A stretch of 64,000 nucleotides of DNA from Escherichia phage vB_EcoM_C2-3. The stretch is from sequence record OK076929.1; one strand, 5' to 3'. Positions within the stretch are counted from its first letter, which is position 1. The number at the start of each line of letters is the position of its first letter. This document shows positions 1-64,000 of the stretch, in pieces. The translations under genes were made by a program, and so were the position numbers. The notes under the pieces were generated by a model that worked only from the letters and a program-made list of their open reading frames with translations, searched no databases and was not told the origin of the DNA.

Positions 1-147
1 GTTAAATTAGTGAAGGAAGAACGTAAATTTAATACAGTAAATTTTGATTTCTTTATTGAAACAGAAAAAGGTCCTCTTGAATATGATATTTTCAAGAATC
101 CTTTGGGTCTTGAATGCATCGTAAATATGTATTATTATAAATGGTAA
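1..147 (+). CDS. hypothetical protein, 3' end (partial, runs off window start)
   Basis: Open frame 1 from window edge to TAA at 145-147; no recognisable motif. Confidence 0.3.
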   Translation, partial: VKLVKEERKFNTVNFDFFIETEKGPLEYDIFKNPLGLECIVNMYYYKW

Positions 148-244
148 ATATGCTTTAAGAATTATTTGTTATTATTAACTCATATCGCACTGATTAATAC
201 CCTCTATCATCAAGGGTTCTTGCTTAAGAGCCTTTGTTAATAAT

Positions 245-317
245 TGGGAATTAGCCAAGTTGGTAAGGCACTGGATTTTGATTCCAGGATGCAAAGGTTC
301 GAGTCCTTTATTCCCAG
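245..317 (+). tRNA. tRNA-Gln (anticodon UUG)
   Basis: Cloverleaf by eye: acceptor tgggaat/attccca, anticodon loop ttTTGat, T-arm ggttcgagtcc. Confidence 0.8.
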
Positions 318-318
318 C

Positions 319-405
319 GCGAGAATGGCCAAATTGGTAAAGGCACAGCACTTAAAATGCTGCGGAATGATTTCCTTGTGGGTTCGAGTCCCACTTCTCG
401 CACCA
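319..405 (+). tRNA. tRNA-Leu (anticodon UAA), type II with long variable arm
   Basis: Acceptor gcgagaa/ttctcgc, anticodon loop ctTAAaa, long variable arm, T-arm ggttcgagtcc, encoded CCA. Confidence 0.8.
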
Positions 406-410
406 AATTT

Positions 411-484
<74 letters not shown>

Positions 485-494
485 ATTTAATTTA

Positions 495-568
495 CTCCGT
501 GTAGCTCAGTTTGGTAGAGCGTCTGCTTTGGGAGCAGAATGTCGTAGGTTCAAATCCTGCCACGGAGA
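495..568 (+). tRNA. tRNA-Pro (anticodon UGG)
   Basis: Acceptor ctccgtg/cacggag, anticodon loop ttTGGga, T-arm ggttcaaatcc. Confidence 0.8.
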
Positions 569-570
569 CT

Positions 571-660
571 GGAGGCGTGGCAGAGTGGTTTAATGCACCG
601 GTCTTGAAAACCGGCAGTCGCTCCGGCGACTCATAGGTTCAAATCCTATCGCCTCCGCCA
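571..660 (+). tRNA. tRNA-Ser (anticodon UGA), type II
   Basis: Acceptor ggaggcg/cgcctcc, anticodon loop ctTGAaa, long variable arm, encoded CCA. Confidence 0.8.
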
Positions 661-665
661 GTTTT

Positions 666-741
666 GCTGATTTAGCTCAGTAGGTAGAGCAACTCACTTG
701 TAATGAGAAGGTCGGCGGTTCGATTCCGTCAATCAGCACCA
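666..741 (+). tRNA. tRNA-Thr (anticodon UGU)
   Basis: Acceptor gctgatt/aatcagc, anticodon loop ctTGTaa, T-arm ggttcgattcc, encoded CCA. Confidence 0.75.
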
Positions 742-742
742 A

Positions 743-817
743 GGCCCTGTAGCTGGAAGGTTCAAGCAAGCGACTCATAATCGCCAGATGGTGGTTCAAT
801 TCCACCCAGGGCCACCA
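743..817 (+). tRNA. tRNA with CAU anticodon (Ile-lysidine type as in T4, or Met)
   Basis: Acceptor ggccctg/cagggcc, anticodon loop ctCATaa, T-arm ggttcaattcc; identity Ile vs Met not decidable by eye. Confidence 0.7.
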
Positions 818-826
818 AATTAATTT

Positions 827-913
827 GGGGAGTTATCCCGTAGAGGTAGCGGTGTGGACTGTAAATTCATTGTCATTGCGACTCGGGTGGTTCGACTCCA
901 CCACTCCCCACCA
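827..913 (+). tRNA. tRNA-Tyr candidate (anticodon GUA), type II
   Basis: Acceptor ggggagt/actcccc, putative anticodon loop ctGTAaa with G-U containing stem, long variable region, T-arm ggttcgactcc. Confidence 0.5.
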
Positions 914-917
914 ATTT

Positions 918-992
918 GGATGTGTAGCTCAATGGCAGAGCGATCGCCTGTTAAGCGATTGGTTATAGGTTCGAATCCTATCACGTCCGCCA
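918..992 (+). tRNA. tRNA-Asn (anticodon GUU)
   Basis: Acceptor ggatgtg/cacgtcc, anticodon stem atcgc/gcgat with loop ctGTTaa, T-arm ggttcgaatcc. Confidence 0.7.
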
Positions 993-1106
993 AATTTGTG
1001 ACAACTGTCACATTAATATCTACTTGACGCGATTATAGGGGTTGAACTGATCACTCTTCTCTTAATTTCGTGTGAAGACATCTTGATTGTTGGAGTAGGT
1101 ATTAAT

Positions 1107-1182
1107 GTGGCCGTAGTTCAGTTGGTAGAACTCGAGATTGTGATTCTCGTAGTCATGGGTTCGACTCCCATCGGTCACCCCA
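1107..1182 (+). tRNA. tRNA-His (anticodon GUG)
   Basis: Acceptor gtggccg/cggtcac, anticodon stem cgaga/tctcg with loop ttGTGat, T-arm ggttcgactcc. Confidence 0.7.
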
Positions 1183-1186
1183 ATTA

Positions 1187-1262
1187 CGGGGCATAGCTCA
1201 GAAGGAAGAGCAAGGACCTTCTAAGTCCTAGGTCGTAGGTTCGATCCCTACTGCCTCGACCA
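1187..1262 (+). tRNA. tRNA-Arg (anticodon UCU)
   Basis: Acceptor cggggca/tgcctcg, anticodon stem aggac/gtcct with loop ctTCTaa, T-arm ggttcgatccc. Confidence 0.75.
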
Positions 1263-1280
1263 ATTATAAGTGAGGAAAAT

Positions 1281-1631
1281 ATGAAAGGTAATGTTTATTT
1301 AGTAGTTCATGATTTAACATTCTATTTTAATCATAATGATACTGTTATTTCTGAACGTGTAATTAATTTGCTTTATCAGCATGCAGATTATGTTTATGTC
1401 GAAAACGAATATGGTCATTGGCAATTTCTCAAAAATCGTTCATTTGGTTTAGATGGTTACGAATATTTTGATCGTAAAGACCTTTTAGATACAATTCCGT
1501 TATCTACACAATATCAAAATCATAAGTCTTTACATAAATGCCGGCTAATTCGAAATGCTGAATCCGCGTATGAAGCAATTGATTTGTGGCGTAAACGCCG
1601 TGAATATATTGATTCTTTAAAAGAATATTAA
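1281..1631 (+). CDS. hypothetical protein (116 aa) immediately downstream of tRNA-Arg
   Basis: ORF track; GAGG Shine-Dalgarno 8 nt upstream of ATG. Confidence 0.55.
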   Translation: MKGNVYLVVHDLTFYFNHNDTVISERVINLLYQHADYVYVENEYGHWQFLKNRSFGLDGYEYFDRKDLLDTIPLSTQYQNHKSLHKCRLIRNAESAYEAIDLWRKRREYIDSLKEY

Positions 1632-1639
1632 GAAACCGG

Positions 1640-1937
1640 GTCGCTACCGGTAAGTCGTCGGACTGATGTTCCCTGGAGTATAGTTTCCTCCCACAGTTTT
1701 ACTGTGTTCTGGCTCTTTACTATCACAGCAGAAACGGCGCACCGAATTATCGATTCGAGGAAATATCTTTGCCGTAAGCCGAGTAGCGTTTTTGACGGAA
1801 CGTTCGGATATGGTCGAGATATGGCCTTTTAAAAATATTGAGTAGCGTCAACTACTTAATAACCGGGTTCGAATCCCGGCGTTTCGTACAAACACTTGCC
1901 TTAGCAGGTGGAACCCCGACAAGGTTGCCGCAAGGCT
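1640..1937 (+). ncRNA. candidate small stable RNA region (tRNA-like T-arm element, no credible ORF)
   Basis: About 300 nt GC-richer segment without ORF, contains ccgggttcgaatcccgg T-arm-like hairpin, ends at intrinsic terminator; T4 encodes small stable RNAs next to its tRNAs. Confidence 0.35.
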
Positions 1938-1966
1938 TAGCCCCGACCGAAAGGTTGGGGCTTTTT
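1938..1966 (+). terminator. intrinsic terminator hairpin (ccccgacc-gaaa-ggttgggg + T-run)
   Basis: 8-bp stem with GNRA loop followed by cttttt. Confidence 0.6.
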
Positions 1967-1968
1967 GG

Positions 1969-1976
1969 TATAAATA
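1969..1976 (+). promoter_or_regulatory. late promoter (TATAAATA)
   Basis: Exact TATAAATA about 40 nt upstream of ATG at 2015. Confidence 0.5.
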
Positions 1977-2014
1977 TTAGTATATTAAATCTACAAATTA
2001 AAACAGGAAATAAG

Positions 2015-2488
2015 ATGAAATCATATACTCAATTTTTAAATGAAGCGGTGTTAAATGAAGCATCTAGCACCGAAATTCAAGCTGTTGCAAAAGCTGCCAT
2101 TGCCGCGGGTAAATATTCCTATAAAGATGCTTCTGATGAATCACGATTCCAGTTTGCACGCGACATGAAAGCGGAAGGATTTACGGGAAATGCAGTTAGT
2201 ATGGCCTGGAAAAGTTTAGTTGCTACTGGCGCTGCTTTTGCAAAGGCTTCGGGTAAACCTGCTCCTAAAGCAGATCCTAAAGCGGCACAAGAAAAAAATA
2301 TCGTTAAAGGAATTATCGCTAAATATGAAGCTATCCTTAAAGAGCTTTTAGTAATCAAAACCGAAGGCCAAAAGTTAGCCCGTGCTTATAGTTTCAAAGA
2401 TAATCCACATGCTCATGACCTAGAGTATGTTGAAGACATCCAAAAAATTATTAAAGACCGCATTTGGTCTGCTAAACAAATCAAATAA
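2015..2488 (+). CDS. internal-protein-like polypeptide with capsid-targeting-sequence-like N-terminus (MKSYTQFLNEA)
   Basis: N-terminus matches T4 internal protein CTS pattern MK-S/T-Y-x-x-F-L/I-x-E; Ala/Lys-rich body; ORF track start 1838 rejected as extension. Confidence 0.55.
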   Translation: MKSYTQFLNEAVLNEASSTEIQAVAKAAIAAGKYSYKDASDESRFQFARDMKAEGFTGNAVSMAWKSLVATGAAFAKASGKPAPKADPKAAQEKNIVKGIIAKYEAILKELLVIKTEGQKLARAYSFKDNPHAHDLEYVEDIQKIIKDRIWSAKQIK

Positions 2489-2495
2489 CATTCTT

Positions 2496-2523
2496 AGCCC
2501 CGACCAAAAGGTTGGGGCTTTTT
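2496..2523 (+). terminator. intrinsic terminator hairpin (second copy of the 1938-1966 hairpin)
   Basis: ccccgacc-aaaa-ggttgggg followed by cttttt; near-identical to 1938-1966. Confidence 0.6.
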
Positions 2524-2656
2524 GGTATCTAGGCCTTTCCGGGCCTCTCTAGGCATCATTTAGTTTCTATCCTTTATAATATATTATCCTATCCTTTGAT
2601 TTCCACTCCCTGCCCTAGAATTCCCCAAAACTTTTTAAAAATTTTTTCACAAAACT

Positions 2657-2690
2657 GTTTACAAGACTGTTCTTCTATGGTACTATACAA
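2657..2690 (+). promoter_or_regulatory. T4-type early promoter (GTTTAC -35, TACTAT -10)
   Basis: gtttacaagactgttcttctatggtactatacaactatc; repeated cassette also at 19201 and 45896. Confidence 0.55.
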
Positions 2691-2717
2691 CTATCAACTA
2701 CTGATATAGAAAACAAC

Positions 2718-2993
2718 TTGGAGAATGAAATGGATAATTACGGTGAACTGTTCAACTTCTTTATGAAATGTGTTTCAGAAGATTTTGGTCGTACGGTGAA
2801 TGATATTAAAGTTATCGGTCCTGACCATCCGATGTTTGAAACTTATGCAGTAATGGGTAATGAAGACGGTCAGTGGTATACTGTAAAGGTTGTGATTAAC
2901 ATGTTCACTGCTGAAGGTTATGTTAAACTGTCTTCTAAAGTTTACTATGATAACGACGAAATCGCAGAAGAATATTTCAATAATATGAAATAA
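2718..2993 (+). CDS. hypothetical protein (91 aa)
   Basis: ORF track; GGAG SD upstream. Confidence 0.55.
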   Translation: MENEMDNYGELFNFFMKCVSEDFGRTVNDIKVIGPDHPMFETYAVMGNEDGQWYTVKVVINMFTAEGYVKLSSKVYYDNDEIAEEYFNNMK

Positions 2994-3023
2994 GTTTACA
3001 CAGGCTCATGATTGAGATATTAT
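2994..3023 (+). promoter_or_regulatory. early promoter (GTTTAC, 18 bp, TATTAT) with -10 inside inverted repeat
   Basis: gtttac 2994-2999, tattat 3018-3023; ggctcat/atgagcc inverted repeat flanks -10. Confidence 0.5.
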
Positions 3024-3049
3024 GAGCCTATAACTTTGAGGAGAACATT

Positions 3050-3382
3050 ATGAAACGTAACTTTAGTAAAGATTTTTGTAATAGAAATTATTATCCTGAA
3101 GAGCTTTTTGAATCTAAGGACTTTAAAGAGTTTAACGAACGTTCTCAAAACATGCCTGTACAATGGGTGTTAGATTATGCCAAACGTATCTTTGAAGGTG
3201 TACGTTGGTTCAGTCCTGATGATGAAGCCCCATATTTTCAAAGGGCATGGTCTATAGTCAATCAAGCTTATATTGATGCTTTAGAAAATATTAATATTAT
3301 GGATGATGATGCTTTGTTAATCATCGATGAGTCTATTAATAATAGTATCGATAAATTTATTGATGAATTGGACGAAGAATAA
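3050..3382 (+). CDS. hypothetical protein (110 aa)
   Basis: ORF track; GAGGAG SD. Confidence 0.55.
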   Translation: MKRNFSKDFCNRNYYPEELFESKDFKEFNERSQNMPVQWVLDYAKRIFEGVRWFSPDDEAPYFQRAWSIVNQAYIDALENINIMDDDALLIIDESINNSIDKFIDELDEE

Positions 3383-3412
3383 GTTTACAAACTCTTGGGA
3401 GTAGAGTATAAT
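3383..3412 (+). promoter_or_regulatory. early promoter (GTTTAC, 18 bp, TATAAT) with inverted repeat around -10
   Basis: gtttac 3383-3388, tataat 3407-3412, gggagta/tactccc repeat. Confidence 0.5.
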
Positions 3413-3456
3413 ACTCCCACGGATTATAAAACCCTTAATTAACTAAAGGAAATGTT

Positions 3457-4050
3457 ATGAACACACTGAAGAAAATTGTTGAGTTTATTCGCACTAAACT
3501 TGGTTCTGCTATGGCTAAAAATCTATCTGTTGAAGAACAGTATACTGCTGCGGCAGCAAAACTACTTGATAAGATTAAAGATCTAAAAACTGCTTCTGTT
3601 AAATCTATTAATGAAGAAAAGCGTATTCGTGAACTTATTGTCGAAAAGAATAAGCAGGCCGAATCAAAAGAGCGTGAAATTCGCAAGCTTCTTTCGGAAG
3701 GTCAAGATGTAACAATGCATGCTAAACTTGGTTTACTATATCGTCGAACAGCTGAGCAGTTGACTACTAAAGCTGATGGTTATGCTGAAATGCGAATTGA
3801 AATCGCCAAGAAAGTAGTTGAGTTAGATGATGCTCGCCAAGAACTTGCAGTTAAATTGGAATATATCCGTGAAACTCGTGCTGCGAATGCCCTTGGAATT
3901 AGTACTGCTGATGATGTAGTTGAAATTGCAGCACTGACTAAAGTTGATATTGAAGATACTCTTGCTCGAGTTGAAACCTTTAATGGCAATATTTCTGGGG
4001 TTGAAACTACCTCTGCTGATGTTCAGGAATACATTAATTCTCTGAAATAA
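3457..4050 (+). CDS. hypothetical coiled-coil protein (197 aa)
   Basis: ORF track; highly charged, heptad-like composition. Confidence 0.55.
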
Positions 4051-4056
4051 TGATAA

Positions 4057-4076
4057 AGGGGCTTCGGCCCCTATTA
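4057..4076 (+). terminator. hairpin (ggggc-ttcg-gcccc), weak T-tract
   Basis: UUCG tetraloop stem directly after stop codon; short U-tract. Confidence 0.4.
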
Positions 4077-4092
4077 CTTGGAGTAAATAGGA

Positions 4093-4701
4093 ATGAAAAT
4101 GCAAAGTGATTTCAATTCAATGTTTGAAGAATTCCAAAGACAAGTTGATGTTCCAGACCAATTATTAAATGCTCTTAAACGTATGGCAGAAGGACGTAAT
4201 TATTATTGGGGTTCTTCATATGAAACTGATGAAAGTCTTTCTGGAAGATTTTCTAGAGGTAAAAAGTCTTTAATACGTCCTGGAATACTTATTAACAGTA
4301 TTGAATCAATTCATTTATTAACATGCGATTTTGATGTTGAATTTACTGATTTTGTTTCTCCTGAATGGACAGTATGTTATTTAAACGACGATTATGATTA
4401 TCTTGGCGTTTATAGTTTAAGTGACGCATGGTTTAAACGTAATTTACAAAAGTCAAATTTATTCTATATTGATACTACGGTAAAATTTCAGGGCAAGAAA
4501 TATTTCTTTACTCTTATAGTTGATTCTGAAACGAAGCATGAAAATAAACGTATTCTTAGTAAAAAGAATATCTTAACTATTGTTGATGATCTTTTTGATA
4601 AATTCGTAGAAAATCCCAATTTTGAAAGCGATTTATTACTAGAAAAATTTGTTAAGGAATGTAGAGAATATGTCAAAACCATCACTATACCTTCCAAGTA
4701 A
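4093..4701 (+). CDS. hypothetical protein (202 aa), first member of tandem family ending in FVKECR motif
   Basis: ORF track; C-terminal KFVKECREY motif shared with next three ORFs. Confidence 0.55.
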   Translation: MKMQSDFNSMFEEFQRQVDVPDQLLNALKRMAEGRNYYWGSSYETDESLSGRFSRGKKSLIRPGILINSIESIHLLTCDFDVEFTDFVSPEWTVCYLNDDYDYLGVYSLSDAWFKRNLQKSNLFYIDTTVKFQGKKYFFTLIVDSETKHENKRILSKKNILTIVDDLFDKFVENPNFESDLLLEKFVKECREYVKTITIPSK

Positions 4702-5062
4702 ACCGTTGAAGTATGAATTAAAGCGCCAGCTAATTCCTACTGATGTATTAGTAGGTCCTGTGACAGCTGTATCATTTATAATCCTAATGATTATTGGAAT
4801 AGTTATAGATGTTACTACTGATATTGAATCAGACGCAGTATTTCTGTTAGTATTAATTCTTCCATTAGTAGTTCCATTTTTATTAGTACCTGTAAATTGG
4901 GTAGGATACTGGTATCAAGGAAGACATTATCGTAAACGCGTACGCGAATGGAAAGCTCAGTGTAAAAAGATTAAAAAGGAACATCAGCTTAAACTTGCTG
5001 CGTATGAATTTAATGAAATTATGAAATTTGTTAAGGAATCACGATGCAAAAGCCAAAACTAA
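4670..5062 (+). CDS. hypothetical membrane protein (about 130 aa), tandem family
   Basis: Start moved to ATG 4670 after AAGGA SD; hydrophobic core; C-terminal FVKESRCK. Confidence 0.5.
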   Translation: MSKPSLYLPSKPLKYELKRQLIPTDVLVGPVTAVSFIILMIIGIVIDVTTDIESDAVFLLVLILPLVVPFLLVPVNWVGYWYQGRHYRKRVREWKAQCKKIKKEHQLKLAAYEFNEIMKFVKESRCKSQN

Positions 5063-5406
5063 ATAAAGTCAAATATTCGTTTCCAGAGGCACTATTAATT
5101 CTTGCCATATCAGCATTTGCAGCTCTTGCAGGTAGTCTTATTGGATTAATGATTGACTGTCTTATTTTAAACATCGACGGCACAGTAAATATAACAGAAG
5201 TTTGGAGTGAGCTTTGTTATACTAAAATTATTTCATTGTTTTCATTCTTTGGTATCATTTTATATTTTCATTATGATAATTTTAAAATAAATTGGCAAAG
5301 AAAAAAGGATTACAAAATACAATTAAAAGAATATAATAACTACATGTCTTATATTGAAAAAGAATCAATGGAAGAGTTTGTGAGTGATTGCAGGAAAATT
5401 AAATGA
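5044..5406 (+). CDS. hypothetical membrane protein (120 aa), tandem family
   Basis: Hydrophobic segments; C-terminal EFVSDCRKIK overlapping next start. Confidence 0.5.
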   Translation: MQKPKLNKVKYSFPEALLILAISAFAALAGSLIGLMIDCLILNIDGTVNITEVWSELCYTKIISLFSFFGIILYFHYDNFKINWQRKKDYKIQLKEYNNYMSYIEKESMEEFVSDCRKIK

Positions 5407-5891
5407 TTTTAAAAACTCGCTGGTATGATTTAGATGATGGAGATGATGGCATTCCAGTTGATAGAGTTGATTGGAATGGCTGTTCCGAAGATATGAAAAA
5501 TTTGTTGATTAGGGAGTTTAGAATGGGATATCAAGCAGTTAAGCCATCTACTGTAACAGACGATAAATTCGTTTGTATTCAAAACGGTCGTGCTAAGTTA
5601 ACGAACGCTGAATGGTTTACGGATAAGAATATGCTTCTGTGGTATATCATTAGTCTTCCTGCGTCATCATTCGTATTTTACTTCTTTGGAAAAAATCCAA
5701 TGGACAGAATAGGAGATTGGGCTCTTTGTACTATATTTGTTAATATTTTTACTGCAGCAATATTATCCGGAATATGGTGTGTGTTCATTGAAATGCCATG
5801 GCGGTTACGCAGACAACAAAAGATTTTTGATGAAAAGAAATATGCTCAAAATTTAAATAACTTTATCACTGAATGCAGGAAATTAAAATGA
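5403..5891 (+). CDS. hypothetical membrane protein (162 aa), tandem family
   Basis: Hydrophobic segments; C-terminal NFITECRKLK; ATGA overlap with upstream stop. Confidence 0.5.
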   Translation: MILKTRWYDLDDGDDGIPVDRVDWNGCSEDMKNLLIREFRMGYQAVKPSTVTDDKFVCIQNGRAKLTNAEWFTDKNMLLWYIISLPASSFVFYFFGKNPMDRIGDWALCTIFVNIFTAAILSGIWCVFIEMPWRLRRQQKIFDEKKYAQNLNNFITECRKLK

Positions 5892-6328
5892 AAACACTAT
5901 CAGCTGGTATTATCTTTATGACAGAAGATAGAGATTTATTTATGGGTCGGGTTACTGGTTCTCGTAAGCCTGGAATGATGGCACATCGCTGGGATATTCC
6001 AAAGGGCCGCGTAGAAAATTCTGATTTAAGCGCACTAGATGCAGCACGAAGAGAATGCTTAGAAGAGACTGGTTTTAGCAATTATAATCCAGACCTTCTA
6101 GAAGACCTAGGTGTATTTAAATATTCTAGTAATAAAGACTTACAGTTATTTTATTATACGATTCCAGTAGAGCATGAGATGTTCAGAAATTGCTATTGTG
6201 AGTCTTATTTTGAAAATAAAGATGGCGTTATGATTCCAGAGATGGATGCTTTTGCTCTTATTCCTCGTACTCAGTGGCAATATGTGATGGGTCCTTCACT
6301 TTACCGAATAATGAACAACCTCTTTTAA
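5888..6328 (+). CDS. nudE: Nudix hydrolase NudE
   Basis: Nudix box RRECLEETG; position immediately upstream of e as in T4; start moved to MKTLSAG. Confidence 0.8.
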   Translation: MKTLSAGIIFMTEDRDLFMGRVTGSRKPGMMAHRWDIPKGRVENSDLSALDAARRECLEETGFSNYNPDLLEDLGVFKYSSNKDLQLFYYTIPVEHEMFRNCYCESYFENKDGVMIPEMDAFALIPRTQWQYVMGPSLYRIMNNLF

Positions 6329-6859
<531 letters not shown>

Positions 6860-6863
6860 AGTT

Positions 6864-6894
6864 GTTTACTTTCTCCTAGAATTGTGATAGTATA
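6864..6894 (+). promoter_or_regulatory. early promoter upstream of denV
   Basis: gtttac 6864-6869, tagtat -10 about 18 bp downstream. Confidence 0.45.
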
Positions 6895-6918
6895 TTCACA
6901 GTTACTTGGAGGGATAAA

Positions 6919-7335
6919 ATGACTCGTATTAATTTGACTTTAGTATCTGAACTTGCTGATCAACATTTAATCGCAGAATACCGTGAATTGCCGCGTGTTT
7001 TTGGTATAGTTCGTAAGCATGTGGCAAACGGTAAGCGCGTTAAAGATTTTAAAATATCTTCTAAATTTATTTTAGGTTCTGGTCATGTTACTTTCTTTTA
7101 CGATAAGTTAGAATTTTTGCGAAAGCGTCAATCGGACATTATAACGGAATGCTTAAAACGCGGGTTCAGTATAAAAGATACTGAAGTTCCTGACATCAGC
7201 GATATTCCAGTAGAATGGAAAAATGATTATAATCCATGCAAATCAGCTATTAAGTTGAGTCAACAACGACTCGATGAAAAAATTTTAATGAAGCCACACT
7301 GGTATAAGTATTACGGCAAAAATATTTACATTTAA
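6919..7335 (+). CDS. denV: endonuclease V (pyrimidine dimer DNA glycosylase)
   Basis: 138 aa, recognised as T4 endo V ([29 protein letters not shown]...). Confidence 0.9.
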
Positions 7336-7481
7336 ATAACATGGGAATAACCTGGACCTCATGATTCTGTGAGGGATTCCCGCCAACCTGTAATAAGGTC
7401 GAGCCCAAGTGCGGTAATGGGTAAATACAGAAATGGACAATTCATGCGCCATGGAATGGCCCAAACCTAGAGAGAACAAAA

Positions 7482-8021
7482 ATGAGAACATTTTTAACTG
7501 GTCCTTATCTATCCCTGATGAATGCTTTTACACACCATTCTGATGCTAGAGTAGAAGAAATTTGTAAAAACGAATATATCCCGCCATTTGAAGACTTACT
7601 TAAACAGTATTGTACACTTCGACTAGATGGTGGGCGTCAATCTGGTAAATCAACTGCAGTAACTAATTTTGCCGCTAATTGGTTGTATGACGGTGGAACA
7701 GTTATTGTTCTTTCTAATACTTCAGCTTACGCTAAAATTTCCGCAGATAATATTAAAAAGGAATTTTCGCGTTATTCTAATGATGATATACGTTTTCGTT
7801 TATTTACTGATTCTGTGCGCAGTTTTATTGGTAATAAAGGAAGCAAGTTCAGAGGTTTATCACTTTCGCGAATTTTGTATATAATTGATGAGCCTGTCAA
7901 ATCTCCTGATATGGATAAGATTTATAGTGTCCATATTGACACTGTACACTGCTGCTGTAATATTAAATGTTGCATTGGTGGTATTACTCGTCCACAGTTT
8001 TTCGTAATCGGAATGCAATGA
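7482..8021 (+). CDS. hypothetical P-loop protein (179 aa)
   Basis: Walker A-like GGRQSGKST; Cys-rich C-terminus. Confidence 0.5.
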   Translation: MRTFLTGPYLSLMNAFTHHSDARVEEICKNEYIPPFEDLLKQYCTLRLDGGRQSGKSTAVTNFAANWLYDGGTVIVLSNTSAYAKISADNIKKEFSRYSNDDIRFRLFTDSVRSFIGNKGSKFRGLSLSRILYIIDEPVKSPDMDKIYSVHIDTVHCCCNIKCCIGGITRPQFFVIGMQ

Positions 8022-8347
8022 TGACAGACACTCAGCTTTTCGAATATCTTTATTTTTCGCCAAAAACTATTAAAAATAAATTGGTGAATCATTTTGAAAT
8101 TTTGGCAAAAAATAACATTTTGAGCGAATTTTATCCCAAGCAATACAAATTACAAAAAGGCGTATTCAAAGGATGCAGAGTTTTGTGCACGGCTCCTAAT
8201 GCACGGCTAATGAATAAAATTCCATATTTTACCATGGAATTTATTGATGGGCCTTTTAAAGGACTAATCACACAGAGTTTAATGGCATATGATTCTGAGC
8301 CATTTTTAATTAAAGAACAATCTTGGATAAATTTATTTTCTAATTGA
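8018..8347 (+). CDS. hypothetical protein (about 109 aa)
   Basis: ORF track frame; start moved to ATGATG overlapping upstream stop. Confidence 0.45.
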   Translation: MMTDTQLFEYLYFSPKTIKNKLVNHFEILAKNNILSEFYPKQYKLQKGVFKGCRVLCTAPNARLMNKIPYFTMEFIDGPFKGLITQSLMAYDSEPFLIKEQSWINLFSN

Positions 8348-8353
8348 GGTTAT

Positions 8354-8716
8354 ATGAAAGCATATCAAATTCTTGAAGGCACACATAAAGGTACTATTTA
8401 TTTTGAAGATGGTATTCAAGCACGAATTATTGTCTCTAAAACCTTTAAAGAGGACTCTTTTGTAGACCCAGAAATTTTCTATGGTTTGCATGCCCGTGAA
8501 ATTGAAATTGAGCAACAGCCTACAGTTAAAATTGAAGGTGGTCAACACCTGAACGTTAACGTTCTGCGTCGTGAAACTCTGGAAGATGCAGTTAAGCATC
8601 CGGAAAAATATCCGCAGCTGACCATCCGTGTATCCGGTTATGCAGTTCGCTTTAACTCTCTGACTCCGGAACAGCAGCGCGACGTTATCGCTCGTACCTT
8701 CACCGAGAGTTTGTAA
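8354..8716 (+). CDS. autonomous glycyl-radical cofactor (GrcA/YfiD-like spare-part protein)
   Basis: C-terminal 60 aa carry glycyl-radical motif [13 protein letters not shown] and match enterobacterial GrcA/PFL C-terminus; 3' half has host-like codon usage. Confidence 0.75.
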
Positions 8717-8937
8717 TGGCAAAGATAATTATTGAAGGTTCTGAAGATGTGCTAAATGCTTTCGCCGAGTGGTTTAGTAATTCAGGCGAACAGCAATTTA
8801 ATGAAGCGTGGAATATGGGTGATATTAGTGGAATTTATCCTATGACAGAAATTTCTGTTCAGGGATATGGCATTCATGAACCTATTCGTTTAGTTGAATA
8901 CGATTTATGTACTGGTGAGGAAGTCAAATATGATTGA
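8716..8937 (+). CDS. hypothetical protein (73 aa)
   Basis: ORF track; ATG overlaps upstream stop. Confidence 0.5.
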   Translation: MAKIIIEGSEDVLNAFAEWFSNSGEQQFNEAWNMGDISGIYPMTEISVQGYGIHEPIRLVEYDLCTGEEVKYD

Positions 8938-9196
8938 AGATATTAAAGGTTATAAGCCACATACCGACGAAAAAATCGGTAAAGTAAATGCTATTAAAGA
9001 CGCTGAAGTTCGTTTAGGACTTATCTTTGATGCTTTATATGATGAATTCTGGGAAGCACTAGATAATTGCGAAGACTTTGAACTCGCGAAGAATTATGCT
9101 GAAAGCCTCGATCAGTTAGCTATTGCTAAAACGAAACTCAAAGAAGCCAGTATGTGGGCTTGTCGTGCTGTGTTCCAACCAGAGGAAAAATACTAA
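8930..9196 (+). CDS. hypothetical protein (about 88 aa)
   Basis: Start moved to ATG after GAGGAAG SD. Confidence 0.5.
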
Positions 9197-9474
9197 TGGC
9201 TCAATTAAGCGCAGGGTTTGGTTATGAGTATTATACTGCCCCTCGTCGTGTGTCTGCTGCTCCTAAGAAAATTCAAAGTCTTGATGACTTCCAGGAAGTA
9301 GTCCGTAACGCTTTCCAGGACTATGCACGGTATCTTAAAGAAGATTCACAGGACTGTCTCGAAGAAGATGAAATTGCTTACTATACGCAGCGTCTTGAAC
9401 AGCTCAAAAATCTACATGAGGTTCGTGCAGAAGTTTCAAAGTCTATGAATAAATTGATTAGATTTAAAGAATAA
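9196..9474 (+). CDS. hypothetical protein (about 92 aa)
   Basis: Start moved to ATG after GAGGAA SD. Confidence 0.5.
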
Positions 9475-9476
9475 CT

Positions 9477-9506
9477 GTTTACTTTTCCTCTTGACTGTGG
9501 TATAAT
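9477..9506 (+). promoter_or_regulatory. early promoter upstream of regB
   Basis: gtttac 9477-9482, 18 bp, tataat 9501-9506. Confidence 0.55.
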
Positions 9507-9533
9507 TTTTCTATCAGTTAAGAGGAGAACAAC

Positions 9534-9995
9534 ATGACTATCAATACAGAAGTTTTTATCCGTCGAAATAAGCTTCGTCGTCATTTTGAGTCGGAGTTTC
9601 GTCAAATTAACAATGAGATTCGTGAGGCATCAAAAGCAGCAGGAGTCTCATCGTTTCATCTAAAATATTCTCAACATCTTCTTGATCGTGCAATTCAACG
9701 GGAGATTGATGAGACATATGTTTTTGAATTATTCCATAAAATAAAAGACCATGTTTTAGAAGTTAATGAATTCCTGAGTATGCCTCCGCGTCCTGACATT
9801 GACGAGGATTTTATTGATGGGGTTGAATATCGTCCTGGACGTTTAGAAATCACAGATGGAAATCTTTGGCTTGGATTTACGGTTTGTAAGCCTAATGAGA
9901 AGTTCAAAAACCCGTCACTTCAATGCAGGATGGCAATTATCAACAGTCGTCGTTTACCAGGAAAGGCTTCTAAAGCAGTAATTAAAACTCAATGA
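9534..9995 (+). CDS. regB: RegB site-specific endoribonuclease
   Basis: 153 aa, recognised as T4 RegB; strong AGGAG SD. Confidence 0.9.
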   Translation: MTINTEVFIRRNKLRRHFESEFRQINNEIREASKAAGVSSFHLKYSQHLLDRAIQREIDETYVFELFHKIKDHVLEVNEFLSMPPRPDIDEDFIDGVEYRPGRLEITDGNLWLGFTVCKPNEKFKNPSLQCRMAIINSRRLPGKASKAVIKTQ

Positions 9996-10002
9996 GGTAA
10001 GC

Positions 10003-10548
10003 ATGAGAAAAGCACTACTCGCTGGTCTATTGGCCATTTCAATGATGGCACATAGCTCCGAGCATACTTTCAGTAATGTCCAACTCGATAACATGCGTTA
10101 CGCGTATCAATTCGGGGAACAATTTTCTAAGGATGGAAAATATAAAACACACAAAAATATCCACAAGAGCGGATTAGGTCATATAATGGCTGCTATTTTA
10201 TGGCAAGAAAGCTCTGGCGGAGTTAATTTAAAATCTAAACCAAAGCATCACGCTTATGGAATGTTCCAAAATTATTTGCCTACTATGCGAGCAAGAGTTA
10301 AGGAACTTGGTTATAATATGACCGATGCTGAAATAAAAAGAATGTTGAATAAACGATCCAATTCAGCTTCCTGGGCGTACATTGAACTTTCTTATTGGTT
10401 AAATATACATAAGGGCGATATAAGAAAAGCAATATCATCTTATAATTCGGGATGGAATGTTAAAGCAGGTTCTAAATATGCTTCTGAAGTCCTAGAAAAG
10501 GCTAATTACCTTAAAAATAATAAACTTTTGGAAATAGTAAATGACTAA
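10003..10548 (+). CDS. periplasmic lytic-transglycosylase-like protein (signal peptide)
   Basis: N-terminal signal peptide; ILWQESSGG ... GMFQ resembles SLT-domain catalytic region. Confidence 0.5.
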   Translation: MRKALLAGLLAISMMAHSSEHTFSNVQLDNMRYAYQFGEQFSKDGKYKTHKNIHKSGLGHIMAAILWQESSGGVNLKSKPKHHAYGMFQNYLPTMRARVKELGYNMTDAEIKRMLNKRSNSASWAYIELSYWLNIHKGDIRKAISSYNSGWNVKAGSKYASEVLEKANYLKNNKLLEIVND

Positions 10549-10888
10549 AATTTTGGTTTTATGTATAGGATTAATTTCATTTTCTGCTTCTGCGTCAGCA
10601 GATACATCATATACTGAAATTAGAGAATATGTAAATCGCACTGCGGCAGATTATTGTGGGAAAAATAAAGCATGCCAAGCTGAATTTGCGCAGAAATTAA
10701 TATATGCATATAAAGACGGAGAAAGAGATAAATCAAGCAGATACAAAAATGATACATTGTTAAAACGATATGCTAAAAAGTGGAATACCTTAGAATGTTC
10801 AGTTGCGGAGGAGAAAGATAAAGCCGCTTGTCATTCAATGGTTGACCGTTTGGTAGATTCTTATAATCGAGGATTGAGTACTAGATGA
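10541..10888 (+). CDS. vs: valyl-tRNA synthetase modifier Vs (secreted, 115 aa)
   Basis: 115 aa with signal peptide, position between regB and tk as in T4. Confidence 0.6.
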   Translation: MTKILVLCIGLISFSASASADTSYTEIREYVNRTAADYCGKNKACQAEFAQKLIYAYKDGERDKSSRYKNDTLLKRYAKKWNTLECSVAEEKDKAACHSMVDRLVDSYNRGLSTR

Positions 10889-11352
10889 TTGTAAAATATA
10901 TCAAGGGCGATATTGTCGCCCTTTTCGCTGAAGGTAAAAATATTGCGCATGGATGCAATTGTTTTCATACTATGGGTTCAGGCGTAGCGGGTCAATTAAC
11001 CAAAGCTTTCCCTAAAATTTTGGAAGCTGATAAATTACAGACTGAATGGGGTGATGTAACTAAACTCGGTTCTTACTCAGTCTATGAAAAATACTTTAGG
11101 ACTCATAAAGCGTATTGCTTCAACCTTTATACTCAATTTCAACCAGGGCCAAATTTTGAGTATTCCGCTTTAATGAATTGTATGTTAGAATTAAATGAGT
11201 TTGGTGAAAATAAACTGATTAAACCTACAATCTATATGCCTAGGATTGGTGCAGGCATAGGTAAAGGGAACTGGGATATTATTGAGGGGATTTTAGATAC
11301 ATATTCCTCTAAATTAGAAATTGTGATTGTTGATTGGGAACCGTTATTATGA
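10885..11352 (+). CDS. macrodomain-like protein (ADP-ribose binding/processing fold)
   Basis: N-terminal GDI...AHGCNCFHTMGSGVAG resembles macrodomain nucleotide-binding motif. Confidence 0.5.
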   Translation: MIVKYIKGDIVALFAEGKNIAHGCNCFHTMGSGVAGQLTKAFPKILEADKLQTEWGDVTKLGSYSVYEKYFRTHKAYCFNLYTQFQPGPNFEYSALMNCMLELNEFGENKLIKPTIYMPRIGAGIGKGNWDIIEGILDTYSSKLEIVIVDWEPLL

Positions 11353-11561
11353 ATATACATTATCCACATCCATATGACCCAAAGAATAAGGCAGTAATTA
11401 TTCGTCAATGGGAACGCATTTGCCGTACTAAATGTCCAATTAATAGTCCGCATGATGTAGATAAAGACTACATTGGAACATTCGTTGAATATACCTTTAT
11501 TGATAAGAAAGGTCGTAAACAGCATGTAGAAGAATACTGCTTAAAGGTTACATGGTTATGA
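11349..11561 (+). CDS. hypothetical protein (about 70 aa)
   Basis: ORF track frame; start moved to MNIHY. Confidence 0.45.
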   Translation: MNIHYPHPYDPKNKAVIIRQWERICRTKCPINSPHDVDKDYIGTFVEYTFIDKKGRKQHVEEYCLKVTWL

Positions 11562-11764
11562 GCCAAACTAGTATTCTTAAAAATGCCCATTGTGAAAAGT
11601 GTAAATGGCCAGTTGTTTTTGCTTTATGCAACGATGAAATGGCTTGTGATTTCGATTATTGGTGCTATTGTTCTAATAAAGGATGCATCAATCATAAAGG
11701 TGAAGGATTTTATTCGGGATTTTATCCTTATCCAGATTTCGTTAAAGAAGGTAAACCGAAATGA
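11552..11764 (+). CDS. hypothetical Cys-rich (zinc-binding?) protein (70 aa)
   Basis: CEKCKWP ... CDFDYWCYCSNKGC cysteine clusters. Confidence 0.5.
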   Translation: MVMSQTSILKNAHCEKCKWPVVFALCNDEMACDFDYWCYCSNKGCINHKGEGFYSGFYPYPDFVKEGKPK

Positions 11765-11934
11765 ATAGTTTTGAGTTACAGTATGAAGTGTTACGTGAGC
11801 TTGATAATTTAATTGAACTCGCTGTCAATAAAGGTTTTGCCATTGGAATCGGTCAAAAAGATACTGGTCATTTAACTATGGAAATATTTAAGCAAAAGCG
11901 AATTATTTTAAAACTCCTGGAAATTAATATATGA
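11761..11934 (+). CDS. hypothetical small protein (57 aa)
   Basis: ATGA-coupled small ORF, below ORF-track size cutoff. Confidence 0.35.
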   Translation: MNSFELQYEVLRELDNLIELAVNKGFAIGIGQKDTGHLTMEIFKQKRIILKLLEINI

Positions 11935-12116
11935 GTCTGAGTAAAGAACAAAAAGATAAATTGTTTGAGCTTATCCATGAACTTCTAGATGAGCATACAG
12001 AAGCAAACACCTTTTATGATGAATACGGCCCGCTATCTCCCGAACAGCAAGAAGAATTTGCTGATCGGTTTGATAAGAAAGAAAACGAATTAATAGCTTA
12101 TGTGAATATGCTTTAA
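11931..12116 (+). CDS. hypothetical protein (61 aa)
   Basis: ORF track; acidic small protein. Confidence 0.45.
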   Translation: MSLSKEQKDKLFELIHELLDEHTEANTFYDEYGPLSPEQQEEFADRFDKKENELIAYVNML

Positions 12117-12125
12117 GAAGGTGAT

Positions 12126-12707
12126 ATGGCGAGTTTAATTTTTACTTACGCAGCAATGAATGCTGGAAAATCTGCTTCTCTTTTGACTGCTGCACATAAT
12201 TATAAAGAACGCGGAATGGGTGTATTAGTTCTTAAGCCTGCTATTGATACTCGCGATTCTGTCTGTGAAGTCGTTTCTCGCATTGGAATTAAGCAGGAAG
12301 CGAATATTATTACGGATGATATGGATATTTTTGAGTTCTATAAATGGGCTGAAGCACAAAAAGATATTCATTGTGTATTTGTAGATGAAGCTCAGTTTTT
12401 AAAAACTGAACAGGTGCATCAATTAAGTCGAATTGTTGATACATATAATGTTCCTGTTATGGCTTATGGGCTAAGGACTGATTTCGCTGGAAAATTATTT
12501 GAAGGTTCTAAAGAACTTTTGGCGATTGCAGATAAACTTATTGAACTAAAGGCAGTTTGTCATTGTGGTAAAAAAGCTATTATGACAGCTCGATTAATGG
12601 AAGATGGAACACCAGTTAAAGAAGGTAATCAAATCTGTATTGGTGATGAAATTTATGTTTCTTTGTGTAGAAAACATTGGAATGAATTAACTAAAAAGCT
12701 CGGTTAG
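12126..12707 (+). CDS. tk: thymidine kinase
   Basis: 193 aa, P-loop MNAGKSAS, recognised as T4 Tk. Confidence 0.9.
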   Translation: MASLIFTYAAMNAGKSASLLTAAHNYKERGMGVLVLKPAIDTRDSVCEVVSRIGIKQEANIITDDMDIFEFYKWAEAQKDIHCVFVDEAQFLKTEQVHQLSRIVDTYNVPVMAYGLRTDFAGKLFEGSKELLAIADKLIELKAVCHCGKKAIMTARLMEDGTPVKEGNQICIGDEIYVSLCRKHWNELTKKLG

Positions 12708-12716
12708 TGCAAAAGT

Positions 12717-12724
12717 TATAAATA
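12717..12724 (+). promoter_or_regulatory. late promoter (TATAAATA)
   Basis: Exact TATAAATA upstream of 12750 ORF and rI. Confidence 0.45.
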
Positions 12725-12749
12725 GGTTTATCTAACTAAAGGGGTATAT

Positions 12750-12962
12750 ATGCTACAATTAACTGAAAAGCAACTTCGCAATCTTACTGTGCTTCAATTA
12801 GATGAAATTCGTAGGGAAGTTGGAAATATCATTTCAGCTTTGCGTCGAGAAGTATCACTCAACCAATCTCCGGCAGACTATACTAGATTGCGAAATTTTG
12901 AAAAATACCTTGATAAAGTTAAGGCCGTGCATCGGCATAAAGTAAATACAGGACAAAAATGA
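12750..12962 (+). CDS. hypothetical protein (70 aa)
   Basis: ORF track; GGGG SD. Confidence 0.5.
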
Positions 12963-12974
12963 TAGGAGGCCTTT

Positions 12975-13268
12975 ATGGCCTTAAAAGCAACGGCACTATT
13001 TGCCATGCTAGGATTAGCGTTTGCTTTATCTCCACCAATTGAAGCGAATGTCGATCCTCATTTTGATAAATTTATGGAATCTGGTATTAGACACGTTTAT
13101 ATGCTTTTTGAAAATAAAAGCGTAGAATCATCTGAACAGTTCTATAGTTTTATGCGAACGACTTATAAAAATGACCCGTGCTCTTCCGATTTTGAATGTA
13201 TAGAGCGAGGCGCGGAGATGGCACAATCATACGCTAGAATTATGAACATTAAATTGGAGACTGAATGA
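12975..13268 (+). CDS. rI: lysis inhibition regulator RI (antiholin)
   Basis: 97 aa with N-terminal signal-anchor, recognised as T4 RI. Confidence 0.85.
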   Translation: MALKATALFAMLGLAFALSPPIEANVDPHFDKFMESGIRHVYMLFENKSVESSEQFYSFMRTTYKNDPCSSDFECIERGAEMAQSYARIMNIKLETE

Positions 13269-13651
13269 AATTCAGCGACTTTTCACAAAGTGGAAAACCT
13301 TCAAAGGCAGATGAATACTTAGGTTTATTAATGGCTGCACAAGCTTATTTTCATTCTGCACATTTTGAAACTAAAAGTTATGCTAGACACAAAGCATACG
13401 ATTTTATTTTCTCCGAGTTGCCAGATTTGATTGATAAATTTGGTGAGCAATATTTGGGGTATTCTGGTAGAAAATACACGCCTTCAATTCCAGATGCCAG
13501 TAAACTTCCTACCGACACAATTAAAATGATTGATCGCATACTAGATCAATCTAACAGCATTTATAAAGAAATGCCTCCAGCCATTCAAAGCACGATAGAT
13601 GATATTACTGGAATGTTTTACCAGAGTAAGTATCTTCTTTCCCTCGAATAA
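13265..13651 (+). CDS. hypothetical protein (128 aa)
   Basis: ORF track; ATGA overlap with rI stop. Confidence 0.55.
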
Positions 13652-13654
13652 CAT

Positions 13655-13679
13655 TAGTCTCCTTCGGGAGACTTTTTTC
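13655..13679 (+). terminator. intrinsic terminator (agtctcc-ttcg-ggagact + TTTTTT)
   Basis: 7-bp stem, UUCG loop, T6 run. Confidence 0.65.
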
Positions 13680-13688
13680 ATTTTACCG

Positions 13689-13718
13689 GTTTACTTTCCG
13701 TTTGAGCTGTGGTACTAT
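13689..13718 (+). promoter_or_regulatory. early promoter
   Basis: gtttac 13689-13694, tggtactatacaactatc cassette. Confidence 0.5.
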
Positions 13719-13746
13719 ACAACTATCGGATAAAGAGGAGAACATC

Positions 13747-13935
13747 ATGAAAATTGAAGCACTTAATCAAGAAGGAAATATCTACGTCATCATTAATGGT
13801 GATTTTTTCGTCGACATGGATGAAGTTACTAGTGAAGAACTTGTAGAACTTCTTAAGAAACGTTATGATATGTGTGATGAAGCTGCAACTCATATGGCGT
13901 GTGCAATATTCTCTCTTTCATATGTGGTGGAATAA
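13747..13935 (+). CDS. hypothetical protein (about 63 aa)
   Basis: Start moved to ATG after AGAGGAG SD. Confidence 0.5.
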
Positions 13936-14138
13936 TGACTAGAATTGAACAAGCAGATAAAATTAAAGAATTGGTAGCTTTAATTCGCAAAGCAGATGAG
14001 GAACTTAGTGACTTTGCTTGGTTTTCGGCAGGCATTGCAAATAAAGGTATTGAAAAATTTGAAGCTAAAGTTGATAATGCTGTAGAAGCTTTAGATATGT
14101 TTCTTGATGAAATTATCGATCATAATACGAGAGTTTAA
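13935..14138 (+). CDS. hypothetical protein (about 67 aa)
   Basis: Start moved to ATG overlapping upstream stop. Confidence 0.45.
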   Translation: MTRIEQADKIKELVALIRKADEELSDFAWFSAGIANKGIEKFEAKVDNAVEALDMFLDEIIDHNTRV

Positions 14139-14140
14139 TT

Positions 14141-14335
14141 ATGCTAACACGTGAACAGTTTGAAAAAATCATTAAATTAGCACGTGATATTGAAATAGAT
14201 TCATACCAATTAGCAGTTGAGCATTGTGAAGGATATTCATACGACGGTATAGAAGCAGCTAAAAAGGATTTGGATAAATCCAAAGCTAAGTTAGTTCAAT
14301 ATCTTGAAATGATTAGGTGGAATAATGAAAACTGA
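14141..14335 (+). CDS. hypothetical protein (64 aa)
   Basis: ORF track. Confidence 0.45.
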   Translation: MLTREQFEKIIKLARDIEIDSYQLAVEHCEGYSYDGIEAAKKDLDKSKAKLVQYLEMIRWNNEN

Positions 14336-14498
14336 AAAGCAGATGTTTTTAATGAAACTAATTGAAGAATATGCTAATGCAGTTTCTGACTATGAGTATT
14401 CTGCTCGGGAAAGAGGTACAGCTTTCGCAAAGGAAGAAATGAAAATCATGGTTGATGCTCACACAAAGCTTCAGAATTTTATTGAAAACGCCATTTAA
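14325..14498 (+). CDS. hypothetical small protein (57 aa)
   Basis: Overlap-coupled small ORF below size cutoff. Confidence 0.35.
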   Translation: MKTEKQMFLMKLIEEYANAVSDYEYSARERGTAFAKEEMKIMVDAHTKLQNFIENAI

Positions 14499-14500
14499 TG

Positions 14501-14537
14501 GTTTACAAGTTGGCAAGATTATGATATAGTAATCTTG
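14501..14537 (+). promoter_or_regulatory. early promoter with -10 inside perfect 8-bp inverted repeat
   Basis: gtttac 14501-14506; caagatta (14514-14521) / taatcttg (14530-14537) flank tgatatag. Confidence 0.5.
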
Positions 14538-14665
14538 TCAACTGCCAAGGAGAAGAGAATGAAAGTTTTGTTTGTTGTGTATGTGATGATTCAATATAAT
14601 TATCCAATGTTTACTTATAATCTGGTGAACAACATTATTGATATTATTCAAAGGAGTATGTAATT

Positions 14666-15223
14666 GTGGGTGAGTCGAAGAGAATCAATATGAAACGATT
14701 AGTATTAGAAGTTAGTCCGCTTTTTGGTGAATTAGCTATAGAAAAAGTAAATAATATGTATCGTTTGACACAAGAAGACGATATGCTATATTTTACGCCT
14801 AGTGAAATCATTCATTTAACCCAAATTGAATATCCTTATACTGATAAAATAGTAAGCATCAATGATGAGCACAAAATTCATTTTTATTCTTCATGCCCAG
14901 GATTTAATATTAAAAGTGAGTCAATGTGTTTATCAGTTATCCATTGGGATAGTTTTATAGATAAGATTAAATATTTTTATTATTCTAATGAAAGAAAACA
15001 TAGTTTAAAATGGCTCAAAAATTGCAATGCTATTATTACTAACGCTTGCAATCAGAATGATGAAACTGTTTTAAACGTATCAAAATGCTATGAAGATGGT
15101 GATGTCTTAACTATTCGTCAAATTGATGATTTTCGATCGTATATTGTCACATTTACCAAAGACGAAGCTATTGCGCTAAAGACTTATCTCGATTCTGTCA
15201 TTCCAACTATGATTTCAAAGTGA
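14666..15223 (+). CDS. hypothetical protein (185 aa), paralog of next ORF
   Basis: GTG 14666 after AAGGAG, or ATG 14690; C-terminal DEAIALKTYLDSVIPTM shared with 15230 ORF. Confidence 0.5.
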   Translation: MGESKRINMKRLVLEVSPLFGELAIEKVNNMYRLTQEDDMLYFTPSEIIHLTQIEYPYTDKIVSINDEHKIHFYSSCPGFNIKSESMCLSVIHWDSFIDKIKYFYYSNERKHSLKWLKNCNAIITNACNQNDETVLNVSKCYEDGDVLTIRQIDDFRSYIVTFTKDEAIALKTYLDSVIPTMISK

Positions 15224-15229
15224 GGAAAT

Positions 15230-15751
15230 ATGTTTATTTCAAGTGGAAGTGGTTTAATTCGTGTTGAATTTAAAAATGACATCTTTCTTATTCAAGGAGA
15301 TGATATTATTAAAATGAGTTATGACGAAATCAAGAAAATTTGTCATGCTCTTGAAAGTCATGGAAAAGTGAACGCTGTTATTGATATTGGCGATTTATGG
15401 GTGACACTTTATGAAGTATCCGAAGGATTTAACATTGAAGATGAAAATAACATTTTAGCTATTGATAAAAGAAGTGATTTGTTTGATGTATTAAAAGTTT
15501 ATGAACAGTCAAATGGCGGAAGAAAAGCTGTATTGATTTATCAAAAACCGCATTCATGTGGAACTGCTTCAATCATTTCAAATATTGAAGATGAAACTGA
15601 TACTTATATGTGTGTTTTAAAAGCCGGTGGTGACCGTCATCCGGATTTTATTTCTATTCGTCAAAACAATGAAGAAATTTCATTATCAAAATCAGAAGCT
15701 GAAGCTATGATTAAGTATTTAACAACTGTTACACCTTCAATGAAAGGATAA
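15230..15751 (+). CDS. hypothetical protein (173 aa), paralog of previous ORF
   Basis: C-terminal SEAEAMIKYLTTVTPSM matches upstream ORF motif. Confidence 0.5.
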   Translation: MFISSGSGLIRVEFKNDIFLIQGDDIIKMSYDEIKKICHALESHGKVNAVIDIGDLWVTLYEVSEGFNIEDENNILAIDKRSDLFDVLKVYEQSNGGRKAVLIYQKPHSCGTASIISNIEDETDTYMCVLKAGGDRHPDFISIRQNNEEISLSKSEAEAMIKYLTTVTPSMKG

Positions 15752-15753
15752 TT

Positions 15754-16215
15754 ATGATTATTAATGAAAACTCTTGGCACTATAAATTATTCAAACTGTT
15801 TAACGACGAATGGAAACGACCTAAGACACTGTGTGCATACTTTTGGTCTATTGTTATCCCTACATTTTTCGTTTCTTTTTTCGGATGTACTATACTCGCA
15901 GGTCTAACTATTATCTGTGCAGAAATCATACAGAAATGGCTTATTTTTGGTAGTTTATGGACTCTTATTCCATCAGCATTTATACTTGCCATTTTGCTTA
16001 TTTTACTTATTATTGGTTCATTTGTTATTCCTGCACAACTGCATGAAAAATATAAAGATTATAAATGGAAAAAGGATTATGCTTTACATGTAGAAAATAT
16101 TGATAGGGCGTATAAAGGTTTACCTCCTATTCAACCCAAGAAATCTATTATCGTCGAATTTTTAAAAGCGCGTAAAGCTAAAGTATGTCCTGTTATTGAA
16201 TATAAGGCTGAATGA
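15754..16215 (+). CDS. hypothetical membrane protein (153 aa)
   Basis: Two long hydrophobic segments; ATGA overlap with downstream gene. Confidence 0.5.
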   Translation: MIINENSWHYKLFKLFNDEWKRPKTLCAYFWSIVIPTFFVSFFGCTILAGLTIICAEIIQKWLIFGSLWTLIPSAFILAILLILLIIGSFVIPAQLHEKYKDYKWKKDYALHVENIDRAYKGLPPIQPKKSIIVEFLKARKAKVCPVIEYKAE

Positions 16216-17225
16216 TGAAAACAGTAATGAAAAGCTATTTTGGTAGTCATCTTTATGGAACTTCTACCCCAGAATCTGATGTAGATTTTAAAGAAATCTT
16301 TGTTCCTCCTGCTCGTGATATTCTTATTGGAAATGTTAAAGAGCACATGAGTAAAAACACTAACAACACATCATCTAAAAACACTAAAGATGATATTGAC
16401 CATGAACTATACAGTCTTAAATATTTCTTTAAATTAGCAGCAGATGGTGAAACTGTAGCGTTAGATATGCTTCACACTCCACCTGAACTAGTGGTTAAAT
16501 CTGATTTGCCTGATGTGTGGAAGTTTATTCAAGACAACCGTTCTCGTTTTTATACGACTAACATGAAATCATATTTAGGATATGTCCGCAAGCAAGCTTC
16601 TAAATACGGCGTCAAGGGTTCTCGTTTGGCTGCATTACGTGATGTATTGAAAGTAGTTAATCAAATCCCTGAGCAATGGGTTGATTACCAAGAAGACGGT
16701 TCCATTAAGCAGCGTCGTACTAAAGTTGAAGATATTAAGCATCGTCTTCCAGAAAACGAATTCTGTGAATGGGTGTTCCATAATCATGAGAAAACAGGCC
16801 CACAAACGTTCTACACTGTGTTGGGTCGTAAATATCAGACAACGCTTTCTCTTATTGAGCTTAAGCAGTCACTGAACAAATTAGATGCTGAATACGGTGA
16901 ACGTGCTCGTAAGGCCGAAGCCAATGAAGGTATTGACTGGAAAGCTCTGAGTCATGCTTGCCGTGGTGGACTCCAACTATTGGAAATTTACAAAACTGGT
17001 GACTTAGTCTATCCACTCAAAGATGCTCCATTTATTCTCGACGTGAAGTTGGGTAAGCATCCATTTAAAACAGTTCAAGAGTTTTTGGAAGATGTGGTCG
17101 ATCAAGTAGAAGCAGCATCTACTGAAGCTTCTAAGAACGGTATGCAGCAAAAAGTGGACATGGGTTTTTGGGATGACTTCCTTGAGAAGGTCTATCTTGA
17201 AAACCACCGAAGTTATTATAAATGA
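16212..17225 (+). CDS. nucleotidyltransferase-fold protein (Pol-beta-like NTase motif)
   Basis: hG[GS]x(9-13)DhD pattern: FGSHLYGTSTPESDVDF near N-terminus; 337 aa. Confidence 0.5.
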   Translation: MMKTVMKSYFGSHLYGTSTPESDVDFKEIFVPPARDILIGNVKEHMSKNTNNTSSKNTKDDIDHELYSLKYFFKLAADGETVALDMLHTPPELVVKSDLPDVWKFIQDNRSRFYTTNMKSYLGYVRKQASKYGVKGSRLAALRDVLKVVNQIPEQWVDYQEDGSIKQRRTKVEDIKHRLPENEFCEWVFHNHEKTGPQTFYTVLGRKYQTTLSLIELKQSLNKLDAEYGERARKAEANEGIDWKALSHACRGGLQLLEIYKTGDLVYPLKDAPFILDVKLGKHPFKTVQEFLEDVVDQVEAASTEASKNGMQQKVDMGFWDDFLEKVYLENHRSYYK

Positions 17226-17226
17226 T

Positions 17227-17257
17227 AGGGAGCCTTCGGGCTCCATTTTTTTTTTTA
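17227..17257 (+). terminator. intrinsic terminator (gggagcc-ttcg-ggctcc + T10)
   Basis: UUCG-loop hairpin followed by ten T. Confidence 0.7.
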
Positions 17258-17280
17258 TTTCAAAAATTTTTCACAAAACT

Positions 17281-17310
17281 GTTTACAAACATAAAGCTTT
17301 ATGGTACTAT
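17281..17310 (+). promoter_or_regulatory. early promoter
   Basis: gtttac 17281-17286, tggtactatacaactatc cassette. Confidence 0.5.
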
Positions 17311-17346
17311 ACAACTATCAAAACAAACACTTAAACGGAAAACAAA

Positions 17347-17496
17347 ATGAAAATTACACCAATTGAAGTAAAAAAGTTGATTGATACAGAAGAAATTTCA
17401 GAGTGTTTTGAAAGTTTCTTAGAAGACGCAACTGAAGATAACGCGGTTTATCTCGCCCAGAAAATTATCGAAACTTATTTGGAGAAGAATCAATGA
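17347..17496 (+). CDS. hypothetical small acidic protein (49 aa)
   Basis: Small ORF, ATGA-coupled to downstream ORF. Confidence 0.35.
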   Translation: MKITPIEVKKLIDTEEISECFESFLEDATEDNAVYLAQKIIETYLEKNQ

Positions 17497-17756
17497 CAGT
17501 TTACGTAGATGTTTTAATGAATCATGGATGGAAACTTCGCGGTCATCCAACTAAAAATTGTCATATGTTCACTGATGGAGATATTGAAGAGCTTCACGAA
17601 ATGGCAGAAGCAATAGGAATGAAACGTTCTTGGTTTCAAGATAAACGCATTAAACATTATGACTTACACGCTCGGCGACGCCAAAAAGCTGTAGAACTTG
17701 GAGCTGTAGAAGTATCTCGTCGCGAAGCAGTAAAAATTTGGCAAACATTAAAATAA
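17493..17756 (+). CDS. hypothetical protein (87 aa)
   Basis: ORF track. Confidence 0.5.
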   Translation: MTVYVDVLMNHGWKLRGHPTKNCHMFTDGDIEELHEMAEAIGMKRSWFQDKRIKHYDLHARRRQKAVELGAVEVSRREAVKIWQTLK

Positions 17757-17759
17757 ATT

Positions 17760-17789
17760 GTTTACAGAAGGGTAGTAGTGTGATACTAT
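17760..17789 (+). promoter_or_regulatory. early promoter
   Basis: gtttac 17760-17765, tactat -10. Confidence 0.45.
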
Positions 17790-17825
17790 TACCCTATCAA
17801 AACAAATGTGAAATTGGAGAATAAA

Positions 17826-18794
17826 ATGAAAACTGTAACTATCAATAAGGGTATCTACTTCGGTAAAGAAATCTCTGGAACTTTTGAGCTCTTAGGCGAA
17901 TGGTTCCCAGATAATGCTCCGGTAGATGCACAAGGAGATGGTAAAGTTTTTGTTGAAATTGACGGTAAACGTCGCGGTGTTTGGGTTTACAAATCAGACA
18001 TTTCATATGATGGTGTAAAAGTTGAAGAAGTTAAAGAATCATATGAAGATATGAAAACCCGCATTAATAAAAGATTTAATGTTATGGGAATGATGACGAA
18101 TGGTATTATTAACGGAAACATTCGTTCATTAATTATCTCGGGAGCAGCAGGTATTGGTAAAACGTATTCTTTAGATAAAGCTTTAAATAAAGCAAATGAT
18201 ATTGGATACATTGAATATAAAAGCATTAACGGTAAAATCTCTGGTATCGGTCTTTATGAACAGCTCTGGAATAATCGTGAAGAGAATTCTGTCCTTTTGA
18301 TTGATGATGTGGATGTTTTCTCTGATATGGACATTCTTAATCTTCTGAAAGCTGCTCTGGACACTGGAGAGACCCGTAAAGTCTGCTGGAGCACTGCATC
18401 TTCTTACTTAGAAGAAAAAGGCATTGAGCGTGAGTTTGAATTTAAAGGAACGATTGTTTTTATCACAAACGTTGACATTGACCGCGAATTAGACCGTGGT
18501 ACTAAACTTGCTCCACATTTACAAGCATTAGTGTCCCGCTCGGTTTATTTGGATTTGGGTGTTCACACTAATGAAGAAATTATGGTCAGGGTTGAAGATG
18601 TTATTCTTTCAACTGACATGATGCAAAAGCGCGGTCTTTCTGATGAAGAAACTTATAAAGCATTATCATGGATGAAAGTCAATGTTAACCGTTTACGCAA
18701 TGTTTCACTGCGTACTGCACTTTATCTTGCTGACTTTATTATGACCGACAAAAACGGTTGGCAAGAAATCGCTGAGGTTACTCTTCTGAAATAA
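17826..18794 (+). CDS. P-loop ATPase (Walker A SGAAGIGKT, Walker B LLIDDVD)
   Basis: Start moved to ATG 17826 after GGAG; Walker A and B motifs in central domain. Confidence 0.55.
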   Translation: MKTVTINKGIYFGKEISGTFELLGEWFPDNAPVDAQGDGKVFVEIDGKRRGVWVYKSDISYDGVKVEEVKESYEDMKTRINKRFNVMGMMTNGIINGNIRSLIISGAAGIGKTYSLDKALNKANDIGYIEYKSINGKISGIGLYEQLWNNREENSVLLIDDVDVFSDMDILNLLKAALDTGETRKVCWSTASSYLEEKGIEREFEFKGTIVFITNVDIDRELDRGTKLAPHLQALVSRSVYLDLGVHTNEEIMVRVEDVILSTDMMQKRGLSDEETYKALSWMKVNVNRLRNVSLRTALYLADFIMTDKNGWQEIAEVTLLK

Positions 18795-18892
18795 TTCATA
18801 AGAGGACTTCTATGACAAAAAGGCAGTTCAGAAATAGATTATATGGACTGCCATTAAAAAGATGACTAGAATTAAACTGGTAAATGGAGGTA

Positions 18893-19198
18893 ATGATGTT
18901 ATACTCAAAGGCTCGTGAAATTTACGAAACTAAGATTAAAGAAGCTGTACTTCAATTCGCAACAACGATGCGATGGACAAATGATTGGGAGTATTCAAAA
19001 AATCATAAGAAGCCCATGGTGACAAGAAAGGCTCATATGTTAGTGTTAATAGACCGTGAGCAGATTAAAGCCCGAGAAGCCCTCCAGAATCATAAAAAGG
19101 CTGCCTTTGAATGGTTTATGGATAACACTGCTCCTGAAACTAAGAAAGCAGTGAGCGCATGGTTCAGTGGAAAAAATTGTGAAAGAAGTTTCTTTTAG
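18893..19198 (+). CDS. hypothetical protein (about 101 aa)
   Basis: Start moved to ATG after GGAGG SD. Confidence 0.5.
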   Translation: MMLYSKAREIYETKIKEAVLQFATTMRWTNDWEYSKNHKKPMVTRKAHMLVLIDREQIKAREALQNHKKAAFEWFMDNTAPETKKAVSAWFSGKNCERSFF

Positions 19199-19200
19199 TG

Positions 19201-19230
19201 GTTTACAAGACTGTTCCTCTGTGGTACTAT
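19201..19230 (+). promoter_or_regulatory. early promoter (repeat cassette)
   Basis: gtttacaagactgttcctctgtggtactatacaactatcaact identical to the 45896 copy. Confidence 0.55.
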
Positions 19231-19258
19231 ACAACTATCAACTACGGAGGAACACAAA

Positions 19259-19786
19259 ATGAACGCTAAAGATATTTTCAACCTGGTAAATTACAACGAT
19301 GGTAAATTTAAATCTGAAGCACAAAGCAAGTTCTTTAATGACATCTCAATCGGAGGTGAAATCACGGTTGATGGAGGACAAATTTACAAATCCCGTTGGA
19401 ATTGGATTGTTATTATCGATGAGATTGGTATTGTAGAAATTTACAAGAATACGAATAAAAATCGTACATTACACTGGTCTCGTGATACTAACGAACAGTA
19501 CAAAAAGGATAAAGCATCTAAGTTATCTCGTGTAACTCAAGAAGATATTGAGTTCATCAAGAAAGATATTTTGATGTATGATAACTTAATTGCTGAAGAG
19601 CAAGCTGTTATTGATAAATTTGATGAGATTAAAGCTTCTCGTGAAATTCCTGATTTTATGAAAGAATCAGTAAATGAACGATACTCTCTCATTTCAGAGC
19701 GTATTGAAACTTACAAAAAGCAAAGAGCTGAACGCCAGAATACTCTTCGGAAGTTTGAAGAACGGTTAAAGACGGTACTCGCATAA
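19259..19786 (+). CDS. hypothetical protein (175 aa)
   Basis: ORF track; GGAGG SD. Confidence 0.55.
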   Translation: MNAKDIFNLVNYNDGKFKSEAQSKFFNDISIGGEITVDGGQIYKSRWNWIVIIDEIGIVEIYKNTNKNRTLHWSRDTNEQYKKDKASKLSRVTQEDIEFIKKDILMYDNLIAEEQAVIDKFDEIKASREIPDFMKESVNERYSLISERIETYKKQRAERQNTLRKFEERLKTVLA

Positions 19787-19841
19787 CCGCTTTATACCAA
19801 GGATGGTATAATGGTTCTAAGCCCTTTTAATTGAGATTATT

Positions 19842-20249
19842 ATGAAACAGTTGATAATTAAAAGATTGAATTTATTGATATGTTGTTTATGTATAGCAAT
19901 TGCATATGGTTATTACGCAATTAATGATTATATGCATTATAAAGATTATGATGTTACTGTAGTTAATACCCTTACAGGAACTCAAGGAAAGGGGTCTAGT
20001 TTATCGTTTATTGCCGTATATGAACTCAAAGACGGTTATAGATTTAGTGAATATATTTCACCAGAGATGTATTCATCAATAGAAAAAGGCGATAATATTA
20101 CTGTAAGTTTACGTCCTTTCGACGTAAAACAGACATTGTTTGATAATATTGTTTGGTTCTTTGGAATGGTATTAGTTCAATCTGTGTGTGGTGCTTATAT
20201 AGTCTGTTCCATCTTATTCTGTATATTTAGTAAAATTGAAATTGAGTGA
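19842..20249 (+). CDS. hypothetical membrane protein (135 aa)
   Basis: N- and C-terminal hydrophobic helices. Confidence 0.5.
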   Translation: MKQLIIKRLNLLICCLCIAIAYGYYAINDYMHYKDYDVTVVNTLTGTQGKGSSLSFIAVYELKDGYRFSEYISPEMYSSIEKGDNITVSLRPFDVKQTLFDNIVWFFGMVLVQSVCGAYIVCSILFCIFSKIEIE

Positions 20250-20256
20250 GGAAAAT

Positions 20257-21144
20257 ATGTCAGTAGTAATTAATAATGTCAATGCAGTAATTAAATCTTT
20301 AGTTAATAAAAAATTAAATGAATGGACTGTACTTCGTCGTGGAGAGCCAGATAAATTTTTTCATAGATTTAACCCAACTTTGGATTTGAATGTTATTGAC
20401 AGAGATGTTCATGCTGAAATTTTAGATAAATTTAAAGTTGATATTGGGTTTGGGTTAGATAAACATTTGCAACGAACAAACGGATCTGGAATGGGTTTAT
20501 CTAATCGCATCATGAAAGCCCTTAATAAAATTGGAGCGTTGTCTCGTATTAATGCGAGTGAAATCCTTCGCAATTATAATAAAGGATATGACCTTTATGG
20601 TCGACTAATGCCGAAATTATCATTTGACCAAATGATTGCGGATTTGTGGGAAAATCAACGACGATTATTAGCATTAGGCGCTCGATTAGCTAAAGGTCTA
20701 GATAAACAAATGATTTTTAAGACCAATAATACAGAAGACCTTAAATGCTTTAAATTTAGTACTCGTGGAGATGATTATTACATCAGAGCTCGCTCTACAG
20801 ATTATGTTAATATGGGGCATCATCTCTGTTTAGCTTTTGAAGTTTTAAAAGAAGCCGGAACATTAGAATATGTGTCTGGTGCTAAATGTCCGATTGGTTC
20901 AAATTGCATTTTAATTTATCGCCCAGATGAATCCAGTTCAACTAAATTACCTACAAAACCTGTACCAGTTCGCAGTAATGAAAAACATTCTGAACAAATT
21001 GCTTATTTTAATAAGCAGATTGAAGAGCTAAATATTTCTATTCAGCAATATGATGATGAAATTTTCAGACTATCTGGATTGAGTAGTAAAGCTAAATCTG
21101 AGCGTGAAAAATTAATTAAAATTGTCGATTTACTTAAATCTTAA
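20257..21144 (+). CDS. hypothetical protein with C-terminal coiled coil (about 295 aa)
   Basis: Start moved to ATG after GAGGAAAA; first of four consecutive coiled-coil-tailed ORFs. Confidence 0.5.
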   Translation: MSVVINNVNAVIKSLVNKKLNEWTVLRRGEPDKFFHRFNPTLDLNVIDRDVHAEILDKFKVDIGFGLDKHLQRTNGSGMGLSNRIMKALNKIGALSRINASEILRNYNKGYDLYGRLMPKLSFDQMIADLWENQRRLLALGARLAKGLDKQMIFKTNNTEDLKCFKFSTRGDDYYIRARSTDYVNMGHHLCLAFEVLKEAGTLEYVSGAKCPIGSNCILIYRPDESSSTKLPTKPVPVRSNEKHSEQIAYFNKQIEELNISIQQYDDEIFRLSGLSSKAKSEREKLIKIVDLLKS

Positions 21145-21152
21145 GGAACACC

Positions 21153-22175
21153 ATGAAAACTCGTTCTCAAATTGAAGATATGGTTCGTAATGCCAGCTAT
21201 ACTCGTGATGTTATGACATTTTTGTGTGAAAATAATTTAGACCCTGATAAAGTTAATCGTGTTATTCATCACTTTAAGTATACGAATAGCAGCGAATGGG
21301 TGCGTAATTTTAGTAAAGCAGGGTATATTACACAAATGACTGCTCGTGAACAGCTCACCGATTTCTGTAAAACTATTGATTATAAAAATCCTTTGATTGT
21401 TCAAGGCGTTGGTCAAAGTAAGGTTGATTTATCATCTGGATTTTTCAATCCAAATCATTATCGTATTGAATGGAGATTTATTGCTCTGTTCCGTAGACAA
21501 TTAAAGCAAATTTTGTCTACTGCTAGTCGATTAAAAGGCTCTGATATTAACTTAAAGAATCTGAAATTTGATGGTTATACTCTTCAGATGGAAGTAAGAC
21601 CGTTAAAAGAAAATAATAGAACTGCACGAATTAGCTTTAAGCCTAATACTAAAAATTCTCTTTCAATTTGTGAATGTCTTAAATCACAGCTGACAGAAGC
21701 ATTTAAGTATATGGATGTTGTTGCTGCTGTTCAATCTAAGATTTTACCTCGTTTTGAGCGAAATTGGGAACATACAACAACATATGAACTTGATATGATC
21801 GTTTCATTTAAATACGATTTTTTGAGAAAGGACGAAGTCCCGCAAGAGAAAAAGCAGGAAGTGCAAGATATCTTAAATTTATCCAATTACTCATCAAACG
21901 ATCCTAAATTTTGGATGTATAGCTCAAGCAATATAGATGCATGTAAACTTAATAAAGTGAGTTTTCTTCCTACTGAAAATTCAAATTTTAAACCTGTAGA
22001 AAAATGGCACGCTGACGCGATTGAGAAGTCTCTTAAGGCAGTAGATGATGAACTCGTTAAAGCGACCAATGAAGTGCTAGAAGCTGAAAAGGCGTTAGAA
22101 CAAGCTCAGTCAAGGGTTCAAAATCTGACAAAGCAACGTTCTAAACTGAACAATGCACTAAATGCACTGAACTAG
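21153..22175 (+). CDS. hypothetical protein with C-terminal coiled coil (340 aa)
   Basis: ORF track; C-terminal heptad-rich tail. Confidence 0.55.
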   Translation: MKTRSQIEDMVRNASYTRDVMTFLCENNLDPDKVNRVIHHFKYTNSSEWVRNFSKAGYITQMTAREQLTDFCKTIDYKNPLIVQGVGQSKVDLSSGFFNPNHYRIEWRFIALFRRQLKQILSTASRLKGSDINLKNLKFDGYTLQMEVRPLKENNRTARISFKPNTKNSLSICECLKSQLTEAFKYMDVVAAVQSKILPRFERNWEHTTTYELDMIVSFKYDFLRKDEVPQEKKQEVQDILNLSNYSSNDPKFWMYSSSNIDACKLNKVSFLPTENSNFKPVEKWHADAIEKSLKAVDDELVKATNEVLEAEKALEQAQSRVQNLTKQRSKLNNALNALN

Positions 22176-22204
22176 TTTACTTTGCCACAAGGATGTGGTA
22201 TAAT
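22175..22204 (+). promoter_or_regulatory. early promoter
   Basis: gtttac 22175-22180, 18 bp, tataat 22199-22204. Confidence 0.5.
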
Positions 22205-22232
22205 GTTTTTACTTTCTACTGAGGAGATTATT

Positions 22233-23234
22233 ATGACTCGTAACGAATATATCAAATCATTCAATAGCGTTATTGATGATAAAGCTATACCGATGTTTGG
22301 CCAAAATAGCGTTCTTTCTATTATCAATCAATGGCTCAATAGTGTTGATGCAAGTATTGTTTCTTCTACTAAATTTATTCATGAAATTCGTAAAATTTCT
22401 AGCCGTGTAGATAAAGATGTTATCAAGAAAACCTTTAAAGAGTCTCGTCTTCTTTCATATTTGGTTAATCGGGATATTCTTGGTAATTTTGGGAAAGAAA
22501 TTAAACGAACCAAAGATGTAGTAGGATATAATTGGTTCGGTGATGTTAATTCTTATCATCTTAATAATAAAGAAGACCCTGAGAATATTTTTACTCGTCG
22601 TTGGATTAGTAATTTTAGACTTTTCAAAGGACAGATTCTAAAATCAGCTTCTAAATTATGTTATGGCGATTATCGTCAAATTCATCCTTTGGCTTCTGAT
22701 ATGATTATCATAAAAGAATATGAACTTGATAAAAATAAAGTATCTATTTTTGTGAATTATGGATTTTTTACACCAGAAACTAACCAAAAGAATATTAATA
22801 AATTTTTCTCAATTGCTAGCACTATAACTCGTCAATTAGAGACCGCATTACTTTGTATGGAAACAGTAGAAAATATTCATACATATCCTTTTAAGAATAT
22901 ATGCGGTTGGGAAGGATATAAACTCGTAATTAGCCTTCGTGAAGTGAAATGTGCTTATTCACCTACTGATAAAGAAATTTACCAACAAAAATGTGATGAA
23001 ATTGTGAATACTCCTAAAGAAGAAACTACCCTTGAGGAACTAATGGAATGTCTTGATGATTCACCTGAACCGATAGAAATTCGTCCAGAAGTTATTGCAC
23101 TAGAAAAAGCTTATAAAGAAGTTCTAGAAATTTCTAATAAAGCGCAGAAAGAATATGAGCAGGCTAAAAGGATTTGGGAAGAATCTGTTAATCGTCTTGA
23201 TCGTCTGGAACAAGCTTTACAGTTAATTAAGTAA
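22233..23234 (+). CDS. hypothetical protein with C-terminal coiled coil (about 333 aa)
   Basis: Start moved to ATG 22233 after GAGGAG and downstream of promoter. Confidence 0.5.
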   Translation: MTRNEYIKSFNSVIDDKAIPMFGQNSVLSIINQWLNSVDASIVSSTKFIHEIRKISSRVDKDVIKKTFKESRLLSYLVNRDILGNFGKEIKRTKDVVGYNWFGDVNSYHLNNKEDPENIFTRRWISNFRLFKGQILKSASKLCYGDYRQIHPLASDMIIIKEYELDKNKVSIFVNYGFFTPETNQKNINKFFSIASTITRQLETALLCMETVENIHTYPFKNICGWEGYKLVISLREVKCAYSPTDKEIYQQKCDEIVNTPKEETTLEELMECLDDSPEPIEIRPEVIALEKAYKEVLEISNKAQKEYEQAKRIWEESVNRLDRLEQALQLIK

Positions 23235-23286
23235 TTTAAAGCCAAGGATGGCTCGGAGTATAAATCATTAACCAAGTGAGAAGAAC

Positions 23287-24213
23287 ATGAAAACTCGTAA
23301 ACATTATATTGATTATTTTGACAGTCTTATTACTAAACATCGTAATTATCAAATCGGACACAGAGCAGTAATCAATAATATTCTTCGTGATTTTTTAGAC
23401 TATATTGGATGGGAAAACCATATTTGTAAAGATACACAAAATGCGTATTCACATTCTCTTGGTTCTTTGCTCGAGTGGTTCAAACGTTCCCGATTACTAT
23501 CTTCTGTGATAGCTGTTAATAATGTTAAAAAATTTATGTATCCAAGCTACATTAAGACTAATGTATCAAATGCTAGTGTTGTTACATTTAATATTATTAA
23601 CGACGTGAAAAGAACTTATTTAGAAGAATGGTTTTCTAAAGATAGTAAAGAAAAATTTGCTAGTGAATTTTCACACGAATTCAATAATAACGTGAATATG
23701 CTTTTTAAGCATTCTCGTAGACTGTTTTGTCATGGTGATAACCGTACTATTAATGTGAATGTAAAAGACTGGGTTACGGCTAAATTCACTCCATCGTCCC
23801 AGAATGGACAATTTGAATTGTCAATTATCGTTTGCGCTCCGCATGAGATATATAAAAATCTTCCGTATATGAAACCACGCGAAGCTAATAAACACAATGA
23901 AACTATTAGTTCTTTGGCTTATAATTTGCGCGTGTTATTATCTGATATGGATGTAGTCAAATCCTTTGATGATAATACGAATTATGGTCTTTCACTGTTT
24001 GAAACTAAATTTGTTATTAAATTAAAGGACCCTAGTGAATTTAAACCTACACCAAAATCCAATCATGGAAATGATACTATGAAAGAAGAACGCGAATATC
24101 TCAGTGCCCGTTTGATTGAAGTTGAAAAACAGATTGAAGAGCATACTAAAGTTCTTAAGGCTTTAACCGCCAAAGCAAATGGTTTACGTAATGCTATTGA
24201 GGTATTGAAATGA
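23287..24213 (+). CDS. hypothetical protein with C-terminal coiled coil (308 aa)
   Basis: ORF track; N-terminus MKTR as in 21153 ORF. Confidence 0.55.
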   Translation: MKTRKHYIDYFDSLITKHRNYQIGHRAVINNILRDFLDYIGWENHICKDTQNAYSHSLGSLLEWFKRSRLLSSVIAVNNVKKFMYPSYIKTNVSNASVVTFNIINDVKRTYLEEWFSKDSKEKFASEFSHEFNNNVNMLFKHSRRLFCHGDNRTINVNVKDWVTAKFTPSSQNGQFELSIIVCAPHEIYKNLPYMKPREANKHNETISSLAYNLRVLLSDMDVVKSFDDNTNYGLSLFETKFVIKLKDPSEFKPTPKSNHGNDTMKEEREYLSARLIEVEKQIEEHTKVLKALTAKANGLRNAIEVLK

Positions 24214-24599
24214 AAAAGCGTTTATTAGAAGACATTGCAGCTTCAAGTAATTCCAGTTTAATTAAAATTATTATGGCTGGTGAGGAAGATGATATGGAAA
24301 TGCGTGGAAAGATTCACGGCTGCGACGATTTAGATTTTAAACCTCCAGCATGGGATGCTATTATGGCTATGGTTGAACGACGTGAAAGAGCTTCTAAAAA
24401 CGTTCCTAATTGCCCTGAATGCGGTACTGAACAAGTTCAATTGATTAACTGGCGTAAACCAGAGCTTGAATATAAATGCCGTCAATGTAAACATAAATTC
24501 AGTAAGCATGCTCCGGAAATGGTTAAATTGCCTGACTCTACTGAGTTCTTTAAAGAACTTGTGAGTGTTCAACCAATGCCTAATAATATTTTGGATTAA
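24210..24599 (+). CDS. hypothetical zinc-ribbon protein (129 aa)
   Basis: CPECG ... CRQCKHKF four-cysteine motif. Confidence 0.5.
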
Positions 24600-24601
24600 A
24601 A

Positions 24602-24844
24602 ATGACCAAGCGTAAAGAATATATGGAGGCTGCTGAAAAGGCAGTCCGTGAATTAGCAATAGCTTATTATAATGAACACGGTAAATTTCCTGATAGATAC
24701 AGCGTGCTTAAATCTGCTTTAACTCGTTCATATAAAAATATGCTATCAGAAGTAAGTGATATTATATACAAACATAAAGAACAAACGGGCCAAAGTCTTG
24801 ATTACGACGAGACTTTTAAACAAGTACTAGGAATTAAGGAATAA
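24602..24844 (+). CDS. hypothetical protein (80 aa)
   Basis: ORF track. Confidence 0.5.
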
Positions 24845-24845
24845 T

Positions 24846-25109
24846 ATGTTTAAAGTATATGGTTATGATAGCAACATCCACAAATGCGTGTATTGCGATA
24901 ATGCAAAACGTCTTTTGACCGTGAAGAAACAGCCGTTTGAATTTATCAACATTATGCCGGAAAAAGGTGTTTTTGATGATGAGAAAATCGCTGAGCTTCT
25001 GACTAAACTAGGTCGTGATACTCAAATCGGCTTAACAATGCCTCAGGTATTTGCTCCTGATGGAAGTCATATTGGTGGATTTGACCAACTGCGAGAATAT
25101 TTTAAATGA
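24846..25109 (+). CDS. nrdC: thioredoxin/glutaredoxin NrdC
   Basis: 87 aa, CVYC redox motif, recognised as T4 NrdC. Confidence 0.85.
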   Translation: MFKVYGYDSNIHKCVYCDNAKRLLTVKKQPFEFINIMPEKGVFDDEKIAELLTKLGRDTQIGLTMPQVFAPDGSHIGGFDQLREYFK

Positions 25110-25321
25110 TGCTCGAAGGAACTGACTATATTCATGATTACCGCGGAAGCGCGGTATATGTAGGTGATGAAGTTGCAGTTTATTATGGGTATGGAACTTT
25201 GATGACAGCCAAGGTTATTCAAATTAAAAATAATCGTGCTAAACTCGAAGTTTATTATTCTAATGGTGAAAAGTCTATTTCTAAGTGGAAATACGGCGAT
25301 TGCATGGTCAAACTGGGGTAA
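25106..25321 (+). CDS. hypothetical protein (71 aa)
   Basis: ORF track; ATGA overlap. Confidence 0.5.
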   Translation: MMLEGTDYIHDYRGSAVYVGDEVAVYYGYGTLMTAKVIQIKNNRAKLEVYYSNGEKSISKWKYGDCMVKLG

Positions 25322-25323
25322 AT

Positions 25324-25494
25324 ATGATATACGATATTAGTGCAGCAAGAGCTCCATCAATGGTTACTATTCCTGTTGAAGAATTAGATCGTCTTCATAA
25401 AATTGAAGAACTTCTTTGGGAAATTGAATGTGACCTGCCATCAGGATTAGAATCCTGGATTGATTATGAAGAACTTAATAAGCTTCGGGGTTAA
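25324..25494 (+). CDS. hypothetical protein (about 56 aa)
   Basis: Start moved to ATG 25324. Confidence 0.4.
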   Translation: MIYDISAARAPSMVTIPVEELDRLHKIEELLWEIECDLPSGLESWIDYEELNKLRG

Positions 25495-25546
25495 ACCTTG
25501 GTGGGCGGCTAGATGGGAAACTGTAGAGCCAGAGCCGGAAGAACCG

Positions 25547-25576
25547 GTTTACACTGATGAAGAAACAGTATATAAT
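25547..25576 (+). promoter_or_regulatory. early promoter
   Basis: gtttac 25547-25552, 18 bp, tataat 25571-25576. Confidence 0.5.
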
Positions 25577-25616
25577 GAACCTACAATAAATGACTTAATT
25601 GATATGGAGATGGGAC

Positions 25617-26102
25617 ATGATTACAGTAGATAAGTGGTTTAGAATTAATCGTGTTGATACAGGGCTATGTAATTACTGGCCGGAACTTAGTGCAGGTACT
25701 GTCTTTAAAGTTCGTGAACTTGCAAAAGAATGCGAAGATGATATAGAACCTGATACTGGAATTATTGAAATTGAACTTTCCGACGGAAAGATTATTAACA
25801 TCTATGATAAGCCAATTACATACTGGTGTTTGTGGAATACTGAATCCGTTGAAAATGGCGAAATTGAAGAAGTTGTAGAGCGAACTAATCAAGTTGTTCA
25901 GAAGCCTAAAGCCGATTTTCAAGGTGAACGTATTTCATACGCATTAGCTAAATTAGCTGCACAAGAAAATAACGATGGCTATGAAGGTAACCTGATGCAA
26001 GCTGCCGCAGAGTACATTGAATGGCTTGAAACTCAAATTTCTTTTTCTGACCAAAAGATTCGGCAATATAAGCGATTGCATCAAATGTTTTATAATACTT
26101 GA
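25617..26102 (+). CDS. pin: protease inhibitor Pin-like protein (161 aa)
   Basis: 161 aa and position between nrdC and gene 49 match T4 pin; assignment by position and length only. Confidence 0.45.
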   Translation: MITVDKWFRINRVDTGLCNYWPELSAGTVFKVRELAKECEDDIEPDTGIIEIELSDGKIINIYDKPITYWCLWNTESVENGEIEEVVERTNQVVQKPKADFQGERISYALAKLAAQENNDGYEGNLMQAAAEYIEWLETQISFSDQKIRQYKRLHQMFYNT

Positions 26103-26138
26103 AAAAACTCAAAATTCTTTTTCTGACAGGACATTTTA

Positions 26139-26315
26139 ATGAAAACCGAATTGGTTTATACTGAAAAGTTAAATGGCGGTAAGGTTTGGAAACTTTTTAT
26201 TAAAGGACATTCTACGGACCCTCATATGACCACTTGCGTAGGAACCTATTCTCGTCCTACTAAAAAGATGATTCGACAGTATAAACGATTGCATCGAATG
26301 TTTTACAATACTTAA
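26139..26315 (+). CDS. hypothetical small protein (58 aa) sharing C-terminal 14 aa with upstream ORF
   Basis: C-terminus IRQYKRLHRMFYNT duplicates IRQYKRLHQMFYNT of 25617 ORF; about 44-bp direct repeat. Confidence 0.4.
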   Translation: MKTELVYTEKLNGGKVWKLFIKGHSTDPHMTTCVGTYSRPTKKMIRQYKRLHRMFYNT

Positions 26316-26326
26316 AAATAATAAAT

Positions 26327-26351
26327 ACCCTTATCTATTTAAGGTAAGGGT
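26327..26351 (+). promoter_or_regulatory. RBS-sequestering hairpin upstream of gene 49
   Basis: accctta / taagggt inverted repeat with AAGG SD in loop/arm, 7 nt before ATG 26358. Confidence 0.4.
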
Positions 26352-26357
26352 TTTATT

Positions 26358-26831
26358 ATGTTATTGACTGGCAAATTATACAAAGAAGAAAAACAAAAAT
26401 TTTATAATGCACAAAACGGTAAATGCTTAATTTGCCAACGAGAACTAAATCCTGATGTTCAAGCTAATCACCTCGACCATGACCATGAATTAAATGGACC
26501 AAAAGCAGGAAAGGTACGTGGATTGCTTTGTAATCTATGCAATGCCGCAGAAGGTCAAATGAAGCATAAATTTAATCGTTCTGGCTTAAAGGGACAAGGT
26601 GTTGATTATCTTGAATGGTTAGAAAATTTACTTACTTATTTAAAATCCGATTACACCCAAAATAATATTCACCCTAACTTTGTTGGAGATAAATCAAAGG
26701 AATTTTCTCGTTTAGGAAAAGAGGAAATGATGGCCGAGATGCTTCAAAGAGGATTTGAATATAATGAATCTGACACTAAAACACAATTAATAGCTTCATT
26801 TAAGAAGCAGCTTAGAAAGAGTTTAAAATGA
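26358..26831 (+). CDS. 49: endonuclease VII (Holliday junction resolvase)
   Basis: 157 aa, recognised as T4 gp49; Cys-rich zinc site CLICQ ... HDHE. Confidence 0.9.
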   Translation: MLLTGKLYKEEKQKFYNAQNGKCLICQRELNPDVQANHLDHDHELNGPKAGKVRGLLCNLCNAAEGQMKHKFNRSGLKGQGVDYLEWLENLLTYLKSDYTQNNIHPNFVGDKSKEFSRLGKEEMMAEMLQRGFEYNESDTKTQLIASFKKQLRKSLK

Positions 26832-28645
26832 CAATTGAAAAAGAAATTGAAGGATTGATTCATAAAACTAATAAAGACCTTTTAAACGAGAATGCTAATA
26901 AAGATTCTCGTGTTTTTCCAACTCAACGGGACCTTATGGCTGGTATTGTGTCTAAACACATTGCCAAAAATATGGTCCCGTCTTTTATTATGAAAGCGCA
27001 TGAAAGCGGAATTATTCATTTCCATGATATTGATTATTCCCCTGCTCTTCCATTTACTAATTGTTGTTTAGTAGATTTAAAAGGAATGCTTGAAAACGGA
27101 TTTAAGCTTGGTAATGCGCAGATTGAAACTCCTAAATCAATTGGCGTTGCTACTGCAATTATGGCACAAATTACTGCACAGGTTGCTTCTCACCAATACG
27201 GCGGAACGACTTTTGCTAATGTAGATAAAGTACTTTCTCCTTATGTTAAACGCACCTATGCAAAACATATTGAGGATGCAGAAAAATGGCAAATCGCCGA
27301 TGCACTGAATTATGCCCAATCTAAAACAGAAAAAGACGTATACGATGCATTCCAAGCTTATGAATATGAAGTAAATACTCTCTTTAGTTCAAACGGACAG
27401 ACTCCTTTTGTAACAATTACATTTGGTACAGGAACTGACTGGACTGAACGAATGATTCAGAAAGCAATTTTGAAAAATCGTATTAAAGGTCTTGGTCGTG
27501 ATGGGATAACTCCTATTTTCCCTAAACTTGTTATGTTCGTTGAAGAAGGTGTTAACCTTTATAAAGACGACCCGAACTATGATATTAAGCAGCTTGCTCT
27601 AGAGTGTGCAAGCAAAAGGATGTATCCTGATATTATTTCAGTTAAGAACAATAAAGCTATCACCGGTTCATCTATTCCTGTTTCTCCAATGGGTTGTCGT
27701 AGTTTCTTGAGTGTATGGAAAGATTCGACTGGTAATGAAATTCTTGATGGACGTAATAATCTTGGTGTTGTAACACTGAATCTTCCTCGTATTGCGTTGG
27801 ATTCTTATATTGGAACACAGTTCAATGAACAGAAATTTACTGAATTGTTCAATGAGCGAATGGATTTATGTTTTGAAGCTTTGATGTGTAGAATTAGTTC
27901 CTTAAAAGGAGTTAAAGCGACTGTTGCTCCTATTCTTTACCAAGAAGGTGCATTCGGGGTTCGTCTTAAACCTGATGACGATATAATTGAGTTATTTAAA
28001 AATGGTAGAAGTTCAGTGTCTTTAGGATACATTGGTATTCACGAATTGAATATTCTTGTCGGTCGTGATATTGGACGAGAAATTTTAACTAAAATGAATG
28101 CTCATCTTAAACAGTGGACTGAAAGAACTGGATTTGCTTTTAGTTTATATTCGACTCCTGCTGAAAACCTTTGTTATCGCTTCTGTAAACTTGATACAGA
28201 AAAATATGGAAGTGTAAAGGATGTTACTGATAAAGGCTGGTACACTAATAGTTTCCATGTTTCAGTAGAAGAAAATATTACTCCGTTTGAAAAGATTTCT
28301 CGTGAAGCCCCATATCATTTCATTGCGACAGGTGGTCACATTTCTTATGTTGAACTTCCTGATATGAAAAATAACCTAAAAGGTCTTGAGGCTGTCTGGG
28401 ATTATGCTGCACAACATTTAGATTATTTTGGTGTTAACATGCCAGTAGATAAATGTTTTACGTGTGGAAGTACCCATGAAATGACTCCTACTGAAAACGG
28501 ATTTGTTTGTTCTATTTGTGGAGAAACTGACCCTAAAAAGATGAACACAATAAGAAGAACATGCGGATATCTTGGAACTCCTAGCGCTGTCCCATGGAAT
28601 TTAGGTAAAATGAAAGAAATGGTAAAACGAGTAAAACATGCATAG
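26828..28645 (+). CDS. nrdD: anaerobic ribonucleoside-triphosphate reductase NrdD (uninterrupted)
   Basis: 605 aa continuous ORF; C-terminal zinc ribbon CFTCG...CSICG and glycyl radical motif RTCGYLG. Confidence 0.95.
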   Translation: MTIEKEIEGLIHKTNKDLLNENANKDSRVFPTQRDLMAGIVSKHIAKNMVPSFIMKAHESGIIHFHDIDYSPALPFTNCCLVDLKGMLENGFKLGNAQIETPKSIGVATAIMAQITAQVASHQYGGTTFANVDKVLSPYVKRTYAKHIEDAEKWQIADALNYAQSKTEKDVYDAFQAYEYEVNTLFSSNGQTPFVTITFGTGTDWTERMIQKAILKNRIKGLGRDGITPIFPKLVMFVEEGVNLYKDDPNYDIKQLALECASKRMYPDIISVKNNKAITGSSIPVSPMGCRSFLSVWKDSTGNEILDGRNNLGVVTLNLPRIALDSYIGTQFNEQKFTELFNERMDLCFEALMCRISSLKGVKATVAPILYQEGAFGVRLKPDDDIIELFKNGRSSVSLGYIGIHELNILVGRDIGREILTKMNAHLKQWTERTGFAFSLYSTPAENLCYRFCKLDTEKYGSVKDVTDKGWYTNSFHVSVEENITPFEKISREAPYHFIATGGHISYVELPDMKNNLKGLEAVWDYAAQHLDYFGVNMPVDKCFTCGSTHEMTPTENGFVCSICGETDPKKMNTIRRTCGYLGTPSAVPWNLGKMKEMVKRVKHA

Positions 28646-29468
28646 GTATTATATAATTTATAAAATAACAAATATAATTAATTCAAAGGAATATATCGGT
28701 GCGCATAGCACCGATAACATAAATGACGGTTATATGGGGTCAGGAACATTGATTCGTGCCGCTTTATTAAAATATGGTAGAAAAAATTTTAATAAAGAAA
28801 TTTTACATGTTTTTGATAATGAAAAACAAATGTATGATAAAGAAGCTGAACTCGTAACCGAAGAGTATTGTCTAAAAGAAAATACATATAATATTAAACC
28901 TGGTGGAAAAGGTGGAACTGCCTATGAACAGACACTTGAACATCGCCGCAAAAATAGTTTAGCAAATAAAGGTAAAAAGAGAACAGAAGAAACTAAAATA
29001 GCTATTTCACGTGCTTTAAAGAAATATAAACGTACGCCAGAGCATCAAGCAAATTTAAATAAAGCCGTAAGCATAGCTATGAAGCGAAAAGATGTTAGAA
29101 GTAAATTAGCTGGAGAGCGGTCTGAGAAAGATAAATTATCTATATCAAACGGTGTTAAAAAATATTACAATTCTTTGAGTGAAGAAGAACGCGAACTTCA
29201 TCGCAAGCGAATTATTGAAGGTAAAAAGAATTCTCCCATGTCATTGGAATCTAGACAAAAGCTTTCAAAAGCTTTAAAAGGACTTCAAGTTGGTTCAAAA
29301 AATCCAATGTATGGAAAAATTTCTCCAACTAGCAAAACCGTTTCAGTTGACGGTATTAAATATGATTCAATTAAAAAGTGCTCAAATGCCATAAAAGTTT
29401 CTAGACATCTTATACTAAAACGCTGTAATTCTACTGATGAAGCTTGGAAAAATTGGATATTATTATGA
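28638..29468 (+). CDS. free-standing GIY-YIG homing endonuclease (Seg-like)
   Basis: N-terminal YYIIYKITN...KEYIGAHS GIY-YIG motif, Lys/Arg-rich DNA-binding tail; overlaps nrdD stop and nrdG start. Confidence 0.7.
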   Translation: MHRYYIIYKITNIINSKEYIGAHSTDNINDGYMGSGTLIRAALLKYGRKNFNKEILHVFDNEKQMYDKEAELVTEEYCLKENTYNIKPGGKGGTAYEQTLEHRRKNSLANKGKKRTEETKIAISRALKKYKRTPEHQANLNKAVSIAMKRKDVRSKLAGERSEKDKLSISNGVKKYYNSLSEEERELHRKRIIEGKKNSPMSLESRQKLSKALKGLQVGSKNPMYGKISPTSKTVSVDGIKYDSIKKCSNAIKVSRHLILKRCNSTDEAWKNWILL

Positions 29469-29935
29469 ATTATGATAGATTTTATCCTTGCGATTTTGTG
29501 AATGGCCCTGGTTGCAGGGTCGTTCTTTTCGTTACAGGTTGTTTGCATAAATGTGAAGGGTGTTATAATAAATCAACATGGAATGCTAGAAATGGTATTC
29601 CATTCACTGGTGAAACACTAGAACAATTAATTGAATGTTTGAATAATGATTATATAGAAGGATTAACTATAACTGGAGGAGACCCTCTCTATCCTGATAA
29701 TCGAGATGTTATTCATTGCATTGTTCAAACAGTAAAAAATCTTTATCCAAATAAAAGCATTTGGTTGTGGACAGGATATAAGTTTGAAGATATTAAACAA
29801 CTAGAAATGCTTAAATATGTTGATGTTATTATTGATGGGAAGTATGAGAAAAATCTTCCGACCAAAAAGCTGTGGAGAGGATCAGATAATCAGCGGCTTT
29901 GGTCAAATACCGATGGGGTGTGGAAACATGATTAA
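29465..29935 (+). CDS. nrdG: anaerobic RNR activating enzyme NrdG (radical SAM)
   Basis: 156 aa from MNYDRFYP; CxxxCxxC radical SAM motif CLHKCEGC. Confidence 0.9.
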   Translation: MNYDRFYPCDFVNGPGCRVVLFVTGCLHKCEGCYNKSTWNARNGIPFTGETLEQLIECLNNDYIEGLTITGGDPLYPDNRDVIHCIVQTVKNLYPNKSIWLWTGYKFEDIKQLEMLKYVDVIIDGKYEKNLPTKKLWRGSDNQRLWSNTDGVWKHD

Positions 29936-30050
29936 ATTGAATTACATTATGGATACTATAAATGATATGATTTTTCATTTTGGTCCAGAATTTTATTCGC
30001 AGTATAGTTTAGTGCTTATCAATGCTTGGTTAATCAATTAAGGGTAAAAT

Positions 30051-30266
30051 ATGTATAAATTTCGTAAAGGTTTAGCTGATTTTCTTACAACTGTAACATT
30101 CTTTCTGTTTATGGCAGTTGGAGCTATTTTCCTTATTCCTTTTATTGCTATATTTTTCGTGATTAGTTTGATTTCTCCAGAAAAGGGTTTATCTTCTAGC
30201 GAGTTCAATGAGCGTCTGGATAAAATTACTAACAAGCTGAATTCTGTTCTTGATAAAAAGGCTTAA
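30051..30266 (+). CDS. hypothetical membrane protein (71 aa)
   Basis: Long hydrophobic helix. Confidence 0.5.
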   Translation: MYKFRKGLADFLTTVTFFLFMAVGAIFLIPFIAIFFVISLISPEKGLSSSEFNERLDKITNKLNSVLDKKA

Positions 30267-30268
30267 TT

Positions 30269-30580
30269 ATGATTAGTTTTGAGCGGTACGTGGTAGAGAG
30301 TTGGAAGGGTTTTGATATGTTCGGTAATGACTATTATTTTTACGAATGTAATCTAAATCCTAGTTTTTGGGCTGGACGTGAACGAGATCTCGAAGAAATT
30401 AATGCTCGTGCCGAATTGTTAGGTGAATTGCCTACGGTTTATTTTACCTTTGATGCGTCTGGATTTGTTATCCAGGTTTATTTTCCTGAAGAAAACTCTG
30501 GTGAGGATTCTGTTAATCCTCCTTATTGGGCTTACCAAGGAATTATTTCTCGTGGAACAAAACTCGAACTTAAAGAATAA
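30269..30580 (+). CDS. hypothetical protein (103 aa)
   Basis: ORF track. Confidence 0.5.
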   Translation: MISFERYVVESWKGFDMFGNDYYFYECNLNPSFWAGRERDLEEINARAELLGELPTVYFTFDASGFVIQVYFPEENSGEDSVNPPYWAYQGIISRGTKLELKE

Positions 30581-30581
30581 G

Positions 30582-30875
30582 ATTGAAGTCTATGGAATTC
30601 CAGATGAAGTAGGTCGTTGTCCTGGATGTCAATCAGTTACAAAACTTCTAAAGGAGCTCAATGCTCCTTTTACTTTCTATAAAGTTCTTACAAATAACGG
30701 TAAGATTGAGTATGATCGTCCTCTGATTGTATCTCTTGCTAAACGCGCTGGATTCACATCTCTTAACATTCGTTATCCAGTCATTTTCATTAATGATTCT
30801 AGACAAAAGAACATTAAACACTTCAAAGAAACTCTCATTTCACTTGGATATGATAGAGATATCATAGAAGATTAA
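30582..30875 (+). CDS. nrdH: glutaredoxin-like NrdH (start codon uncertain, no in-frame ATG)
   Basis: CPGC redox motif and thioredoxin-fold-like sequence; frame opens with ATT after upstream TAA; ORF-track extension 30423 rejected. Confidence 0.5.
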   Translation: MEVYGIPDEVGRCPGCQSVTKLLKELNAPFTFYKVLTNNGKIEYDRPLIVSLAKRAGFTSLNIRYPVIFINDSRQKNIKHFKETLISLGYDRDIIED

Positions 30876-30878
30876 GAC

Positions 30879-30899
30879 GGGCCCTCTGGGCCTTTCTTT
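30879..30899 (+). terminator. intrinsic terminator hairpin (gggcc-ctctg-ggcct + T-rich)
   Basis: GC stem followed by tttctttct. Confidence 0.5.
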
Positions 30900-30973
30900 C
30901 TCACATTCTGTATATTACCATTCTAAGCTATCGTTCCTTTCTTATCATTCCCTAAAATATTTTTCACAAAGTT

Positions 30974-31003
30974 GTTTACAACAAGTTCAAACCGTGGTAT
31001 TAT
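30974..31003 (+). promoter_or_regulatory. early promoter
   Basis: gtttac 30974-30979, 18 bp, tattat 30998-31003. Confidence 0.5.
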
Positions 31004-31033
31004 TAACATATGAATTACCTTTGAGGAATTGAT

Positions 31034-31216
31034 ATGGTTGTGGTTGATAAAGAAATTAAAAAGGGACAATATTATTTTATTAATGGTAATATTGTTCGTG
31101 TTACTTATGTAAACGGTTTTGAAGTTTATTATCTTATACTCAAGTTACATAAACAGATGATTTGTGACCGCGCTGTATTTAGTTCAGTTGCTAAGGAAAT
31201 TAAACTCCATGGGTAA
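31034..31216 (+). CDS. hypothetical protein (60 aa)
   Basis: ORF track. Confidence 0.45.
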   Translation: MVVVDKEIKKGQYYFINGNIVRVTYVNGFEVYYLILKLHKQMICDRAVFSSVAKEIKLHG

Positions 31217-31502
31217 AACGTATCGTCGTAAAGACTTGAAAGTTCGTGATTATGACTATTTTGGAAAGCGTAAAGCTCCAGACGGTGTAAGTCATAAAGA
31301 TATGGTTGAAAACATTTTTCGCTCAGATAAATGGCGTAGAATGAAAGGCATTGATTCAGAAGTTAAAGATGAGTTAAATCGTCAATTACGCGGTGAAGTA
31401 AGAAAGTTGAAAAAATCAGTTTACATTGACGATGATTTTGATTATAATACTTCTCAACGAGTTGCTAAACGTAAATCAAACGAGTGTTATCGTTACAGCT
31501 GA
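31209..31502 (+). CDS. hypothetical basic protein (about 97 aa)
   Basis: Start moved to ATG 31209; Lys/Arg-rich. Confidence 0.45.
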   Translation: MGKTYRRKDLKVRDYDYFGKRKAPDGVSHKDMVENIFRSDKWRRMKGIDSEVKDELNRQLRGEVRKLKKSVYIDDDFDYNTSQRVAKRKSNECYRYS

Positions 31503-31509
31503 GGAAATT

Positions 31510-31641
31510 ATGAATATCAAACGAATGCTTTTTAAGCAGGGGTTATACACTTTAAATGTTACTCCAAAAGGTGATACAACTAAGTGGTCAGTAAATGACT
31601 GGATTAAATTTATTGATGAAAATGGTAACTGGAAAATTTAA
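31510..31641 (+). CDS. hypothetical small protein (43 aa)
   Basis: ATG after GAGGAAA SD. Confidence 0.35.
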   Translation: MNIKRMLFKQGLYTLNVTPKGDTTKWSVNDWIKFIDENGNWKI

Positions 31642-31842
31642 ATGAATCCTGAATCTAAATTATCGCAGCGAATTGCCGAAGCTCGTCGTCAGTTCTTTGA
31701 AAATATGATAGCCCAAGGTATTGATGATGAAGTTTTTCTAAACTGGTTTTGGAATCACAAATATTCAAGTTGCTCAGGAGCAATATTAATATCAGCCGCA
31801 ATGATGTATGAAGGCTGGAAGGGTGCCAAAAAGTTTAGCTAA
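31642..31842 (+). CDS. hypothetical protein (66 aa)
   Basis: ORF track; ATGA overlap. Confidence 0.5.
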   Translation: MNPESKLSQRIAEARRQFFENMIAQGIDDEVFLNWFWNHKYSSCSGAILISAAMMYEGWKGAKKFS

Positions 31843-31860
31843 GGGCTTCGGCCCTTTTTG
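31842..31860 (+). terminator. intrinsic terminator (agggc-ttcg-gccct + TTTTT)
   Basis: UUCG-loop hairpin with T-run. Confidence 0.6.
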
Positions 31861-31894
31861 GATAATAAAATTTTAACGTAATTGAGGATAATGT

Positions 31895-32221
31895 ATGACT
31901 ATTCAAATTAAAAACGTCATTAATTCTTACGCATATGATAAAGTAGTTTCTTTGCTAGAAAAAGGCGATATTGTAACTCCTCAAATTTTGGATAAATGGG
32001 AAAAAGAGCTTCATCAGACGATGAAACAGAATGATCAGAAGATTGGACGCAATACTGTCCGTGAATTGTTGGTTCAATATATCTTGTCAGAATTTGATGT
32101 TAAAGCTTTTGGTGTAGAATCTAAAGCTTATCAAAAGCATGAAATTTCCGATAAAACTATTCGTCGCATGAAAAATCAACGCAAGAAAAAATTTGCAGAC
32201 CTGAAAATTACTAAGGTATAA
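31895..32221 (+). CDS. hypothetical protein (108 aa)
   Basis: ORF track; GAGG SD. Confidence 0.55.
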   Translation: MTIQIKNVINSYAYDKVVSLLEKGDIVTPQILDKWEKELHQTMKQNDQKIGRNTVRELLVQYILSEFDVKAFGVESKAYQKHEISDKTIRRMKNQRKKKFADLKITKV

Positions 32222-32223
32222 TT

Positions 32224-32439
32224 ATGAACGAAGCTCTTATTAACGATTTACGTCTTGCTGGGTATGAAGTAAATACAAATGGCATTGGTTTAACTCAAAT
32301 TGAAGGAAACGGATTCATCCTTGAGTATGAATTTAGCCAATGGTGGTTATATGCCAATTACGGCGAATTGATTGAATATGTTGATCAATTTGATTCACTA
32401 GATGCAGCTCTTGAAGCGGCTAAGTTGATGAATGTATGA
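32224..32439 (+). CDS. hypothetical protein (71 aa)
   Basis: ORF track. Confidence 0.5.
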   Translation: MNEALINDLRLAGYEVNTNGIGLTQIEGNGFILEYEFSQWWLYANYGELIEYVDQFDSLDAALEAAKLMNV

Positions 32440-32705
32440 AATTTATTAATATTTCTATTACTATTGAAAATTATGGCATTTTCTATGTTGACCAATACAT
32501 GAAAATTTCATTTTTCCCAAATAAGACTGGTGTTGGATATTGGGAAAGCCATGTTTCTGAATTAAATGAAAGTGAATATGTTAGTACACATGAAAAGTTT
32601 TTAGACTTTTTATATCATGCTGATCTAACTAGTCATTATATAGATATTCATGAATTTAAAAAGATGATGGAGAAAGTATTCCAAGCATACTGTTTACTTA
32701 GATAA
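32436..32705 (+). CDS. hypothetical protein (89 aa)
   Basis: ORF track. Confidence 0.5.
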   Translation: MKFINISITIENYGIFYVDQYMKISFFPNKTGVGYWESHVSELNESEYVSTHEKFLDFLYHADLTSHYIDIHEFKKMMEKVFQAYCLLR

Positions 32706-32716
32706 CTGATATCCTC

Positions 32717-32755
32717 TATGCTTTAAGATAGATCTTCAAATATTATGATATAATA
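32717..32755 (+). promoter_or_regulatory. candidate MotA-dependent middle promoter upstream of gene 55
   Basis: MotA-box-like taTGCTTTA at 32717-32725; downstream TATTAT/TATAAT; spacing not canonical. Confidence 0.3.
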
Positions 32756-32783
32756 GATCTATGAATTGAGCTAAGAGGTGAAA

Positions 32784-33341
32784 ATGTCAGAAACTAAGCC
32801 TAAATATAATTACGTAAACAATAAAGAGCTTTTACAAGCTATTATTGATTGGAAAACAGAATTAGCAAATAATAAAGACCCAAATAAAGTAGTTCGTCAG
32901 AATGATACTATCGGATTAGCCATTATGCTTATTGCAGAAGGCTTATCTAAACGTTTCAACTTTTCAGGATACACCCAGTCTTGGAAACAAGAAATGATTG
33001 CAGATGGTATAGAAGCTTCTATTAAGGGGCTTCATAATTTTGATGAAACGAAATATAAAAACCCACATGCATATATAACTCAAGCTTGTTTTAATGCATT
33101 CGTCCAGCGTATTAAAAAAGAACGTAAGGAAGTTGCAAAGAAATATAGTTACTTCGTTCACAATGTCTATGACAGTCGTGACGACGATATGGTTGCGTTA
33201 GTAGATGAAACTTTTATTCAAGACATCTACGATAAAATGACGCATTACGAAGAATCAACCTATAGAACACCGGGGGCTGAAAAGAAAAGTGTTGTAGACG
33301 ATTCTCCTAGTTTGGATTTTTTATATGAGGCTAACGATTAA
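32784..33341 (+). CDS. 55: late-transcription sigma factor gp55
   Basis: 185 aa from [10 protein letters not shown], recognised as T4 gp55. Confidence 0.9.
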
Positions 33342-33543
33342 CCTCTCCGGATTCTTGGAAGAAATACCTGAAGTTGAAGCTATTCCCTATTTACTTAAAA
33401 TGTATCTCAGGGAAGTTTTAGCTCTTGACATTGATATTGATCCAGAAAATCCGTATGATACCGCTTTTAAATCTAATGGTGTAGAATTAAATTACAGGTA
33501 TCATTTAACAGATGATGATTTTTATTTTATATTAGAGAAATAA
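33325..33543 (+). CDS. hypothetical protein (72 aa)
   Basis: ORF track. Confidence 0.45.
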
Positions 33544-33544
33544 T

Positions 33545-33862
33545 ATGACTGATAAACCCGAAATTAATGATGAAGTGGAAAAGCTTATTTCTTCTATTGA
33601 AGAAAAGAACCGTCTTGAAGCAGAAAGAAAAGCAAATAAGTTATTGTCTAAAAACAAACGCGAACTGAATCGTCTTTATAAGCACGCTCAGATTGCAGCT
33701 GAAAACAATAATTTTGCTCAATACGAATATGCTATCAAGAAAAGTCGGGATATTCTAAAACAGCCATATAACGATGAACTCATCAGTATTCTTTGGAAGA
33801 CTACTAGATCGCAAATTGAGGATATGATTGATGCTTACACACGTAAAATTCAAGCGTCTTAA
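33545..33862 (+). CDS. hypothetical protein (105 aa)
   Basis: ORF track. Confidence 0.5.
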   Translation: MTDKPEINDEVEKLISSIEEKNRLEAERKANKLLSKNKRELNRLYKHAQIAAENNNFAQYEYAIKKSRDILKQPYNDELISILWKTTRSQIEDMIDAYTRKIQAS

Positions 33863-34034
33863 AATTAATGCAGGATTTACTGAATCTTTGAATGGTCATC
33901 TTTGTGTGAAAATTTCTGAAAAAGAATACCATGATAGTTCAATTAAAGAAGTTAATCCTCCTATTGTAAGAGCAGACCCTAATATGAAAGTGTGGGTTGA
34001 TTCTTATCAAGTCAAAAAATGGTGGCAGTTATGA
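33828..34034 (+). CDS. hypothetical protein (68 aa)
   Basis: ORF track. Confidence 0.45.
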   Translation: MMLTHVKFKRLKINAGFTESLNGHLCVKISEKEYHDSSIKEVNPPIVRADPNMKVWVDSYQVKKWWQL

Positions 34035-34037
34035 AAG

Positions 34038-34211
34038 ATGAACATCCAGACTTCTGAAATAGATTATAATAAAATTCGTTCCTCTAAAGTAGAAATGATG
34101 AGACGCTTTAAAGAGTCTCATGATAAAGCTAAAGCAGAAGGAACTATAAAATATAAGCGCATAAAATTTAAAAGTTCTAACGAGCCTCTGTATGGCGTAT
34201 TATGTGGATAG
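34038..34211 (+). CDS. hypothetical small protein (57 aa)
   Basis: Small ORF below size cutoff ending at hairpin. Confidence 0.35.
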   Translation: MNIQTSEIDYNKIRSSKVEMMRRFKESHDKAKAEGTIKYKRIKFKSSNEPLYGVLCG

Positions 34212-34225
34212 GAGCTTCGGCTCCT
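34211..34225 (+). terminator. hairpin (ggagc-ttcg-gctcc), weak terminator
   Basis: UUCG-loop stem; poor T-run. Confidence 0.35.
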
Positions 34226-34277
34226 ATATTGCTTTATAAATTTTTGGTAAAATAAACCAAAACAAAGAGGATATTAA

Positions 34278-35480
34278 ATGAAAGTATGTATTTTTATGGC
34301 TCGAGGTCTTGAAGGTTGCGGTGTAACTAAATTTTCTCTTGAGCAGCGTGATTGGTTTATTAAAAATGGTCATGAAGTAACTTTGGTTTATGCTAAAGAT
34401 AAATCATTTACTCGTAATTGTGCGCATGATTATAAATCATTTTCAATTCCGGTTTTATTGGCAAAAGAATACGATAAAACACTTAAGCTGGTAAATGATT
34501 GTGATATTCTAATTATCAATTCAGTTCCTGCTACTTCAGTTGAAGAAGACACTATTAATAACTATAAAAAAATTATTGATAACATTAAACCTTCGGTTCG
34601 TGTTGTAGTTTATCAACATGACCATTCTTCTCTTTCTTTGCGCCGAAATTTGGGATTAGAAGAAACTGTTCGTCGAGCTGATGTTATTTTTAGTCATTCT
34701 GATAATGGCGATTTTAATAAAGTTCTGATGAAAGAATGGTATCCTGAAACAGTTTCTCTGTTTGATGATATTGAAGAAGCACCGACAGTATATAACTTTC
34801 AGCCTCCTATGGATATTGCGAAGGTTCGGTCAACCTACTGGAAAGATGTTTCTGAAATTAACATGAATATCAACCGTTGGATTGGTCGTACGACTACATG
34901 GAAAGGTTTTTATCAGATGTTTGATTTTCATGAAAAACATCTTAAACCTGCAGGACTAAGTACTATTATGGAAGGTCTGGAACGTTCTCCAGCGTTCATT
35001 CCTATTAAAGAAAAAGGAATTCCATACGAGTATTATCGTCTTCATCAAGTAGACCAAATTAAAATTGCTCCTAATTTGCCAACGCAAATTCTTGACCGTT
35101 ATGTAAATAGCGAAATGCTTGAACGCATGAGTAAATCCGGATTTGGTTATCAGCTGAGTAAGTTGGACAAAAAATATCTACAACGTTCTTTAGAATATAC
35201 TCATCTCGAGCTTGGTGCATGTGGAACAATTCCGGTATTTTGGAAATCTACTGGCGAAAATTTAAAATTCCGTGTTGATAATACTCCTTTGACCTCGCAT
35301 GATAGCGGTATCATTTGGTTTGATGAAAATGACATGGAATCAACATTTGAACGTATTAAAGAACTGTCATCTGACCGAACTCTTTATGACCGTGAACGCG
35401 AAAAAGCTTATGAATTTTTGTATCAGCATCAAGATTCAAGCTTCTGCTTTAAAGAACAGTTTGACATTATTACAAAATAA
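34278..35480 (+). CDS. a-gt: DNA alpha-glucosyltransferase
   Basis: 400 aa, recognised as T4 alpha-gt. Confidence 0.9.
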   Translation: MKVCIFMARGLEGCGVTKFSLEQRDWFIKNGHEVTLVYAKDKSFTRNCAHDYKSFSIPVLLAKEYDKTLKLVNDCDILIINSVPATSVEEDTINNYKKIIDNIKPSVRVVVYQHDHSSLSLRRNLGLEETVRRADVIFSHSDNGDFNKVLMKEWYPETVSLFDDIEEAPTVYNFQPPMDIAKVRSTYWKDVSEINMNINRWIGRTTTWKGFYQMFDFHEKHLKPAGLSTIMEGLERSPAFIPIKEKGIPYEYYRLHQVDQIKIAPNLPTQILDRYVNSEMLERMSKSGFGYQLSKLDKKYLQRSLEYTHLELGACGTIPVFWKSTGENLKFRVDNTPLTSHDSGIIWFDENDMESTFERIKELSSDRTLYDREREKAYEFLYQHQDSSFCFKEQFDIITK

Positions 35481-35497
35481 AGGGCTTCGGCCCTTTA
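35481..35497 (+). terminator. hairpin (agggc-ttcg-gccct)
   Basis: UUCG-loop stem directly after a-gt stop. Confidence 0.5.
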
Positions 35498-35519
35498 GCT
35501 TTATACGGAGTTTGATATA

Positions 35520-35660
35520 ATGATATTTCTTGGATATGTGATACTTTTTCTTGCATTTTATCTATTCACTAGAGCATGTTGGATTGGGTTCTTTAGCACA
35601 CCAGATGGGTTTATTTCAATAATTTTATTTTGCATTTCAATGACGGTTCTTGATATATGA
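35520..35660 (+). CDS. hypothetical small membrane peptide (46 aa)
   Basis: Hydrophobic small ORF, ATGA-coupled to gene 47. Confidence 0.35.
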   Translation: MIFLGYVILFLAFYLFTRACWIGFFSTPDGFISIILFCISMTVLDI

Positions 35661-36676
35661 AAATTTTAAATTTAGGTGATTGGCATTTAGGCGTTAAAGC
35701 CGATGATGAGTGGGTTCAATCCATTCAGTTGGATGGAATTAAACAAGCAATAGAATATTCTAAGAAAAATGGAATTACTACATGGATTCAATACGGCGAT
35801 ATTTTTGATGTGCGAAAAGCAATCACGCATAAAACTATGGAGTTCGCTCGTGAAATAGTTCAAATGCTTGATGATGCTGGTATTACCCTACATACTGTTG
35901 TAGGAAACCATGATATGCACTTTAAAAATACTTTAACTCCAAATGCCTCTACTGAGCTTTTGGCTAAATATCCTAATGTTAAAGTGTATGATAAGCCTAC
36001 TACAGTAGATTTTGACGGATGTTTAATTGATTTAATTCCTTGGATGTGTGAAGAAAATACTGGTGAAATTCTTGAGCACATCAAAACTTCATCTGCTTCT
36101 TTTTGCGTCGGTCACTGGGAACTGAATGGATTTTATTTTTATAAAGGAATGAAATCTCACGGTCTTGAACCTGATTTCCTTAAGACTTATAAAGAGGTGT
36201 GGTCTGGTCACTTCCATACTATCTCTGAGGCTGCTAACGTCAGATATATTGGGACACCATGGACACTAACTGCAGGTGACGAGAATGACCCTCGTGGGTT
36301 CTGGATGTTTGATACAGAAACAGAACGAATGGAATTTATTCCAAACAACACTACCTGGCATCGTAGAATTCATTATCCATTTAAAGGAAAAATTGACTAT
36401 AAAGATTTTACAAATCTATCAGTACGTGTTATAGTAACTGAAGTAGACAAAAATCTAACGAAGTTCGAATCTGAACTAGAAAAAGTTGTGCATTCATTAC
36501 GAGTTGTGTCAAAGATTGATAACTCTGTCGAGTCAGATGACAGTGAAGAAGTTGAAGTTCAATCTCTTCAGACGTTGATGGAAGAATACATTAATGCAAT
36601 TCCAGACATCACTGATTCTGACCGTGAAGCACTTATTCAATATGCAAACCAGCTATATGTAGAGGCAACACAATGA
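35657..36676 (+). CDS. 47: recombination nuclease subunit gp47 (Mre11-like)
   Basis: 339 aa; phosphoesterase motifs LGDWHLG, GNHD. Confidence 0.9.
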   Translation: MKILNLGDWHLGVKADDEWVQSIQLDGIKQAIEYSKKNGITTWIQYGDIFDVRKAITHKTMEFAREIVQMLDDAGITLHTVVGNHDMHFKNTLTPNASTELLAKYPNVKVYDKPTTVDFDGCLIDLIPWMCEENTGEILEHIKTSSASFCVGHWELNGFYFYKGMKSHGLEPDFLKTYKEVWSGHFHTISEAANVRYIGTPWTLTAGDENDPRGFWMFDTETERMEFIPNNTTWHRRIHYPFKGKIDYKDFTNLSVRVIVTEVDKNLTKFESELEKVVHSLRVVSKIDNSVESDDSEEVEVQSLQTLMEEYINAIPDITDSDREALIQYANQLYVEATQ

Positions 36677-36936
36677 CTTTTGATGAATTTAAAAATGTTA
36701 TGATGAGTCAGCATTTTGAATGCGAAGTAAAAGATGATATTGGGCATAAAGAAATTATTGAATATTGGTTTGAACCGTTAGAGGTTGAAGATAATTGTAT
36801 TAAAAAGGTTACAGTCTGCACTGACTGGGCTGTATCTTTTAACTTCAACATTTTAGATAATGACACACCTAAATCATTACAAGATATGGCTGTATCTTGT
36901 ATTAAGGATGCATACTGTGAAGTTTTCGACATTTGA
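36673..36936 (+). CDS. hypothetical protein (87 aa)
   Basis: ORF track; ATGA overlap with gene 47. Confidence 0.5.
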   Translation: MTFDEFKNVMMSQHFECEVKDDIGHKEIIEYWFEPLEVEDNCIKKVTVCTDWAVSFNFNILDNDTPKSLQDMAVSCIKDAYCEVFDI

Positions 36937-37123
36937 CATTAATGATGAATTCATAGCAAATATTGATTATACCGAAGAAGATTCTAGATATGTTGGAATA
37001 ATTTATATCACATCAAAAGCAGCACAAGGTGTTGTTTGCATGGCTGAATTTGATGAATACTTTTTAGATTATGATGATATGATAGAATGGTCTAAAAGAT
37101 ACATTAAAAGGAATCTTTTGTGA
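36908..37123 (+). CDS. hypothetical protein (about 71 aa) whose N-terminus is duplicated in downstream HNH gene
   Basis: N-terminus FSTFDINDEFI; 19-bp ttgacattaatgatgaatt repeated at 36933 and 37136. Confidence 0.4.
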   Translation: MHTVKFSTFDINDEFIANIDYTEEDSRYVGIIYITSKAAQGVVCMAEFDEYFLDYDDMIEWSKRYIKRNLL

Positions 37124-37974
37124 AGAATTTTAAACTTGACATTAATGATGAATTTTTAATAAAGGAATTAGTTGAAAAATTAGCGTTGAGTGAAGAAGAC
37201 GCCAAGTCTTACATTAATTTTATTTCTATGAATTCAACTGTTAAAACTCCAGGTAAAACGGAAGCACATCACGTGCTTCCTAAATCAATATTTCCTGAAT
37301 ATTTAAAATCTACATGGAATTTAGTTAATTTAAGTCATTTTAATCATTTTAAAGCACATTTCTTATTAGCAAAAGGTAAAAATGGAAAAATGCTAAATGC
37401 TTTAAATAGAATGATGTCAGGAAAAACATATAAAAATTTATCTTTAGCCGAAGTTGATTTAATAGCTGCTGAATATAGTTTTATAAAACAAGATGTAAGT
37501 GACACAATATCAAAAAGGCTTCAACAATATTATTCAAATCCGCAAAATAGAAATGCTGCTAGAGAAAGGGCATTAAAATATTTTTCAGTAGCAAAAAATA
37601 GGAAAGATAACAAAGAAAGATTAAATAGTTTTAAAACAAAACAAAAAATTTCAATGGCTTCAAGGGAATGGTTTAATAACGAAGAAAATAAAATTAAACA
37701 CCAAAAGGCTGTTCGTGCTGCTTTATCAAAACCTGAATATAAAATAGCTATATCAAATTCAGTAGCTGCTAGTTGGAAAAATCCGGAGATTAGAAAAGCT
37801 CATATAGCATCTCGACGAAAAGGCTATCATTGGGATAATAAAGATAAATTGTATGAATTGTGGATATCATATAATCGTCCTAAACATGTGATGTTTAGGA
37901 AAATGTTAGTTAAGAACGGATATCCAATAGAGGCTTCATTACAGGCTTTAGTTAAAGAATTTTCTTCATTGTGA
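37120..37974 (+). CDS. free-standing HNH homing endonuclease
   Basis: HNH-like motif HHVLPKS...NLVNLSHFNHFKAH; GTG start overlapping upstream stop; between 47 and 46. Confidence 0.65.
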   Translation: MKNFKLDINDEFLIKELVEKLALSEEDAKSYINFISMNSTVKTPGKTEAHHVLPKSIFPEYLKSTWNLVNLSHFNHFKAHFLLAKGKNGKMLNALNRMMSGKTYKNLSLAEVDLIAAEYSFIKQDVSDTISKRLQQYYSNPQNRNAARERALKYFSVAKNRKDNKERLNSFKTKQKISMASREWFNNEENKIKHQKAVRAALSKPEYKIAISNSVAASWKNPEIRKAHIASRRKGYHWDNKDKLYELWISYNRPKHVMFRKMLVKNGYPIEASLQALVKEFSSL

Positions 37975-37989
37975 ACAATTGGATACAAA

Positions 37990-39672
37990 ATGAAATCATT
38001 TAAACTTAATAGAGTAAAATATAAAAATATAATGTCAGTTGGTCAAAATGGAGTTGACATTCAATTAGATAAGGTTCAAAAAACTCTTATTACTGGCCGA
38101 AATGGCGGTGGTAAGTCTACTATGTTAGAAGCCATCACATTTGGGCTTTTTGGCAAACCATTTCGTGATGTAAAGAAAGGTCAATTAATAAACAGCACAA
38201 ATAAGAAAGAACTTTTAGTTGAACTGTGGATGGAATATGATGAGAAAAAGTACTATATCAAAAGAGGACAAAAACCAAACGTTTTCGAAATCACCGTTAA
38301 CGGTACACGTCTTAATGAATCTGCCAGCAGTAAAGATTTCCAAGCAGAATTTGAACAGCTTATCGGAATGTCATATGCCAGTTTCAAGCAGATTGTTGTC
38401 CTTGGTACAGCAGGGTATACCCCTTTCATGGGTTTGTCGACCCCTGCGCGAAGAAAGCTTGTGGAAGACCTGCTTGAGGTAGGAACATTAGCTGAAATGG
38501 ATAAGCTTAATAAAGCACTAATACGTGAATTAAATTCACAAAACCAAGTGCTTGATGTTAAAAAAGATAGTATTATCCAACAAATTAAAATATATAATGA
38601 TAACGTTGAACGCCAGAAAAAATTAACGGGTGACAACCTTACTCGTCTACAAAATATGTATGATGATTTGGCAAAAGAAGCTAGAACGCTAAAATCGGAA
38701 ATAGAAGAAGCTAATGAAAGATTAGTTAATATTGTTTTAGATGAAGACCCGACTGATGCATTTAATAAAATCGGTCAAGAAGCAGTTTTAATTAAATCAA
38801 AAATTGACTCGTATAATAAAGTCATTAATATGTATCACGAAGGTGGATTATGTCCAACCTGCTTGTCACAATTAAGTTCCGGTGATAAAGTTGTTTCTAA
38901 AATTAAAGATAAAGTTTCTGAATGTACACATTCGTTTGAACAGCTTTCAACACACCGTGATAATTTAAAAGTTCTTGTTGATGAATACCGAGATAATATT
39001 AAAACCCAACAGTCGTTGGCAAATGATATTCGCAATAAAAAGCAATCTCTAATCACGACGGTAGATAAAGCTAAAAAAGTTAAAGCGGCTATAGAAAAAG
39101 CATCTTCTGAGTTTATTGACCATGCTGATGAAATAGCACTGCTTCAAGAAGAACTTGATAAAATTGTTAAGACAAAAACTAATTTAGTAATGGAAAAATA
39201 CCACCGAGGAATTTTGACTGATATGCTCAAAGATTCTGGTATTAAAGGTGCTATTATTAAAAAGTACATTCCATTATTTAATAAGCAGATTAACCATTAT
39301 CTTAAAATAATGGAAGCGGATTATGTGTTTACATTAGATGAAGAATTTAATGAGACAATTAAATCCCGTGGTCGTGAAGATTTTAGTTATGCTTCATTTA
39401 GTGAAGGTGAAAAGGCACGAATTGATATTGCTCTTTTATTTACTTGGCGTGATATTGCTTCTATCGTATCTGGTGTTAGTATTAGTACATTAATTCTTGA
39501 TGAAGTGTTTGATGGGTCATTTGATGCCGAAGGTATTAAAGGTGTAGCTAATATTATAAATTCAATGAAAAACACTAATGTTTTTATAATTTCGCATAAA
39601 GACCATGACCCGCAAGAATATGGTCAGCATCTTCAAATGAAGAAAGTTGGTCGATTTACTGTAATGGTTTAA
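37990..39672 (+). CDS. 46: recombination ATPase gp46 (Rad50-like)
   Basis: 560 aa; Walker A GRNGGGKST, coiled-coil middle, zinc hook CPTC. Confidence 0.9.
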   Translation: MKSFKLNRVKYKNIMSVGQNGVDIQLDKVQKTLITGRNGGGKSTMLEAITFGLFGKPFRDVKKGQLINSTNKKELLVELWMEYDEKKYYIKRGQKPNVFEITVNGTRLNESASSKDFQAEFEQLIGMSYASFKQIVVLGTAGYTPFMGLSTPARRKLVEDLLEVGTLAEMDKLNKALIRELNSQNQVLDVKKDSIIQQIKIYNDNVERQKKLTGDNLTRLQNMYDDLAKEARTLKSEIEEANERLVNIVLDEDPTDAFNKIGQEAVLIKSKIDSYNKVINMYHEGGLCPTCLSQLSSGDKVVSKIKDKVSECTHSFEQLSTHRDNLKVLVDEYRDNIKTQQSLANDIRNKKQSLITTVDKAKKVKAAIEKASSEFIDHADEIALLQEELDKIVKTKTNLVMEKYHRGILTDMLKDSGIKGAIIKKYIPLFNKQINHYLKIMEADYVFTLDEEFNETIKSRGREDFSYASFSEGEKARIDIALLFTWRDIASIVSGVSISTLILDEVFDGSFDAEGIKGVANIINSMKNTNVFIISHKDHDPQEYGQHLQMKKVGRFTVMV

Positions 39673-39684
39673 TTTATAAGAGAT

Positions 39685-39710
39685 TATGCTTTAATTTATT
39701 AGAGTATAAT
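39685..39710 (+). promoter_or_regulatory. MotA-dependent middle promoter candidate
   Basis: MotA box TGCTTTA at 39687-39693, 11 bp, TATAAT at 39705-39710. Confidence 0.5.
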
Positions 39711-39727
39711 CTCTATGGAGGAAAAAC

Positions 39728-39916
39728 ATGGAATATTCAACTGGACAGCATTTATTAACTTTTCCTGAAATAAAACGATATATTCTGAGAAATAATTTTT
39801 CTAATGAAGAGCATATAGTTACTGAATCTATGCTTAGGAATGCATTTAAAGCAGAATATACAAAAATAATGTCCAATAGAAATGAAGCTTGGACTGTTAC
39901 TGATTATTATGACTAA
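39728..39916 (+). CDS. hypothetical protein (62 aa; T4 45.2 position)
   Basis: ORF track; GGAGG SD. Confidence 0.55.
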   Translation: MEYSTGQHLLTFPEIKRYILRNNFSNEEHIVTESMLRNAFKAEYTKIMSNRNEAWTVTDYYD

Positions 39917-39925
39917 AGGTGTATT

Positions 39926-40315
39926 ATGACTAAAATTACTGTGAATTATACTGTTGATGTAAAAGATATTCAGCCAAAACACGTGCGTTCTGAATCAAAT
40001 CCACAAAACCAAAATAAAATTCGTCGAGCATGGGTTTTGTCTCTTTCTGATAACGCAATGGAAGTTATTCAGAGCAAAATTAAATCTGCACCTGCTCGCC
40101 ATGCGTATTATGAAGCCATCGATCGTGAAGTAAGTAATAAATGGATTGAACTAATGCGCAAACATACTACAGAATCTCTAAACGCCGGTGCTAAATTTAT
40201 TATGACTTCATGTGGTGAACGCCTTGAAGATGAATATTGTGGCAATGCAGATGAACGTCTGATTGTTGCCGCTCAAATTGTTGCGGAAACAATTGCGGCT
40301 GATTTTAATCGTTAA
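39926..40315 (+). CDS. rpbA: RNA polymerase binding protein RpbA
   Basis: 129 aa immediately upstream of gene 45 as in T4. Confidence 0.7.
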
Positions 40316-40370
40316 TTGCTTTATTAAATTAGTTATAAAATTAAATCTCATTTGAATTGAAGGAAATTAT

Positions 40371-41057
40371 ATGAAACTGTCTAAAGATACTACTGCTCTG
40401 CTTAAAAATTTCGCTACTATTAACTCTGGCATTATGCTTAAATCCGGTCAATTTATTATGACTCGCGCAGTTAATGGTACAACTTACGCGGAAGCAAATA
40501 TTTCTGACGTTATTGATTTTGATGTAGCAATTTACGATTTGAACGGTTTTCTCGGTATTCTGTCGCTAGTTAATGATGATGCAGAAATTTCCCAGTCAGA
40601 AGATGGAAATATTAAAATTGCTGATGCTCGTTCAACAATTTTTTGGCCAGCAGCCGATCCGAGTACAGTAGTTGCTCCTAATAAACCAATTCCATTTCCG
40701 GTAGCATCTGTTGTTACTGAAATTAAAGCTGAAGACCTTCAACAACTGTTGCGTGTATCTCGTGGTCTGCAAATTGATACAATTGCTATCACGGTAAAAG
40801 AAGGTAAAATCGTAATTAACGGTTTTAATAAAGTAGAAGATTCTGCTTTGACACGTGTTAAATATTCTTTGACTCTTGGTGATTATGATGGTGAAAATAC
40901 ATTTAATTTCATTATAAATATGGCAAATATGAAAATGCAACCAGGAAATTATAAACTTCTGCTCTGGGCAAAAGGTAAACAAGGCGCTGCTAAATTTGAA
41001 GGTGAACACGCGAATTATGTAGTAGCTCTTGAAGCTGATTCTACCCACGATTTTTAA
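40371..41057 (+). CDS. 45: sliding clamp gp45
   Basis: 228 aa, recognised as T4 gp45. Confidence 0.95.
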   Translation: MKLSKDTTALLKNFATINSGIMLKSGQFIMTRAVNGTTYAEANISDVIDFDVAIYDLNGFLGILSLVNDDAEISQSEDGNIKIADARSTIFWPAADPSTVVAPNKPIPFPVASVVTEIKAEDLQQLLRVSRGLQIDTIAITVKEGKIVINGFNKVEDSALTRVKYSLTLGDYDGENTFNFIINMANMKMQPGNYKLLLWAKGKQGAAKFEGEHANYVVALEADSTHDF

Positions 41058-41060
41058 TAG

Positions 41061-41077
41061 AGGGCTTCGGCCCTTTA
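41061..41077 (+). terminator. hairpin (agggc-ttcg-gccct)
   Basis: UUCG-loop stem after gene 45 stop; modest T-run. Confidence 0.45.
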
Positions 41078-41108
41078 TAATTTACACTAAAACTTGAATG
41101 AGGAAATT

Positions 41109-42068
41109 ATGATTACTGTAAATGAAAAAGAACACATTCTTGAACAGAAATATCGTCCATCTACTATCGATGAATGTATTCTTCCCGCCTTTGATAAAGA
41201 AACCTTTAAATCTATTACAAGTAAAGGTAAGATTCCACATATTATTCTTCATTCTCCTTCTCCGGGAACAGGTAAAACAACCGTAGCAAAAGCATTGTGC
41301 CATGATGTAAATGCTGATATGATGTTTGTGAATGGATCAGATTGTAAAATTGATTTCGTTCGCGGTCCTTTGACTAATTTTGCCAGCGCCGCTTCATTTG
41401 ATGGTCGTCAAAAAGTAATCGTTATTGATGAATTTGACCGCTCAGGATTAGCAGAGTCTCAGCGACATCTTCGTTCCTTTATGGAAGCTTATAGTTCAAA
41501 CTGTAGTATTATTATTACTGCTAATAATATTGATGGTATTATTAAACCACTTCAGTCACGCTGCCGAGTTATTACGTTCGGTCAACCGACCGATGAAGAT
41601 AAAATTGAAATGATGAAGCAGATGATTCGTCGATTGACTGAAATCTGCAAGCATGAAGGAATTGCTATAGCTGATATGAAAGTTGTAGCAGCTTTGGTTA
41701 AAAAGAATTTTCCTGATTTTCGTAAAACTATTGGTGAGCTCGATAGTTATTCATCTAAAGGTGTTTTGGATGCTGGTATTTTATCACTGGTTACTAACGA
41801 TCGTGGTGCTATTGATGATGTTCTTGAGTCTCTCAAAAATAAAGATGTTAAACAGCTCAGAGCTTTAGCACCAAAATATGCAGCTGATTATTCGTGGTTC
41901 GTAGGTAAACTTGCTGAAGAAATCTATACACGCGTAACTCCGCAAAGTATTATTCGTATGTATGAAATTGTTGGTGAAAATAACCAGTATCATGGAATTG
42001 CGGCTAATACTGAATTACATTTAGCATATCTTTTCATTCAATTGGCATGCGAAATGCAGTGGAAGTGA
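41109..42068 (+). CDS. 44: clamp loader large subunit gp44
   Basis: 319 aa from MITVNEKEH; Walker [10 protein letters not shown]; ORF-track start 41094 trimmed. Confidence 0.95.
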
Positions 42069-42069
42069 T

Positions 42070-42633
42070 ATGAGCTTATTTGAAGATGATATTCAATTAA
42101 ACGAGCATCAAGTTGCTTGGTATTCAAAAGATTGGACAGCTGTCCAATCTGCTGCTGATTCTTTCAAGGAAAAAGCTGAAAATGAATTTTTTGAAATAAT
42201 TGGAGCTATTAATAATAAAACTAAATGCTCTATTGCTCAAAAAGATTATTCAAAATACATGGTTGAGAACGCATTATCACAATTTCCTGAATGCATGCCA
42301 GCTGTATATGCTATGAATTTAATTGGATCAGGTTTAAGCGATGAAGCCCATTTTAATTATCTAATGGCTGCTGTTCCTCGGGGTAAAAGATATGGTAAAT
42401 GGGCAAAACTGGTCGAAGATTCTACTGAAGTATTGATTATTAAGTTACTTGCTAAGCGGTATCAAGTTAATACAAATGATGCAATTAACTATAAATCAAT
42501 TCTTACTAAAAACGGAAAACTACCTTTAGTATTAAAAGAACTAAAAGGTTTAGTCACGGATGATTTTTTGAAAGAAGTGACTAAGAACGTAAAAGAACAG
42601 AAACAACTCAAAAAACTAGCATTGGAATGGTAA
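42070..42633 (+). CDS. 62: clamp loader small subunit gp62
   Basis: 187 aa, position and sequence as T4 gp62. Confidence 0.9.
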
Positions 42634-42634
42634 A

Positions 42635-43003
42635 ATGATTGAAATTACTCTTAAAAAACCTGAAGATTTTCTGAAAGTAAAAGAAACTTTGACTCGTATG
42701 GGAATTGCTAATAATAAAGATAAAGTTCTGTATCAGTCCTGTCATATTCTTCAGAAAAAAGGACTATACTATATCGTTCATTTTAAAGAAATGCTTCGTA
42801 TGGATGGTCGCCAAGTTGAAATGACAGAAGAAGATGAAGTTCGTCGTGATTCGATTGCATGGCTGTTAGAAGATTGGGGACTGATTGAAATCGTTCCTGG
42901 TCAAAGAACTTTTATGAAAGATTTAACTAATAACTTCCGAGTTATTTCTTTTAAACAAAAACATGAATGGAAACTCGTTCCTAAATATACGATTGGTAAT
43001 TAA
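42635..43003 (+). CDS. regA: translational repressor RegA
   Basis: 122 aa, recognised as T4 RegA. Confidence 0.95.
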   Translation: MIEITLKKPEDFLKVKETLTRMGIANNKDKVLYQSCHILQKKGLYYIVHFKEMLRMDGRQVEMTEEDEVRRDSIAWLLEDWGLIEIVPGQRTFMKDLTNNFRVISFKQKHEWKLVPKYTIGN

Positions 43004-43005
43004 GC

Positions 43006-43023
43006 AAGGGGCTTCGGCCCCTT
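43006..43023 (+). terminator. hairpin (aagggg-cttcg-gcccctt)
   Basis: UUCG-loop stem after regA. Confidence 0.45.
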
Positions 43024-43081
43024 AATTGGAGTATAATATATCAAGAGCCTAATAACTCGGGCTATAAACTAAGGAATATCT

Positions 43082-45778
43082 ATGAAAGAATTTTATATCT
43101 CTATCGAAACAGTCGGAAATAACATTGTTGAACGTTATATTGATGAAAATGGAAAGGAACGTACTCGCGAAGTAGAATATCTTCCGACTATGTTTAGGCA
43201 TTGTAAGGAAGAGTCAAAGTACAAAGACATCTATGGTAAAAATTGCGCTCCTCAAAAATTTCCATCAATGAAAGATGCTCGAGATTGGATGAAGCGAATG
43301 GAAGACATCGGTCTCGAAGCTCTTGGTATGAACGATTTTAAACTCGCTTATATCAGTGATACGTATGGTTCAGAAATTGTTTATGACCGAAAATTTGTTC
43401 GTGTAGCTAACTGTGACATTGAGGTTACTGGTGATAAATTTCCTGATCCAATGAAAGCTGAATATGAAATTGATGCTATCACTCATTATGATTCAATTGA
43501 TGATCGTTTTTATGTTTTCGACCTTTTGAATTCAATGTACGGTTCAGTATCAAAATGGGATGCAAAGTTAGCTGCTAAGCTTGACTGTGAAGGTGGTGAT
43601 GAAGTTCCTCAAGAAATTCTTGACCGAGTAATTTATATGCCATTTGATAATGAGCGTGATATGCTCATGGAATATATTAATCTCTGGGAACAGAAACGAC
43701 CTGCTATTTTTACCGGTTGGAATATTGAGGGATTTGACGTTCCGTATATCATGAATCGTGTTAAAATGGTTCTCGGTGAACGTAGTATGAAACGCTTCTC
43801 TCCAATCGGTCGAGTAAAATCTAAACTAATTCAAAATGTGTACGGTAGCAAAGAAATTTATTCTATTGATGGCGTATCTATTCTTGATTATTTAGATTTG
43901 TATAAGAAATTCGCATTTACTAATTTGCCGTCATTCTCTTTGGAATCAGTTGCTCAGCATGAAACCAAAAAAGGTAAATTACCGTACGATGGTCCTATTA
44001 ATAAACTTCGTGAGACTAATCATCAGCGATACATTAGTTATAACATCATTGACGTAGAATCAGTTCAAGCAATTGATAAAATTCGCGGGTTTATCGATCT
44101 AGTTTTAAGTATGTCTTATTACGCTAAAATGCCTTTTTCTGGTGTAATGAGTCCTATTAAAACTTGGGATGCTATTATTTTTAACTCATTGAAAGGTGAA
44201 CATAAGGTTATTCCTCAACAAGGTTCGCATGTTAAACAGAGTTTTCCGGGTGCATTTGTGTTTGAACCTAAACCAATTGCTCGTCGATATATTATGAGTT
44301 TTGACTTGACGTCTCTGTATCCGAGCATTATTCGTCAGGTTAACATTAGTCCTGAGACTATTCGTGGACAATTTAAAGTTCATCCAATTCATGAATATAT
44401 CGCAGGAACAGCTCCTAAGCCAAGTGAAGAATATTCTTGTTCTCCGAATGGATGGATGTATGATAAGCATCAAGAAGGTATCATTCCAAAGGAAATCGCT
44501 AAAGTATTTTTCCAGCGTAAAGACTGGAAAAAGAAAATGTTCGCTGAAGAAATGAATGCCGAAGCTATTAAAAAGATTATTATGAAAGGCGCAGGGTCTT
44601 GTTCAACTAAACCTGAAGTTGAACGATATGTTAAGTTCAGTGATGATTTCTTAAATGAACTATCGAATTATACTGAATCTGTTCTCAATAGTCTGATTGA
44701 AGAATGTGAAAAAGCTGCTACACTTGCTAATACAAATCAGCTGAACCGTAAAATTCTCATTAACAGTCTTTATGGCGCTCTTGGTAATATTCATTTCCGT
44801 TACTATGATTTGCGAAATGCTACTGCTATCACAATTTTCGGCCAAGTTGGTATTCAGTGGATTGCTCGTAAAATTAATGAATATCTGAATAAAGTATGCG
44901 GAACTAATGGTGAAGATTTCATCGCAGCAGGTGATACTGATTCGGTATATGTTTGTGTAGATAAAGTTATTGAAAAAGTTGGTCTTGACCGATTCAAAGA
45001 GCAGAACGATTTAGTTGAATTCATGAATCAGTTCGGTAAGAAAAAGATGGAACCTATGATTGATGTTGCATATCGTGAGTTATGTGATTATATGAATAAC
45101 CGCGAGCATCTGATGCATATGGACCGTGAAGCTATTTCTTGCCCTCCACTTGGTTCAAAGGGTGTTGGTGGATTTTGGAAAGCGAAAAAGCGTTATGCTC
45201 TGAACGTTTATGATATGGAAGATAAACGATTTGCTGAACCGCATCTAAAAATCATGGGTATGGAAACTCAGCAGAGTTCAACACCAAAAGCAGTGCAAGA
45301 AGCTCTCGAAGAAAGTATTCGTCGTATTCTTCAAGAAGGTGAAGAGTCTGTCCAAGAATACTACAAGAACTTCGAGAAAGAATATCGTCAACTTGACTAT
45401 AAAGTTATTGCTGAAGTAAAAACCGCGAACGATATAGCGAAATATGATGATAAAGGTTGGCCAGGGTTTAAATGCCCGTTCCATATTCGCGGTGTGCTAA
45501 CTTATCGTCGAGCTGTTAGTGGTCTGGGTGTAGCTCCAATTTTGGATGGAAATAAGGTAATGGTTCTTCCATTACGTGAAGGAAATCCATTTGGTGACAA
45601 GTGTATTGCTTGGCCGTCGGGCACAGAACTTCCAAAAGAAATTCGTTCTGACGTACTGTCTTGGATTGACTACTCAACTTTGTTCCAAAAATCGTTTGTT
45701 AAACCGCTTGCGGGTATGTGTGAATCGGCTGGTATGGACTATGAAGAAAAAGCTTCGTTAGACTTCCTGTTTGGCTGA
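43082..45778 (+). CDS. 43: DNA polymerase gp43 (family B)
   Basis: 898 aa; exonuclease and polymerase motifs (DTDS), recognised as T4 gp43. Confidence 0.97.
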   Translation: MKEFYISIETVGNNIVERYIDENGKERTREVEYLPTMFRHCKEESKYKDIYGKNCAPQKFPSMKDARDWMKRMEDIGLEALGMNDFKLAYISDTYGSEIVYDRKFVRVANCDIEVTGDKFPDPMKAEYEIDAITHYDSIDDRFYVFDLLNSMYGSVSKWDAKLAAKLDCEGGDEVPQEILDRVIYMPFDNERDMLMEYINLWEQKRPAIFTGWNIEGFDVPYIMNRVKMVLGERSMKRFSPIGRVKSKLIQNVYGSKEIYSIDGVSILDYLDLYKKFAFTNLPSFSLESVAQHETKKGKLPYDGPINKLRETNHQRYISYNIIDVESVQAIDKIRGFIDLVLSMSYYAKMPFSGVMSPIKTWDAIIFNSLKGEHKVIPQQGSHVKQSFPGAFVFEPKPIARRYIMSFDLTSLYPSIIRQVNISPETIRGQFKVHPIHEYIAGTAPKPSEEYSCSPNGWMYDKHQEGIIPKEIAKVFFQRKDWKKKMFAEEMNAEAIKKIIMKGAGSCSTKPEVERYVKFSDDFLNELSNYTESVLNSLIEECEKAATLANTNQLNRKILINSLYGALGNIHFRYYDLRNATAITIFGQVGIQWIARKINEYLNKVCGTNGEDFIAAGDTDSVYVCVDKVIEKVGLDRFKEQNDLVEFMNQFGKKKMEPMIDVAYRELCDYMNNREHLMHMDREAISCPPLGSKGVGGFWKAKKRYALNVYDMEDKRFAEPHLKIMGMETQQSSTPKAVQEALEESIRRILQEGEESVQEYYKNFEKEYRQLDYKVIAEVKTANDIAKYDDKGWPGFKCPFHIRGVLTYRRAVSGLGVAPILDGNKVMVLPLREGNPFGDKCIAWPSGTELPKEIRSDVLSWIDYSTLFQKSFVKPLAGMCESAGMDYEEKASLDFLFG

Positions 45779-45790
45779 TAGAATAAATCT

Positions 45791-45812
45791 AGGGACCTCC
45801 GGGTCCCTTTTT
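45791..45812 (+). terminator. intrinsic terminator (agggacc-tccg-ggtccct + TTTTT)
   Basis: 7-bp stem, T-run. Confidence 0.65.
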
Positions 45813-45895
45813 CATACAAGTAATATAAATCTATACTTATGAAAAACAGATGATTCTGGACCTTTAGAATTCCCTAAAAAATTTTTCACAAAACT

Positions 45896-45925
45896 GTTTA
45901 CAAGACTGTTCCTCTGTGGTACTAT
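45896..45925 (+). promoter_or_regulatory. early promoter (repeat cassette)
   Basis: ttttcacaaaactgtttacaagactgttcctctgtggtactatacaactatcaacta; near-identical to 2644-2700 and 19201-19245. Confidence 0.55.
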
Positions 45926-45959
45926 ACAACTATCAACTAATACGGATTTGGAGAATAAA

Positions 45960-46196
45960 ATGAAAATTGTTATGGGATGCTTAGCAGTTTGTTTAGTTGC
46001 ATTAGTAGCAGTTCCATTTGTTAGTGTTGAAAATGATACTCAACCTGTGATTAAATCTAGCACCGTTATTCACACTAATGGTAAAATATCAGTTAAAATT
46101 GATGATAATCTTCATGTGAATACAAATGGATCTTTAGGTGTGCAAATGGGTAATACCTGCATAAGCACTACTGGAGTAATTACTACTTGCATTTGA
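45960..46196 (+). CDS. hypothetical secreted/membrane protein (about 78 aa)
   Basis: Start moved to MKIVMG after GGAG; N-terminal hydrophobic signal-like segment. Confidence 0.5.
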   Translation: MKIVMGCLAVCLVALVAVPFVSVENDTQPVIKSSTVIHTNGKISVKIDDNLHVNTNGSLGVQMGNTCISTTGVITTCI

Positions 46197-46206
46197 GGAA
46201 ATTATT

Positions 46207-46587
46207 ATGAAAATCGCTATTTTGGTTATTGCATTAGGTCTTACTGGTTGTGTAGCTCAAGGACCGGTAGTAAATCAGTCTGATGTAGGAAAAATTGTAA
46301 ACTGTTCAAGCAAGTTTTATAATCCTAATGTCAAGTGTTATAAAGAAGCTCCAAAACAGACAGTAGAACAAATGCAGGCGAATTTTGACGAGGCTATTCG
46401 TCCAGATGAATCTGCTCAAGCATATCGTAATTCTGATGTAATTACACGCGAAGAAAAAATTGAAAACTACTGCGCCGAGCTTTGGGCAAATTGGGCTAAT
46501 AATTACCAATGGCGTACCGGTAAAAATGCTCCGATGGAGTATGTAGTGAATTCTTATAATTCATGTGTAAAAAATTTGACTAAGTGA
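46207..46587 (+). CDS. putative lipoprotein (126 aa)
   Basis: Signal peptide with lipobox LTGC; several Cys in mature part. Confidence 0.55.
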   Translation: MKIAILVIALGLTGCVAQGPVVNQSDVGKIVNCSSKFYNPNVKCYKEAPKQTVEQMQANFDEAIRPDESAQAYRNSDVITREEKIENYCAELWANWANNYQWRTGKNAPMEYVVNSYNSCVKNLTK

Positions 46588-46594
46588 GGAAAAC

Positions 46595-46846
46595 ATGGAA
46601 ACTTTAGTAGCAGGTTCAATTTTTATGGTTTTAGTTTCAGGTGTGTTGGCTATTATTATATACATGCTTCCATGGTTTATCGCCTTGATGCGTGGGTCAA
46701 AATCGACAGTAGGAATCTTTTTCACATCTTTACTGTTTAACTGGTCAATTATTGGTTGGTTTATTACATTTATTTGGTCAATTGCGGGTGAAACTAAAAA
46801 GTCTGCACAACCAAACCAGGTAATTATCATCAGAGAGAAGGAATGA
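46595..46846 (+). CDS. imm: superinfection immunity protein Imm
   Basis: 83 aa two-helix membrane protein, recognised as T4 Imm. Confidence 0.85.
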   Translation: METLVAGSIFMVLVSGVLAIIIYMLPWFIALMRGSKSTVGIFFTSLLFNWSIIGWFITFIWSIAGETKKSAQPNQVIIIREKE

Positions 46847-46992
46847 AAAGCAAAATTATAACAGTGTTGCTTTTAATCTTGATGATTATAATAAGTATAT
46901 ACTATAGTGTAACGGTTCCTCTTATGATTCCAACTATTATTTTAGGTTGGGGTTTATTACTGTTACAAGTTAAATATGAATGTATCAATTGA
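46843..46992 (+). CDS. hypothetical small membrane protein (49 aa)
   Basis: Hydrophobic small ORF, ATGA-coupled to imm. Confidence 0.35.
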   Translation: MKSKIITVLLLILMIIISIYYSVTVPLMIPTIILGWGLLLLQVKYECIN

Positions 46993-46999
46993 GGTTTAA

Positions 47000-47740
47000 A
47001 TGATTAGTGACTCTATGACAGTTGAAGAAATCCGTCTTCATTTGGGGCTTGCATTAAAAGAAAAAGATTTCGTAGTTGATAAAACTGGTGTTAAAACTAT
47101 TGAAATTATTGGCGCATCATTTGTAGCAGATGAACCGTTTATTTTTGGCGCTCTTAATGATGAATACATTCAGCGTGAACTTGAATGGTATAAATCTAAG
47201 AGCTTGTTTGTTAAAGATATTCCAGGTGAAACACCAAAGATTTGGCAGCAGGTAGCATCTTCTAAAGGCGAAATTAACTCGAATTATGGTTGGGCTATTT
47301 GGTCAGAAGATAACTATGCCCAGTATGATATGTGTTTAGCTGAACTTAGTCAAAATCCTGATTCTCGACGTGGTATCATGATTTATACTCGTCCATCCAT
47401 GCAATTTGACTACAATAAAGATGGTATGTCAGATTTCATGTGTACTAATACAGTACAGTACCTGATTCGTGATAAGAAAGTCAATGCGGTTGTTAGCATG
47501 AGAAGCAATGATTGCTGGGCAGGCTATCGTAATGATTATGCTTGGCAAAAATACGTACTAGATAAATTAGTATCTGATTTGAATGCAGGCGACCCATCGC
47601 GGCAATATAAAGCAGGTTCTATTATATGGAACGTTGGAAGTCTTCATGTGTACGAAAATCAGTTTTATTTAGTTGACCATTGGTGGAACACCGGTGAGAC
47701 TCATATTGCTAAAAAGGATTATACTGGAAAATGGAAGTAA
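47000..47740 (+). CDS. 42: dCMP hydroxymethylase gp42
   Basis: 246 aa, recognised as T4 gp42. Confidence 0.95.
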   Translation: MISDSMTVEEIRLHLGLALKEKDFVVDKTGVKTIEIIGASFVADEPFIFGALNDEYIQRELEWYKSKSLFVKDIPGETPKIWQQVASSKGEINSNYGWAIWSEDNYAQYDMCLAELSQNPDSRRGIMIYTRPSMQFDYNKDGMSDFMCTNTVQYLIRDKKVNAVVSMRSNDCWAGYRNDYAWQKYVLDKLVSDLNAGDPSRQYKAGSIIWNVGSLHVYENQFYLVDHWWNTGETHIAKKDYTGKWK

Positions 47741-48372
47741 ATGTGCCACATGTTTATAAGTATAAACATCCTAAAACTAAAAAGTGGTATATAGGAAGTC
47801 ATGATGGTCACAACCCGAATTATGATGGTTCGGGTGTAGTTTGGCAACATGCTAAAAAGAAATATGGAATAAAATCCTTTAATAAAGAAATATTATATGA
47901 AGGACCAATGTTTAGACAGGTTGAAGAAATTATTTTAACTTGTTTAGATGCTGCTAATTGTCCGGATTCATATAATTTAAAGAATGAAGCATGGGGAGGA
48001 AGTTTTCCAGGCAAATTAAATGGAATGTACGGTAAAAAACTATCTCCAGAAGAAAGATATAAGTGCGGAAATGCCTTTCGTGGAATCAAGCGTCCTGATC
48101 ATTCTAAAAGAATGAAAGGCGAAGGTAATCCAATGTATGGTAAAAATGAGCAGGCATATGGAATTATAAATCGAGCCAAGGAAAATTCTGGTAAAACTTA
48201 TGAAGAAATTTTTGGCGTAGAAAAAGCTAAAATAATTAAAGAAACGATGTCTAAAAATCGTAAAGGAAAACCTCATAATTTGATAGAAAAAATATGTCCG
48301 CATTGCGGACTAAAAGGACGTGGGCCAAATATGACAAGATACCATTTTGACAAATGTAAGGCACTTAAATGA
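47731..48372 (+). CDS. free-standing GIY-YIG homing endonuclease (Seg-like)
   Basis: HVYKYKH...KKWYIGSHDG GIY-YIG-like motif, Lys-rich tail, C-terminal CPHCG zinc motif; overlaps gene 42 stop. Confidence 0.6.
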   Translation: MEVNVPHVYKYKHPKTKKWYIGSHDGHNPNYDGSGVVWQHAKKKYGIKSFNKEILYEGPMFRQVEEIILTCLDAANCPDSYNLKNEAWGGSFPGKLNGMYGKKLSPEERYKCGNAFRGIKRPDHSKRMKGEGNPMYGKNEQAYGIINRAKENSGKTYEEIFGVEKAKIIKETMSKNRKGKPHNLIEKICPHCGLKGRGPNMTRYHFDKCKALK

Positions 48373-49211
48373 TTCAATTCGTAATTCCAAGTTATCAGCG
48401 TGTAGGGGCAGTTTCTGCCCTTAATATGTTTCCGACTGATTATGAACCCCATATTGTAGTGCGTGAACACGAAGAAAAAGCTTATTATGATGCTTATGGG
48501 TCTAGAGCTAAAATTGTAACTATTCCTGATGATGTTAATGGAATTGCCGGTACTCGTAAAGCAATTACTGATATGTATGCAGGTCAACGAATCTGGATGA
48601 TTGATGATGATACTACTATTCGTATGAGTTCAATACGAAAGAGAGACGATAAACGGCGTGTAGATAAAATTAATCAATTAACTCGTGAACAGTTCTATGA
48701 ATTGATTCAATATGTTGAAGATGCCATGGATTGCGGGTATTATCACGGTCATGCTCGTCTACCAATTTTTAAAATTACTTCATCTTGGGGTAATTATCGT
48801 GAAAATTCATATGGATTCACGAATACATGGTATGACCTCGGAAAACTTACGACAGAACAAATTGGGTATGGAAAAATTGATTTATGCGAAGATATGTATG
48901 CATTTCTCAATTTAATTAATCAAGGTTATCCGCATTTGGCCTTGTTCAAATATCTAGTTGTATCTGGAAAATCACACGCTCCCGGTGGGTGTAGTTCAAT
49001 TCGTAGTAATTCTAAACATAATAGAGCGCTTGAGCAAATCAATAGAGAGTTTCCAGAGCAAGCTCGTTGGAAAACATCGAATATTGAAAAACGAAAATCG
49101 TTGGGTGAAGAAGACGAGCCATTAAAGGTTCTTCGCATGTGTGTTTCGCGTAAAGAAAAATCAGAAGCATTTCATAAGTTTAATGCTATTCATCCAATAG
49201 CAGTTGATTAA
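48369..49211 (+). CDS. glycosyltransferase, GT-A-like, at the locus occupied by beta-gt in T4
   Basis: VIPSYQR and DDD (DxD-like) motifs suggest GT-A fold; not recognisable as T4 beta-gt. Confidence 0.5.
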   Translation: MIQFVIPSYQRVGAVSALNMFPTDYEPHIVVREHEEKAYYDAYGSRAKIVTIPDDVNGIAGTRKAITDMYAGQRIWMIDDDTTIRMSSIRKRDDKRRVDKINQLTREQFYELIQYVEDAMDCGYYHGHARLPIFKITSSWGNYRENSYGFTNTWYDLGKLTTEQIGYGKIDLCEDMYAFLNLINQGYPHLALFKYLVVSGKSHAPGGCSSIRSNSKHNRALEQINREFPEQARWKTSNIEKRKSLGEEDEPLKVLRMCVSRKEKSEAFHKFNAIHPIAVD

Positions 49212-49288
49212 TGCCTAAATTTATTGTGTTATAATTACTCTATCTTTAACCAGTGAGGAAAATATAATGATGCCTATGGAAAAAATGA

Positions 49289-50470
49289 ATGTCTATTGCA
49301 GATTTAAAATCCCGTTTGATTAAAGCTTCCACTTCTAAAATGACTGCTGAACTGACTACATCTAAATTCTTTAATGAAAAGGATGTAATCCGTACAAAAA
49401 TTCCAATGCTGAATATTGCTATTTCTGGTGCGATTGATGGCGGTATGCAGTCTGGTTTAACTATTTTCGCAGGGCCTTCTAAACACTTTAAATCAAATAT
49501 GTCTTTGACTATGGTTGCGGCATATTTGAACAAATATCCTGACGCGGTTTGTCTATTCTATGATAGCGAATTTGGTATTACTCCAGCTTATTTGCGATCC
49601 ATGGGAGTTGACCCGGAACGTGTAATTCATACGCCAATTCAATCAGTTGAACAGCTGAAAATTGATATGGTGAATCAGCTTGAAGCTATTGAGCGTGGTG
49701 AAAAGGTTATTGTATTCATCGACTCAATCGGTAATATGGCTTCTAAGAAAGAAACGGAAGATGCCTTGAATGAAAAATCTGTGGCAGATATGACTCGTGC
49801 TAAATCACTGAAGTCATTATTCCGTATTGTTACTCCTTACTTTAGCATTAAAAATATTCCGTGTGTTGCGGTTAACCATACAATTGAAACAATTGAAATG
49901 TTTAGTAAAACCGTGATGACAGGTGGTACAGGCGTAATGTATTCGGCTGATACCGTATTCATTATCGGTAAGCGTCAGATTAAAGATGGTTCTGATCTTC
50001 AGGGGTATCAATTTGTTCTAAATGTAGAAAAATCTCGTACCGTTAAAGAAAAAAGTAAATTCTTTATTGATGTTAAATTTGACGGTGGTATCGATCCTTA
50101 TTCTGGATTGTTAGATATGGCTCTAGAATTAGGATTTGTAGTAAAACCTAAGAATGGTTGGTATGCTCGTGAATTTCTTGACGAAGAAACCGGCGAGATG
50201 ATTCGCGAAGAAAAATCTTGGCGTGCAAAAGATACTAACTGCACTACATTCTGGGGTCCTTTATTTAAGCATCAACCATTCCGAGATGCTATTAAACGTG
50301 CTTATCAGTTAGGTGCTATTGATAGTAATGAAATTGTTGAAGCTGAAGTTGATGAATTGATTAACTCAAAGGTTGAAAAATTTAAATCTCCAGAAAGTAA
50401 AAGTAAATCAGCTGCTGATTTAGAAACTGACCTCGAACAGTTAAGTGATATGGAAGAATTTAATGAATAA
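49289..50470 (+). CDS. uvsX: recombinase UvsX (RecA-like)
   Basis: 393 aa, recognised as T4 UvsX. Confidence 0.95.
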   Translation: MSIADLKSRLIKASTSKMTAELTTSKFFNEKDVIRTKIPMLNIAISGAIDGGMQSGLTIFAGPSKHFKSNMSLTMVAAYLNKYPDAVCLFYDSEFGITPAYLRSMGVDPERVIHTPIQSVEQLKIDMVNQLEAIERGEKVIVFIDSIGNMASKKETEDALNEKSVADMTRAKSLKSLFRIVTPYFSIKNIPCVAVNHTIETIEMFSKTVMTGGTGVMYSADTVFIIGKRQIKDGSDLQGYQFVLNVEKSRTVKEKSKFFIDVKFDGGIDPYSGLLDMALELGFVVKPKNGWYAREFLDEETGEMIREEKSWRAKDTNCTTFWGPLFKHQPFRDAIKRAYQLGAIDSNEIVEAEVDELINSKVEKFKSPESKSKSAADLETDLEQLSDMEEFNE

Positions 50471-50807
50471 AGATGATTTAGATTTAGATCTAGAAATTAT
50501 CGATGAATCCCCCTCTTCGGAGGGGGAAGAAGAAAGAAAAGAACGTCTTTTTAACGAGTCTCTTAAGATAATTAAATCTGCCATGGAAAATGTTATCCAG
50601 GAGATTGTCATTAAACTAGAAGATGGTTCTACACACATTGTGTATGTGACAAAATTAGATTGGGTTGATGGAAAGGTTGTAATGGACTTTGCTGTTCTTG
50701 ACCAAGAAAGAAAAGCTGAGTTAGCTCCTCATGTAGAAAAATGTATTACAATGCAACTGCAAGATGCATTTAATAAAAGGTCAAAGAAAAAATTTAAATT
50801 CTTTTAA
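50463..50807 (+). CDS. 40: head vertex assembly chaperone gp40
   Basis: Position between uvsX and 41; start moved to ATG 50463. Confidence 0.7.
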   Translation: MNKDDLDLDLEIIDESPSSEGEEERKERLFNESLKIIKSAMENVIQEIVIKLEDGSTHIVYVTKLDWVDGKVVMDFAVLDQERKAELAPHVEKCITMQLQDAFNKRSKKKFKFF

Positions 50808-50816
50808 GGAGTAAGT

Positions 50817-52244
50817 GTGGTAGAAATTATTCTTTCTCATCTCATATTTGATCAAGCTTATTTTTCAAAAGTTTGGCCATATATGGATTCAGAATATTTT
50901 GAAAGTGGTCCAGCTAAAAATACATTCAAATTAATTAAATCCCATGTTAATGAGTATCATAGCGTTCCATCTATTAATGCGTTAAATGTTGCATTAGAAA
51001 ATAGTTCATTTACTGAAACAGAATATTCTGGTGTAAAAACACTTATTTCAAAACTGGCTGATTCTCCAGAAGACCACAGCTGGTTAGTAAAAGAAACAGA
51101 AAAATATGTTCAGCAAAGGGCGATGTTTAATGCTACGTCTAAAATAATCGAAATTCAAACTAATGCTGAGCTTCCTCCGGAAAAACGAAATAAGAAAATG
51201 CCAGATGTAGGTGCTATTCCTGACATCATGCGCCAAGCATTATCAATTTCATTTGATAGCTACGTTGGTCATGATTGGATGGATGACTATGAAGCGCGTT
51301 GGCTATCTTATATGAATAAAGCTCGTAAGGTTCCATTTAAACTCAGAATTCTAAACAAAATTACTAAAGGCGGAGCTGAGACTGGAACACTGAACGTTTT
51401 AATGGCTGGCGTTAACGTTGGTAAATCATTAGGATTGTGTTCATTAGCGGCAGATTATTTACAGCTCGGACATAATGTTCTTTACATTTCCATGGAAATG
51501 GCAGAAGAAGTCTGTGCTAAACGTATTGACGCTAATATGCTTGATGTTTCTCTTGATGACATTGATGATGGGCATATTTCTTACGCTGAATATAAAGGAA
51601 AAATGGAAAAATGGCGTGAGAAATCTACCCTTGGTCGTTTAATCGTTAAACAGTATCCTACTGGTGGAGCAGACGCTAACACATTCAGGTCTCTCTTGAA
51701 TGAATTGAAGCTCAAGAAGAATTTTGTTCCAACAATCATTATTGTCGACTATCTAGGTATTTGTAAATCTTGCCGCATTAGAGTTTATTCAGAAAATAGT
51801 TACACAACTGTTAAAGCTATCGCAGAGGAATTGCGTGCTCTGGCTGTTGAAACCGAAACTGTTCTTTGGACTGCAGCTCAGGTTGGTAAACAGGCTTGGG
51901 ATTCTTCCGATGTTAACATGAGCGATATTGCAGAATCTGCTGGTCTTCCAGCAACAGCTGATTTTATGCTTGCGGTCATTGAAACCGAGGAGCTAGCAGC
52001 TGCTGAACAACAACTTATTAAGCAAATCAAATCACGATATGGTGATAAGAATAAGTGGAATAAGTTTTTGATGGGTGTTCAAAAAGGAAATCAAAAATGG
52101 GTAGAAATTGAACAAGATTCTACTCCAACTGAAGTGAGTGAAGTAGCAGGTTCACAACAGATTCAGGCTGAGCAGAATCGCTATCAAAGAAATGAATCCA
52201 CTCGAGCTCAGTTAGATGCTTTGGCAAATGAATTAAAATTTTAG
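50817..52244 (+). CDS. 41: replicative DNA helicase gp41
   Basis: 475 aa, Walker A GVNVGKS, recognised as T4 gp41; GTG start. Confidence 0.95.
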   Translation: MVEIILSHLIFDQAYFSKVWPYMDSEYFESGPAKNTFKLIKSHVNEYHSVPSINALNVALENSSFTETEYSGVKTLISKLADSPEDHSWLVKETEKYVQQRAMFNATSKIIEIQTNAELPPEKRNKKMPDVGAIPDIMRQALSISFDSYVGHDWMDDYEARWLSYMNKARKVPFKLRILNKITKGGAETGTLNVLMAGVNVGKSLGLCSLAADYLQLGHNVLYISMEMAEEVCAKRIDANMLDVSLDDIDDGHISYAEYKGKMEKWREKSTLGRLIVKQYPTGGADANTFRSLLNELKLKKNFVPTIIIVDYLGICKSCRIRVYSENSYTTVKAIAEELRALAVETETVLWTAAQVGKQAWDSSDVNMSDIAESAGLPATADFMLAVIETEELAAAEQQLIKQIKSRYGDKNKWNKFLMGVQKGNQKWVEIEQDSTPTEVSEVAGSQQIQAEQNRYQRNESTRAQLDALANELKF

Positions 52245-52280
52245 TTTACAAGCTGACAAGACTATGGTATAGTAGTCTTG
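52244..52280 (+). promoter_or_regulatory. early promoter with -10 inside perfect 8-bp inverted repeat
   Basis: gtttac 52244-52249; caagacta (52257-52264) / tagtcttg (52273-52280) flank tggtatag. Confidence 0.5.
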
Positions 52281-52302
52281 TTGGTTAAATGAGGAGATTG
52301 TT

Positions 52303-52485
52303 ATGGAATTAGTAAAGGTAGTTTTTATGGGGTGGTTTAAGAATGAAAGCATGTTTACTAAAGAAACCACAATGATGAAAGATGACGTTCAATGGGCTAC
52401 TACTCAATATGCTGAAGTTAATAAAGCATTAGTTAAAGCTTTCATTGATGACAAGAAAGTATGTGAAGTAGATTGCCGAGGATAA
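52303..52485 (+). CDS. dmd: Dmd (discriminator of mRNA degradation; antitoxin against RnlA/LsoA)
   Basis: 60 aa, recognised as T4 Dmd. Confidence 0.85.
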   Translation: MELVKVVFMGWFKNESMFTKETTMMKDDVQWATTQYAEVNKALVKAFIDDKKVCEVDCRG

Positions 52486-52486
52486 T

Positions 52487-52744
52487 ATGCATATTGTTTT
52501 ATTTAAACCTACTCCGTATAACGTCAGGAAAAATACTCAATTCAAAGCACTTATTGCCGATACGTGGGAATTGGTGCTAGATATTCCAGCAGAAGAAAGT
52601 CCTCCATTTGGTCGAGTGGAATTTATTAAGTTTGCTGTGCGCCCTACTAAGCGACAGATTCGTCAATGTAAAAGATACTTTCGTAAAATCGTCAAGCTAG
52701 AGAAACAGTTTGTAACATGTGATTACGCAGAAGTTTTAAAATAA
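52487..52744 (+). CDS. hypothetical protein (85 aa; T4 61.4 position)
   Basis: ORF track. Confidence 0.55.
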   Translation: MHIVLFKPTPYNVRKNTQFKALIADTWELVLDIPAEESPPFGRVEFIKFAVRPTKRQIRQCKRYFRKIVKLEKQFVTCDYAEVLK

Positions 52745-52746
52745 CT

Positions 52747-52776
52747 GTTTACTTTTGTTGAAAATTGAGATACTAT
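52747..52776 (+). promoter_or_regulatory. early promoter
   Basis: gtttac 52747-52752, 18 bp, tactat. Confidence 0.45.
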
Positions 52777-52804
52777 ATAAACATAAACTACTGAGGAGAT
52801 TATC

Positions 52805-53098
52805 ATGAAAAAATTTATCTTTGCTACAATTTTTGCTTTAGCTTCTTGTGCTGCTCAGCCTGCTATGGCAGGTTATGATAAAGATTTGTGTGAATGGTCT
52901 ATGACTGCGGATCAGACTGAAGTTGAAACTCAAATTGAAGCAGATATTATGAATATCGTTGAGCGCGATCGTCCTGAAATGAAAGCTGAAGTGCAAAAAC
53001 AGCTTAAGTCTGGTGGTGTAATGCAGTATAATTATGTTCTGTATTGCGATAAAAACTTTAATAACAAAAATATCATCGCTGAAGTGGTAGGTGAGTAA
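52805..53098 (+). CDS. sp: Spackle periplasmic protein Sp
   Basis: 97 aa with signal peptide, recognised as T4 Sp. Confidence 0.8.
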   Translation: MKKFIFATIFALASCAAQPAMAGYDKDLCEWSMTADQTEVETQIEADIMNIVERDRPEMKAEVQKQLKSGGVMQYNYVLYCDKNFNNKNIIAEVVGE

Positions 53099-53110
53099 TT
53101 AGAGGTTAGT

Positions 53111-53467
53111 ATGCATAGTTCTGAATTTTCATATTTAAAAATGGAAAAAATTTCATACGATTTTATAGATGAAAAGGTTTATTACAGTTTCCATGAACCA
53201 CGTTTTAATAGTGAGGTTGGGTTTATTGTAGTAAAAGACAATTTCATTTTAAAGATATATTCGGCATTAAAGGATTTTCACTACGAAAATATTAACCTAA
53301 AATTTGATAAAGAAAACGTTCGTAATTGTGCAGTAACAATTACAGGAAATAAAGGCACATGTGTTATGCTATCTGATGAAATTAATGATTTGCTAAATGA
53401 TGCCGAAAAGGTTGCTATTCCATCTATTGATGACCAAATTTTTAATGCTTTTATGAATAGAGGTTAA
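53111..53467 (+). CDS. hypothetical protein (118 aa; T4 61.2 position)
   Basis: ORF track. Confidence 0.55.
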   Translation: MHSSEFSYLKMEKISYDFIDEKVYYSFHEPRFNSEVGFIVVKDNFILKIYSALKDFHYENINLKFDKENVRNCAVTITGNKGTCVMLSDEINDLLNDAEKVAIPSIDDQIFNAFMNRG

Positions 53468-53468
53468 T

Positions 53469-53633
53469 ATGAAAACATATAAAGAATTTATCAAAGAAGA
53501 TATGGTTGCTGGAGATTCAGGTGGTAATCCTGAAAATATCTCTACTGGAACAACATCAGGTGCTGTAGTAAATAAAGGTCCTGAACAGATTCCTAAAAAG
53601 AAAAAAGAGGAATCTAAAGAAAAAGAAGAGTAA
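53469..53633 (+). CDS. hypothetical small protein (54 aa) with CTS-like N-terminus MKTYKEFIKE
   Basis: Below ORF-track cutoff; N-terminus matches internal-protein capsid targeting pattern. Confidence 0.4.
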   Translation: MKTYKEFIKEDMVAGDSGGNPENISTGTTSGAVVNKGPEQIPKKKKEESKEKEE

Positions 53634-53636
53634 AGA

Positions 53637-54665
53637 ATGTCATCAATACCTTGGATTGATAATGAGTTTGCATATCGTGCATTAGCTCATTTACCTAAAT
53701 TCACACAAGTAAATAATAGTTCAACTTTTAAATTACGGTTTAGATGCCCAGTTTGTGGAGATTCAAAAACCGACCAAAATAAAGCCCGTGGATGGTATTA
53801 TGGTGATAATAATGAAGGAAATATTCATTGTTATAACTGTAACTATCATGCGCCAATCGGAATATATTTAAAGGAGTTTGAACCTGATTTATATCGTGAG
53901 TATATCTTTGAAATAAGAAAAGAAAAAGGTAAAAGTCGTCCAGTAGAAAAACCTAAAGAACTTCCTAAACATCCTGAGAAGAAAATAATTAAATCTCTTC
54001 CGTCATGTGTTAGATTAGATAAACTGACGGAAGACCATCCAATTATAAAATATGTAAAAGCTCGTTGTATTCCAAAGGATAAATGGAAATATCTTTGGTT
54101 TACAACCGAATGGCCTAAATTGGTTAATAGCATAGCACCGGGAACATATAAAAAGGAAATACCTGAGCCTCGTCTTGTTATTCCAATTTATAATGCTAAT
54201 GGAAAAGCTGAGTCTTTTCAAGGACGTGCATTAAAGAAAGATGCTCCTCAAAAATATATCACCATCAAAGCTTATCCTGAGGCAACAAAAATATATGGAG
54301 TCGAACGAGTTAAAGATGGTGATGTATATGTTCTAGAAGGACCTATAGATTCACTTTTTATTGAAAATGGTATAGCTATTACGGGTGGTCAATTAGACCT
54401 AGAAGTTGTTCCATTTAAAGATAGACGTGTGTGGGTTTTAGATAATGAACCTCGTCATCCTGACACTATTAAGCGAATGACTAAATTAGTTGATGCAGGA
54501 GAAAGGGTTATGTTTTGGGATAAATCTCCCTGGAAATCAAAAGATGTTAATGATATGATTAGAAAGGAAGGTGCAACCACTGAACAAATTATGGAATATA
54601 TGAAAAATAATATTGCCCAGGGGTTGATGGCTAAAATGCGGCTATCTAAATATGCTAAGATTTAA
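53637..54665 (+). CDS. 61: DNA primase gp61
   Basis: 342 aa; zinc finger CPVCGDSK...CYNC; recognised as T4 gp61. Confidence 0.95.
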   Translation: MSSIPWIDNEFAYRALAHLPKFTQVNNSSTFKLRFRCPVCGDSKTDQNKARGWYYGDNNEGNIHCYNCNYHAPIGIYLKEFEPDLYREYIFEIRKEKGKSRPVEKPKELPKHPEKKIIKSLPSCVRLDKLTEDHPIIKYVKARCIPKDKWKYLWFTTEWPKLVNSIAPGTYKKEIPEPRLVIPIYNANGKAESFQGRALKKDAPQKYITIKAYPEATKIYGVERVKDGDVYVLEGPIDSLFIENGIAITGGQLDLEVVPFKDRRVWVLDNEPRHPDTIKRMTKLVDAGERVMFWDKSPWKSKDVNDMIRKEGATTEQIMEYMKNNIAQGLMAKMRLSKYAKI

Positions 54666-54862
54666 ATTAACCCAACTAAAGCAAATGCTAAATCTACGAA
54701 TGTATCAAGAGTAATTACTGGAATATTAACACCATGAGCAATAGCAATTGGTGATAAAACAAAATTCCAGAGTAAAATTCCTACCGTAGCAGAAATAGTA
54801 AAAGCTATACGTTTTTTATTACCTTTTATGGCATTAACAAGTGCCATTAATTTTTGTACCAT
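54662..54862 (-). CDS. hypothetical small membrane protein (66 aa), antisense to the early-gene cluster
   Basis: Only credible minus-strand ORF outside + genes; fills 61-56 gap; GGAGGA SD 4 nt before ATG; two hydrophobic segments. Confidence 0.45.
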   Translation of the reverse strand: MVQKLMALVNAIKGNKKRIAFTISATVGILLWNFVLSPIAIAHGVNIPVITLDTFVDLAFALVGLI

Positions 54863-54933
54863 ATGTCCTCCTTATTGCTTTATATATTTATTGTATAATT
54901 AATCTACTAACCCATGAATTGAAAGGAAAAATA

Positions 54934-55452
54934 ATGGCATACTTTAATGAATGTTCACAACTGATTGAAGGCGCTGATAAAGCTCAAAATGAATACTGGG
55001 ATATTCTCGGTGATGAAAAAGACCCGCTGCAAGTTATGCTTGATATGCAGAAATCTCTTCAGGTTCGTTTAGCTAAAGATAAACCTGAATATAACCGTCA
55101 TCCTGATGATTTGGCTACCGCAGGCGAAGTTGTTGATTGGTTGCGTAATCAGAAAGATTATATTGATGATGAATTCCGCGAACTATTGACTTCTCTTGGT
55201 GGTATGAGCAATGGTGAAAAAGATGCATCTGCTGTATGGAAGCCTTGGAAAGCTCAACATGGTGAACGACGTGAAACTCTGATTACTGATTTGTCTCCAC
55301 AAGACCAGTTGGAAATTAAATTCGAAATGATTGATATTCTTCATTTCGTTCTGAACATGTTCCAAGGTCTCGGTCTTACGGCTGAAGAAATCTTTAAACT
55401 TTATTATTTGAAAAATGCTGAAAACTTCGCTCGTCAAGACCGAGGTTATTAA
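54934..55452 (+). CDS. 56: dCTPase/dUTPase gp56
   Basis: Start moved to MAYFNE; recognised as T4 gp56. Confidence 0.9.
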   Translation: MAYFNECSQLIEGADKAQNEYWDILGDEKDPLQVMLDMQKSLQVRLAKDKPEYNRHPDDLATAGEVVDWLRNQKDYIDDEFRELLTSLGGMSNGEKDASAVWKPWKAQHGERRETLITDLSPQDQLEIKFEMIDILHFVLNMFQGLGLTAEEIFKLYYLKNAENFARQDRGY

Positions 55453-55676
55453 TGGCTCGTTTAAATAAACGCCAGCTTAAGAAAGCCCGCAAGAAACGTA
55501 TTGACCAGCTATTTAAAAATTATGACAAAGAGCTCACATACGAGCTCTTATCTAATCAGCTTCGTGCAGTTGATTGGGGTTTAGAAGAAGGTCTTGATGA
55601 AATTTTTGTCAGTAAAGAAGCCTTAAAATTAATTATAGAGCATTCAAATGAAAATATCCAAAGAAGAATTTATTAG
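55452..55676 (+). CDS. hypothetical protein (74 aa)
   Basis: ORF track; ATGA-type overlap with gene 56 stop. Confidence 0.5.
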   Translation: MARLNKRQLKKARKKRIDQLFKNYDKELTYELLSNQLRAVDWGLEEGLDEIFVSKEALKLIIEHSNENIQRRIY

Positions 55677-55821
55677 ACGACAAAAAGCTTTAATTAATTT
55701 ACACGAGTGGTATGCCTATCAACTTAAAGTAGATAGCTCTAATATAAATGCTGTAATGGCTTTATATAAACAAATTCAAGATGAACACGAATTCCTGGCA
55801 CAAGTTTTCATTGAAGACTGA
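55648..55821 (+). CDS. hypothetical small protein (57 aa)
   Basis: Small ORF overlapping upstream gene in another frame. Confidence 0.3.
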   Translation: MKISKEEFIRRQKALINLHEWYAYQLKVDSSNINAVMALYKQIQDEHEFLAQVFIED

Positions 55822-55829
55822 TATAAATA
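55822..55829 (+). promoter_or_regulatory. late promoter (TATAAATA) upstream of soc
   Basis: Exact TATAAATA about 30 nt before soc ATG. Confidence 0.55.
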
Positions 55830-55860
55830 CACCTGTAATTAAACAATAAAGGAGTTTATT

Positions 55861-56097
55861 ATGGGTGGTTTCGTTAACATCAAGACCTTTACTCATCCAG
55901 CAGGTGAAGGCAAAGAAGTTAAAGGTATGGAAGTTTCTGTAGCATTTGATGTATATTCAAATGAACACCGTATTGCAGATTCTCATTATCAAATCTTTCC
56001 GTCAGAAAAAGCAGCTTATTCTGATGTAGTTTCCGATGCAGCAACTTGGAAAACTAAGAATGCTGCAATGTTTACACCTACAGAAATAGGTGGTTAA
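55861..56097 (+). CDS. soc: small outer capsid protein Soc
   Basis: 78 aa, clear similarity to T4 Soc (GYVNIKTF...SVAF...HYQ.FPSEKAAYS). Confidence 0.85.
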   Translation: MGGFVNIKTFTHPAGEGKEVKGMEVSVAFDVYSNEHRIADSHYQIFPSEKAAYSDVVSDAATWKTKNAAMFTPTEIGG

Positions 56098-56105
56098 TAA
56101 TTCAA

Positions 56106-56129
56106 GGACTCCTTCGGGAGTCCTTTTTT
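56106..56129 (+). terminator. intrinsic terminator (ggactcc-ttcg-ggagtcc + TTTTTT)
   Basis: 7-bp stem, UUCG loop, T6. Confidence 0.7.
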
Positions 56130-56138
56130 CATTTTACC

Positions 56139-56169
56139 GGTTTACTTTCCAAAATGAGTATGGTATAAT
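56139..56169 (+). promoter_or_regulatory. early promoter
   Basis: gtttac 56139-56144, tataat 56164-56169. Confidence 0.5.
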
Positions 56170-56195
56170 AAAATTATCTTATAGAGGAGAGCACT

Positions 56196-56402
56196 ATGTT
56201 AAATCGTTGGATTAAACCAAATGAAGATTTAGATATTATCATTTCACGGCATGTAATGAAGAAATATGAATTGCAACCATGGTCTACAGAAGTTGTTGTG
56301 CATTCATTTATGATGTACGCAGATGGTTCTGTTGAATTTAACGCAGAGATTCGATATGATTATGGCGATAAGCAAGTCGAATTCAAAAGAGGCTTTTTGT
56401 AA
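56196..56402 (+). CDS. hypothetical protein (68 aa)
   Basis: ORF track; GAGGAG SD. Confidence 0.5.
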   Translation: MLNRWIKPNEDLDIIISRHVMKKYELQPWSTEVVVHSFMMYADGSVEFNAEIRYDYGDKQVEFKRGFL

Positions 56403-56743
56403 TGTTTATCTTTAATTGGTTTAAAAGTTTCTTTAAAGATTTTTTCTCTACGACTCCTGGAGAAGGTGTAGTTCCTATTTCAAATGACTATCTTCCTTTA
56501 ACTGTAGTTGAATATGTTTATATGGGAGATGGAACAGTAGAAGCAGTTACTATGACTTATGAAGAAGCCCAAGAATATTATAAAAATCCTTGGCGCTGGT
56601 CAACACCTACTACATCATCTAATACGCAGAATACACAGTCTAGTTCTGATTCATATGACACTAATGTTCCTGTTCATGTATGGACGGGCGATTCATGTGG
56701 AAATTCTTGTGATTCTAGTTGTTCATCTACATCTTGTGATTGA
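56402..56743 (+). CDS. hypothetical protein (113 aa), Ser/Cys-rich C-terminus
   Basis: ORF track. Confidence 0.5.
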
Positions 56744-56751
56744 GGAAAATT

Positions 56752-57237
56752 ATGGAAGCGATTTTGTTTGAAATGTATATTAGCAGTAATAGTATGTCGT
56801 TTGCTAAAGACGTTCCAATTACCGTAGCAGTAATGATTGATAAGGGTTATTGTGACCCAATGTATCTCGTAGAAAATTTTGTTTCAATGCCAGTTCCAGA
56901 AGATGCTGAAATAAAACTTAAAAAGATCGGAATTATTGAAACTGTACCAAATATTCCGTTTAGAGCAATTGAAGCATTTACTAAATCCGAATACATCAAT
57001 GTTAGCGCAGAACAATATAATGATAAACCTTTATCTTTCTATTCGTATGATTCAGTATATAGCTGGAAAATAGATAAAGGAAATAAATTTATAATTGTGA
57101 GTGAAGATGCTTTATCATACTTTATTTCTTCTGTATGGAATAGTTTACATCCAAATTTGCTAAAAATTCATGAATTTGATGATGCTCCTACTGTTGTTTT
57201 AGGTAAAACAAATGAAAGTTCTGAAAAAAATGCTTGA
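56752..57237 (+). CDS. mrh: hypothetical protein (161 aa; Mrh-like by position and length)
   Basis: Start moved to MEAILF after GAGG; 161 aa equals T4 Mrh length; positional assignment only. Confidence 0.35.
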
Positions 57238-57415
57238 ATGGTTCAGTAGACCAAACTCAATGTACATTGATGATGGTTGGGTTGAACAAGCAAATAAAGA
57301 AATGCAGAACGAATCAGAAGAATGGATGAAATCAATGATTAGTGCTGAGAAAGAAAAGAAATTAGAACGCTCAGCGCTTAAATTGATGAGAGACATCTAT
57401 GGGGATAAATCGTGA
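57212..57415 (+). CDS. hypothetical protein (67 aa)
   Basis: ORF track. Confidence 0.45.
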
Positions 57416-57568
57416 ACAGAGATATGACGCTAGAAGAGGCCAAGGCTAAAGCAAATGAAGCATTGGATTTGCTTCTTAAAATTGGCAGTAAAATGATGGA
57501 AGAAAATGAGAAATATATCCAGGAAAACAAAATTCCTGACGGCCCATTAGTAGGCAAGAGGAAATCAC

Positions 57569-58039
57569 ATGATTGAAGTAGCAAAACATTATTCAATAGA
57601 ATTTATGTCTAAAGAAGGTAAATCAGTAAATACACTTGACAAAAAGTGCTCATTAATTATTCCTTTAGCAGAAAATCCGGATATTTTAATTAAAGATATA
57701 AAAGAAAGAAAATACCCAGAAAATGTTATTCTAATTATAAAGCATACTGAAGATATTTTGCAGAATACTGATTCACCGTTTTCTTCTTCTGAAGCTTTAA
57801 CTATTAAAGGCTATAAAAGAGCTCATGAATATGGTCTTTTTGACCTGTTTGAAGACGATAAAGTTAAATTAGCGAGTCAACCTTCTAAAAGTAAAACATT
57901 CATTATTGAAGATATTAAAGATATAAATGCATTCGTTAAGATGGTCTGGGCTCATTTTGATGTTGGACTACGCTGGAGAATGTCCGAAGAAGAAAGAAAG
58001 ATTATTGAAGCTAATCGTCAATTTGGTTTTTATCGCTAG
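57569..58039 (+). CDS. hypothetical protein (156 aa)
   Basis: ORF track. Confidence 0.5.
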
Positions 58040-58047
58040 GAATTAAT

Positions 58048-58230
58048 ATGGATTTATTTGAGATGTTAGAAGATAATCATTCTACGAATATCCAGAATGA
58101 TTCTAGTGATTATAAGAAAGAGTACCGTATAGTATTACAGAATTATGGAATTGAAGCCCCAGATGCTCTTCTAGAAGAACTAGCTTCATACCATCTTGAC
58201 CCTCCGCCCTGGGCTCCCTGGGCAAAATAA
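58048..58230 (+). CDS. hypothetical protein (60 aa)
   Basis: ORF track. Confidence 0.45.
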   Translation: MDLFEMLEDNHSTNIQNDSSDYKKEYRIVLQNYGIEAPDALLEELASYHLDPPPWAPWAK

Positions 58231-58241
58231 TTCAAAAAGTT

Positions 58242-58271
58242 GTTTACTTTCCTTTCTAACGATGATATGAT
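58242..58271 (+). promoter_or_regulatory. early promoter
   Basis: gtttac 58242-58247, tatgat -10. Confidence 0.45.
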
Positions 58272-58297
58272 AGCTTCTGAAGTATACGGAGGCTATC

Positions 58298-58921
58298 ATG
58301 ATTATTAATCTTGCAGATGTTGAACAGTTATCTATAAAAGCTGAAAGCGTCGATTTTCAATATGATATGTATAAAAAGGTCTGTGAAAAATTTACTGACT
58401 TTGAGCAGTCTGTTCTTTGGCAATGTATGGAAGCTAAAAAGAATGAAGAGCTTCATCGGCAATTGAATAAAATCATTAAAAAGCATTTAACTAAATCACC
58501 TTATCAATTATATCGTGGTATATCAAAATCGACAAAAGAACTCATTAAAGATTTACAAGTTGGAGAAGTGTTTTCAACGAACAGGGTAGATTCATTTACT
58601 ACTAGTTTGCACACAGCATGTGGGTTTTCTTATGTTGAGTATTTCACTGAAATAATATTTCGCTTAAAAACTGATAAAGCTTTTAATTATTCTGACCATA
58701 TCAGCGATATTATACTTTCTTCTCCTAATACTGAATTTAAGTATACATATGAAGATACTGATGGATTAGATTCAGAGCGTACTGATAACTTAATGATGAT
58801 TGTGCGTGAACAAGAATGGATGATTCCAATTGGAAAGTATAGAATAACTTCTATTTCAAAAGAAAAATTACACGATTCATTTGGAACATTTAAAGTTTAT
58901 GATATTGAGGTAGTTGAATGA
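58298..58921 (+). CDS. modB: ADP-ribosyltransferase ModB
   Basis: 207 aa; R-S-E ADP-ribosyltransferase signature (YRG, STxS region, EQEWMIP). Confidence 0.75.
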   Translation: MIINLADVEQLSIKAESVDFQYDMYKKVCEKFTDFEQSVLWQCMEAKKNEELHRQLNKIIKKHLTKSPYQLYRGISKSTKELIKDLQVGEVFSTNRVDSFTTSLHTACGFSYVEYFTEIIFRLKTDKAFNYSDHISDIILSSPNTEFKYTYEDTDGLDSERTDNLMMIVREQEWMIPIGKYRITSISKEKLHDSFGTFKVYDIEVVE

Positions 58922-59520
58922 AATACTCAGTAATGCAACTAAAAGATTTTAAAATAAAATCAATGGATGCATCGGTGCGTGCTTCTATTCGTGAAGAATT
59001 ACTTTCTGAAGGATTTAATTTATCTGAAATTGAACTTTTAATTCATTGTATTACTAATAAACCAGACGATCATTCTTGGTTAAATGAAATAGTCAAATCT
59101 CGTTTGGTTCCAAACGATAAACCTCTTTGGAGAGGTGTTCCAGTTGAGACTAAACAGATGTTAAATCAAGGAATTGATATTATTACATTTGATAAAGTAG
59201 TATCAGCTTCATGTGATAAAAATATAGCTCTACATTTTGCTTCTGGATTAGAATACAACACACAAGTTATTTTTGAATTCAAAGCTCCTATGGTGTTTAA
59301 TTTCCAGGAGTATGCTATAAAAGCTTTACGTTGTAAAGAATATAGTCCGAGTTTTAAGTTTCCGGATAGCCATCGCTATCGTAATATGGAATTAGTTTCA
59401 GATGAACAAGAAGTAATGATACCAGCTGGAAGTGTATTTAGAATTGCAGATAGATATGAGTACAAAAAGTATTCAACATATACTATCTATACTCTTGATT
59501 TTGAAGGATTTAATCTATAA
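58918..59520 (+). CDS. modA: ADP-ribosyltransferase ModA
   Basis: 200 aa paralog of ModB (WRG, SAS, EQEVMIP). Confidence 0.75.
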   Translation: MKYSVMQLKDFKIKSMDASVRASIREELLSEGFNLSEIELLIHCITNKPDDHSWLNEIVKSRLVPNDKPLWRGVPVETKQMLNQGIDIITFDKVVSASCDKNIALHFASGLEYNTQVIFEFKAPMVFNFQEYAIKALRCKEYSPSFKFPDSHRYRNMELVSDEQEVMIPAGSVFRIADRYEYKKYSTYTIYTLDFEGFNL

Positions 59521-59576
59521 TGGAAGGACTTAGATTCATTATACCATGAAAGTTTTAAAGCATTTTTCATAAAGTT

Positions 59577-59606
59577 GTTTACAAGCTGAAGTAAAAATGT
59601 TATAGT
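59577..59606 (+). promoter_or_regulatory. early promoter
   Basis: gtttac 59577-59582, 18 bp, tatagt. Confidence 0.45.
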
Positions 59607-59636
59607 ATAAGTAGTTAACCCGTCCGTGAGAAAAAT

Positions 59637-60383
59637 ATGAAACTGTCTAAAAATCAAATTCGTAAAATTACACGTCGTCTAGAGCATACCCAGGCATCTG
59701 CTAAAAGACGTTCTAAAGATTTTAACTTAGACTTCAATTACATTAAGAACATTTTAGATCAGAAAGTTTGCGCTTACTCAGGAGAACCTTTTGATAATCG
59801 TATTGAAGGAGAGAAATTATCATTAGAACGTTTTGATAATAACGTTGGATACATTAAAGGGAATGTTATTGCAGTAAAGAAAAAGTACAATACATTTCGT
59901 TCTGATTATACTTTAGAAGAGCTGATTGAAAAGCGTGATTTATTTGCTTTGCGAATTGGTCGTTCATCTGCGAAAAAAGTTCATAAACTAAATTTAGATG
60001 AAAAGAAATGGGCTAAAATCAAAAAGACTTATAATCAAATTAAAGCTATACAGAAAAAACGCGAAAACCGAATTGAACACATTTCTCGGCTTTCTAAATC
60101 AAAACAAACCTCTGACGTTAAGCTAACGATTGTAGCACTCAAAGCTCGTATTGATGGTTCTCGTATAGCAGAAGGCGCTGAAGCTGTTAAATTGAACGTT
60201 CTTCTTAAAGGCTCGGATTGGAAAATTGTGAAAAAGCTGTCAGAAGCAGAAATGCAATATGATATGTGTGATAAAATTATTCAAGGTGTAGAGCGGTATC
60301 AAAATTTGTCTTTTATTGATAAACTTAAACTGAAAAGAGGATACCCGCTAAATTGTTCAATTTTTAAACTTATCCGAGGATAA
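59637..60383 (+). CDS. hypothetical basic protein (248 aa; occupies T4 srd position)
   Basis: ORF track; between modA and dda; identity not verifiable by eye. Confidence 0.5.
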   Translation: MKLSKNQIRKITRRLEHTQASAKRRSKDFNLDFNYIKNILDQKVCAYSGEPFDNRIEGEKLSLERFDNNVGYIKGNVIAVKKKYNTFRSDYTLEELIEKRDLFALRIGRSSAKKVHKLNLDEKKWAKIKKTYNQIKAIQKKRENRIEHISRLSKSKQTSDVKLTIVALKARIDGSRIAEGAEAVKLNVLLKGSDWKIVKKLSEAEMQYDMCDKIIQGVERYQNLSFIDKLKLKRGYPLNCSIFKLIRG

Positions 60384-60384
60384 T

Positions 60385-60696
60385 ATGGTTTATGTATATG
60401 CGATAGTTTACCGAGACAAAGACGGATTTACGGCGCCAGTTCCACTTGATGAACATCGTCCTGCTGTATTTTTTGAAAGGGAGATTGCTGATAAAGTATT
60501 TACTACTCTTAAAGAGCAGTATCGACTAGCTTTAGGTAAAGGAATTCCAAGATTAGTTGAGACTCCACGTAAATTTTGGTTTAATAAAATAGAAGTTAAA
60601 CATGTTAAGCCTGATGTAGATACACAAAGATTATATCAACGAATTCTAGATACTGGGCGTATTGTTAGTATTCCAATTGCAGGGACTTTCCGATGA
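60385..60696 (+). CDS. hypothetical protein (103 aa)
   Basis: ORF track. Confidence 0.5.
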   Translation: MVYVYAIVYRDKDGFTAPVPLDEHRPAVFFEREIADKVFTTLKEQYRLALGKGIPRLVETPRKFWFNKIEVKHVKPDVDTQRLYQRILDTGRIVSIPIAGTFR

Positions 60697-62012
60697 CATT
60701 TGATGATTTGACAGAAGGCCAGAAAAATGCCTTTAACATCGTTATGAGGGCTATTAAAGAAAAGAAACATCATGTAACTATTAATGGACCTGCTGGTACC
60801 GGTAAGACTACTCTTACTAAGTTCATCATTGAAGCTTTAATATCTACGGGTGAAACTGGTATTATTTTAGCAGCTCCTACTCATGCAGCTAAAAAGATTC
60901 TTTCAAAACTATCAGGGAAAGAAGCAAGTACTATTCATAGCATTCTTAAAATTAACCCAGTAACATATGAAGAAAACGTTCTTTTTGAACAAAAAGAAGT
61001 ACCGGATTTAGCTAAATGCAGAGTATTAATCTGCGACGAAGTGTCAATGTATGATAGAAAGCTATTTAAAATTCTGCTTTCAACTATCCCGCCGTGGTGT
61101 ACTATAATTGGAATAGGTGATAATAAGCAGATTAGACCTGTTGACCCAGGAGAAAACACTGCTTATATCAGTCCATTCTTTACACACAAAGATTTTTATC
61201 AGTGTGAACTCACTGAAGTTAAACGCAGTAATGCTCCTATTATTGATGTAGCTACTGACGTTCGTAACGGTAAGTGGATTTATGATAAAATTGTTGACGG
61301 GCATGGAGTACGTGGATTTACAGGTGATACCGCTTTACGCGATTTTATGGTAAATTATTTTTCAATCGTCAAATCTTTAGATGATTTGTTTGAAAATCGC
61401 GTAATGGCATTTACGAATAAATCTGTTGACAAGTTAAATAGCATTATTCGTAAAAAGATTTTTGAAACTGATAAAGATTTTATTGTCGGTGAAATTATTG
61501 TAATGCAGGAACCATTAATTAAAACATATAAAATTGATGGAAAGCCTGTGTCAGAAATTATTTTTAATAACGGACAATTAGTTCGTATTATAGAAGCAGA
61601 GTATACATCGACGTTTGTTAAAGCTCGTGGTGTTCCTGGAGAATACTTAATTCGTCATTGGGATTTAACAGTAGAAACTTACGGCGATGATGAATATTAT
61701 CGTGAAAAGATTAAAATAATTTCATCTGATGAAGAGTTATATAAGTTTAACCTATTTTTAGGTAAAACGGCAGAAACTTATAAAAATTGGAACAAAGGCG
61801 GAAAAGCTCCATGGAGTGATTTTTGGGATGCTAAATCACAGTTTAGTAAAGTGAAAGCACTTCCTGCATCAACATTCCATAAAGCTCAGGGTATGTCTGT
61901 AGACCGTGCTTTCATTTATACGCCTTGTATTCATTATGCAGATGCTGAATTGGCCCAACAACTTCTTTATGTTGGTGTTACCCGTGGTCGTTATGATGTG
62001 TTTTATGTGTGA
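60693..62012 (+). CDS. dda: DNA helicase Dda (SF1)
   Basis: 439 aa; Walker A GPAGTGKT; recognised as T4 Dda. Confidence 0.95.
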   Translation: MTFDDLTEGQKNAFNIVMRAIKEKKHHVTINGPAGTGKTTLTKFIIEALISTGETGIILAAPTHAAKKILSKLSGKEASTIHSILKINPVTYEENVLFEQKEVPDLAKCRVLICDEVSMYDRKLFKILLSTIPPWCTIIGIGDNKQIRPVDPGENTAYISPFFTHKDFYQCELTEVKRSNAPIIDVATDVRNGKWIYDKIVDGHGVRGFTGDTALRDFMVNYFSIVKSLDDLFENRVMAFTNKSVDKLNSIIRKKIFETDKDFIVGEIIVMQEPLIKTYKIDGKPVSEIIFNNGQLVRIIEAEYTSTFVKARGVPGEYLIRHWDLTVETYGDDEYYREKIKIISSDEELYKFNLFLGKTAETYKNWNKGGKAPWSDFWDAKSQFSKVKALPASTFHKAQGMSVDRAFIYTPCIHYADAELAQQLLYVGVTRGRYDVFYV

Positions 62013-62018
62013 GGCTAT

Positions 62019-62279
62019 ATGATTAACATCAATTCAAAATATTTAAATCGTCTAATAGATGGTATAAGGAAGCATACTAATAAGCAAGATAATCTTAATG
62101 TTATGGTAACAGGAGCTGAGCTCCTTCATAAGCTTTATCTTATAAGTGATACTATATTAGCAATTAAACGAATTGAAAAACAATCATATCACAGTAATAC
62201 AGATACGGTAATTACACTAGATGAAAGTGTCTGTAAATTACTAATTAAATTTGAGGAAGCTATTCGTGGAAATAACTAA
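62019..62279 (+). CDS. hypothetical protein (86 aa)
   Basis: ORF track. Confidence 0.5.
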   Translation: MININSKYLNRLIDGIRKHTNKQDNLNVMVTGAELLHKLYLISDTILAIKRIEKQSYHSNTDTVITLDESVCKLLIKFEEAIRGNN

Positions 62280-62511
62280 AGATCAGTTTTATCTTCTTCA
62301 GGATAAAGTTAGCGAAATTTATGAAATAGCTTATAGTAAAAATCGCAAAAACGTGAAAATTGAATCAGGCAAGTTAATGCTTCAATTGGAAGAAATTGAA
62401 CGAGATTTGATTGCGTTAGAATTCTTTTGTGGTGAAGTAAAAACTGTTACAATCAGTGATTACATTTTAGGTGAAATTAGCCATCTTTATAAGGCGGTTA
62501 TTAATGATTGA
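62266..62511 (+). CDS. hypothetical protein (about 81 aa; GTG start)
   Basis: Frame of ORF 62251; GTG 62266 after GAGGA. Confidence 0.4.
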   Translation: MEITKDQFYLLQDKVSEIYEIAYSKNRKNVKIESGKLMLQLEEIERDLIALEFFCGEVKTVTISDYILGEISHLYKAVIND

Positions 62512-62746
62512 ATTAAGTTGGTGTCAGTTTAAATCTCTTATGACAAATGTTAAAGCTGTCATTGAGAAAAATTCTGGTCCTGAAAATATTACTATTCGCG
62601 AAAAAGCTTTAAAGATAATATACAGTCTTGAAGAGATGCAAAAAGATATTGAATCTATGGCAAAATTTATTGATGAACCTATTAATAAAGTTTATATTCA
62701 AGATTATACTGTAGGTCAAATTCGCGATTTAGCAAGGAAAATTTAA
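62504..62746 (+). CDS. hypothetical protein (about 80 aa)
   Basis: Frame of ORF 62471; ATG 62504. Confidence 0.45.
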   Translation: MIELSWCQFKSLMTNVKAVIEKNSGPENITIREKALKIIYSLEEMQKDIESMAKFIDEPINKVYIQDYTVGQIRDLARKI

Positions 62747-63429
62747 TGTTTGATTTTATTATAGATTTTGAAACAATGGGAAGTGGTGAAAAAGCAGCTG
62801 TTATTGATTTAGCTGTAATTGCTTTTGACCCTAACCCAGAAGTAGTTGAAACATTTGATGAATTAGTTTCACGCGGCATTAAAATCAAATTTGATTTAAA
62901 AAGCCAAAAAGGACATCGTCTTTTTACTAAAAGCACTATCGAATGGTGGAAAAATCAGTCTCCTGAAGCTCGAAAAAATATTGCACCATCAGATGAAGAT
63001 GTAAGCACCATCGATGGTATTGCAAAATTTAATGATTACATCAATGCACATAATATCGATCCTTGGAAATCTCAAGGCTGGTGCCGTGGAATGTCGTTTG
63101 ATTTTCCAATTTTAGTCGATCTCATTCGTGATATTCAACGTCTTAATGGTGTTTCTGAGAATGAGCTTGACACATTTAAGTTAGAACCATGTAAATTCTG
63201 GAATCAGCGTGATATTCGTACCAGAATTGAAGCACTTCTGCTTGTTCGTGATATGACCACGTGTCCTCTTCCAAAAGGAACTTTAGATGGATTCGTTGCG
63301 CATGATTCTATTCATGACTGTGCGAAAGATATTCTGATGATGAAGTATGCTTTGCGATATGCTATGGGTCTTGAAGATGCTCCGTCAGAGGAAGATTGCG
63401 ATCCTCTATCTCTTCCAACAAAACGATAA
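62746..63429 (+). CDS. dexA: exonuclease A DexA
   Basis: 227 aa, DEDD-type exonuclease motif FDFETMG, recognised as T4 DexA. Confidence 0.9.
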   Translation: MFDFIIDFETMGSGEKAAVIDLAVIAFDPNPEVVETFDELVSRGIKIKFDLKSQKGHRLFTKSTIEWWKNQSPEARKNIAPSDEDVSTIDGIAKFNDYINAHNIDPWKSQGWCRGMSFDFPILVDLIRDIQRLNGVSENELDTFKLEPCKFWNQRDIRTRIEALLLVRDMTTCPLPKGTLDGFVAHDSIHDCAKDILMMKYALRYAMGLEDAPSEEDCDPLSLPTKR

Positions 63430-63434
63430 AAAGT

Positions 63435-63465
63435 TGTTTACTTCCTCGGTTAGTTGTGGTATTAT
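63435..63465 (+). promoter_or_regulatory. early promoter
   Basis: gtttac 63435-63440, tattat 63460-63465. Confidence 0.45.
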
Positions 63466-63492
63466 AACACCATAGCTACTGAGGATAATAAA

Positions 63493-63993
63493 ATGAAAAT
63501 TTATCGTGTTGAATCATCGTTTAGTATTCTTGATTATGAAGATGCTATAACAATACGTCGAAATCTTTGTGTTCAAATAACGCCGTACAGGAGTATAATA
63601 GATTCATGGAGCGAAGAGTGGCTATTACACGTAGGTTATGACAGACCTAATTTTATGCATCATAGCGATAATAATAAAAGAATTCCTTTACCACACGAAG
63701 ATAAACTATTAGTTAAAAACGCTAATATAGTAATTAATACTAAGTTCAAGAAAGATTATGTTGGAGTAGAATATCATATTCCAGGATGGTTTATAGGTCT
63801 TTATCATTTTGCTTTCGCTAGTGAATATGATATGATGAGATGGTTCACACGAGAAGAGCGGGAAGAATTATCTTCTAAAGGATTTTATCTCGCTGTATAC
63901 GAAGTTCCTGAAGATGAAGTTATCATTGGTGGGCACCAAGTAATGTTCCGCAAATCGCATGCTGAACTCGTAGATTTTATTGAAATGAGATAA
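63493..63993 (+). CDS. hypothetical protein (about 166 aa)
   Basis: Start moved to ATG after GAGGA downstream of promoter. Confidence 0.5.
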   Translation: MKIYRVESSFSILDYEDAITIRRNLCVQITPYRSIIDSWSEEWLLHVGYDRPNFMHHSDNNKRIPLPHEDKLLVKNANIVINTKFKKDYVGVEYHIPGWFIGLYHFAFASEYDMMRWFTREEREELSSKGFYLAVYEVPEDEVIIGGHQVMFRKSHAELVDFIEMR

Positions 63994-64000
63994 TTATGAA

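Follow-up and report, generated by a model that had tools for sequence, protein, structure and literature searches.

Palindromes at the -10 boxes of two T4-like early promoters most likely encode hairpins of read-through RNA

Two early promoters of Escherichia phage vB_EcoM_C2-3 (OK076929.1) carry palindromes centered on their -10 boxes. Does such an arrangement mark an operator, to which a shared regulator binds as DNA, or does it encode a structure in RNA? The initial annotation, made from the sequence alone, had named both options and suggested a shared regulator. The window analyzed here, a 64,000-nucleotide stretch of this phage, is that of a Tequatrovirus, with ∼97 to 99% identity to Tequatrovirus genomes and T4 relatives, and the strand shown is the one that gives T4 early-gene transcripts. 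In T4 terms, the two palindromes lie at the mobD.2a/mobD.2 junction (site A) and at the 41/dmd junction (site B).

The palindromes are real and nonrandom, and they belong to a class that is already known from T4-like phages as PeSL ("promoter-early stem-loop") cassettes. What they encode is most likely an RNA hairpin that folds solely on read-through transcripts of the upstream gene; their appearance is not that of sites bound by a common repressor. We assign a probability of about 0.6 to the reading that sites A and B are two diverged PeSL-type copies, each combining an early promoter with a hairpin of read-through RNA that would have a role at the boundary of the upstream message.

Promoter and helix at sites A and B

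The sequences first reported for positions 14501 to 14537 (site A) and 52244 to 52280 (site B) are exact, and a perfect inverted repeat surrounds the -10 region in each; the repeat, given as 8 bp for both sites, is actually 9 bp at site B. Their description as early promoters is also correct. Both are strong sigma-70-type T4 early promoters with the architecture GTTTAC, 18 nt, TGnTATAGT, and at each site the promoter and an RNA hairpin share the same 45 nt. Site A comprises the following features.

14501-14506, + strand: -35 box GTTTAC, with TTTACA at 14502-14507
14508-14522, + strand: hairpin 5' arm, AGTTGGCAAGATTAT, within the promoter spacer, ahead of the predicted start
14514-14521 and 14530-14537, + strand: perfect inverted repeat, CAAGATTA / TAATCTTG
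14522-14530, + strand: extended -10 TGaTATAGT, hexamer at 14525-14530
14529-14543, + strand: hairpin 3' arm, GTAATCTTGTCAACT
14547-14663, + strand: Shine-Dalgarno AAGGAG (14547-14552) and a 34-aa mobD.2-like ORF (ATG at 14559, stop ending at 14663)

The -35 box begins 3 nt past the stop of a 57-aa mobD.2a-like ORF (14325-14498), and 18 nt separate GTTTAC from the hexamer of TGaTATAGT. The extended -10 runs from the final base of the 5' arm across the 6-nt loop GATATA (14523-14528) into the 3' arm, of which it takes in two bases. With the mapped start of the middle promoter P45.2 (see below) as a guide, transcription would begin at about G14537, 7 nt past the hexamer, so that the promoter's own transcript would keep only the last ∼7 nt of the 3' arm. 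Site B is built in the same way, with a start predicted at about G52280.

52244-52249, + strand: -35 box GTTTAC, whose G is the final letter of TAG, the stop of gene 41 (52242-52244)
52251-52265, + strand: hairpin 5' arm, AGCTGACAAGACTAT
52256-52264 and 52273-52281, + strand: perfect 9-bp repeat, ACAAGACTA / TAGTCTTGT
52265-52273, + strand: extended -10 TGgTATAGT, hexamer at 52268-52273, loop GGTATA at 52266-52271
52272-52286, + strand: hairpin 3' arm, GTAGTCTTGTTGGTT
52291-52296, + strand: Shine-Dalgarno GAGGAG, followed by dmd (52303-52485)

In public records, site B bears the label "predicted early promoter" in fPS-90 (one record) and that of a rho-independent terminator, predicted by WebGeSTer and TransTermHP, in SA20RB; annotators thus disagree on whether these same 45 nt are a promoter or a terminator. 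SA20RB contains an additional cassette of a hairpin-promoter and an ORF between GTTTAC boxes, adjoining the operon of site B. An Rfam scan of the window returned 10 tRNAs only, and the hairpins are covered by no family.

At both sites, the palindrome forms the central part of a longer hairpin with a 15-bp stem, which includes G·U pairs, and a 6-nt loop, at about -19 kcal/mol in sense RNA versus -10 to -12 kcal/mol in antisense RNA. Folded as sense RNA, the elements reach -22.2 kcal/mol at site A and -18.9 kcal/mol at site B (z-scores of -5.0 and -3.8). The antisense RNAs are 8 to 9 kcal/mol weaker (-13.6 and -10.1 kcal/mol), and the single-stranded DNAs fold with just -6.7 to -10.2 kcal/mol. 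Of the three forms, sense RNA therefore gives by far the stablest hairpin.

The helix is also maintained by compensatory and wobble substitutions. In an alignment of nine variant sequences of the two sites, 135 of 135 cells are paired; nine of the 15 pairs vary, none is broken, and three are changed on both sides (compensatory double changes). When the 3' partner is slid by 1 to 3 columns as a control, 21 to 67% of the cells pair. The orthologues came from IMG/VR (five dmd loci and 20 pattern matches) and from metagenomes (23 loci, with few new variants); variation among them is small, and the covariation signal comes mostly from the comparison of A with B, that is, from one divergence event plus a few polymorphisms. 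In T4, A and B are ∼86% identical across 43 nt, which bears out the initial view of two near-identical copies; they are clearly paralogous, and their six differences all fall in the stem and are all compatible with pairing. Internal transition mismatches across the promoter helices comprise 24 G·T and one A·C (roughly 12 to 1 with the count restricted to independent helices), an excess that points to a sense-strand structure at the RNA level, with the caveat that a hairpin of sense-strand single-stranded DNA would likewise tolerate G·T.

Could the element nevertheless act as DNA, with the RNA structure incidental? A cruciform or single-strand hairpin might tune promoter melting, or the repeat might be a recombination hotspot at which PeSL cassettes are shuffled. 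PeSLs were earlier proposed as recombination sites that yield mini-circles and indels, the promoter cassettes are dispersed repeats, and the extra cassette of SA20RB sits beside the operon of site B. However, recombination requires homology, not a hairpin, and each sense-strand G·T is an A·C mismatch on the opposite strand, which would weaken a cruciform. The folding energies of the DNA hairpins are modest, and the compensatory changes keep the pairing, not the sequence. We regard a DNA-level role as distinctly unlikely.

Hairpin promoters across the window

Perfect repeats with a stem of at least 8 bp and a loop of 3 to 20 nt number 60 in the window versus 31 ± 5 in Markov shuffles. Taken alone, short-loop perfect repeats of 8 bp are no rarity, and the promoter-specific test is the strong one. 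A helix score of at least 8 was reached by 8/21 GTTTAC-N18-TAnnnT promoters, whereas 54-mers drawn at random from the window reached it in 4.2% of cases (binomial p ∼1e-6). The summed RNA folding energy of 15 promoters was -107 kcal/mol versus -48 ± 7 kcal/mol in shuffles that held the -10 hexamer fixed, and 0 of 300 shuffles reached -107 kcal/mol; the same energy test on the Klebsiella phage KPV15 gave -80 versus -41 ± 6. The enrichment at promoters and the pairing kept across variants confirm that the inverted repeats are nonrandom and conserved. The 21 GTTTAC-type promoters are dispersed over the window and include repeated promoter families. A strong overlapping helix is absent from 13 of them, indicating that the hairpin is dispensable for promoter function and for some junctions.

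Four weaker versions had been listed alongside sites A and B. Those at 2994 and 3383 hold, with a perfect 8-bp repeat each; RNAfold lengthens both stems to 11 pairs, with one bulged base at 3383. The repeats at 19795 and 39678 are real, but these two fit the description only in part. At 19795, the -10 of the element lies in the 3' arm of an 8-bp repeat (19792-19799/19804-19811), and its status as a promoter is uncertain, with neither GTTTAC nor a MotA box nearby. At 39678, the 9-bp repeat belongs to P45.2, a MotA-dependent middle promoter and not an early one, whose start mapped in T4 (33257) corresponds to G39717 here, 3 nt beyond the 3' arm. Comparable elements at 9477, 17760, 19201, 22175, 58242, and 63436 were missing from that list. 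The hairpins at these promoters are as follows.

3002-3029, + strand: P2994 hairpin, type 1; arms 3002-3012/3019-3029, -10 TATTAT at 3018-3023, 3' arm ending at the predicted start
3396-3419, + strand: P3383 hairpin, type 1; TGGGAGTA/TACTCCCA, -10 TATAAT (3407-3412) in the loop
9483-9529, + strand: P9477 hairpin, type 2; 5' arm in the spacer, -10 in the loop, 3' arm over the Shine-Dalgarno (AAGAGGAG)
17769-17795, + strand: P17760 hairpin, type 1; AGGGTAGTAGT/ACTATTACCCT flanking the -10 TACTAT
19212-19254, + strand: P19201 hairpin, type 2; TGTTCCTCTGTGGT/ACTACGGAGGAACA, 3' arm over the Shine-Dalgarno
22185-22198, + strand: P22175 spacer hairpin CCACA-agga-TGTGG, between -35 and -10
39679-39714, + strand: P45.2 inverted repeat; AGAGATTAT/ATAATCTCT, MotA box TGCTTTA at 39687-39693, -10 at 39705-39710
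58267-58299, + strand: P58242 hairpin, type 2; ATGATAGCTTC/GAGGCTATCAT, 5' arm starting within the -10
63451-63478, + strand: P63436 hairpin; -10 TATTAT, RNA at -13.3 kcal/mol sense and -5.6 kcal/mol antisense

The 3' arm at P58242 reaches over the last part of the Shine-Dalgarno and into the start codon (ATG at 58298-58300), of which it includes the A and the T. The 18-nt spacer of P22175 is identical at one early promoter of KPV15 and differs by a single substitution at a second KPV15 promoter (tttaccacaaggatgtgg).

The diversity of these stems bears directly on the shared regulator that had been suggested. In its most explicit form, a dimeric regulator would bind duplex CAAGAYTA-N8-TARTCTTG, cover the -10 region, coregulate both promoters, and perhaps aid early shut-off. 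Two near-identical perfect palindromes centered on the -10 speak for such an operator, as does the wording of reviews, which describe the basis of early-promoter shut-off, a process independent of AsiA, as "not completely understood"; these reviews report no repressor that acts on T4 early promoters. A search of the window for the palindrome found two sites only, at 2/21 early promoters, and the half-site occurs 9 times against 6.9 expected, which is no enrichment. Stems at the same position elsewhere are unrelated in sequence (GGCTCAT, GGGAGTA, AGGGTAGTAGT, and, in a Klebsiella phage, AAGGCCAT). The conserved 15-bp helix requires G·U pairs on the sense strand and is thereby asymmetric as DNA, and its natural variants are RNA compatible, not symmetric. 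The half-sites are centered 16 bp apart, ∼1.5 helical turns, and in Mosigvirus the gene 41 junction has, in place of such an element, a plain UUCG hairpin ahead of the promoter.

The sites do resemble operators that overlap the -10, such as LexA boxes and the operators of phage repressors, in having a palindrome centered on a sigma-70 -10 box. They differ from these in that promoters of this type share no common palindrome, their arms are asymmetric through G·U, and no cognate regulator is known. We conclude that a DNA operator for a shared regulator is very improbable here: unrelated stems elsewhere, an unenriched half-site, a sense-strand helix that depends on G·U, and wobble and compensatory variants all weigh against it. 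The evidence disfavors a common sequence-specific operator, and it is compatible with a structure-specific factor. That a phage or host protein recognizes the palindrome or the hairpin, as a binder of duplex DNA or of RNA hairpins, and thereby aids the AsiA-independent early shut-off would be a long shot.

Read-through RNA at gene junctions

At all eight strong helices, the 5' arm ends 1 to 18 nt upstream of the predicted +1. A promoter's own mRNA would thus be unable to fold the hairpin; only RNA reading through from upstream could. For sites A and B, the geometry and the mapped start of P45.2 together would place the 5' arm in the spacer and the start within the 3' arm or immediately past it. 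The original proposal that the transcript begins inside a hairpin is therefore apt for the DNA, in which the predicted +1 lies in the 3' arm, but not for the promoter's own RNA, which would lack the 5' arm.

The hairpins follow the spacing of genes. An overlapping hairpin is present at 8/12 promoters whose -35 box abuts the upstream stop codon versus 0/9 others (Fisher p = 0.0024). Three roomy junctions have UUCG hairpins with U-runs immediately upstream of the -35 box (13656-13673, 17229-17244, and 56104-56125). At the gene 41 junction, Mosigvirus has GGAGAC-UUCG-GUCUCC, UUU, and then GTTTAC, a hairpin annotated as a terminator in ATK47, and the Jiaodavirus KPV15 has AAGGCCAT-gatact-ATGGCCTT around its -10.

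A further alternative is the absence of any selected function, in which the palindromes would stem from chance or from quasi-palindrome templated mutation and the likeness of A and B from duplication alone. It is true that a window of this composition should hold ∼31 short-loop perfect repeats of 8 bp and that the two sites are paralogues. However, the enrichment at promoters (p ∼1e-6), the confinement of all six T4 differences between A and B to the stem with pairing intact, and the recurrence of the same architecture with unrelated stems in another genus all argue against it, and templated correction predicts perfect Watson-Crick arms, not G·U-rich ones. We give this explanation hardly any credence.

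What would the hairpin do on read-through RNA? A canonical intrinsic terminator at A and B was rejected: no U-run follows the promoter hairpins, which have 0 to 4 T in the next 10 nt (0 at A and 1 at B) versus 8 to 9 after canonical terminators, and a terminator scan at the two sites returned 0 terminator-like sites. Without a U-run, efficient intrinsic termination is unlikely.

Alternatively, the hairpin could be a translational insulator that occludes or isolates the ribosome-binding region on read-through RNA, so that expression of the downstream gene depends essentially on the promoter in front of it. Such control is well established in T4, where late and middle promoters are located within inhibitory hairpins (PMC3014915). 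At P9477, P19201, P58242, and a second ATK47 junction, the 3' arm lies over the Shine-Dalgarno or AUG and the 5' arm upstream of the start; the geometry at P9477 implies that its Shine-Dalgarno is sequestered in read-through RNA only. At sites A and B, by contrast, neither the Shine-Dalgarno, that of the mobD.2-like gene at site A included, nor the AUG is paired when read-through RNA folds; they lie 4 to 5 nt and 16 to 17 nt beyond the helix, and the other type-1 elements have their Shine-Dalgarno 8 to 25 nt away. Direct sequestration of the Shine-Dalgarno, which holds at 9477, 19201, and 58242, was rejected for A and B, and we consider insulation an unlikely account of these two sites. A link between RegB cleavage sites (GGAG) and the hairpin promoters was also set aside, from a reading of the sequence: GGAG Shine-Dalgarnos are common at early genes with and without hairpins.

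We infer instead that the hairpins serve as a boundary, an attenuator, or 3' protection. In the mechanism that we propose, only RNA reading through from gene 41 at site B, or from the mobD.2a-like ORF at site A, would fold the hairpin, which would then form the 3' boundary of the upstream message directly past its stop codon. There it could slow or attenuate RNA polymerase and block 3' exonucleases, standing in for the separate UUCG hairpins or terminators that are used where intergenic space allows. The overlap with the -10 box would be a solution to compaction at junctions where the stop codon lies against the -35 box. As for the palindrome in DNA, it would be a by-product of encoding the hairpin; a role for it in binding protein is unlikely.

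Relation to known stem-loops and promoters

PeSL cassettes were described in T4-like phages by Arbiol et al. 2010 (PMC2839356) and Comeau et al. 2014 (PMC4122927) and were reported for the T4/PST pair, with the promoter consensus TTTACW-N17-TAYWAT. Sites A and B share the promoter form (both are TTTACA-17-TATAGT with TGn), the stable stem-loop that overlaps the promoter (15-bp stems), and the G-T pairs in stems. They share the intergenic position as well: at A, the upstream stop ends at 14498 and the next ATG is at 14559, and at B, the stop overlaps the -35 box and the ATG is at 52303. Like PeSLs, which occur as many dispersed copies concentrated in hyperplastic regions and next to indels, the elements are dispersed and associated with cassette exchange, as judged from the 8/21 strong helices, the promoter families, and the extra promoter and ORF cassette of SA20RB. 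Middle-promoter versions (PmSL) were reported with PeSLs, and P45.2 fits this description. There are also differences. In a figure legend of 2014, the PST stem-loops are said to lie "just upstream" of the promoter, unlike the overlap seen here, and the stem motif AGNA-loop-TCNT is a better fit to P3383 and P17760 than to A and B (PMC4122927). Terminator activity was assayed for one G/C-rich RB49 stem-loop only (PMC2839356, PMC4122927); unlike it, the stems here are A/U rich and have no U-run. The strand asymmetry, the position of the 5' arm upstream of the +1, and the association with abutting stop codons were derived in the present work, not in the PeSL papers.

The closest precedent for the read-through geometry is found at T4 e, soc, 49, and I-TevI, where the promoter lies inside the DNA for the 5' strand of an RNA helix, and long upstream transcripts fold while the promoter's own transcript does not (PMC3014915). 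The 5' strand is likewise upstream of the start in 8/8 strong helices, the starts of A and B being predicted. Those, however, are late or middle promoters with a sequestered Shine-Dalgarno or AUG, whereas A and B are early and their helix stops 4 to 5 nt short; only the type-2 elements at 9477, 19201, and 58242 match in full. The UUCG-tetraloop hairpins and terminators of T4 share the location of A and B, past a stop codon and right before the next early promoter, but they have a G/C-rich stem, a UUCG loop, and a U-run (8 to 9 T in 10 nt) and are separate from the promoter. At A and B, the loop is instead 6 nt long and consists of -10 bases, the stems are rich in A/U and G·U, and there is no U-run.

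None of these results overturns current understanding; their relevance lies mainly in annotation and design, as many strong T4-like early promoters overlap a structure of the upstream message. Editing either the promoter or the hairpin will disturb the function of the other. T4 hairpins that lack a U-run are predicted candidates for attenuators, 3'-exonuclease barriers, and insulators, and the rule of stop codon abutment, together with the sense-strand G·U bias, yields concrete and cheap predictions. PeSL cassettes are also repeats for the exchange of gene cassettes between phages and would, as dispersed copies, be places where such cassettes are swapped.

In the hairpin promoters of the phage N4 virion RNA polymerase and in single-strand promoters such as Frpo of the F plasmid, promoter elements coincide with an inverted repeat, as they do here. 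In those systems, the DNA hairpin is the recognized promoter, whereas A and B are ordinary duplex sigma-70 promoters with a -35 box, TGn, and a -10 box, and, in contrast to N4 and Frpo, a structure in RNA accounts best for their hairpin.

Location, folding and strand asymmetry of sites A and B

Hundreds of Tequatrovirus genomes match the neighborhoods of two early promoters with a palindrome around the −10 element (sites A and B) at 97 to 99.5% identity by megablast; the T4 early-gene strand corresponds to the + strand here. The initial annotation quoted both sites exactly as they stand in the window. Both consist of GTTTAC, an 18-nt gap, and TGnTATAGT, equivalent to an extended −10 promoter of the form TTTACA-17-TATAGT. 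Site A has the annotated 8-bp perfect repeat, whose counterpart at site B measures 9 bp rather than 8; in RNAfold, G·U pairs lengthen each palindrome into a stem of 15 bp with a loop of 6 nt.

Sites A and B and their RNAfold hairpin arms
14501-14537, + strand: site A, at the junction of a 57-aa mobD.2a-like open reading frame (ORF; 14325-14498) and the 34-aa mobD.2 ORF (14559-14663)
14508-14522/14529-14543, + strand: arms of the site A hairpin
52244-52280, + strand: site B, at the junction of the gene 41 (helicase, 50817-52244) stop codon and dmd (52303-52485); T4 20553-20612
52251-52265/52272-52286, + strand: arms of the site B hairpin

The sense RNA folds at −22.2 kcal/mol for A (z = −5.0) and −18.9 for B (z = −3.8), the antisense RNA at −13.6 and −10.1, and single-stranded DNA at only −6.7 to −10.2 kcal/mol. 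Sense orientation folded better in 7/7 hairpin-bearing promoters of the 15 used for the folding-energy test below. When promoters in the window and in its relatives were searched for helices with G·T and A·C scored alike, the internal mismatches comprised 24 G·T and 1 A·C (∼12 to 1 without orthologous duplicates). This excess and the stability of the sense strand fit RNA transcribed from the + strand; neither a two-fold symmetric protein site nor a cruciform predicts such asymmetry.

The near-identity of the two palindromes had been taken to suggest an operator bound by a shared regulator. That reading is not supported: the CAAGAYTA palindrome is found at A and B only, with unrelated stems at the same position elsewhere, its half-site is at background (9 versus 6.9 expected), and what is conserved is asymmetric RNA pairing. 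Nothing in this analysis indicates a structure-specific factor in early-promoter shut-off; one is nonetheless conceivable, because reviews (including PMC3014915) leave this shut-off unexplained.

Pairing is maintained across variants. Site A of T4 is a 14-bp perfect repeat (AGTTGACAAGATTA/TAATCTTGTCAACT), T4 site B has a G-C pair in place of the window's G·U, and the A-to-G and C-to-U changes in IMG/VR and metagenome variants all lie opposite U or G. Nine distinct A/B sequences, when aligned, have standard pairs in 135/135 pair cells; 9 of 15 pairs vary with no break in pairing, and in three of these both partners have changed (twice from U-A to C-G, once among G-C, G·U, and A-U). Sliding the 3′ partner by 1 to 3 columns lowers pairing to 21 to 67%. 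The two T4 sites differ at six positions, all in the stem and all compatible with pairing. Since variation among orthologues is small, much of this covariation signal reflects a single A/B divergence.

Opposite window 14325-14498, T4 (57933-58165) is annotated with a 38-aa mobD.2a and a 116-nt “intergenic” gap in place of the 57-aa ORF; because small sequence changes separate T4 from the window along this stretch upstream of site A, the T4 version may be frameshifted or truncated. A promoter scan picked up a mirror-image site inside site A (minus strand, 14521-14548; TTGGCA-16-TATCAT), probably a by-product of the palindrome and not a real antisense promoter. The start of the window holds a tight cluster of ten tRNA genes (245-1259; Rfam tRNA, 60 to 74 bits), a slightly larger set than the 8 of T4 and 9 of PST counted by Comeau et al. 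(2014).

Enrichment and position of promoter hairpins

At this composition, perfect repeats of 8 bp with 3- to 20-nt loops are not in themselves rare: the window has 60 repeats of at least 8 bp with such loops, against 31±5 expected. Three long ones are a 12-bp repeat at 28762-28797, the longest of the window (CTTTATTAAAAT/ATTTTAATAAAG, 12-nt loop), and 10-bp repeats at 37878-37900 (TCCTAAACAT-gtg-ATGTTTAGGA) and 53996-54034 (TCTTCCGTCA-N19-TGACGGAAGA). At promoters, the inverted repeats noted in the initial annotation are real, and their excess is statistically solid. Among 21 window promoters of the form GTTTAC-N18-TAnnnT, each followed by a Shine-Dalgarno sequence and start codon, eight have a strong helix (ungapped score of ≥8 in the interval from the −35 to 30 nt beyond the −10), compared with 4.2% of random window 54-mers (binomial P ∼ 1e-6). 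RNA folding energies summed over 15 promoters reach −107 kcal/mol, versus −48±7 for shuffles with the −10 hexamer held fixed (0/300 reach −107); in Klebsiella phage KPV15 (Jiaodavirus), the sum over twelve promoters is −80 versus −41±6.

With the transcription start (+1) predicted 7 nt after the −10 hexamer, the 5′ arm ends 1 to 18 nt upstream of +1 in all eight strong helices, so that the hairpins can form only on RNA arriving from upstream. P45.2 provides an anchor. Its repeat, listed as a weak early promoter (39678-39714), belongs instead to a MotA-dependent middle promoter (39679-39714; MotA box TGCTTTA, 11-nt gap, TATAAT) identical in T4. The mapped start, T4 33257 (Hinton 2010; PMC2988021, Table 1), is window G39717, 3 nt past the 3′ arm, and the read-through RNA folds at −19.3 kcal/mol versus −9.1 for the antisense. 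With this repeat, T4 proper has a PmSL-like element (middle-promoter stem-loop), a type that Comeau et al. reported for phage nt-1. Given this mapped start and the predicted ones at A and B, we infer that transcripts initiated at the promoters themselves do not include the 5′ arm. The hairpins sort into three geometries, including types 1 and 2; A and B are type 1, with Shine-Dalgarno and AUG unpaired in the read-through fold.

Hairpin geometries, by position of the GTTTAC box
Type 1 (3′ arm ends at +0 to +7; Shine-Dalgarno free): 2994, 3383, 14501, 17760, 52244, 63436
Type 2 (3′ arm covers Shine-Dalgarno or AUG): 9477, 19201, 58242

Gene junctions and a probable boundary role

Promoter hairpins follow the spacing of genes. 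Where the −35 begins 0 to 12 nt after the upstream stop codon (12 promoters), the overlapping helix is strong at eight and weaker at three others; none of the nine promoters with longer spacers has one (Fisher P = 0.0024). At three of the roomy junctions (13689, 17281, and 56140), a UUCG-tetraloop hairpin followed by 8 to 9 T per 10 nt sits just upstream of the −35 instead. KPV15 leans the same way. The gene 41 junction of Mosigvirus phages LF82-3 and ATK47 reads GGAGAC-UUCG-GUCUCC-UUU and then GTTTAC, the hairpin being annotated as a terminator in ATK47; in KPV15, AAGGCCAT-gatact-ATGGCCTT surrounds the −10. Annotations of site B itself are discordant in the way expected, fPS-90 labeling it a “predicted early promoter” and SA20RB a “rho-independent terminator.” We read these arrangements as one functional slot, a hairpin ending the upstream message that is overlaid on the promoter where intergenic room is absent.

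UUCG-tetraloop hairpins in the window (ten; stems of 5 to 9 bp)
4057-4072, 13656-13673, 17229-17244, 31841-31856, 34208-34227
35478-35497, 41061-41074, 43006-43023, 50508-50527, 56104-56125

The hairpin at 50508 apparently precedes the gene 41 start. Those at 13656, 17229, and 56104 are followed by 8 to 9 T per 10 nt and others by 0 to 4, so that hairpins without a U-run are common at T4 gene junctions. Usual intrinsic termination by the overlapping hairpins is unlikely, as only 0 to 4 T follow them; a tool scan found no terminator-like sites at A and B. Most likely, the hairpin marks a boundary on read-through RNA, where it would pause or attenuate RNA polymerase and shield the upstream message from 3′-exonucleases. 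Type 2 elements would silence translation of the downstream gene on that RNA, as is established for T4 genes e, soc, 49, and I-TevI (PMC3014915).

Relation to PeSL cassettes

As a class, promoter hairpins have been described before, in the phage family that is studied best. Arbiol et al. (2010; PMC2839356) defined promoter-early stem-loop (PeSL) cassettes by an AT-rich stretch, a sigma-70 early promoter, a stem-loop, and Shine-Dalgarno/ATG, and Comeau et al. (PMC4122927) extended the class to T4/PST (TTTACW-N17-TAYWAT) and middle-promoter versions. Sites A and B belong to it, showing all its structural features, with terminator activity predicted at most. Our analysis adds the sense-strand G·U bias, the rule that the 5′ arm always precedes +1, and the stop-codon-abutment rule.

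Between 61.4 and sp, SA20RB (OL960581.1, 17795-18029; compare window 52745-52805) has an extra unit, a 60-aa ORF with a hairpin promoter, GTTTACA-AGCTGATAGA-N16-TCTATCAGCT, a 10-bp perfect repeat around TATAGT. GTTTAC −35 boxes flank the insertion, the arrangement that an exchange between promoter cassettes should leave and one that matches the shuffling role proposed for PeSLs. In the window, a ∼45-nt early-promoter cassette (GTTTACAAGACTGTTCCTCTGTGGTACTATACAACTATCAACTA) recurs near-verbatim at three or more loci (2657, 19201, and 45896; partly 17281 and 13689); several copies share the AT-rich upstream stretch aaaaatttttcacaaaactGTTTAC, and only that at 19201 runs on into a complementary 3′ arm, over its Shine-Dalgarno. 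These copies are dispersed repeats suited to cassette recombination. The 18-nt spacer of the promoter at 22175 (22181-22198; tttgccacaaggatgtgg, hairpin CCACA-agga-TGTGG) is unchanged at one early promoter of KPV15 and has a single substitution at a second (tttaccacaaggatgtgg); as KPV15 is of a different genus, this implies that the cassette is strongly constrained or has spread horizontally.

Follow-up and report, generated by a model that had tools for sequence, protein, structure and literature searches.

Do neighbouring genes for a nucleotidyltransferase, an ATPase and a membrane protein make up one system in a T4-type phage? The question arises at positions 14666-18794 of a 64,000-nucleotide stretch of Escherichia phage vB_EcoM_C2-3 (OK076929.1), here called the window, where a sequence-only reading had seen five adjacent genes and suggested that the three protein types might act as a signalling or defence module. 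The interval belongs to the well-known variable rI-nrdC region of a T4-type phage (Tequatrovirus). The window is about 98% identical to sequenced Tequatrovirus genomes and the gene order of the interval follows that of T4 from mobD.1 to nrdC.10, with T4 mobD.1, a second mobD.1 copy, a two-TM membrane protein, nrdC.11, a cassette and nrdC.10 in succession. The nucleotidyltransferase and AAA predictions for nrdC.11 and nrdC.10 go back to 2006. The count of five genes was too low, as the 600 bp taken for terminator and promoters holds two more, encoding a 49-aa ORF and a DUF4031 protein. The features are as follows.

14666..15223, plus strand: mobD.1 (T4 Y05I family), 185 aa if it starts at GTG 14666, 177 aa if at ATG 14690
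15230..15751, plus strand: second mobD.1-family paralog, 173 aa
15754..16215, plus strand: basic two-TM membrane protein, 153 aa, with a lysine-rich C-terminal tail
16212..17225, plus strand: nrdC.11, RlaP-family Pol-beta nucleotidyltransferase by sequence, 337 aa, putative catalytic residues G11-S12, D23, D25 and D63
17229..17255, plus strand: intrinsic terminator, 6-bp GC stem, UUCG loop, U11 tract
17282..17310, plus strand: early-type sigma-70 promoter, TTTACA-17-TACTAT, extended -10 TG (promoter scan)
17347..17496, plus strand: 49-aa acidic ORF, cassette gene 1, PHROG 6888 (E 5.5e-31), annotated in relatives
17493..17756, plus strand: DUF4031 protein, cassette gene 2, 87 aa, Pfam DUF4031 (1.1e-21), PHROG 4887, annotated in relatives
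17761..17789, plus strand: second copy of the early-type promoter unit, driving nrdC.10 (promoter scan, T4 comparison)
17826..18794, plus strand: nrdC.10, AAA+ ATPase, 322 aa, N-terminal beta domain at residues 1-62

On balance we favour an interval of at least four early-gene units that evolve independently, with NrdC.11 as a tRNA-repair nucleotidyltransferase among them, over a single system. The first unit would consist of the two MobD.1 (Y05I-family) paralogs and the two-TM membrane protein. The paralogy proposed from the sequence holds: the ORFs at 14666-15223 and 15230-15751 are 28% identical (BLASTP, E 4e-10), and each carries both T4_y05I_N and T4_y05I_C. Both match PF24449 and PF24448 above threshold (N domain 133.8 and 118.5 bits, C domain 73.8 and 83.3 bits), which places them in the T4 Y05I/MobD.1 family. 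The product of 14666-15223 (T4_y05I_N 3.6e-39, T4_y05I_C 1.4e-20, PHROG 1502) is annotated MobD.1 in relatives and in T4; its start is uncertain, the relatives' annotation using the ATG at 14690 and not the GTG at 14666. The second paralog has no match in T4, and the membrane gene is absent from T4, which has the mobD homing endonuclease at this site instead.

The membrane protein has hydrophobic segments at about residues 27-56 and 62-93 by hydropathy, a pI of 9.3 and a match to PHROG 944 'membrane protein' (4.6e-50), with no match in PDB or PADLOC. Its TGA overlaps the nrdC.11 ATG (ATGA, 16212-16215), and the earlier description of a two-helix membrane protein coupled to a 337-aa gene was thus correct. 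The tightest conserved pair of the interval is a different one, the MobD.1-like gene followed by the membrane gene. In most genera one to three other ORFs lie between the membrane gene and nrdC.11, and the membrane gene travels with the MobD.1-like gene.

The second unit would be nrdC.11. Judged by its sequence, the protein belongs to the RlaP family (PF10127) and is a genuine Pol-beta nucleotidyltransferase whose catalytic set is intact. It scores 44.1 bits against the Pfam RlaP profile (cutoff 23, E 2.6e-11), over residues 7-135 only, and comparison with 12 canonical RlaPs by hhalign gave 94.5% probability (E 7.8e-8, residues 3-139). The GSHLYG...SDVDF motif, read earlier as a Pol-beta signature, is invariant in 88 homologues. 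So are G11, S12, D23, D25 and D63, which supply the hG[GS] motif and three acidic residues of the Pol-beta catalytic set and which a predicted model places on beta1/helix, beta2 and the beta strand at 62-68. T4 NrdC.11 has been placed in SSN cluster 5 of the RlaP family (Carruthers et al. 2025, 10.64898/2025.12.29.696909).

NrdC.11 shares with the Pseudomonas proteins PfRlaP and PaRlaP the above-threshold Pfam match, the GS/DxD/D set and an N-terminal nucleotidyltransferase core followed by a C-terminal domain that is helical, in NrdC.11 by a predicted model in which it ends in a long terminal helix. NrdC.11 exceeds canonical RlaP by about 80 residues, carries a beta-sheet insert at 155-209 and has a helical C-terminus of its own, and hhalign found no profile similarity to canonical RlaP past residue 139. 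As this C-terminal half, beta insert and helices, is specific to the NrdC.11 subfamily, substrate choice could differ from that of canonical RlaP. NrdC.11-type genes often stand in tandem with a canonical RlaP gene, which suggests a distinct sub-function. Classifying the nucleotidyltransferase and the ATPase, as the sequence-only reading had proposed, succeeded for the first, which belongs with RlaP and neither with the CD-NTases nor with MntA-type MNTs (13.2 bits against a cutoff of 60, no adjacent HEPN gene); the ATPase fits no specific AAA+ family. That reading had also named two ways in which it might fail. One, that the motif is a chance match, does not apply, given the RlaP match, while the other, that these are ordinary conserved nrdC-region genes, largely does.

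The surroundings of bacterial NrdC.11-type genes point to RNA repair. Of 80 bacterial loci that encode a full-length NrdC.11-type nucleotidyltransferase, 30 have RtcB, Pnkp, Hen1 or canonical RlaP within 6 kb (Pfam E 3e-116, 1.2e-168, 6.6e-110 and 5.4e-79, respectively); in several, Pnkp is the immediate upstream neighbour (gap -3 to +11) and RlaP or Hen1 the immediate downstream one. The ATPase, the membrane protein and MobD.1 are missing from all 80. In the phage, by contrast, no ligase gene adjoins nrdC.11, and none of the neighbouring genes in the window encodes an RNA ligase or kinase. RNA repair was discovered in T4, whose RNA repair genes sit elsewhere in its genome.

Most likely NrdC.11 serves T4 tRNA repair by adding nucleotides, independently of a template, to RNAs with damaged 3' ends. 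Within the family, PfRlaP and PaRlaP add one or two NMPs to an RNA 3'-OH, an activity shown only for these two (10.64898/2025.12.29.696909), and phage RlaPs have been predicted to restore nucleotides taken off by RloC (PMC7824862). NrdC.11 would likewise extend the 3'-OH of a broken RNA by one or a few nucleotides with no template, and the phage Pnkp/RNA-ligase tRNA repair would then restore tRNAs that a host anticodon nuclease of the RloC type had cut and trimmed. We infer both the RNA substrate and the action against anticodon nucleases. An anti-defence role is plausible for the nucleotidyltransferase alone, and NrdC.11 would carry that function by itself. The interval nrdC.11-mobD.3 can be deleted from T4 (PMC9825161), and the literature searched contained no experiments on NrdC.11 or NrdC.10.

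Behind nrdC.11 lies a terminator, GGAGCC-UUCG-GGCUCC followed by 11 U, at 17229-17255 (-12.2 kcal/mol, z -3.1; terminator scan and fold), and T4 nrdC.11 has the same element behind it. The promoters at 17282-17310 and 17761-17789 both read TTTACA-17-TACTAT with TG, and a unit identical to the first stands directly upstream of nrdC.10 in T4. The strong terminator and new promoters noticed at the outset are thus real. The 49-aa ORF and the DUF4031 gene form a promoter-flanked cassette inserted between nrdC.11 and nrdC.10 and missing from T4, and in phages with only 68% identity in NrdC.11 the DUF4031 protein is 94% identical. This promoter-to-promoter cassette would be the third unit, of the PeSL modular-shuffling kind. 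In the PeSL cassettes that T4-type phages carry (Arbiol et al. 2010; Comeau et al. 2014) a terminator stem-loop and an early promoter likewise flank a small-ORF cassette, and here too genomes that are otherwise identical differ in having the cassette or lacking it, the assignment being judged only by promoter duplication and comparison with T4.

NrdC.10 is a well-conserved AAA+ ATPase outside every known AAA+ family compared. The Walker A/B P-loop recognised earlier is part of a general AAA+ set of Walker A, Walker B, sensor-1, arginine finger or sensor-2, and helical lid, with residues G106-T113 (Walker A), D160/D161 (Walker B), N215 (sensor-1), R238 and R291/R296. Compared with the MoxR (NorQ, CbbQ), NtrC, MCM, DnaA/Cdc6, clamp loader and STAND groups, it gave no family HMM above threshold and no clearly best structural match; all Pfam matches were below threshold, and a PDB profile search gave E of at least 0.14. 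Its N-terminal 62-residue beta domain is unique with respect to the MCM, MoxR, NtrC and DnaA/Cdc6 groups. It forms its own phage family, PHROG 1250, with about 1,300 phage records for NrdC.10. The fourth unit would be this stand-alone, strongly conserved phage ATPase with its own early promoter. Any role for NrdC.10 is one that we infer, and it is probably an oligomeric remodelling ATPase.

The synteny comparison across T4-type genomes that had been suggested for a shared module argues against one. T4 has nrdC.11 and nrdC.10 but neither the membrane gene nor the second paralog. Of 70 well-flanked nrdC.11 loci, just 33 have nrdC.10 no more than 10 kb away, and among the 17 below 50% identity not one does; nrdC.11 is nearby at only 8 of 30 nrdC.10 loci, and at none of the 22 distant ones. 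One contig (L058/L091) has the two genes in non-overlapping regions at least 19 kb apart, and the records for NrdC.11 and NrdC.10 differ by genus (286 vs 149 in Klebsiella, 59 vs 121 in Vibrio). They are neighbours only in closely collinear phages. The gene nrdC.10 lies 112-2290 bp downstream of nrdC.11 in 8/8 fully flanked loci with NrdC.10 at least 60% identical, these being all such collinear enterobacterial and Acinetobacter T4-like phages examined, and in 29 of the 36 loci where nrdC.11 is at least 60% identical.

These data bear on two ways in which the genes might work together. The nucleotidyltransferase could make a nucleotide second messenger, with the ATPase and the membrane protein as sensor or effector, in a CBASS-like system for signalling, defence or anti-defence, and all three protein types do lie on one strand within 3 kb. 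We consider this extremely improbable, and it is already largely refuted here: a terminator, two early promoters and the two-gene cassette separate nrdC.11 from nrdC.10, T4 lacks the membrane gene, the co-location is gone outside close relatives, and the bacterial relatives have RNA repair genes and not effectors as neighbours. NrdC.11 matches no cGAS or CD-NTase by structure or sequence, and nothing in the gene block matches in PADLOC. Cooperation of NrdC.10 and NrdC.11 alone, in enterobacterial T4-like phages, is unlikely, if less so. The AAA+ protein might bring damaged tRNA or nuclease complexes to the nucleotidyltransferase, or unfold them for it, and with nrdC.10 following nrdC.11 in all the close relatives examined a lineage-restricted functional link may exist. 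However, the phages are collinear throughout, and the adjacency therefore reflects shared ancestry; each gene has its own promoter and a terminator lies between them, no neighbour is conserved at distant nrdC.10 homologues, and nrdC.10 is absent from the bacterial loci.

The membrane gene raises another comparison. In Hailong, HalA is a membrane channel and HalB a nucleotidyltransferase whose oligo-dA keeps the channel closed, encoded in a halA-halB operon (PMC13434031). The order of membrane gene and nrdC.11, with its 4-nt overlap, mirrors that operon, and among the PDB structures searched, which do not include PfRlaP, the closest to NrdC.11 is HalB. Two unrelated small two-TM genes abut nrdC.11 with this overlap in different lineages (23 of 78 phage loci, where the background is 5.7%), which could hint at a membrane link, although the 23 loci stand for only about two independent lineage events. 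The two-TM protein and NrdC.11 might then be a HalA/HalB-like pair, or NrdC.11 might replenish the oligo-dA that keeps host HalA closed, as anti-Hailong mimicry; in either case it would make a short nucleic-acid ligand instead of repairing tRNA. We give this little credence, and hold it highly unlikely that the two proteins are the phage counterpart of HalB and HalA or a HalB mimic closing host HalA. HalB (PDB 9dbh/9dbj), a protein-primed enzyme of about 217 aa against 337 aa for NrdC.11, is only 15% identical across 162 residues and shows no link by sequence profile, and neither phage protein is similar in sequence to HalB or HalA. The membrane partner resembles no solved structure in sequence and, unlike in Hailong, is not co-conserved: T4 and L004 keep nrdC.11 without it, in most genera intervening ORFs separate the two while the membrane gene stays with the MobD.1-like gene, and a multi-TM ORF lies next to just 2 of 69 bacterial NrdC.11-type genes. 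The pair lacks both the HalB-family nucleotidyltransferase and the co-conserved HalA channel gene that would make it a Hailong system. NrdC.11 might instead nucleotidylate a small molecule or a protein, like the kanamycin and lincosamide nucleotidyltransferases or MntA-type antitoxins, a possibility that we rate as slight though not negligible. Its sequence family is RlaP and not that of kanamycin nucleotidyltransferase/ANT(4') or MNT-HEPN, its C-terminal region is much larger, and, unlike theirs, its context is free of antibiotic resistance, toxin-antitoxin genes and a HEPN toxin partner, while its bacterial relatives lie in RNA repair operons.

The content of the region is ordinary and already known, and it leaves one modestly interesting hypothesis open to testing. 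For genome scans it is a caution: adjacent nucleotidyltransferase, ATPase and membrane genes in a T4 variable region are not evidence for a system. The idea that NrdC.11 restores nucleotides trimmed by RloC is already in the literature. If NrdC.11 does repair tRNA ends in this way, a third enzyme would join the classic Pnkp/Rnl1 pathway, and the arms race between phage and host would acquire a new layer.

Positions 14000-19300 of the window match hundreds of Tequatrovirus genomes over their full length at 97-98.5% identity, in the orientation reverse to that of the T4 map, and the encoded NrdC.11 and NrdC.10 are 98% and 99% identical to the T4 proteins. The sequence-only reading described five adjacent genes. 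It overlooked a 49-aa ORF and a DUF4031 gene in what it took to be a stretch of terminator and promoters, so the block consists of seven.

Genes of the region in the window, in gene order
before mobD.1: rI, rI.-1 and mobD.5 to mobD.2
14666 or 14690 to 15223: mobD.1, Pfam T4_y05I_N and T4_y05I_C
15230-15751: second mobD.1-family gene, Pfam T4_y05I_N and T4_y05I_C
15754-16215: membrane protein gene, two long hydrophobic segments and a basic tail
16212-17225: nrdC.11, Pfam RlaP, then the terminator
17347-17496: 49-aa ORF, PHROG 6888 (5.5e-31), annotated in relatives
17493-17756: DUF4031 gene, Pfam (1.1e-21), annotated in relatives
17826-18794: nrdC.10, AAA+ ATPase, with nrdC.9 onward after it

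All the individual features proposed from the sequence were borne out. The first two ORFs are paralogs (28% identity, E 4e-10), both with the T4_y05I_N and T4_y05I_C domains, and the membrane protein has two hydrophobic segments, the stop of its gene overlapping the nrdC.11 start (ATGA). The Pol-beta nucleotidyltransferase motif is real, with a Pfam RlaP score of 44.1 bits (threshold 23). The terminator consists of a GC hairpin, its loop UUCG, followed by 11 U (-12.2 kcal/mol), the new promoters after it are two of early type, and the motifs of the ATPase are invariant across 45 homologues. PADLOC gave zero matches at E <=0.1 for all seven proteins, NCBIfam gave matches at noise level only, and Rfam, searched on both strands of 13500-19500, gave nothing except a sub-threshold L20-leader match over the terminator.

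The start of mobD.1 is ambiguous (14658-14692). GTG at 14666 lies 9 nt past an AAGGAG within the end of mobD.2, while ATG at 14690, with a weaker ribosome-binding site, is the choice in annotated relatives. The region's best sigma-70 consensus match also falls within the mobD.1 coding sequence (14765-14792, TTGACA-16-TATATT, 11/12, with TG); this may be a promoter internal to the gene or have arisen by chance, the DNA being AT-rich.

Searching 1.8 billion representative proteins identified 827 clusters of NrdC.11 homologues at E <=1e-30, mostly full-length at about 320 aa. In an alignment of 88 sequences G11, S12, D23, D25 and D63 are invariant, as are N57, Y132, R231, K244, H248, R251 and K279, and the helical domain has HEPN-like matches. 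Profile-profile comparison with canonical RlaP proteins gave 94.5% probability over residues 3-139 only, and as the similarity is confined to this part, NrdC.11 represents a distinct RlaP subfamily. The Pol-beta assignment stands, but the CD-NTase class considered in the sequence-only reading does not, with cGAS and CD-NTases absent from the structural comparisons. Single-protein and profile sequence searches of a PDB copy without the PfRlaP structure found nothing significant for the NTase, canonical RlaP, the ATPase or the membrane protein.

The gene identities themselves were already known. The NTase (COG3541) and AAA assignments of nrdC.11 and nrdC.10 date from a 2006 publication, nrdC.11 is labelled a nucleotidyltransferase in Pfam, PHROGs and RefSeq, and a 2025 preprint explicitly assigns T4 NrdC.11 to the RlaP family, with function unknown (10.64898/2025.12.29.696909).

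Full-length NrdC.11-type proteins, at 33-54% identity, are encoded at 80 bacterial and archaeal genome loci. At 30 of the 80 there is a Pfam-confirmed RNA-repair gene within 6 kb, encoding RtcB, Pnkp, Hen1 or canonical full-length RlaP, and at several the Pnkp gene ends between 3 nt inside and 11 nt before the NTase start, with RlaP or Hen1 next. This neighbourhood ties the NrdC.11 subfamily itself, beyond canonical RlaP, to RNA repair. Homologues of the ATPase, the membrane protein or MobD.1 were found at none of these loci (0/80), and a multi-TM ORF adjoined the NTase gene upstream in 2/69 and downstream in 1/69.

The direct 3' neighbour of the bacterial NTases is often a canonical RlaP of 250-290 aa that matches PF10127 over its full length (E 5.4e-79) and lies at about +970 nt, counted from the start of the NTase (loci L128, L130, L142, L145, L152, L155, L159, L175, L177-L179, L192, L193, L196 and L202). 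These tandems combine two different RlaP-related NTases, sometimes within Pnkp/Hen1 operons. The best two 'bacterial' matches, at 52-54% identity, are from a Bacilli MAG (L124) and Flagellimonas marina (L125). Both have rI.-1 homologues about 4 kb upstream, L125 also an rI homologue, and both contigs probably derive from T4-like phages or prophages whose DNA was binned with bacterial assemblies.

The sequence-only reading had joined the NTase, ATPase and membrane protein into a single signalling or defence system. This is not supported: transcription signals, T4 gene content and co-location counts all argue against it. The block is split after nrdC.11 by transcription signals, with nrdC.10 under its own promoter. 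T4 keeps nrdC.11 and nrdC.10, has a mobD homing endonuclease in place of the second paralog and membrane gene, and lacks the 49-aa ORF/DUF4031 cassette; in another close relative (L004) mobD.1, the paralog and the membrane gene are all missing. Among the 70 nrdC.11 loci flanked on each side by 8 kb or more, 33 contain nrdC.10, and the co-location is lost with falling NrdC.11 identity, from 29/36 at >=60% to 4/17 at 50-60% and 0/17 below 50%. Conversely, nrdC.11 is present at 8 of 30 fully flanked nrdC.10 loci, all eight with NrdC.10 identity of at least 60%. The spacer between the two varies from 112 to 2290 bp and in small ORF content, and a single viral contig (L058, L091) has the two genes in non-overlapping regions separated by at least 19 kb. 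In the phage collection, NrdC.11 and NrdC.10 also have different genus counts (Klebsiella 286 vs 149; Vibrio 59 vs 121). The genes are therefore neighbours through the common descent of collinear genomes.

T4 has only one early promoter here, which lies with the terminator immediately before nrdC.10 (compare 11322-11435, minus strand, of the T4 locus, L002). In the window this promoter unit is duplicated, at 17282-17310 and 17761-17789, around the 49-aa ORF and DUF4031. Both genes are 94-96% identical in L025, L026 and L034, despite identities of 68% for NrdC.11 and 73% for NrdC.10, and in other genera DUF4031 sits past nrdC.10. There are no long direct or inverted repeats around the pair apart from the promoter units. 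The arrangement agrees with the modular shuffling of PeSL (promoter-terminator) cassettes in T4-type phages, and the pair looks like a laterally transferred cassette of this type.

NrdC.10 is strongly conserved in T4-like phages of many hosts (53-100% identity), with more distant homologues in Vibrio and jumbo phages. In its model (pLDDT 89.7) the N-terminal 62 residues form a beta domain; the AAA+ core carries an insertion that separates Walker B from sensor-1, and there is a lid. Pfam gave generic AAA matches and nothing else for eight distant homologues, and clustering the neighbours of 34 such homologues yielded antisense ORF artefacts but no partner gene that is conserved. Most likely NrdC.10 works on its own, as a hexameric remodelling ATPase.

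Could NrdC.11 instead work with a membrane protein, as HalB does with the HalA channel in Hailong defence? The question arises because HalB is its closest solved structure and small membrane genes overlap nrdC.11 in two lineages. Proteins with at least two TM segments abut nrdC.11 at 23/78 loci against a 5.7% background, though the 23 come from no more than about two independent lineages. The membrane gene of the window abuts nrdC.11 directly only in a Tequatrovirus/Mosigvirus-like subset, with 1-3 ORFs between them elsewhere. Its constant upstream partner is a MobD.1-like gene, often the y05I_C domain only, and that pair is more tightly conserved than the pairing with nrdC.11. We consider a Hailong-like role improbable.

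In most genera the MobD.1-like gene, often just a 72-90-aa y05I_C domain, is immediately 5' of the 2-TM gene, the pair lying about 1-2 kb upstream of nrdC.11 in L005, L016, L020, L021, L024, L025, L030 and L031. Klebsiella-, Enterobacter- and Cronobacter-type T4-like phages have a conserved 2-TM ORF of 78-88 aa overlapping the nrdC.11 stop by 4 nt (L016 11011-11247; L020 10317-10577; L025 11008-11268; L031 11008-11274; plus six other loci). This ORF has no relation to the 153-aa membrane protein encoded upstream of nrdC.11 in the window.

Pseudomonas RlaP extends RNA 3'-OH ends by one or two NMP (10.64898/2025.12.29.696909), and phage RlaPs have been predicted to replace nucleotides taken by RloC, before ligation (Iyer et al. 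2021, PMC7824862). T4 tolerates deletion of nrdC.11 through mobD.3 (PMC9825161), as expected of accessory genes. Judging from its family, its intact catalytic residues and the operons in which its relatives lie, the most likely role for NrdC.11 is one at RNA 3' ends. T4 has a Pnkp/Rnl1 ligation pathway. NrdC.11 would act upstream of this phage pathway, extending the 3' ends of damaged RNA in a template-independent way, and tRNAs both cut and trimmed by anticodon nucleases could then be repaired. The residual interest of the region lies in this predicted RNA-repair role and, at lower probability, in a Hailong-like one.

Follow-up and report, generated by a model that had tools for sequence, protein, structure and literature searches.

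Bacteriophage T4 is a reference lytic phage, and about half of its genes are of unknown function. Among its accessory counter-defence loci, the dmd-tifA-adfA "anti-TA island" and the internal proteins IPI/IPIII are clustered and non-essential, are expressed early or injected, differ from one T-even phage to another, and determine host range. These loci hold unrelated genes, whereas nrdC.3-6 appear to be paralogues that have one fold and a common coiled-coil tail. In SPbeta-like Bacillus phages, DSAD1 reportedly neutralises the SIR2-type NADase DSR2 by binding its sensor region in competition with the structural protein that serves as the trigger.

Dsr1 is a sirtuin NADase defence that is countered by T4 nrdC.5 on genetic evidence (PMC9391042), and its sensor recognises the major capsid proteins of phages (PMC13581612). 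When supplied on a plasmid, nrdC.5 allows a T4 deletion clone to plate again on MG1655 with the ECOR17 dsr1. Evolved T4 clones that had lost the genes of the array were viable, and the phenotype was confined to a single host; nrdC.5 is termed an early gene (PMC9391042). That study (Srikant, Guegler and Laub, eLife 2022) tested nrdC.5 only; paralogy with nrdC.3, nrdC.4, and nrdC.6, the architecture, and the mechanism are not described there. The mode of action of DSAD1 may serve as a working model for NrdC.5 acting against Dsr1, although no sequence or fold relationship between the two was found and the trigger differs, being the tail tube protein for DSR2 and the major capsid protein for Dsr1 (PMC13581612). 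On balance, the locus described below is probably a tandem array of paralogues from one Straboviridae-specific protein family, consisting of early, non-essential accessory genes with oligomerising tails, target-binding heads, and a counter-defence role.

The nrdC.6 to nrdC.3 array

The window, the whole 64,000-nucleotide stretch of Escherichia phage vB_EcoM_C2-3 that was analysed (OK076929.1), derives from a Tequatrovirus (T4-like) and is 99% identical to Tequatrovirus phages over the region. An initial annotation described four consecutive open reading frames of similar size as a diversifying paralogue family, each member ending in a heptad-like segment. All four are present on the plus strand, and the comparison with T4 nrdC.x that it recommended identifies them as orthologues of nrdC.6, nrdC.5, nrdC.4, and nrdC.3, syntenic with the T4 annotation and referred to here as A, B, C, and D. 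The features of the locus are as follows.

20257..21144, + strand: gene A, nrdC.6 orthologue, 295 aa; phrog_2257, Pfam PF26899
20977..21141, + strand: coiled-coil tail of A, aa 241-295; ends KLIKIVDLLKS
21153..22175, + strand: gene B, nrdC.5 orthologue, 340 aa; DUF7235/PF23882, phrog_2351
22005..22172, + strand: coiled-coil tail of B, aa 285-340; ends KLNNALNALN
22176..22204, + strand: T4-early-type promoter-like site in the B-C gap (GTTTAC, 17 nt, TGgTATAAT); consensus match only
22233..23234, + strand: gene C, nrdC.4 orthologue, 333 aa; phrog_1435
23085..23231, + strand: coiled-coil tail of C, aa 285-333; ends RLEQALQLIK
23235..23264, + strand: weaker promoter-like site in the C-D gap (TTTAAA, 18 nt, TATAAA); direct reading
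23287..24213, + strand: gene D, nrdC.3 orthologue, 308 aa; phrog_1435, Pfam PF26897
24085..24210, + strand: coiled-coil tail of D, aa 267-308

A matches phrog_2257 over profile positions 1-303 of 303 (E = 3.3e-152), and PF26899 is precomputed for its homologues. B matches DUF7235 (PF23882) over model positions 1-307 of 307 (E = 5e-122, 407.6 bits, cutoff 30) and is 94% identical over 340 aa to T4 NrdC.5 (NP_049703), with the same length and gene order. The whole phrog_1435 profile is matched by both C (E = 2e-168) and D (E = 1.8e-100). A, C, and D do not reach the PF23882 gathering cutoff, the D tail alone giving E = 0.16. Thus, B is the orthologue of the protein studied by Srikant and colleagues, while C, D, and A belong to other Pfam/PHROG families.

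The four genes are placed between nrdC and nrdC.10/11, and the array, with allelic variation, is carried by most of the phage collection's ~500 Tequatrovirus genomes. A search of the 64-kb window with the C/D HMM found no additional family copy elsewhere. Downstream of the promoter-like site in the B-C gap come a GAGGAG ribosome-binding site and then the ATG at 22233; the site in the C-D gap is not called by the promoter scan. A GCCA(C)AAGGATG motif is common to the spacer of the C-D site and the B-C gap.

Relationships among the four genes and their relatives

The pairwise alignments that the initial annotation called for fail with BLASTP, which yields almost nothing for the four proteins beyond a single link between C and D (E = 0.001), and succeed with profile comparison. 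The NrdC.5 family aligns with the NrdC.4/3 family with an hhalign probability of 96% (E = 2e-9), and the best non-self matches of the C/D HMM are B-family proteins, with the matched segments in colinear order. C and D share a central core and the tail with NrdC.5. The only residues invariant across B/C/D are M1, T3, R4, F71, K135, L332, and A335, of which T3 and R4 are invariant in the B, C, and D families of three genera. An MKTR start, previously noted for two of the proteins, is found in B and D; C starts with MTR, and M(K)TR is absent from A. On the basis of these sequence comparisons, B, C, and D are homologous, such that the proposed paralogue family stands for these three, with A as only a probable distant member. 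An AlphaFold2 model of B built from a mixed B/C/D alignment is poor (pLDDT 46) and gives no B/C/D head fold, and a BFVD search with this low-confidence model returned nothing informative outside its own family. NrdC.8 also has a charged helical tail but did not qualify as a fifth member (hhalign E = 0.04-0.36).

For A, hhalign comparison with B/C/D gives probabilities of 74-78% in local and 89% in global alignment, with an E-value of 2.9e-5 and, in a second run, of 1.8e-5 (local) and 2.8e-7 (global). In Foldseek, the AlphaFold2 model of A (pLDDT 76.8, pTM 0.66) has full-length matches to proteins of Klebsiella phage Mineola and Acinetobacter phage Acj9 (TM ~0.43-0.45). Mineola_080 in turn matches the B/C/D profile with a probability of 96-98% (E = 3e-9 to 3e-12). 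The Acinetobacter phage proteins do so with a probability of 79-91% (E = 1.6e-5 local, 1.2e-7 global) when compared as a three-sequence alignment, through which alone Acj9p122, non-significant as a single sequence, is linked.

Alternatively, A may be unrelated to B/C/D and have gained its tail by convergence, leaving B, C, and D as the only paralogues. Such an origin would fit the failure of BLASTP and HMM-to-sequence searches to link A to B/C/D, the hhalign probability of only 74-89%, and the missing M(K)TR N-terminus. However, the segments aligned between A and B/C/D are colinear and cover a helix, helix, beta-hairpin, helix core common to both; both proteins that the A model matches in full length, Mineola_080 and Acj9p122, are relatives of B/C/D; and the terminal motif, its register, and the genomic slot are common to A and B/C/D. 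Convergence is therefore considered unlikely, and A is, from its profile and model comparisons, probably a distant superfamily member.

Relatives of the array occur as single copies in the same slot near nrdC in other Straboviridae; therefore, copy number ranges from 1 to 3 to 4. Mineola gp080, Acj9 gp122, Morttis gp118, and KARL-1 gp164 are 325-335 aa long, lie beside nrdC or nrdC.2, and have a heptad tail of the same kind whose end reads L..[AST][IM]..L, with a profile or fold match; they differ in being single-copy and in sharing <20% identity. Mineola_081 and the similarly sized Acj9 ORFs Acj9p126, p074, p067, p124, and p088 are unrelated. The family is very narrow, with 16 cluster representatives among 1.84 billion in an exhaustive HMMER search, so that no deep alignments can be built; a scan of viral contigs with the C/D alignment yielded only 8 loci, and a word-indexed protein search yielded close relatives only.

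The evolutionary rate of A-D is 2-5 times that of the neighbouring genes. Their dN/dS values of 0.1-0.35 exceed those of the flanking genes (0-0.1) and are below 1 gene-wide for all four; positive selection is therefore not demonstrated. In Tequatrovirus, NrdC.3 falls into two allele classes that share about 61% identity, and NrdC.6 is 95-99% conserved within the genus, which is less in keeping with an arms-race target. In several phages, copies have been frameshifted, split, fused, or duplicated: T4 nrdC.6 is frameshifted with loss of the tail, nrdC.4 is split in L009, an nrdC.5-like gene is split in SP18, and P0056 has a B-D deletion fusion in which C is deleted. The comparison of related phages for presence and absence thus reveals both decayed copies and a copy number that differs between genera. 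"Diversifying", as the family was initially called, is apt with respect to head divergence, raised dN/dS, the NrdC.3 alleles, and copy number, but not in the sense of positive selection.

Variable heads and conserved tails

Each protein comprises a head of 250-280 aa, a short linker, and a C-terminal helix of ~42-55 aa. The heads are fast-evolving and probably alpha/beta, the linkers are disordered with a high content of proline, lysine, and glutamate, and the tail is an amphipathic heptad helix that extends to the last residue. In the AlphaFold2 models, the tail of A forms helices 241-271 and 277-294 with an SGLSS kink between them (pLDDT about 70-88), and the tail of B forms a helix spanning 285-339 (pLDDT 67-82).

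Heptad character was assessed with home-made scores rather than a validated predictor, and by this measure the top-scoring 28-residue window lies within the C-terminal tail in 4/4 proteins. Composition-preserving shuffles reach the score in 1/300 (A), 0/300 (B), 5/300 (C), and 14/300 (D) cases. Over the last 49 residues of the family alignments, conserved hydrophobic columns are periodic at 3.5 residues, with the periodicity power matched by 7, 1, 0, and 47 of 2000 permutations for A, B, C, and D, respectively. The tail ends in L-x-x-A-[LI]-x-x-L-[KN], and all four proteins share the terminal motif and register. The pattern L..[AITSV][LIVM]..[LIV][KNS][KS]?-end, set post hoc with the data already seen, matches 4 of 135 plus-strand ORFs, exactly A-D, with 0.05 matches in shuffled tails. 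A C-terminal heptad helix ending L-x-x-[A/I/T/S]-[LIVM]-x-x-[LIV]-[KNS] is also found in the homologues from other genera. The shuffles, the permutations, the models of A and B, and the motif thus bear out the heptad-like segment first seen at the end of each reading frame.

Within a family, tails are better conserved than heads (e.g., 60-64% versus 30-51% for C), in agreement with the divergence of N-terminal domains noted at the outset. Tail identity is 56-93% inside a family and 9-37% between paralogues, a difference that bears on whether the four tails cross-pair into one hetero-oligomeric complex with a single function. Cross-pairing would be consistent with the common register and terminal motif and with the adjacency and probable early co-expression of the genes. 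It is at odds with the tail identities, with related phages that manage with three copies or one, and with variants that lack single members (the T4 nrdC.6 without its tail, the split nrdC.4 of L009, and P0056 without C); moreover, supplying nrdC.5 by itself is enough to restore plating on Dsr1 cells (PMC9391042). A single complex is considered unlikely. The tail would instead oligomerise each paralogue as a homo-oligomer.

Proposed counter-defence role and predicted mode of action

The initial annotation also suggested host-interaction or anti-defence functions. Such a role holds for NrdC.5, on genetic evidence obtained with the T4 allele (PMC9391042), from which B differs at about 6% of residues; the other three are candidates only. 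An alternative function in phage physiology, e.g., in nucleotide metabolism or the regulation of host macromolecular synthesis, is suggested by the position of the array among nrd genes and by the thioredoxin label in many GenBank records. None of the four proteins has a thioredoxin or glutaredoxin domain in Pfam, whereas the true NrdC (24846-25109) matches PF00462; the label therefore stems from the gene names and is an artefact of annotation. The tolerated loss in evolved T4, the host-specific phenotype (PMC9391042), and a very narrow family that is decaying in several phages also argue against a physiological role, which is regarded as improbable. That the shared C-terminus is merely compositional, i.e., a charged, helix-prone, low-complexity segment without a functional coiled coil, is highly improbable despite weak generic coiled-coil family matches (Pfam, NCBIfam, PADLOC), in which the tails look like any coiled coil, and the modest periodicity of D, because the shuffle, permutation, AlphaFold2, and motif results, together with hydrophobic a/d columns conserved across genera and tails more conserved than heads in each family, indicate a likeness beyond composition.

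The counter-defence reading of a tandem paralogue array leads to the following model. Searches of Pfam, NCBIfam, and PADLOC returned no enzyme or defence matches, only generic coiled-coil noise, the sole PADLOC match being that of the C tail to BrxC (12 bits, coiled-coil-type), and no D, E, H, C, or S residue is invariant across B/C/D. The head would therefore be a stoichiometric binder of a host target rather than an enzyme. The NrdC.5 head is proposed to bind Dsr1, probably at the capsid-recognising sensor, before late proteins appear, and the other three paralogues may be directed at further targets of host immunity or host interaction. In the PDB, sequence searches found neither a solved relative nor a complex of NrdC.5 with Dsr1, and the literature searched held no later study of nrdC.3-6 or the anti-Dsr1 mechanism. 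Duplication followed by head divergence would widen the host range.

NrdC.3, NrdC.4, and NrdC.6 are good counter-defence candidates as paralogues, probable in the case of NrdC.6, of NrdC.5, which disarms Dsr1; if their paralogy to the only known Dsr1 inhibitor holds, they represent three specific candidate immune antagonists. A conserved oligomerising tail combined with a variable head is, in addition, a design open to head-swap and tail-deletion constructs. More tentatively, the array may constitute a modular platform for counter-defence that is conserved across Straboviridae, in which a family-specific tail would oligomerise a rapidly diversifying head, each paralogue or allele class would neutralise a different immune sensor, with Dsr1 as the first case, and duplication, swapping of the two NrdC.3 classes, and loss would directly set T-even host range. 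If so, NrdC.3, NrdC.4, and NrdC.6 would each inhibit a defence system for which no inhibitor is known. The array may help explain host-range differences among T-even phages, which is relevant to choosing and engineering therapeutic phages.

Composition and relationships of the array

The window comes from a Tequatrovirus genome. Its region 20000-24600 shares 99% identity with phages such as vB_EcoM_G29 and matches 508 phage records. The four ORFs of the initial annotation are real, occupy the coordinates first assigned to them, and are identified as orthologues of T4 genes by synteny and identity:

Gene A, 20257-21144, + strand, 295 aa, orthologue of T4 nrdC.6
Gene B, 21153-22175, + strand, 340 aa, orthologue of T4 nrdC.5
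Gene C, 22233-23234, + strand, 333 aa, orthologue of T4 nrdC.4
Gene D, 23287-24213, + strand, 308 aa, orthologue of T4 nrdC.3

Identity to T4 is 97% for A (first 258 aa), 94% for B, 99% for C, and 92% for D. The array belongs to an early accessory block, with nrdC.11/nrdC.10 on one side and the thioredoxin gene nrdC on the other. B matches Pfam DUF7235 (E = 5e-122), C and D alike match phrog_1435, and A matches phrog_2257. Many GenBank records label such genes "thioredoxin". However, a Pfam search finds no thioredoxin/glutaredoxin domain in A, B, C, or D, while the true NrdC (24846-25109) has one; the label is therefore an artefact of gene names.

The paralogy of B, C, and D is certain. In BLASTP among the four proteins, the sole link is C-D (E = 0.001), and profile methods connect B with C/D. 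When the NrdC.5 family is aligned with the NrdC.4/3 family by hhalign, the probability is 96% (E = 2e-9; B 50-191, C 65-213), and the best non-self matches of a C/D-family HMM are B-family proteins, with head and tail in colinear order. M1, T3, R4, F71, K135, L332, and A335 are invariant in the joint B/C/D alignment from three genera; thus, the "MKTR" start noticed earlier is a conserved family feature.

Of the four-member family originally proposed, A is only a probable member; the evidence tying it to B/C/D is weaker, yet consistent. Against B/C/D, hhalign returns E = 2.9e-5 (probability 74%); against a broader profile, it returns 1.8e-5 (local) and 2.8e-7 (global), with probabilities of 78-89%, the matched region being the same helix, helix, β-hairpin, helix core. 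Foldseek with the A model (pLDDT 76.8) retrieves uncharacterised 300-370 aa Straboviridae proteins over their full length (E = 7e-6 to 9e-4), among them Klebsiella phage Mineola gp080 and Acinetobacter phage Acj9 gp122, which match the B/C/D profile with probabilities of 96-98% (E = 3e-9 to 3e-12) and 79-91%, respectively. Both, like the relatives of Acj9 gp122 in Morttis and KARL-1, directly adjoin nrdC or nrdC.2, the slot of the present array. A is probably a paralogue of B, C, and D, and a resemblance acquired through convergence is improbable.

The B/C/D profile, run exhaustively with HMMER against 1.84 billion cluster representatives, returned 16 matches, 7 of them full or near-full length; the distribution of the family is very narrow. 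Copy number, for which a comparison of related phages had been suggested, differs from genus to genus.

Copy number of the family by phage group
Tequatrovirus: 4
Mosigvirus: 3 (A, B, D types)
Dhakavirus/Gaprivervirus: 3 (A, B, C types)
Jiaodavirus: 1; Acinetobacter phages: 1

As the genes are long-annotated T4 ORFs, one already published as a counter-defence gene, they do not amount to a novel type of system. By comparison with the literature and databases searched, what appears new is that NrdC.3, NrdC.4, NrdC.5, and probably NrdC.6, divided by Pfam and PHROGs into three families, form one superfamily; that they are built alike, from head, linker, and coiled coil, with a conserved motif at the C-terminus; and that the family reaches across Straboviridae as single-copy genes.

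Conserved tails and divergent heads

The coiled-coil-like tails described in the initial annotation are borne out in all four proteins. Scanning each protein with a simple heptad score places its top 28-residue window in the C-terminal tail; composition-preserving shuffles match that score in 1/300 (A), 0/300 (B), 5/300 (C), and 14/300 (D) cases. Over the last 49 residues of the family alignments, conserved hydrophobic columns recur with a 3.5-residue periodicity, the power of which is matched by 7, 1, 0, and 47 of 2000 permutations for A, B, C, and D, respectively. In the AlphaFold2 models, the A tail is predicted as two helices (241-271 and 277-294) and the B tail as one (285-339), each scoring higher than the remainder of its model, which is moderate for A and poor for B. 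The four tails finish in a common register (A, KLIKIVDLLKS; B, KLNNALNALN; C, RLEQALQLIK; D likewise). A regular expression for this ending, written post hoc after inspection of the data, selects exactly A-D among 135 + strand ORFs of the window (shuffled tails, 0.05 matches). The ending also occurs in Mosigvirus, Dhakavirus/Gaprivervirus, Klebsiella Jiaodavirus, and Acinetobacter phage homologues. These results show that the tails are real heptad helices, and a purely compositional origin of their shared character is rejected.

NrdC.8 (19259-19786, 175 aa) also has a charged helical tail (…YKKQRAERQNTLRKFEERLKTVLA), highly conserved across genera. Its membership in the NrdC.3-6 family was rejected on a non-significant profile comparison (E = 0.04-0.36).

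Tail conservation generally exceeds that of the head within each orthologous family (A, 56-71% vs 33-45%; C, 60-64% vs 30-51%; D, 82-93% vs 53-84%). The exceptions are two of the four B-family comparisons (P0052, head 85%, tail 71%; P0212, head 29%, tail 22%). Between different paralogues, tails share only 9-37% identity. In Tequatrovirus NrdC.5, residues 1-60 and 180-280 are variable, and the shared core, 60-180, is almost invariant.

When the window is compared with six other Tequatrovirus loci, dN/dS is 0-0.16 for A, 0.14-0.30 for B, 0.12-0.31 for C, and 0.07-0.35 for D, against 0-0.1 for the flanking nrdC.11,.10,.9,.8, nrdC, and gp49. Array evolution is faster, relaxed or partly diversifying. 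The description of the family as diversifying can be kept only loosely, as these comparisons did not show gene-wide positive selection for A-D. NrdC.3 has two allele classes (~140 records at ≥90% identity; 313 at 60-80%, with dN ~0.31 and dS ~1). Across 23287-24599, NrdC.3 and its zinc-ribbon neighbour nrdC.2 both have deeply diverged classes (amino-acid identity 61% and 62-83%, respectively; dS ~1) in genomes otherwise 92-99% identical, which suggests cassette-like allelic replacement through recombination.

Individual copies are also disrupted. In the T4 reference (NC_000866, 12060-12235, vs window 20980-21144), a 1-nt deletion in nrdC.6 (GAGCT-GATATT vs GAGCTAAATATT) causes a frameshift, leaving a 275-aa ORF that has lost the coiled-coil tail. 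The 295-aa form is kept in another T4 record, KJ477686, and in almost every other Tequatrovirus phage; the deletion reflects either a mutation in the laboratory strain or an old sequencing error. One IMG/VR genome has a split nrdC.4, and in SP18 the nrdC.5-like gene is split. A 167-kb contig (P0056) carries a natural fusion of the NrdC.5 middle to the C-terminal two-thirds of NrdC.3, joined at an NKV/NNV microhomology, with nrdC.4 deleted, and in Shigella phage Sf25 (P0092) 83 residues within NrdC.6 are duplicated in tandem. The latter two point to recombination inside the array.

Neighboring genes

NrdC.11 and NrdC.10 are encoded within 16212-18794. NrdC.11 matches the RlaP nucleotidyltransferase family (PF10127), and NrdC.10 is a P-loop protein whose AAA and STAND-type matches are weak. 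Mineola and Acj9 retain both, and Morttis retains NrdC.10; purifying selection on the two is strong (dN/dS 0.01-0.2). Directly 3′ of nrdC.11 lies a strong terminator-like hairpin (17229-17244, GGAGCCTTCGGGCTCC) followed by a T-run and then an early-promoter-like site (17282-17310). An 87-aa DUF4031 gene (17493-17756) between nrdC.11 and nrdC.10 is found in this phage and two related loci, but T4 and three further Tequatrovirus loci lack it; it is therefore a presence/absence polymorphism. nrdD (26828-28645) is one uninterrupted 605-aa ORF. In the T4 reference, by contrast, a group I intron with I-TevII interrupts it, and mobC lies beside nrdG; this phage appears to lack these mobile elements.

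Proposed role in counter-defence

The searched literature yields one functional result for nrdC.3-6, that of T4 nrdC.5 against Dsr1. An experimentally evolved T4 clone with large deletions lost plating on ECOR17; deletion of host dsr1 restored it, and on dsr1-bearing MG1655, T4 nrdC.5 supplied from a plasmid likewise restored plating (Srikant, Guegler and Laub 2022, PMC9391042). Literature searches found no later papers on nrdC.3-6 or the anti-Dsr1 mechanism. Dsr1 is a SIR2 NADase with a sensor domain, common to Avs7, that recognises phage major capsid proteins (PMC13581612). The host-interaction or anti-defence reading first offered for the whole array has functional backing for T4 nrdC.5, the orthologue of B, the other three being candidates.

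Array genes appear to be expressed early, on the basis of the following sites and the description of nrdC.5 as an early gene (eLife; PMC9391042):

19202-19230, promoter-like site, T4-early-type
22176-22204, promoter-like site, T4-early-type
23235-23264, promoter-like site, T4-early-type, weaker

The gaps before nrdC.4 (22176-22232) and nrdC.3 (23235-23286) resemble each other in promoter-like layout and carry a common spacer motif, GCCA(C)AAGGATG, which suggests duplication of gene and promoter as one unit.

PDB sequence searches found no solved structure of any family member, and PADLOC and NCBIfam returned no known defence protein or curated bacterial family resembling A-D. Since the joint B/C/D alignment has no invariant catalytic-type head residues across families and the A-D heads have no enzyme-domain matches, the head is more likely a stoichiometric binder than an enzyme. 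With early expression, NrdC.5 would be on hand ahead of the late capsid protein, the trigger of Dsr1. In the most economical model, its head would bind Dsr1 and block trigger recognition or NADase activation, alike in logic, not in sequence, to DSAD1 versus DSR2. Because the tails are family-specific yet more constrained than the heads, each paralogue may form its own homo-oligomer, providing avidity for oligomeric immune proteins, and the heads of the other three may be aimed at other host targets.

A single hetero-complex of the four proteins, all of which carry such tails, is disfavoured by the paralogue specificity of these tails, the variable copy number, and the sufficiency of nrdC.5 alone. 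A housekeeping or nucleotide-metabolism role is likewise disfavoured, as the genes are dispensable, narrowly distributed, and devoid of detected domains. With nrdC.5 as the published counter-defence member, three uncharacterised T4 genes become concrete immune-antagonist candidates.
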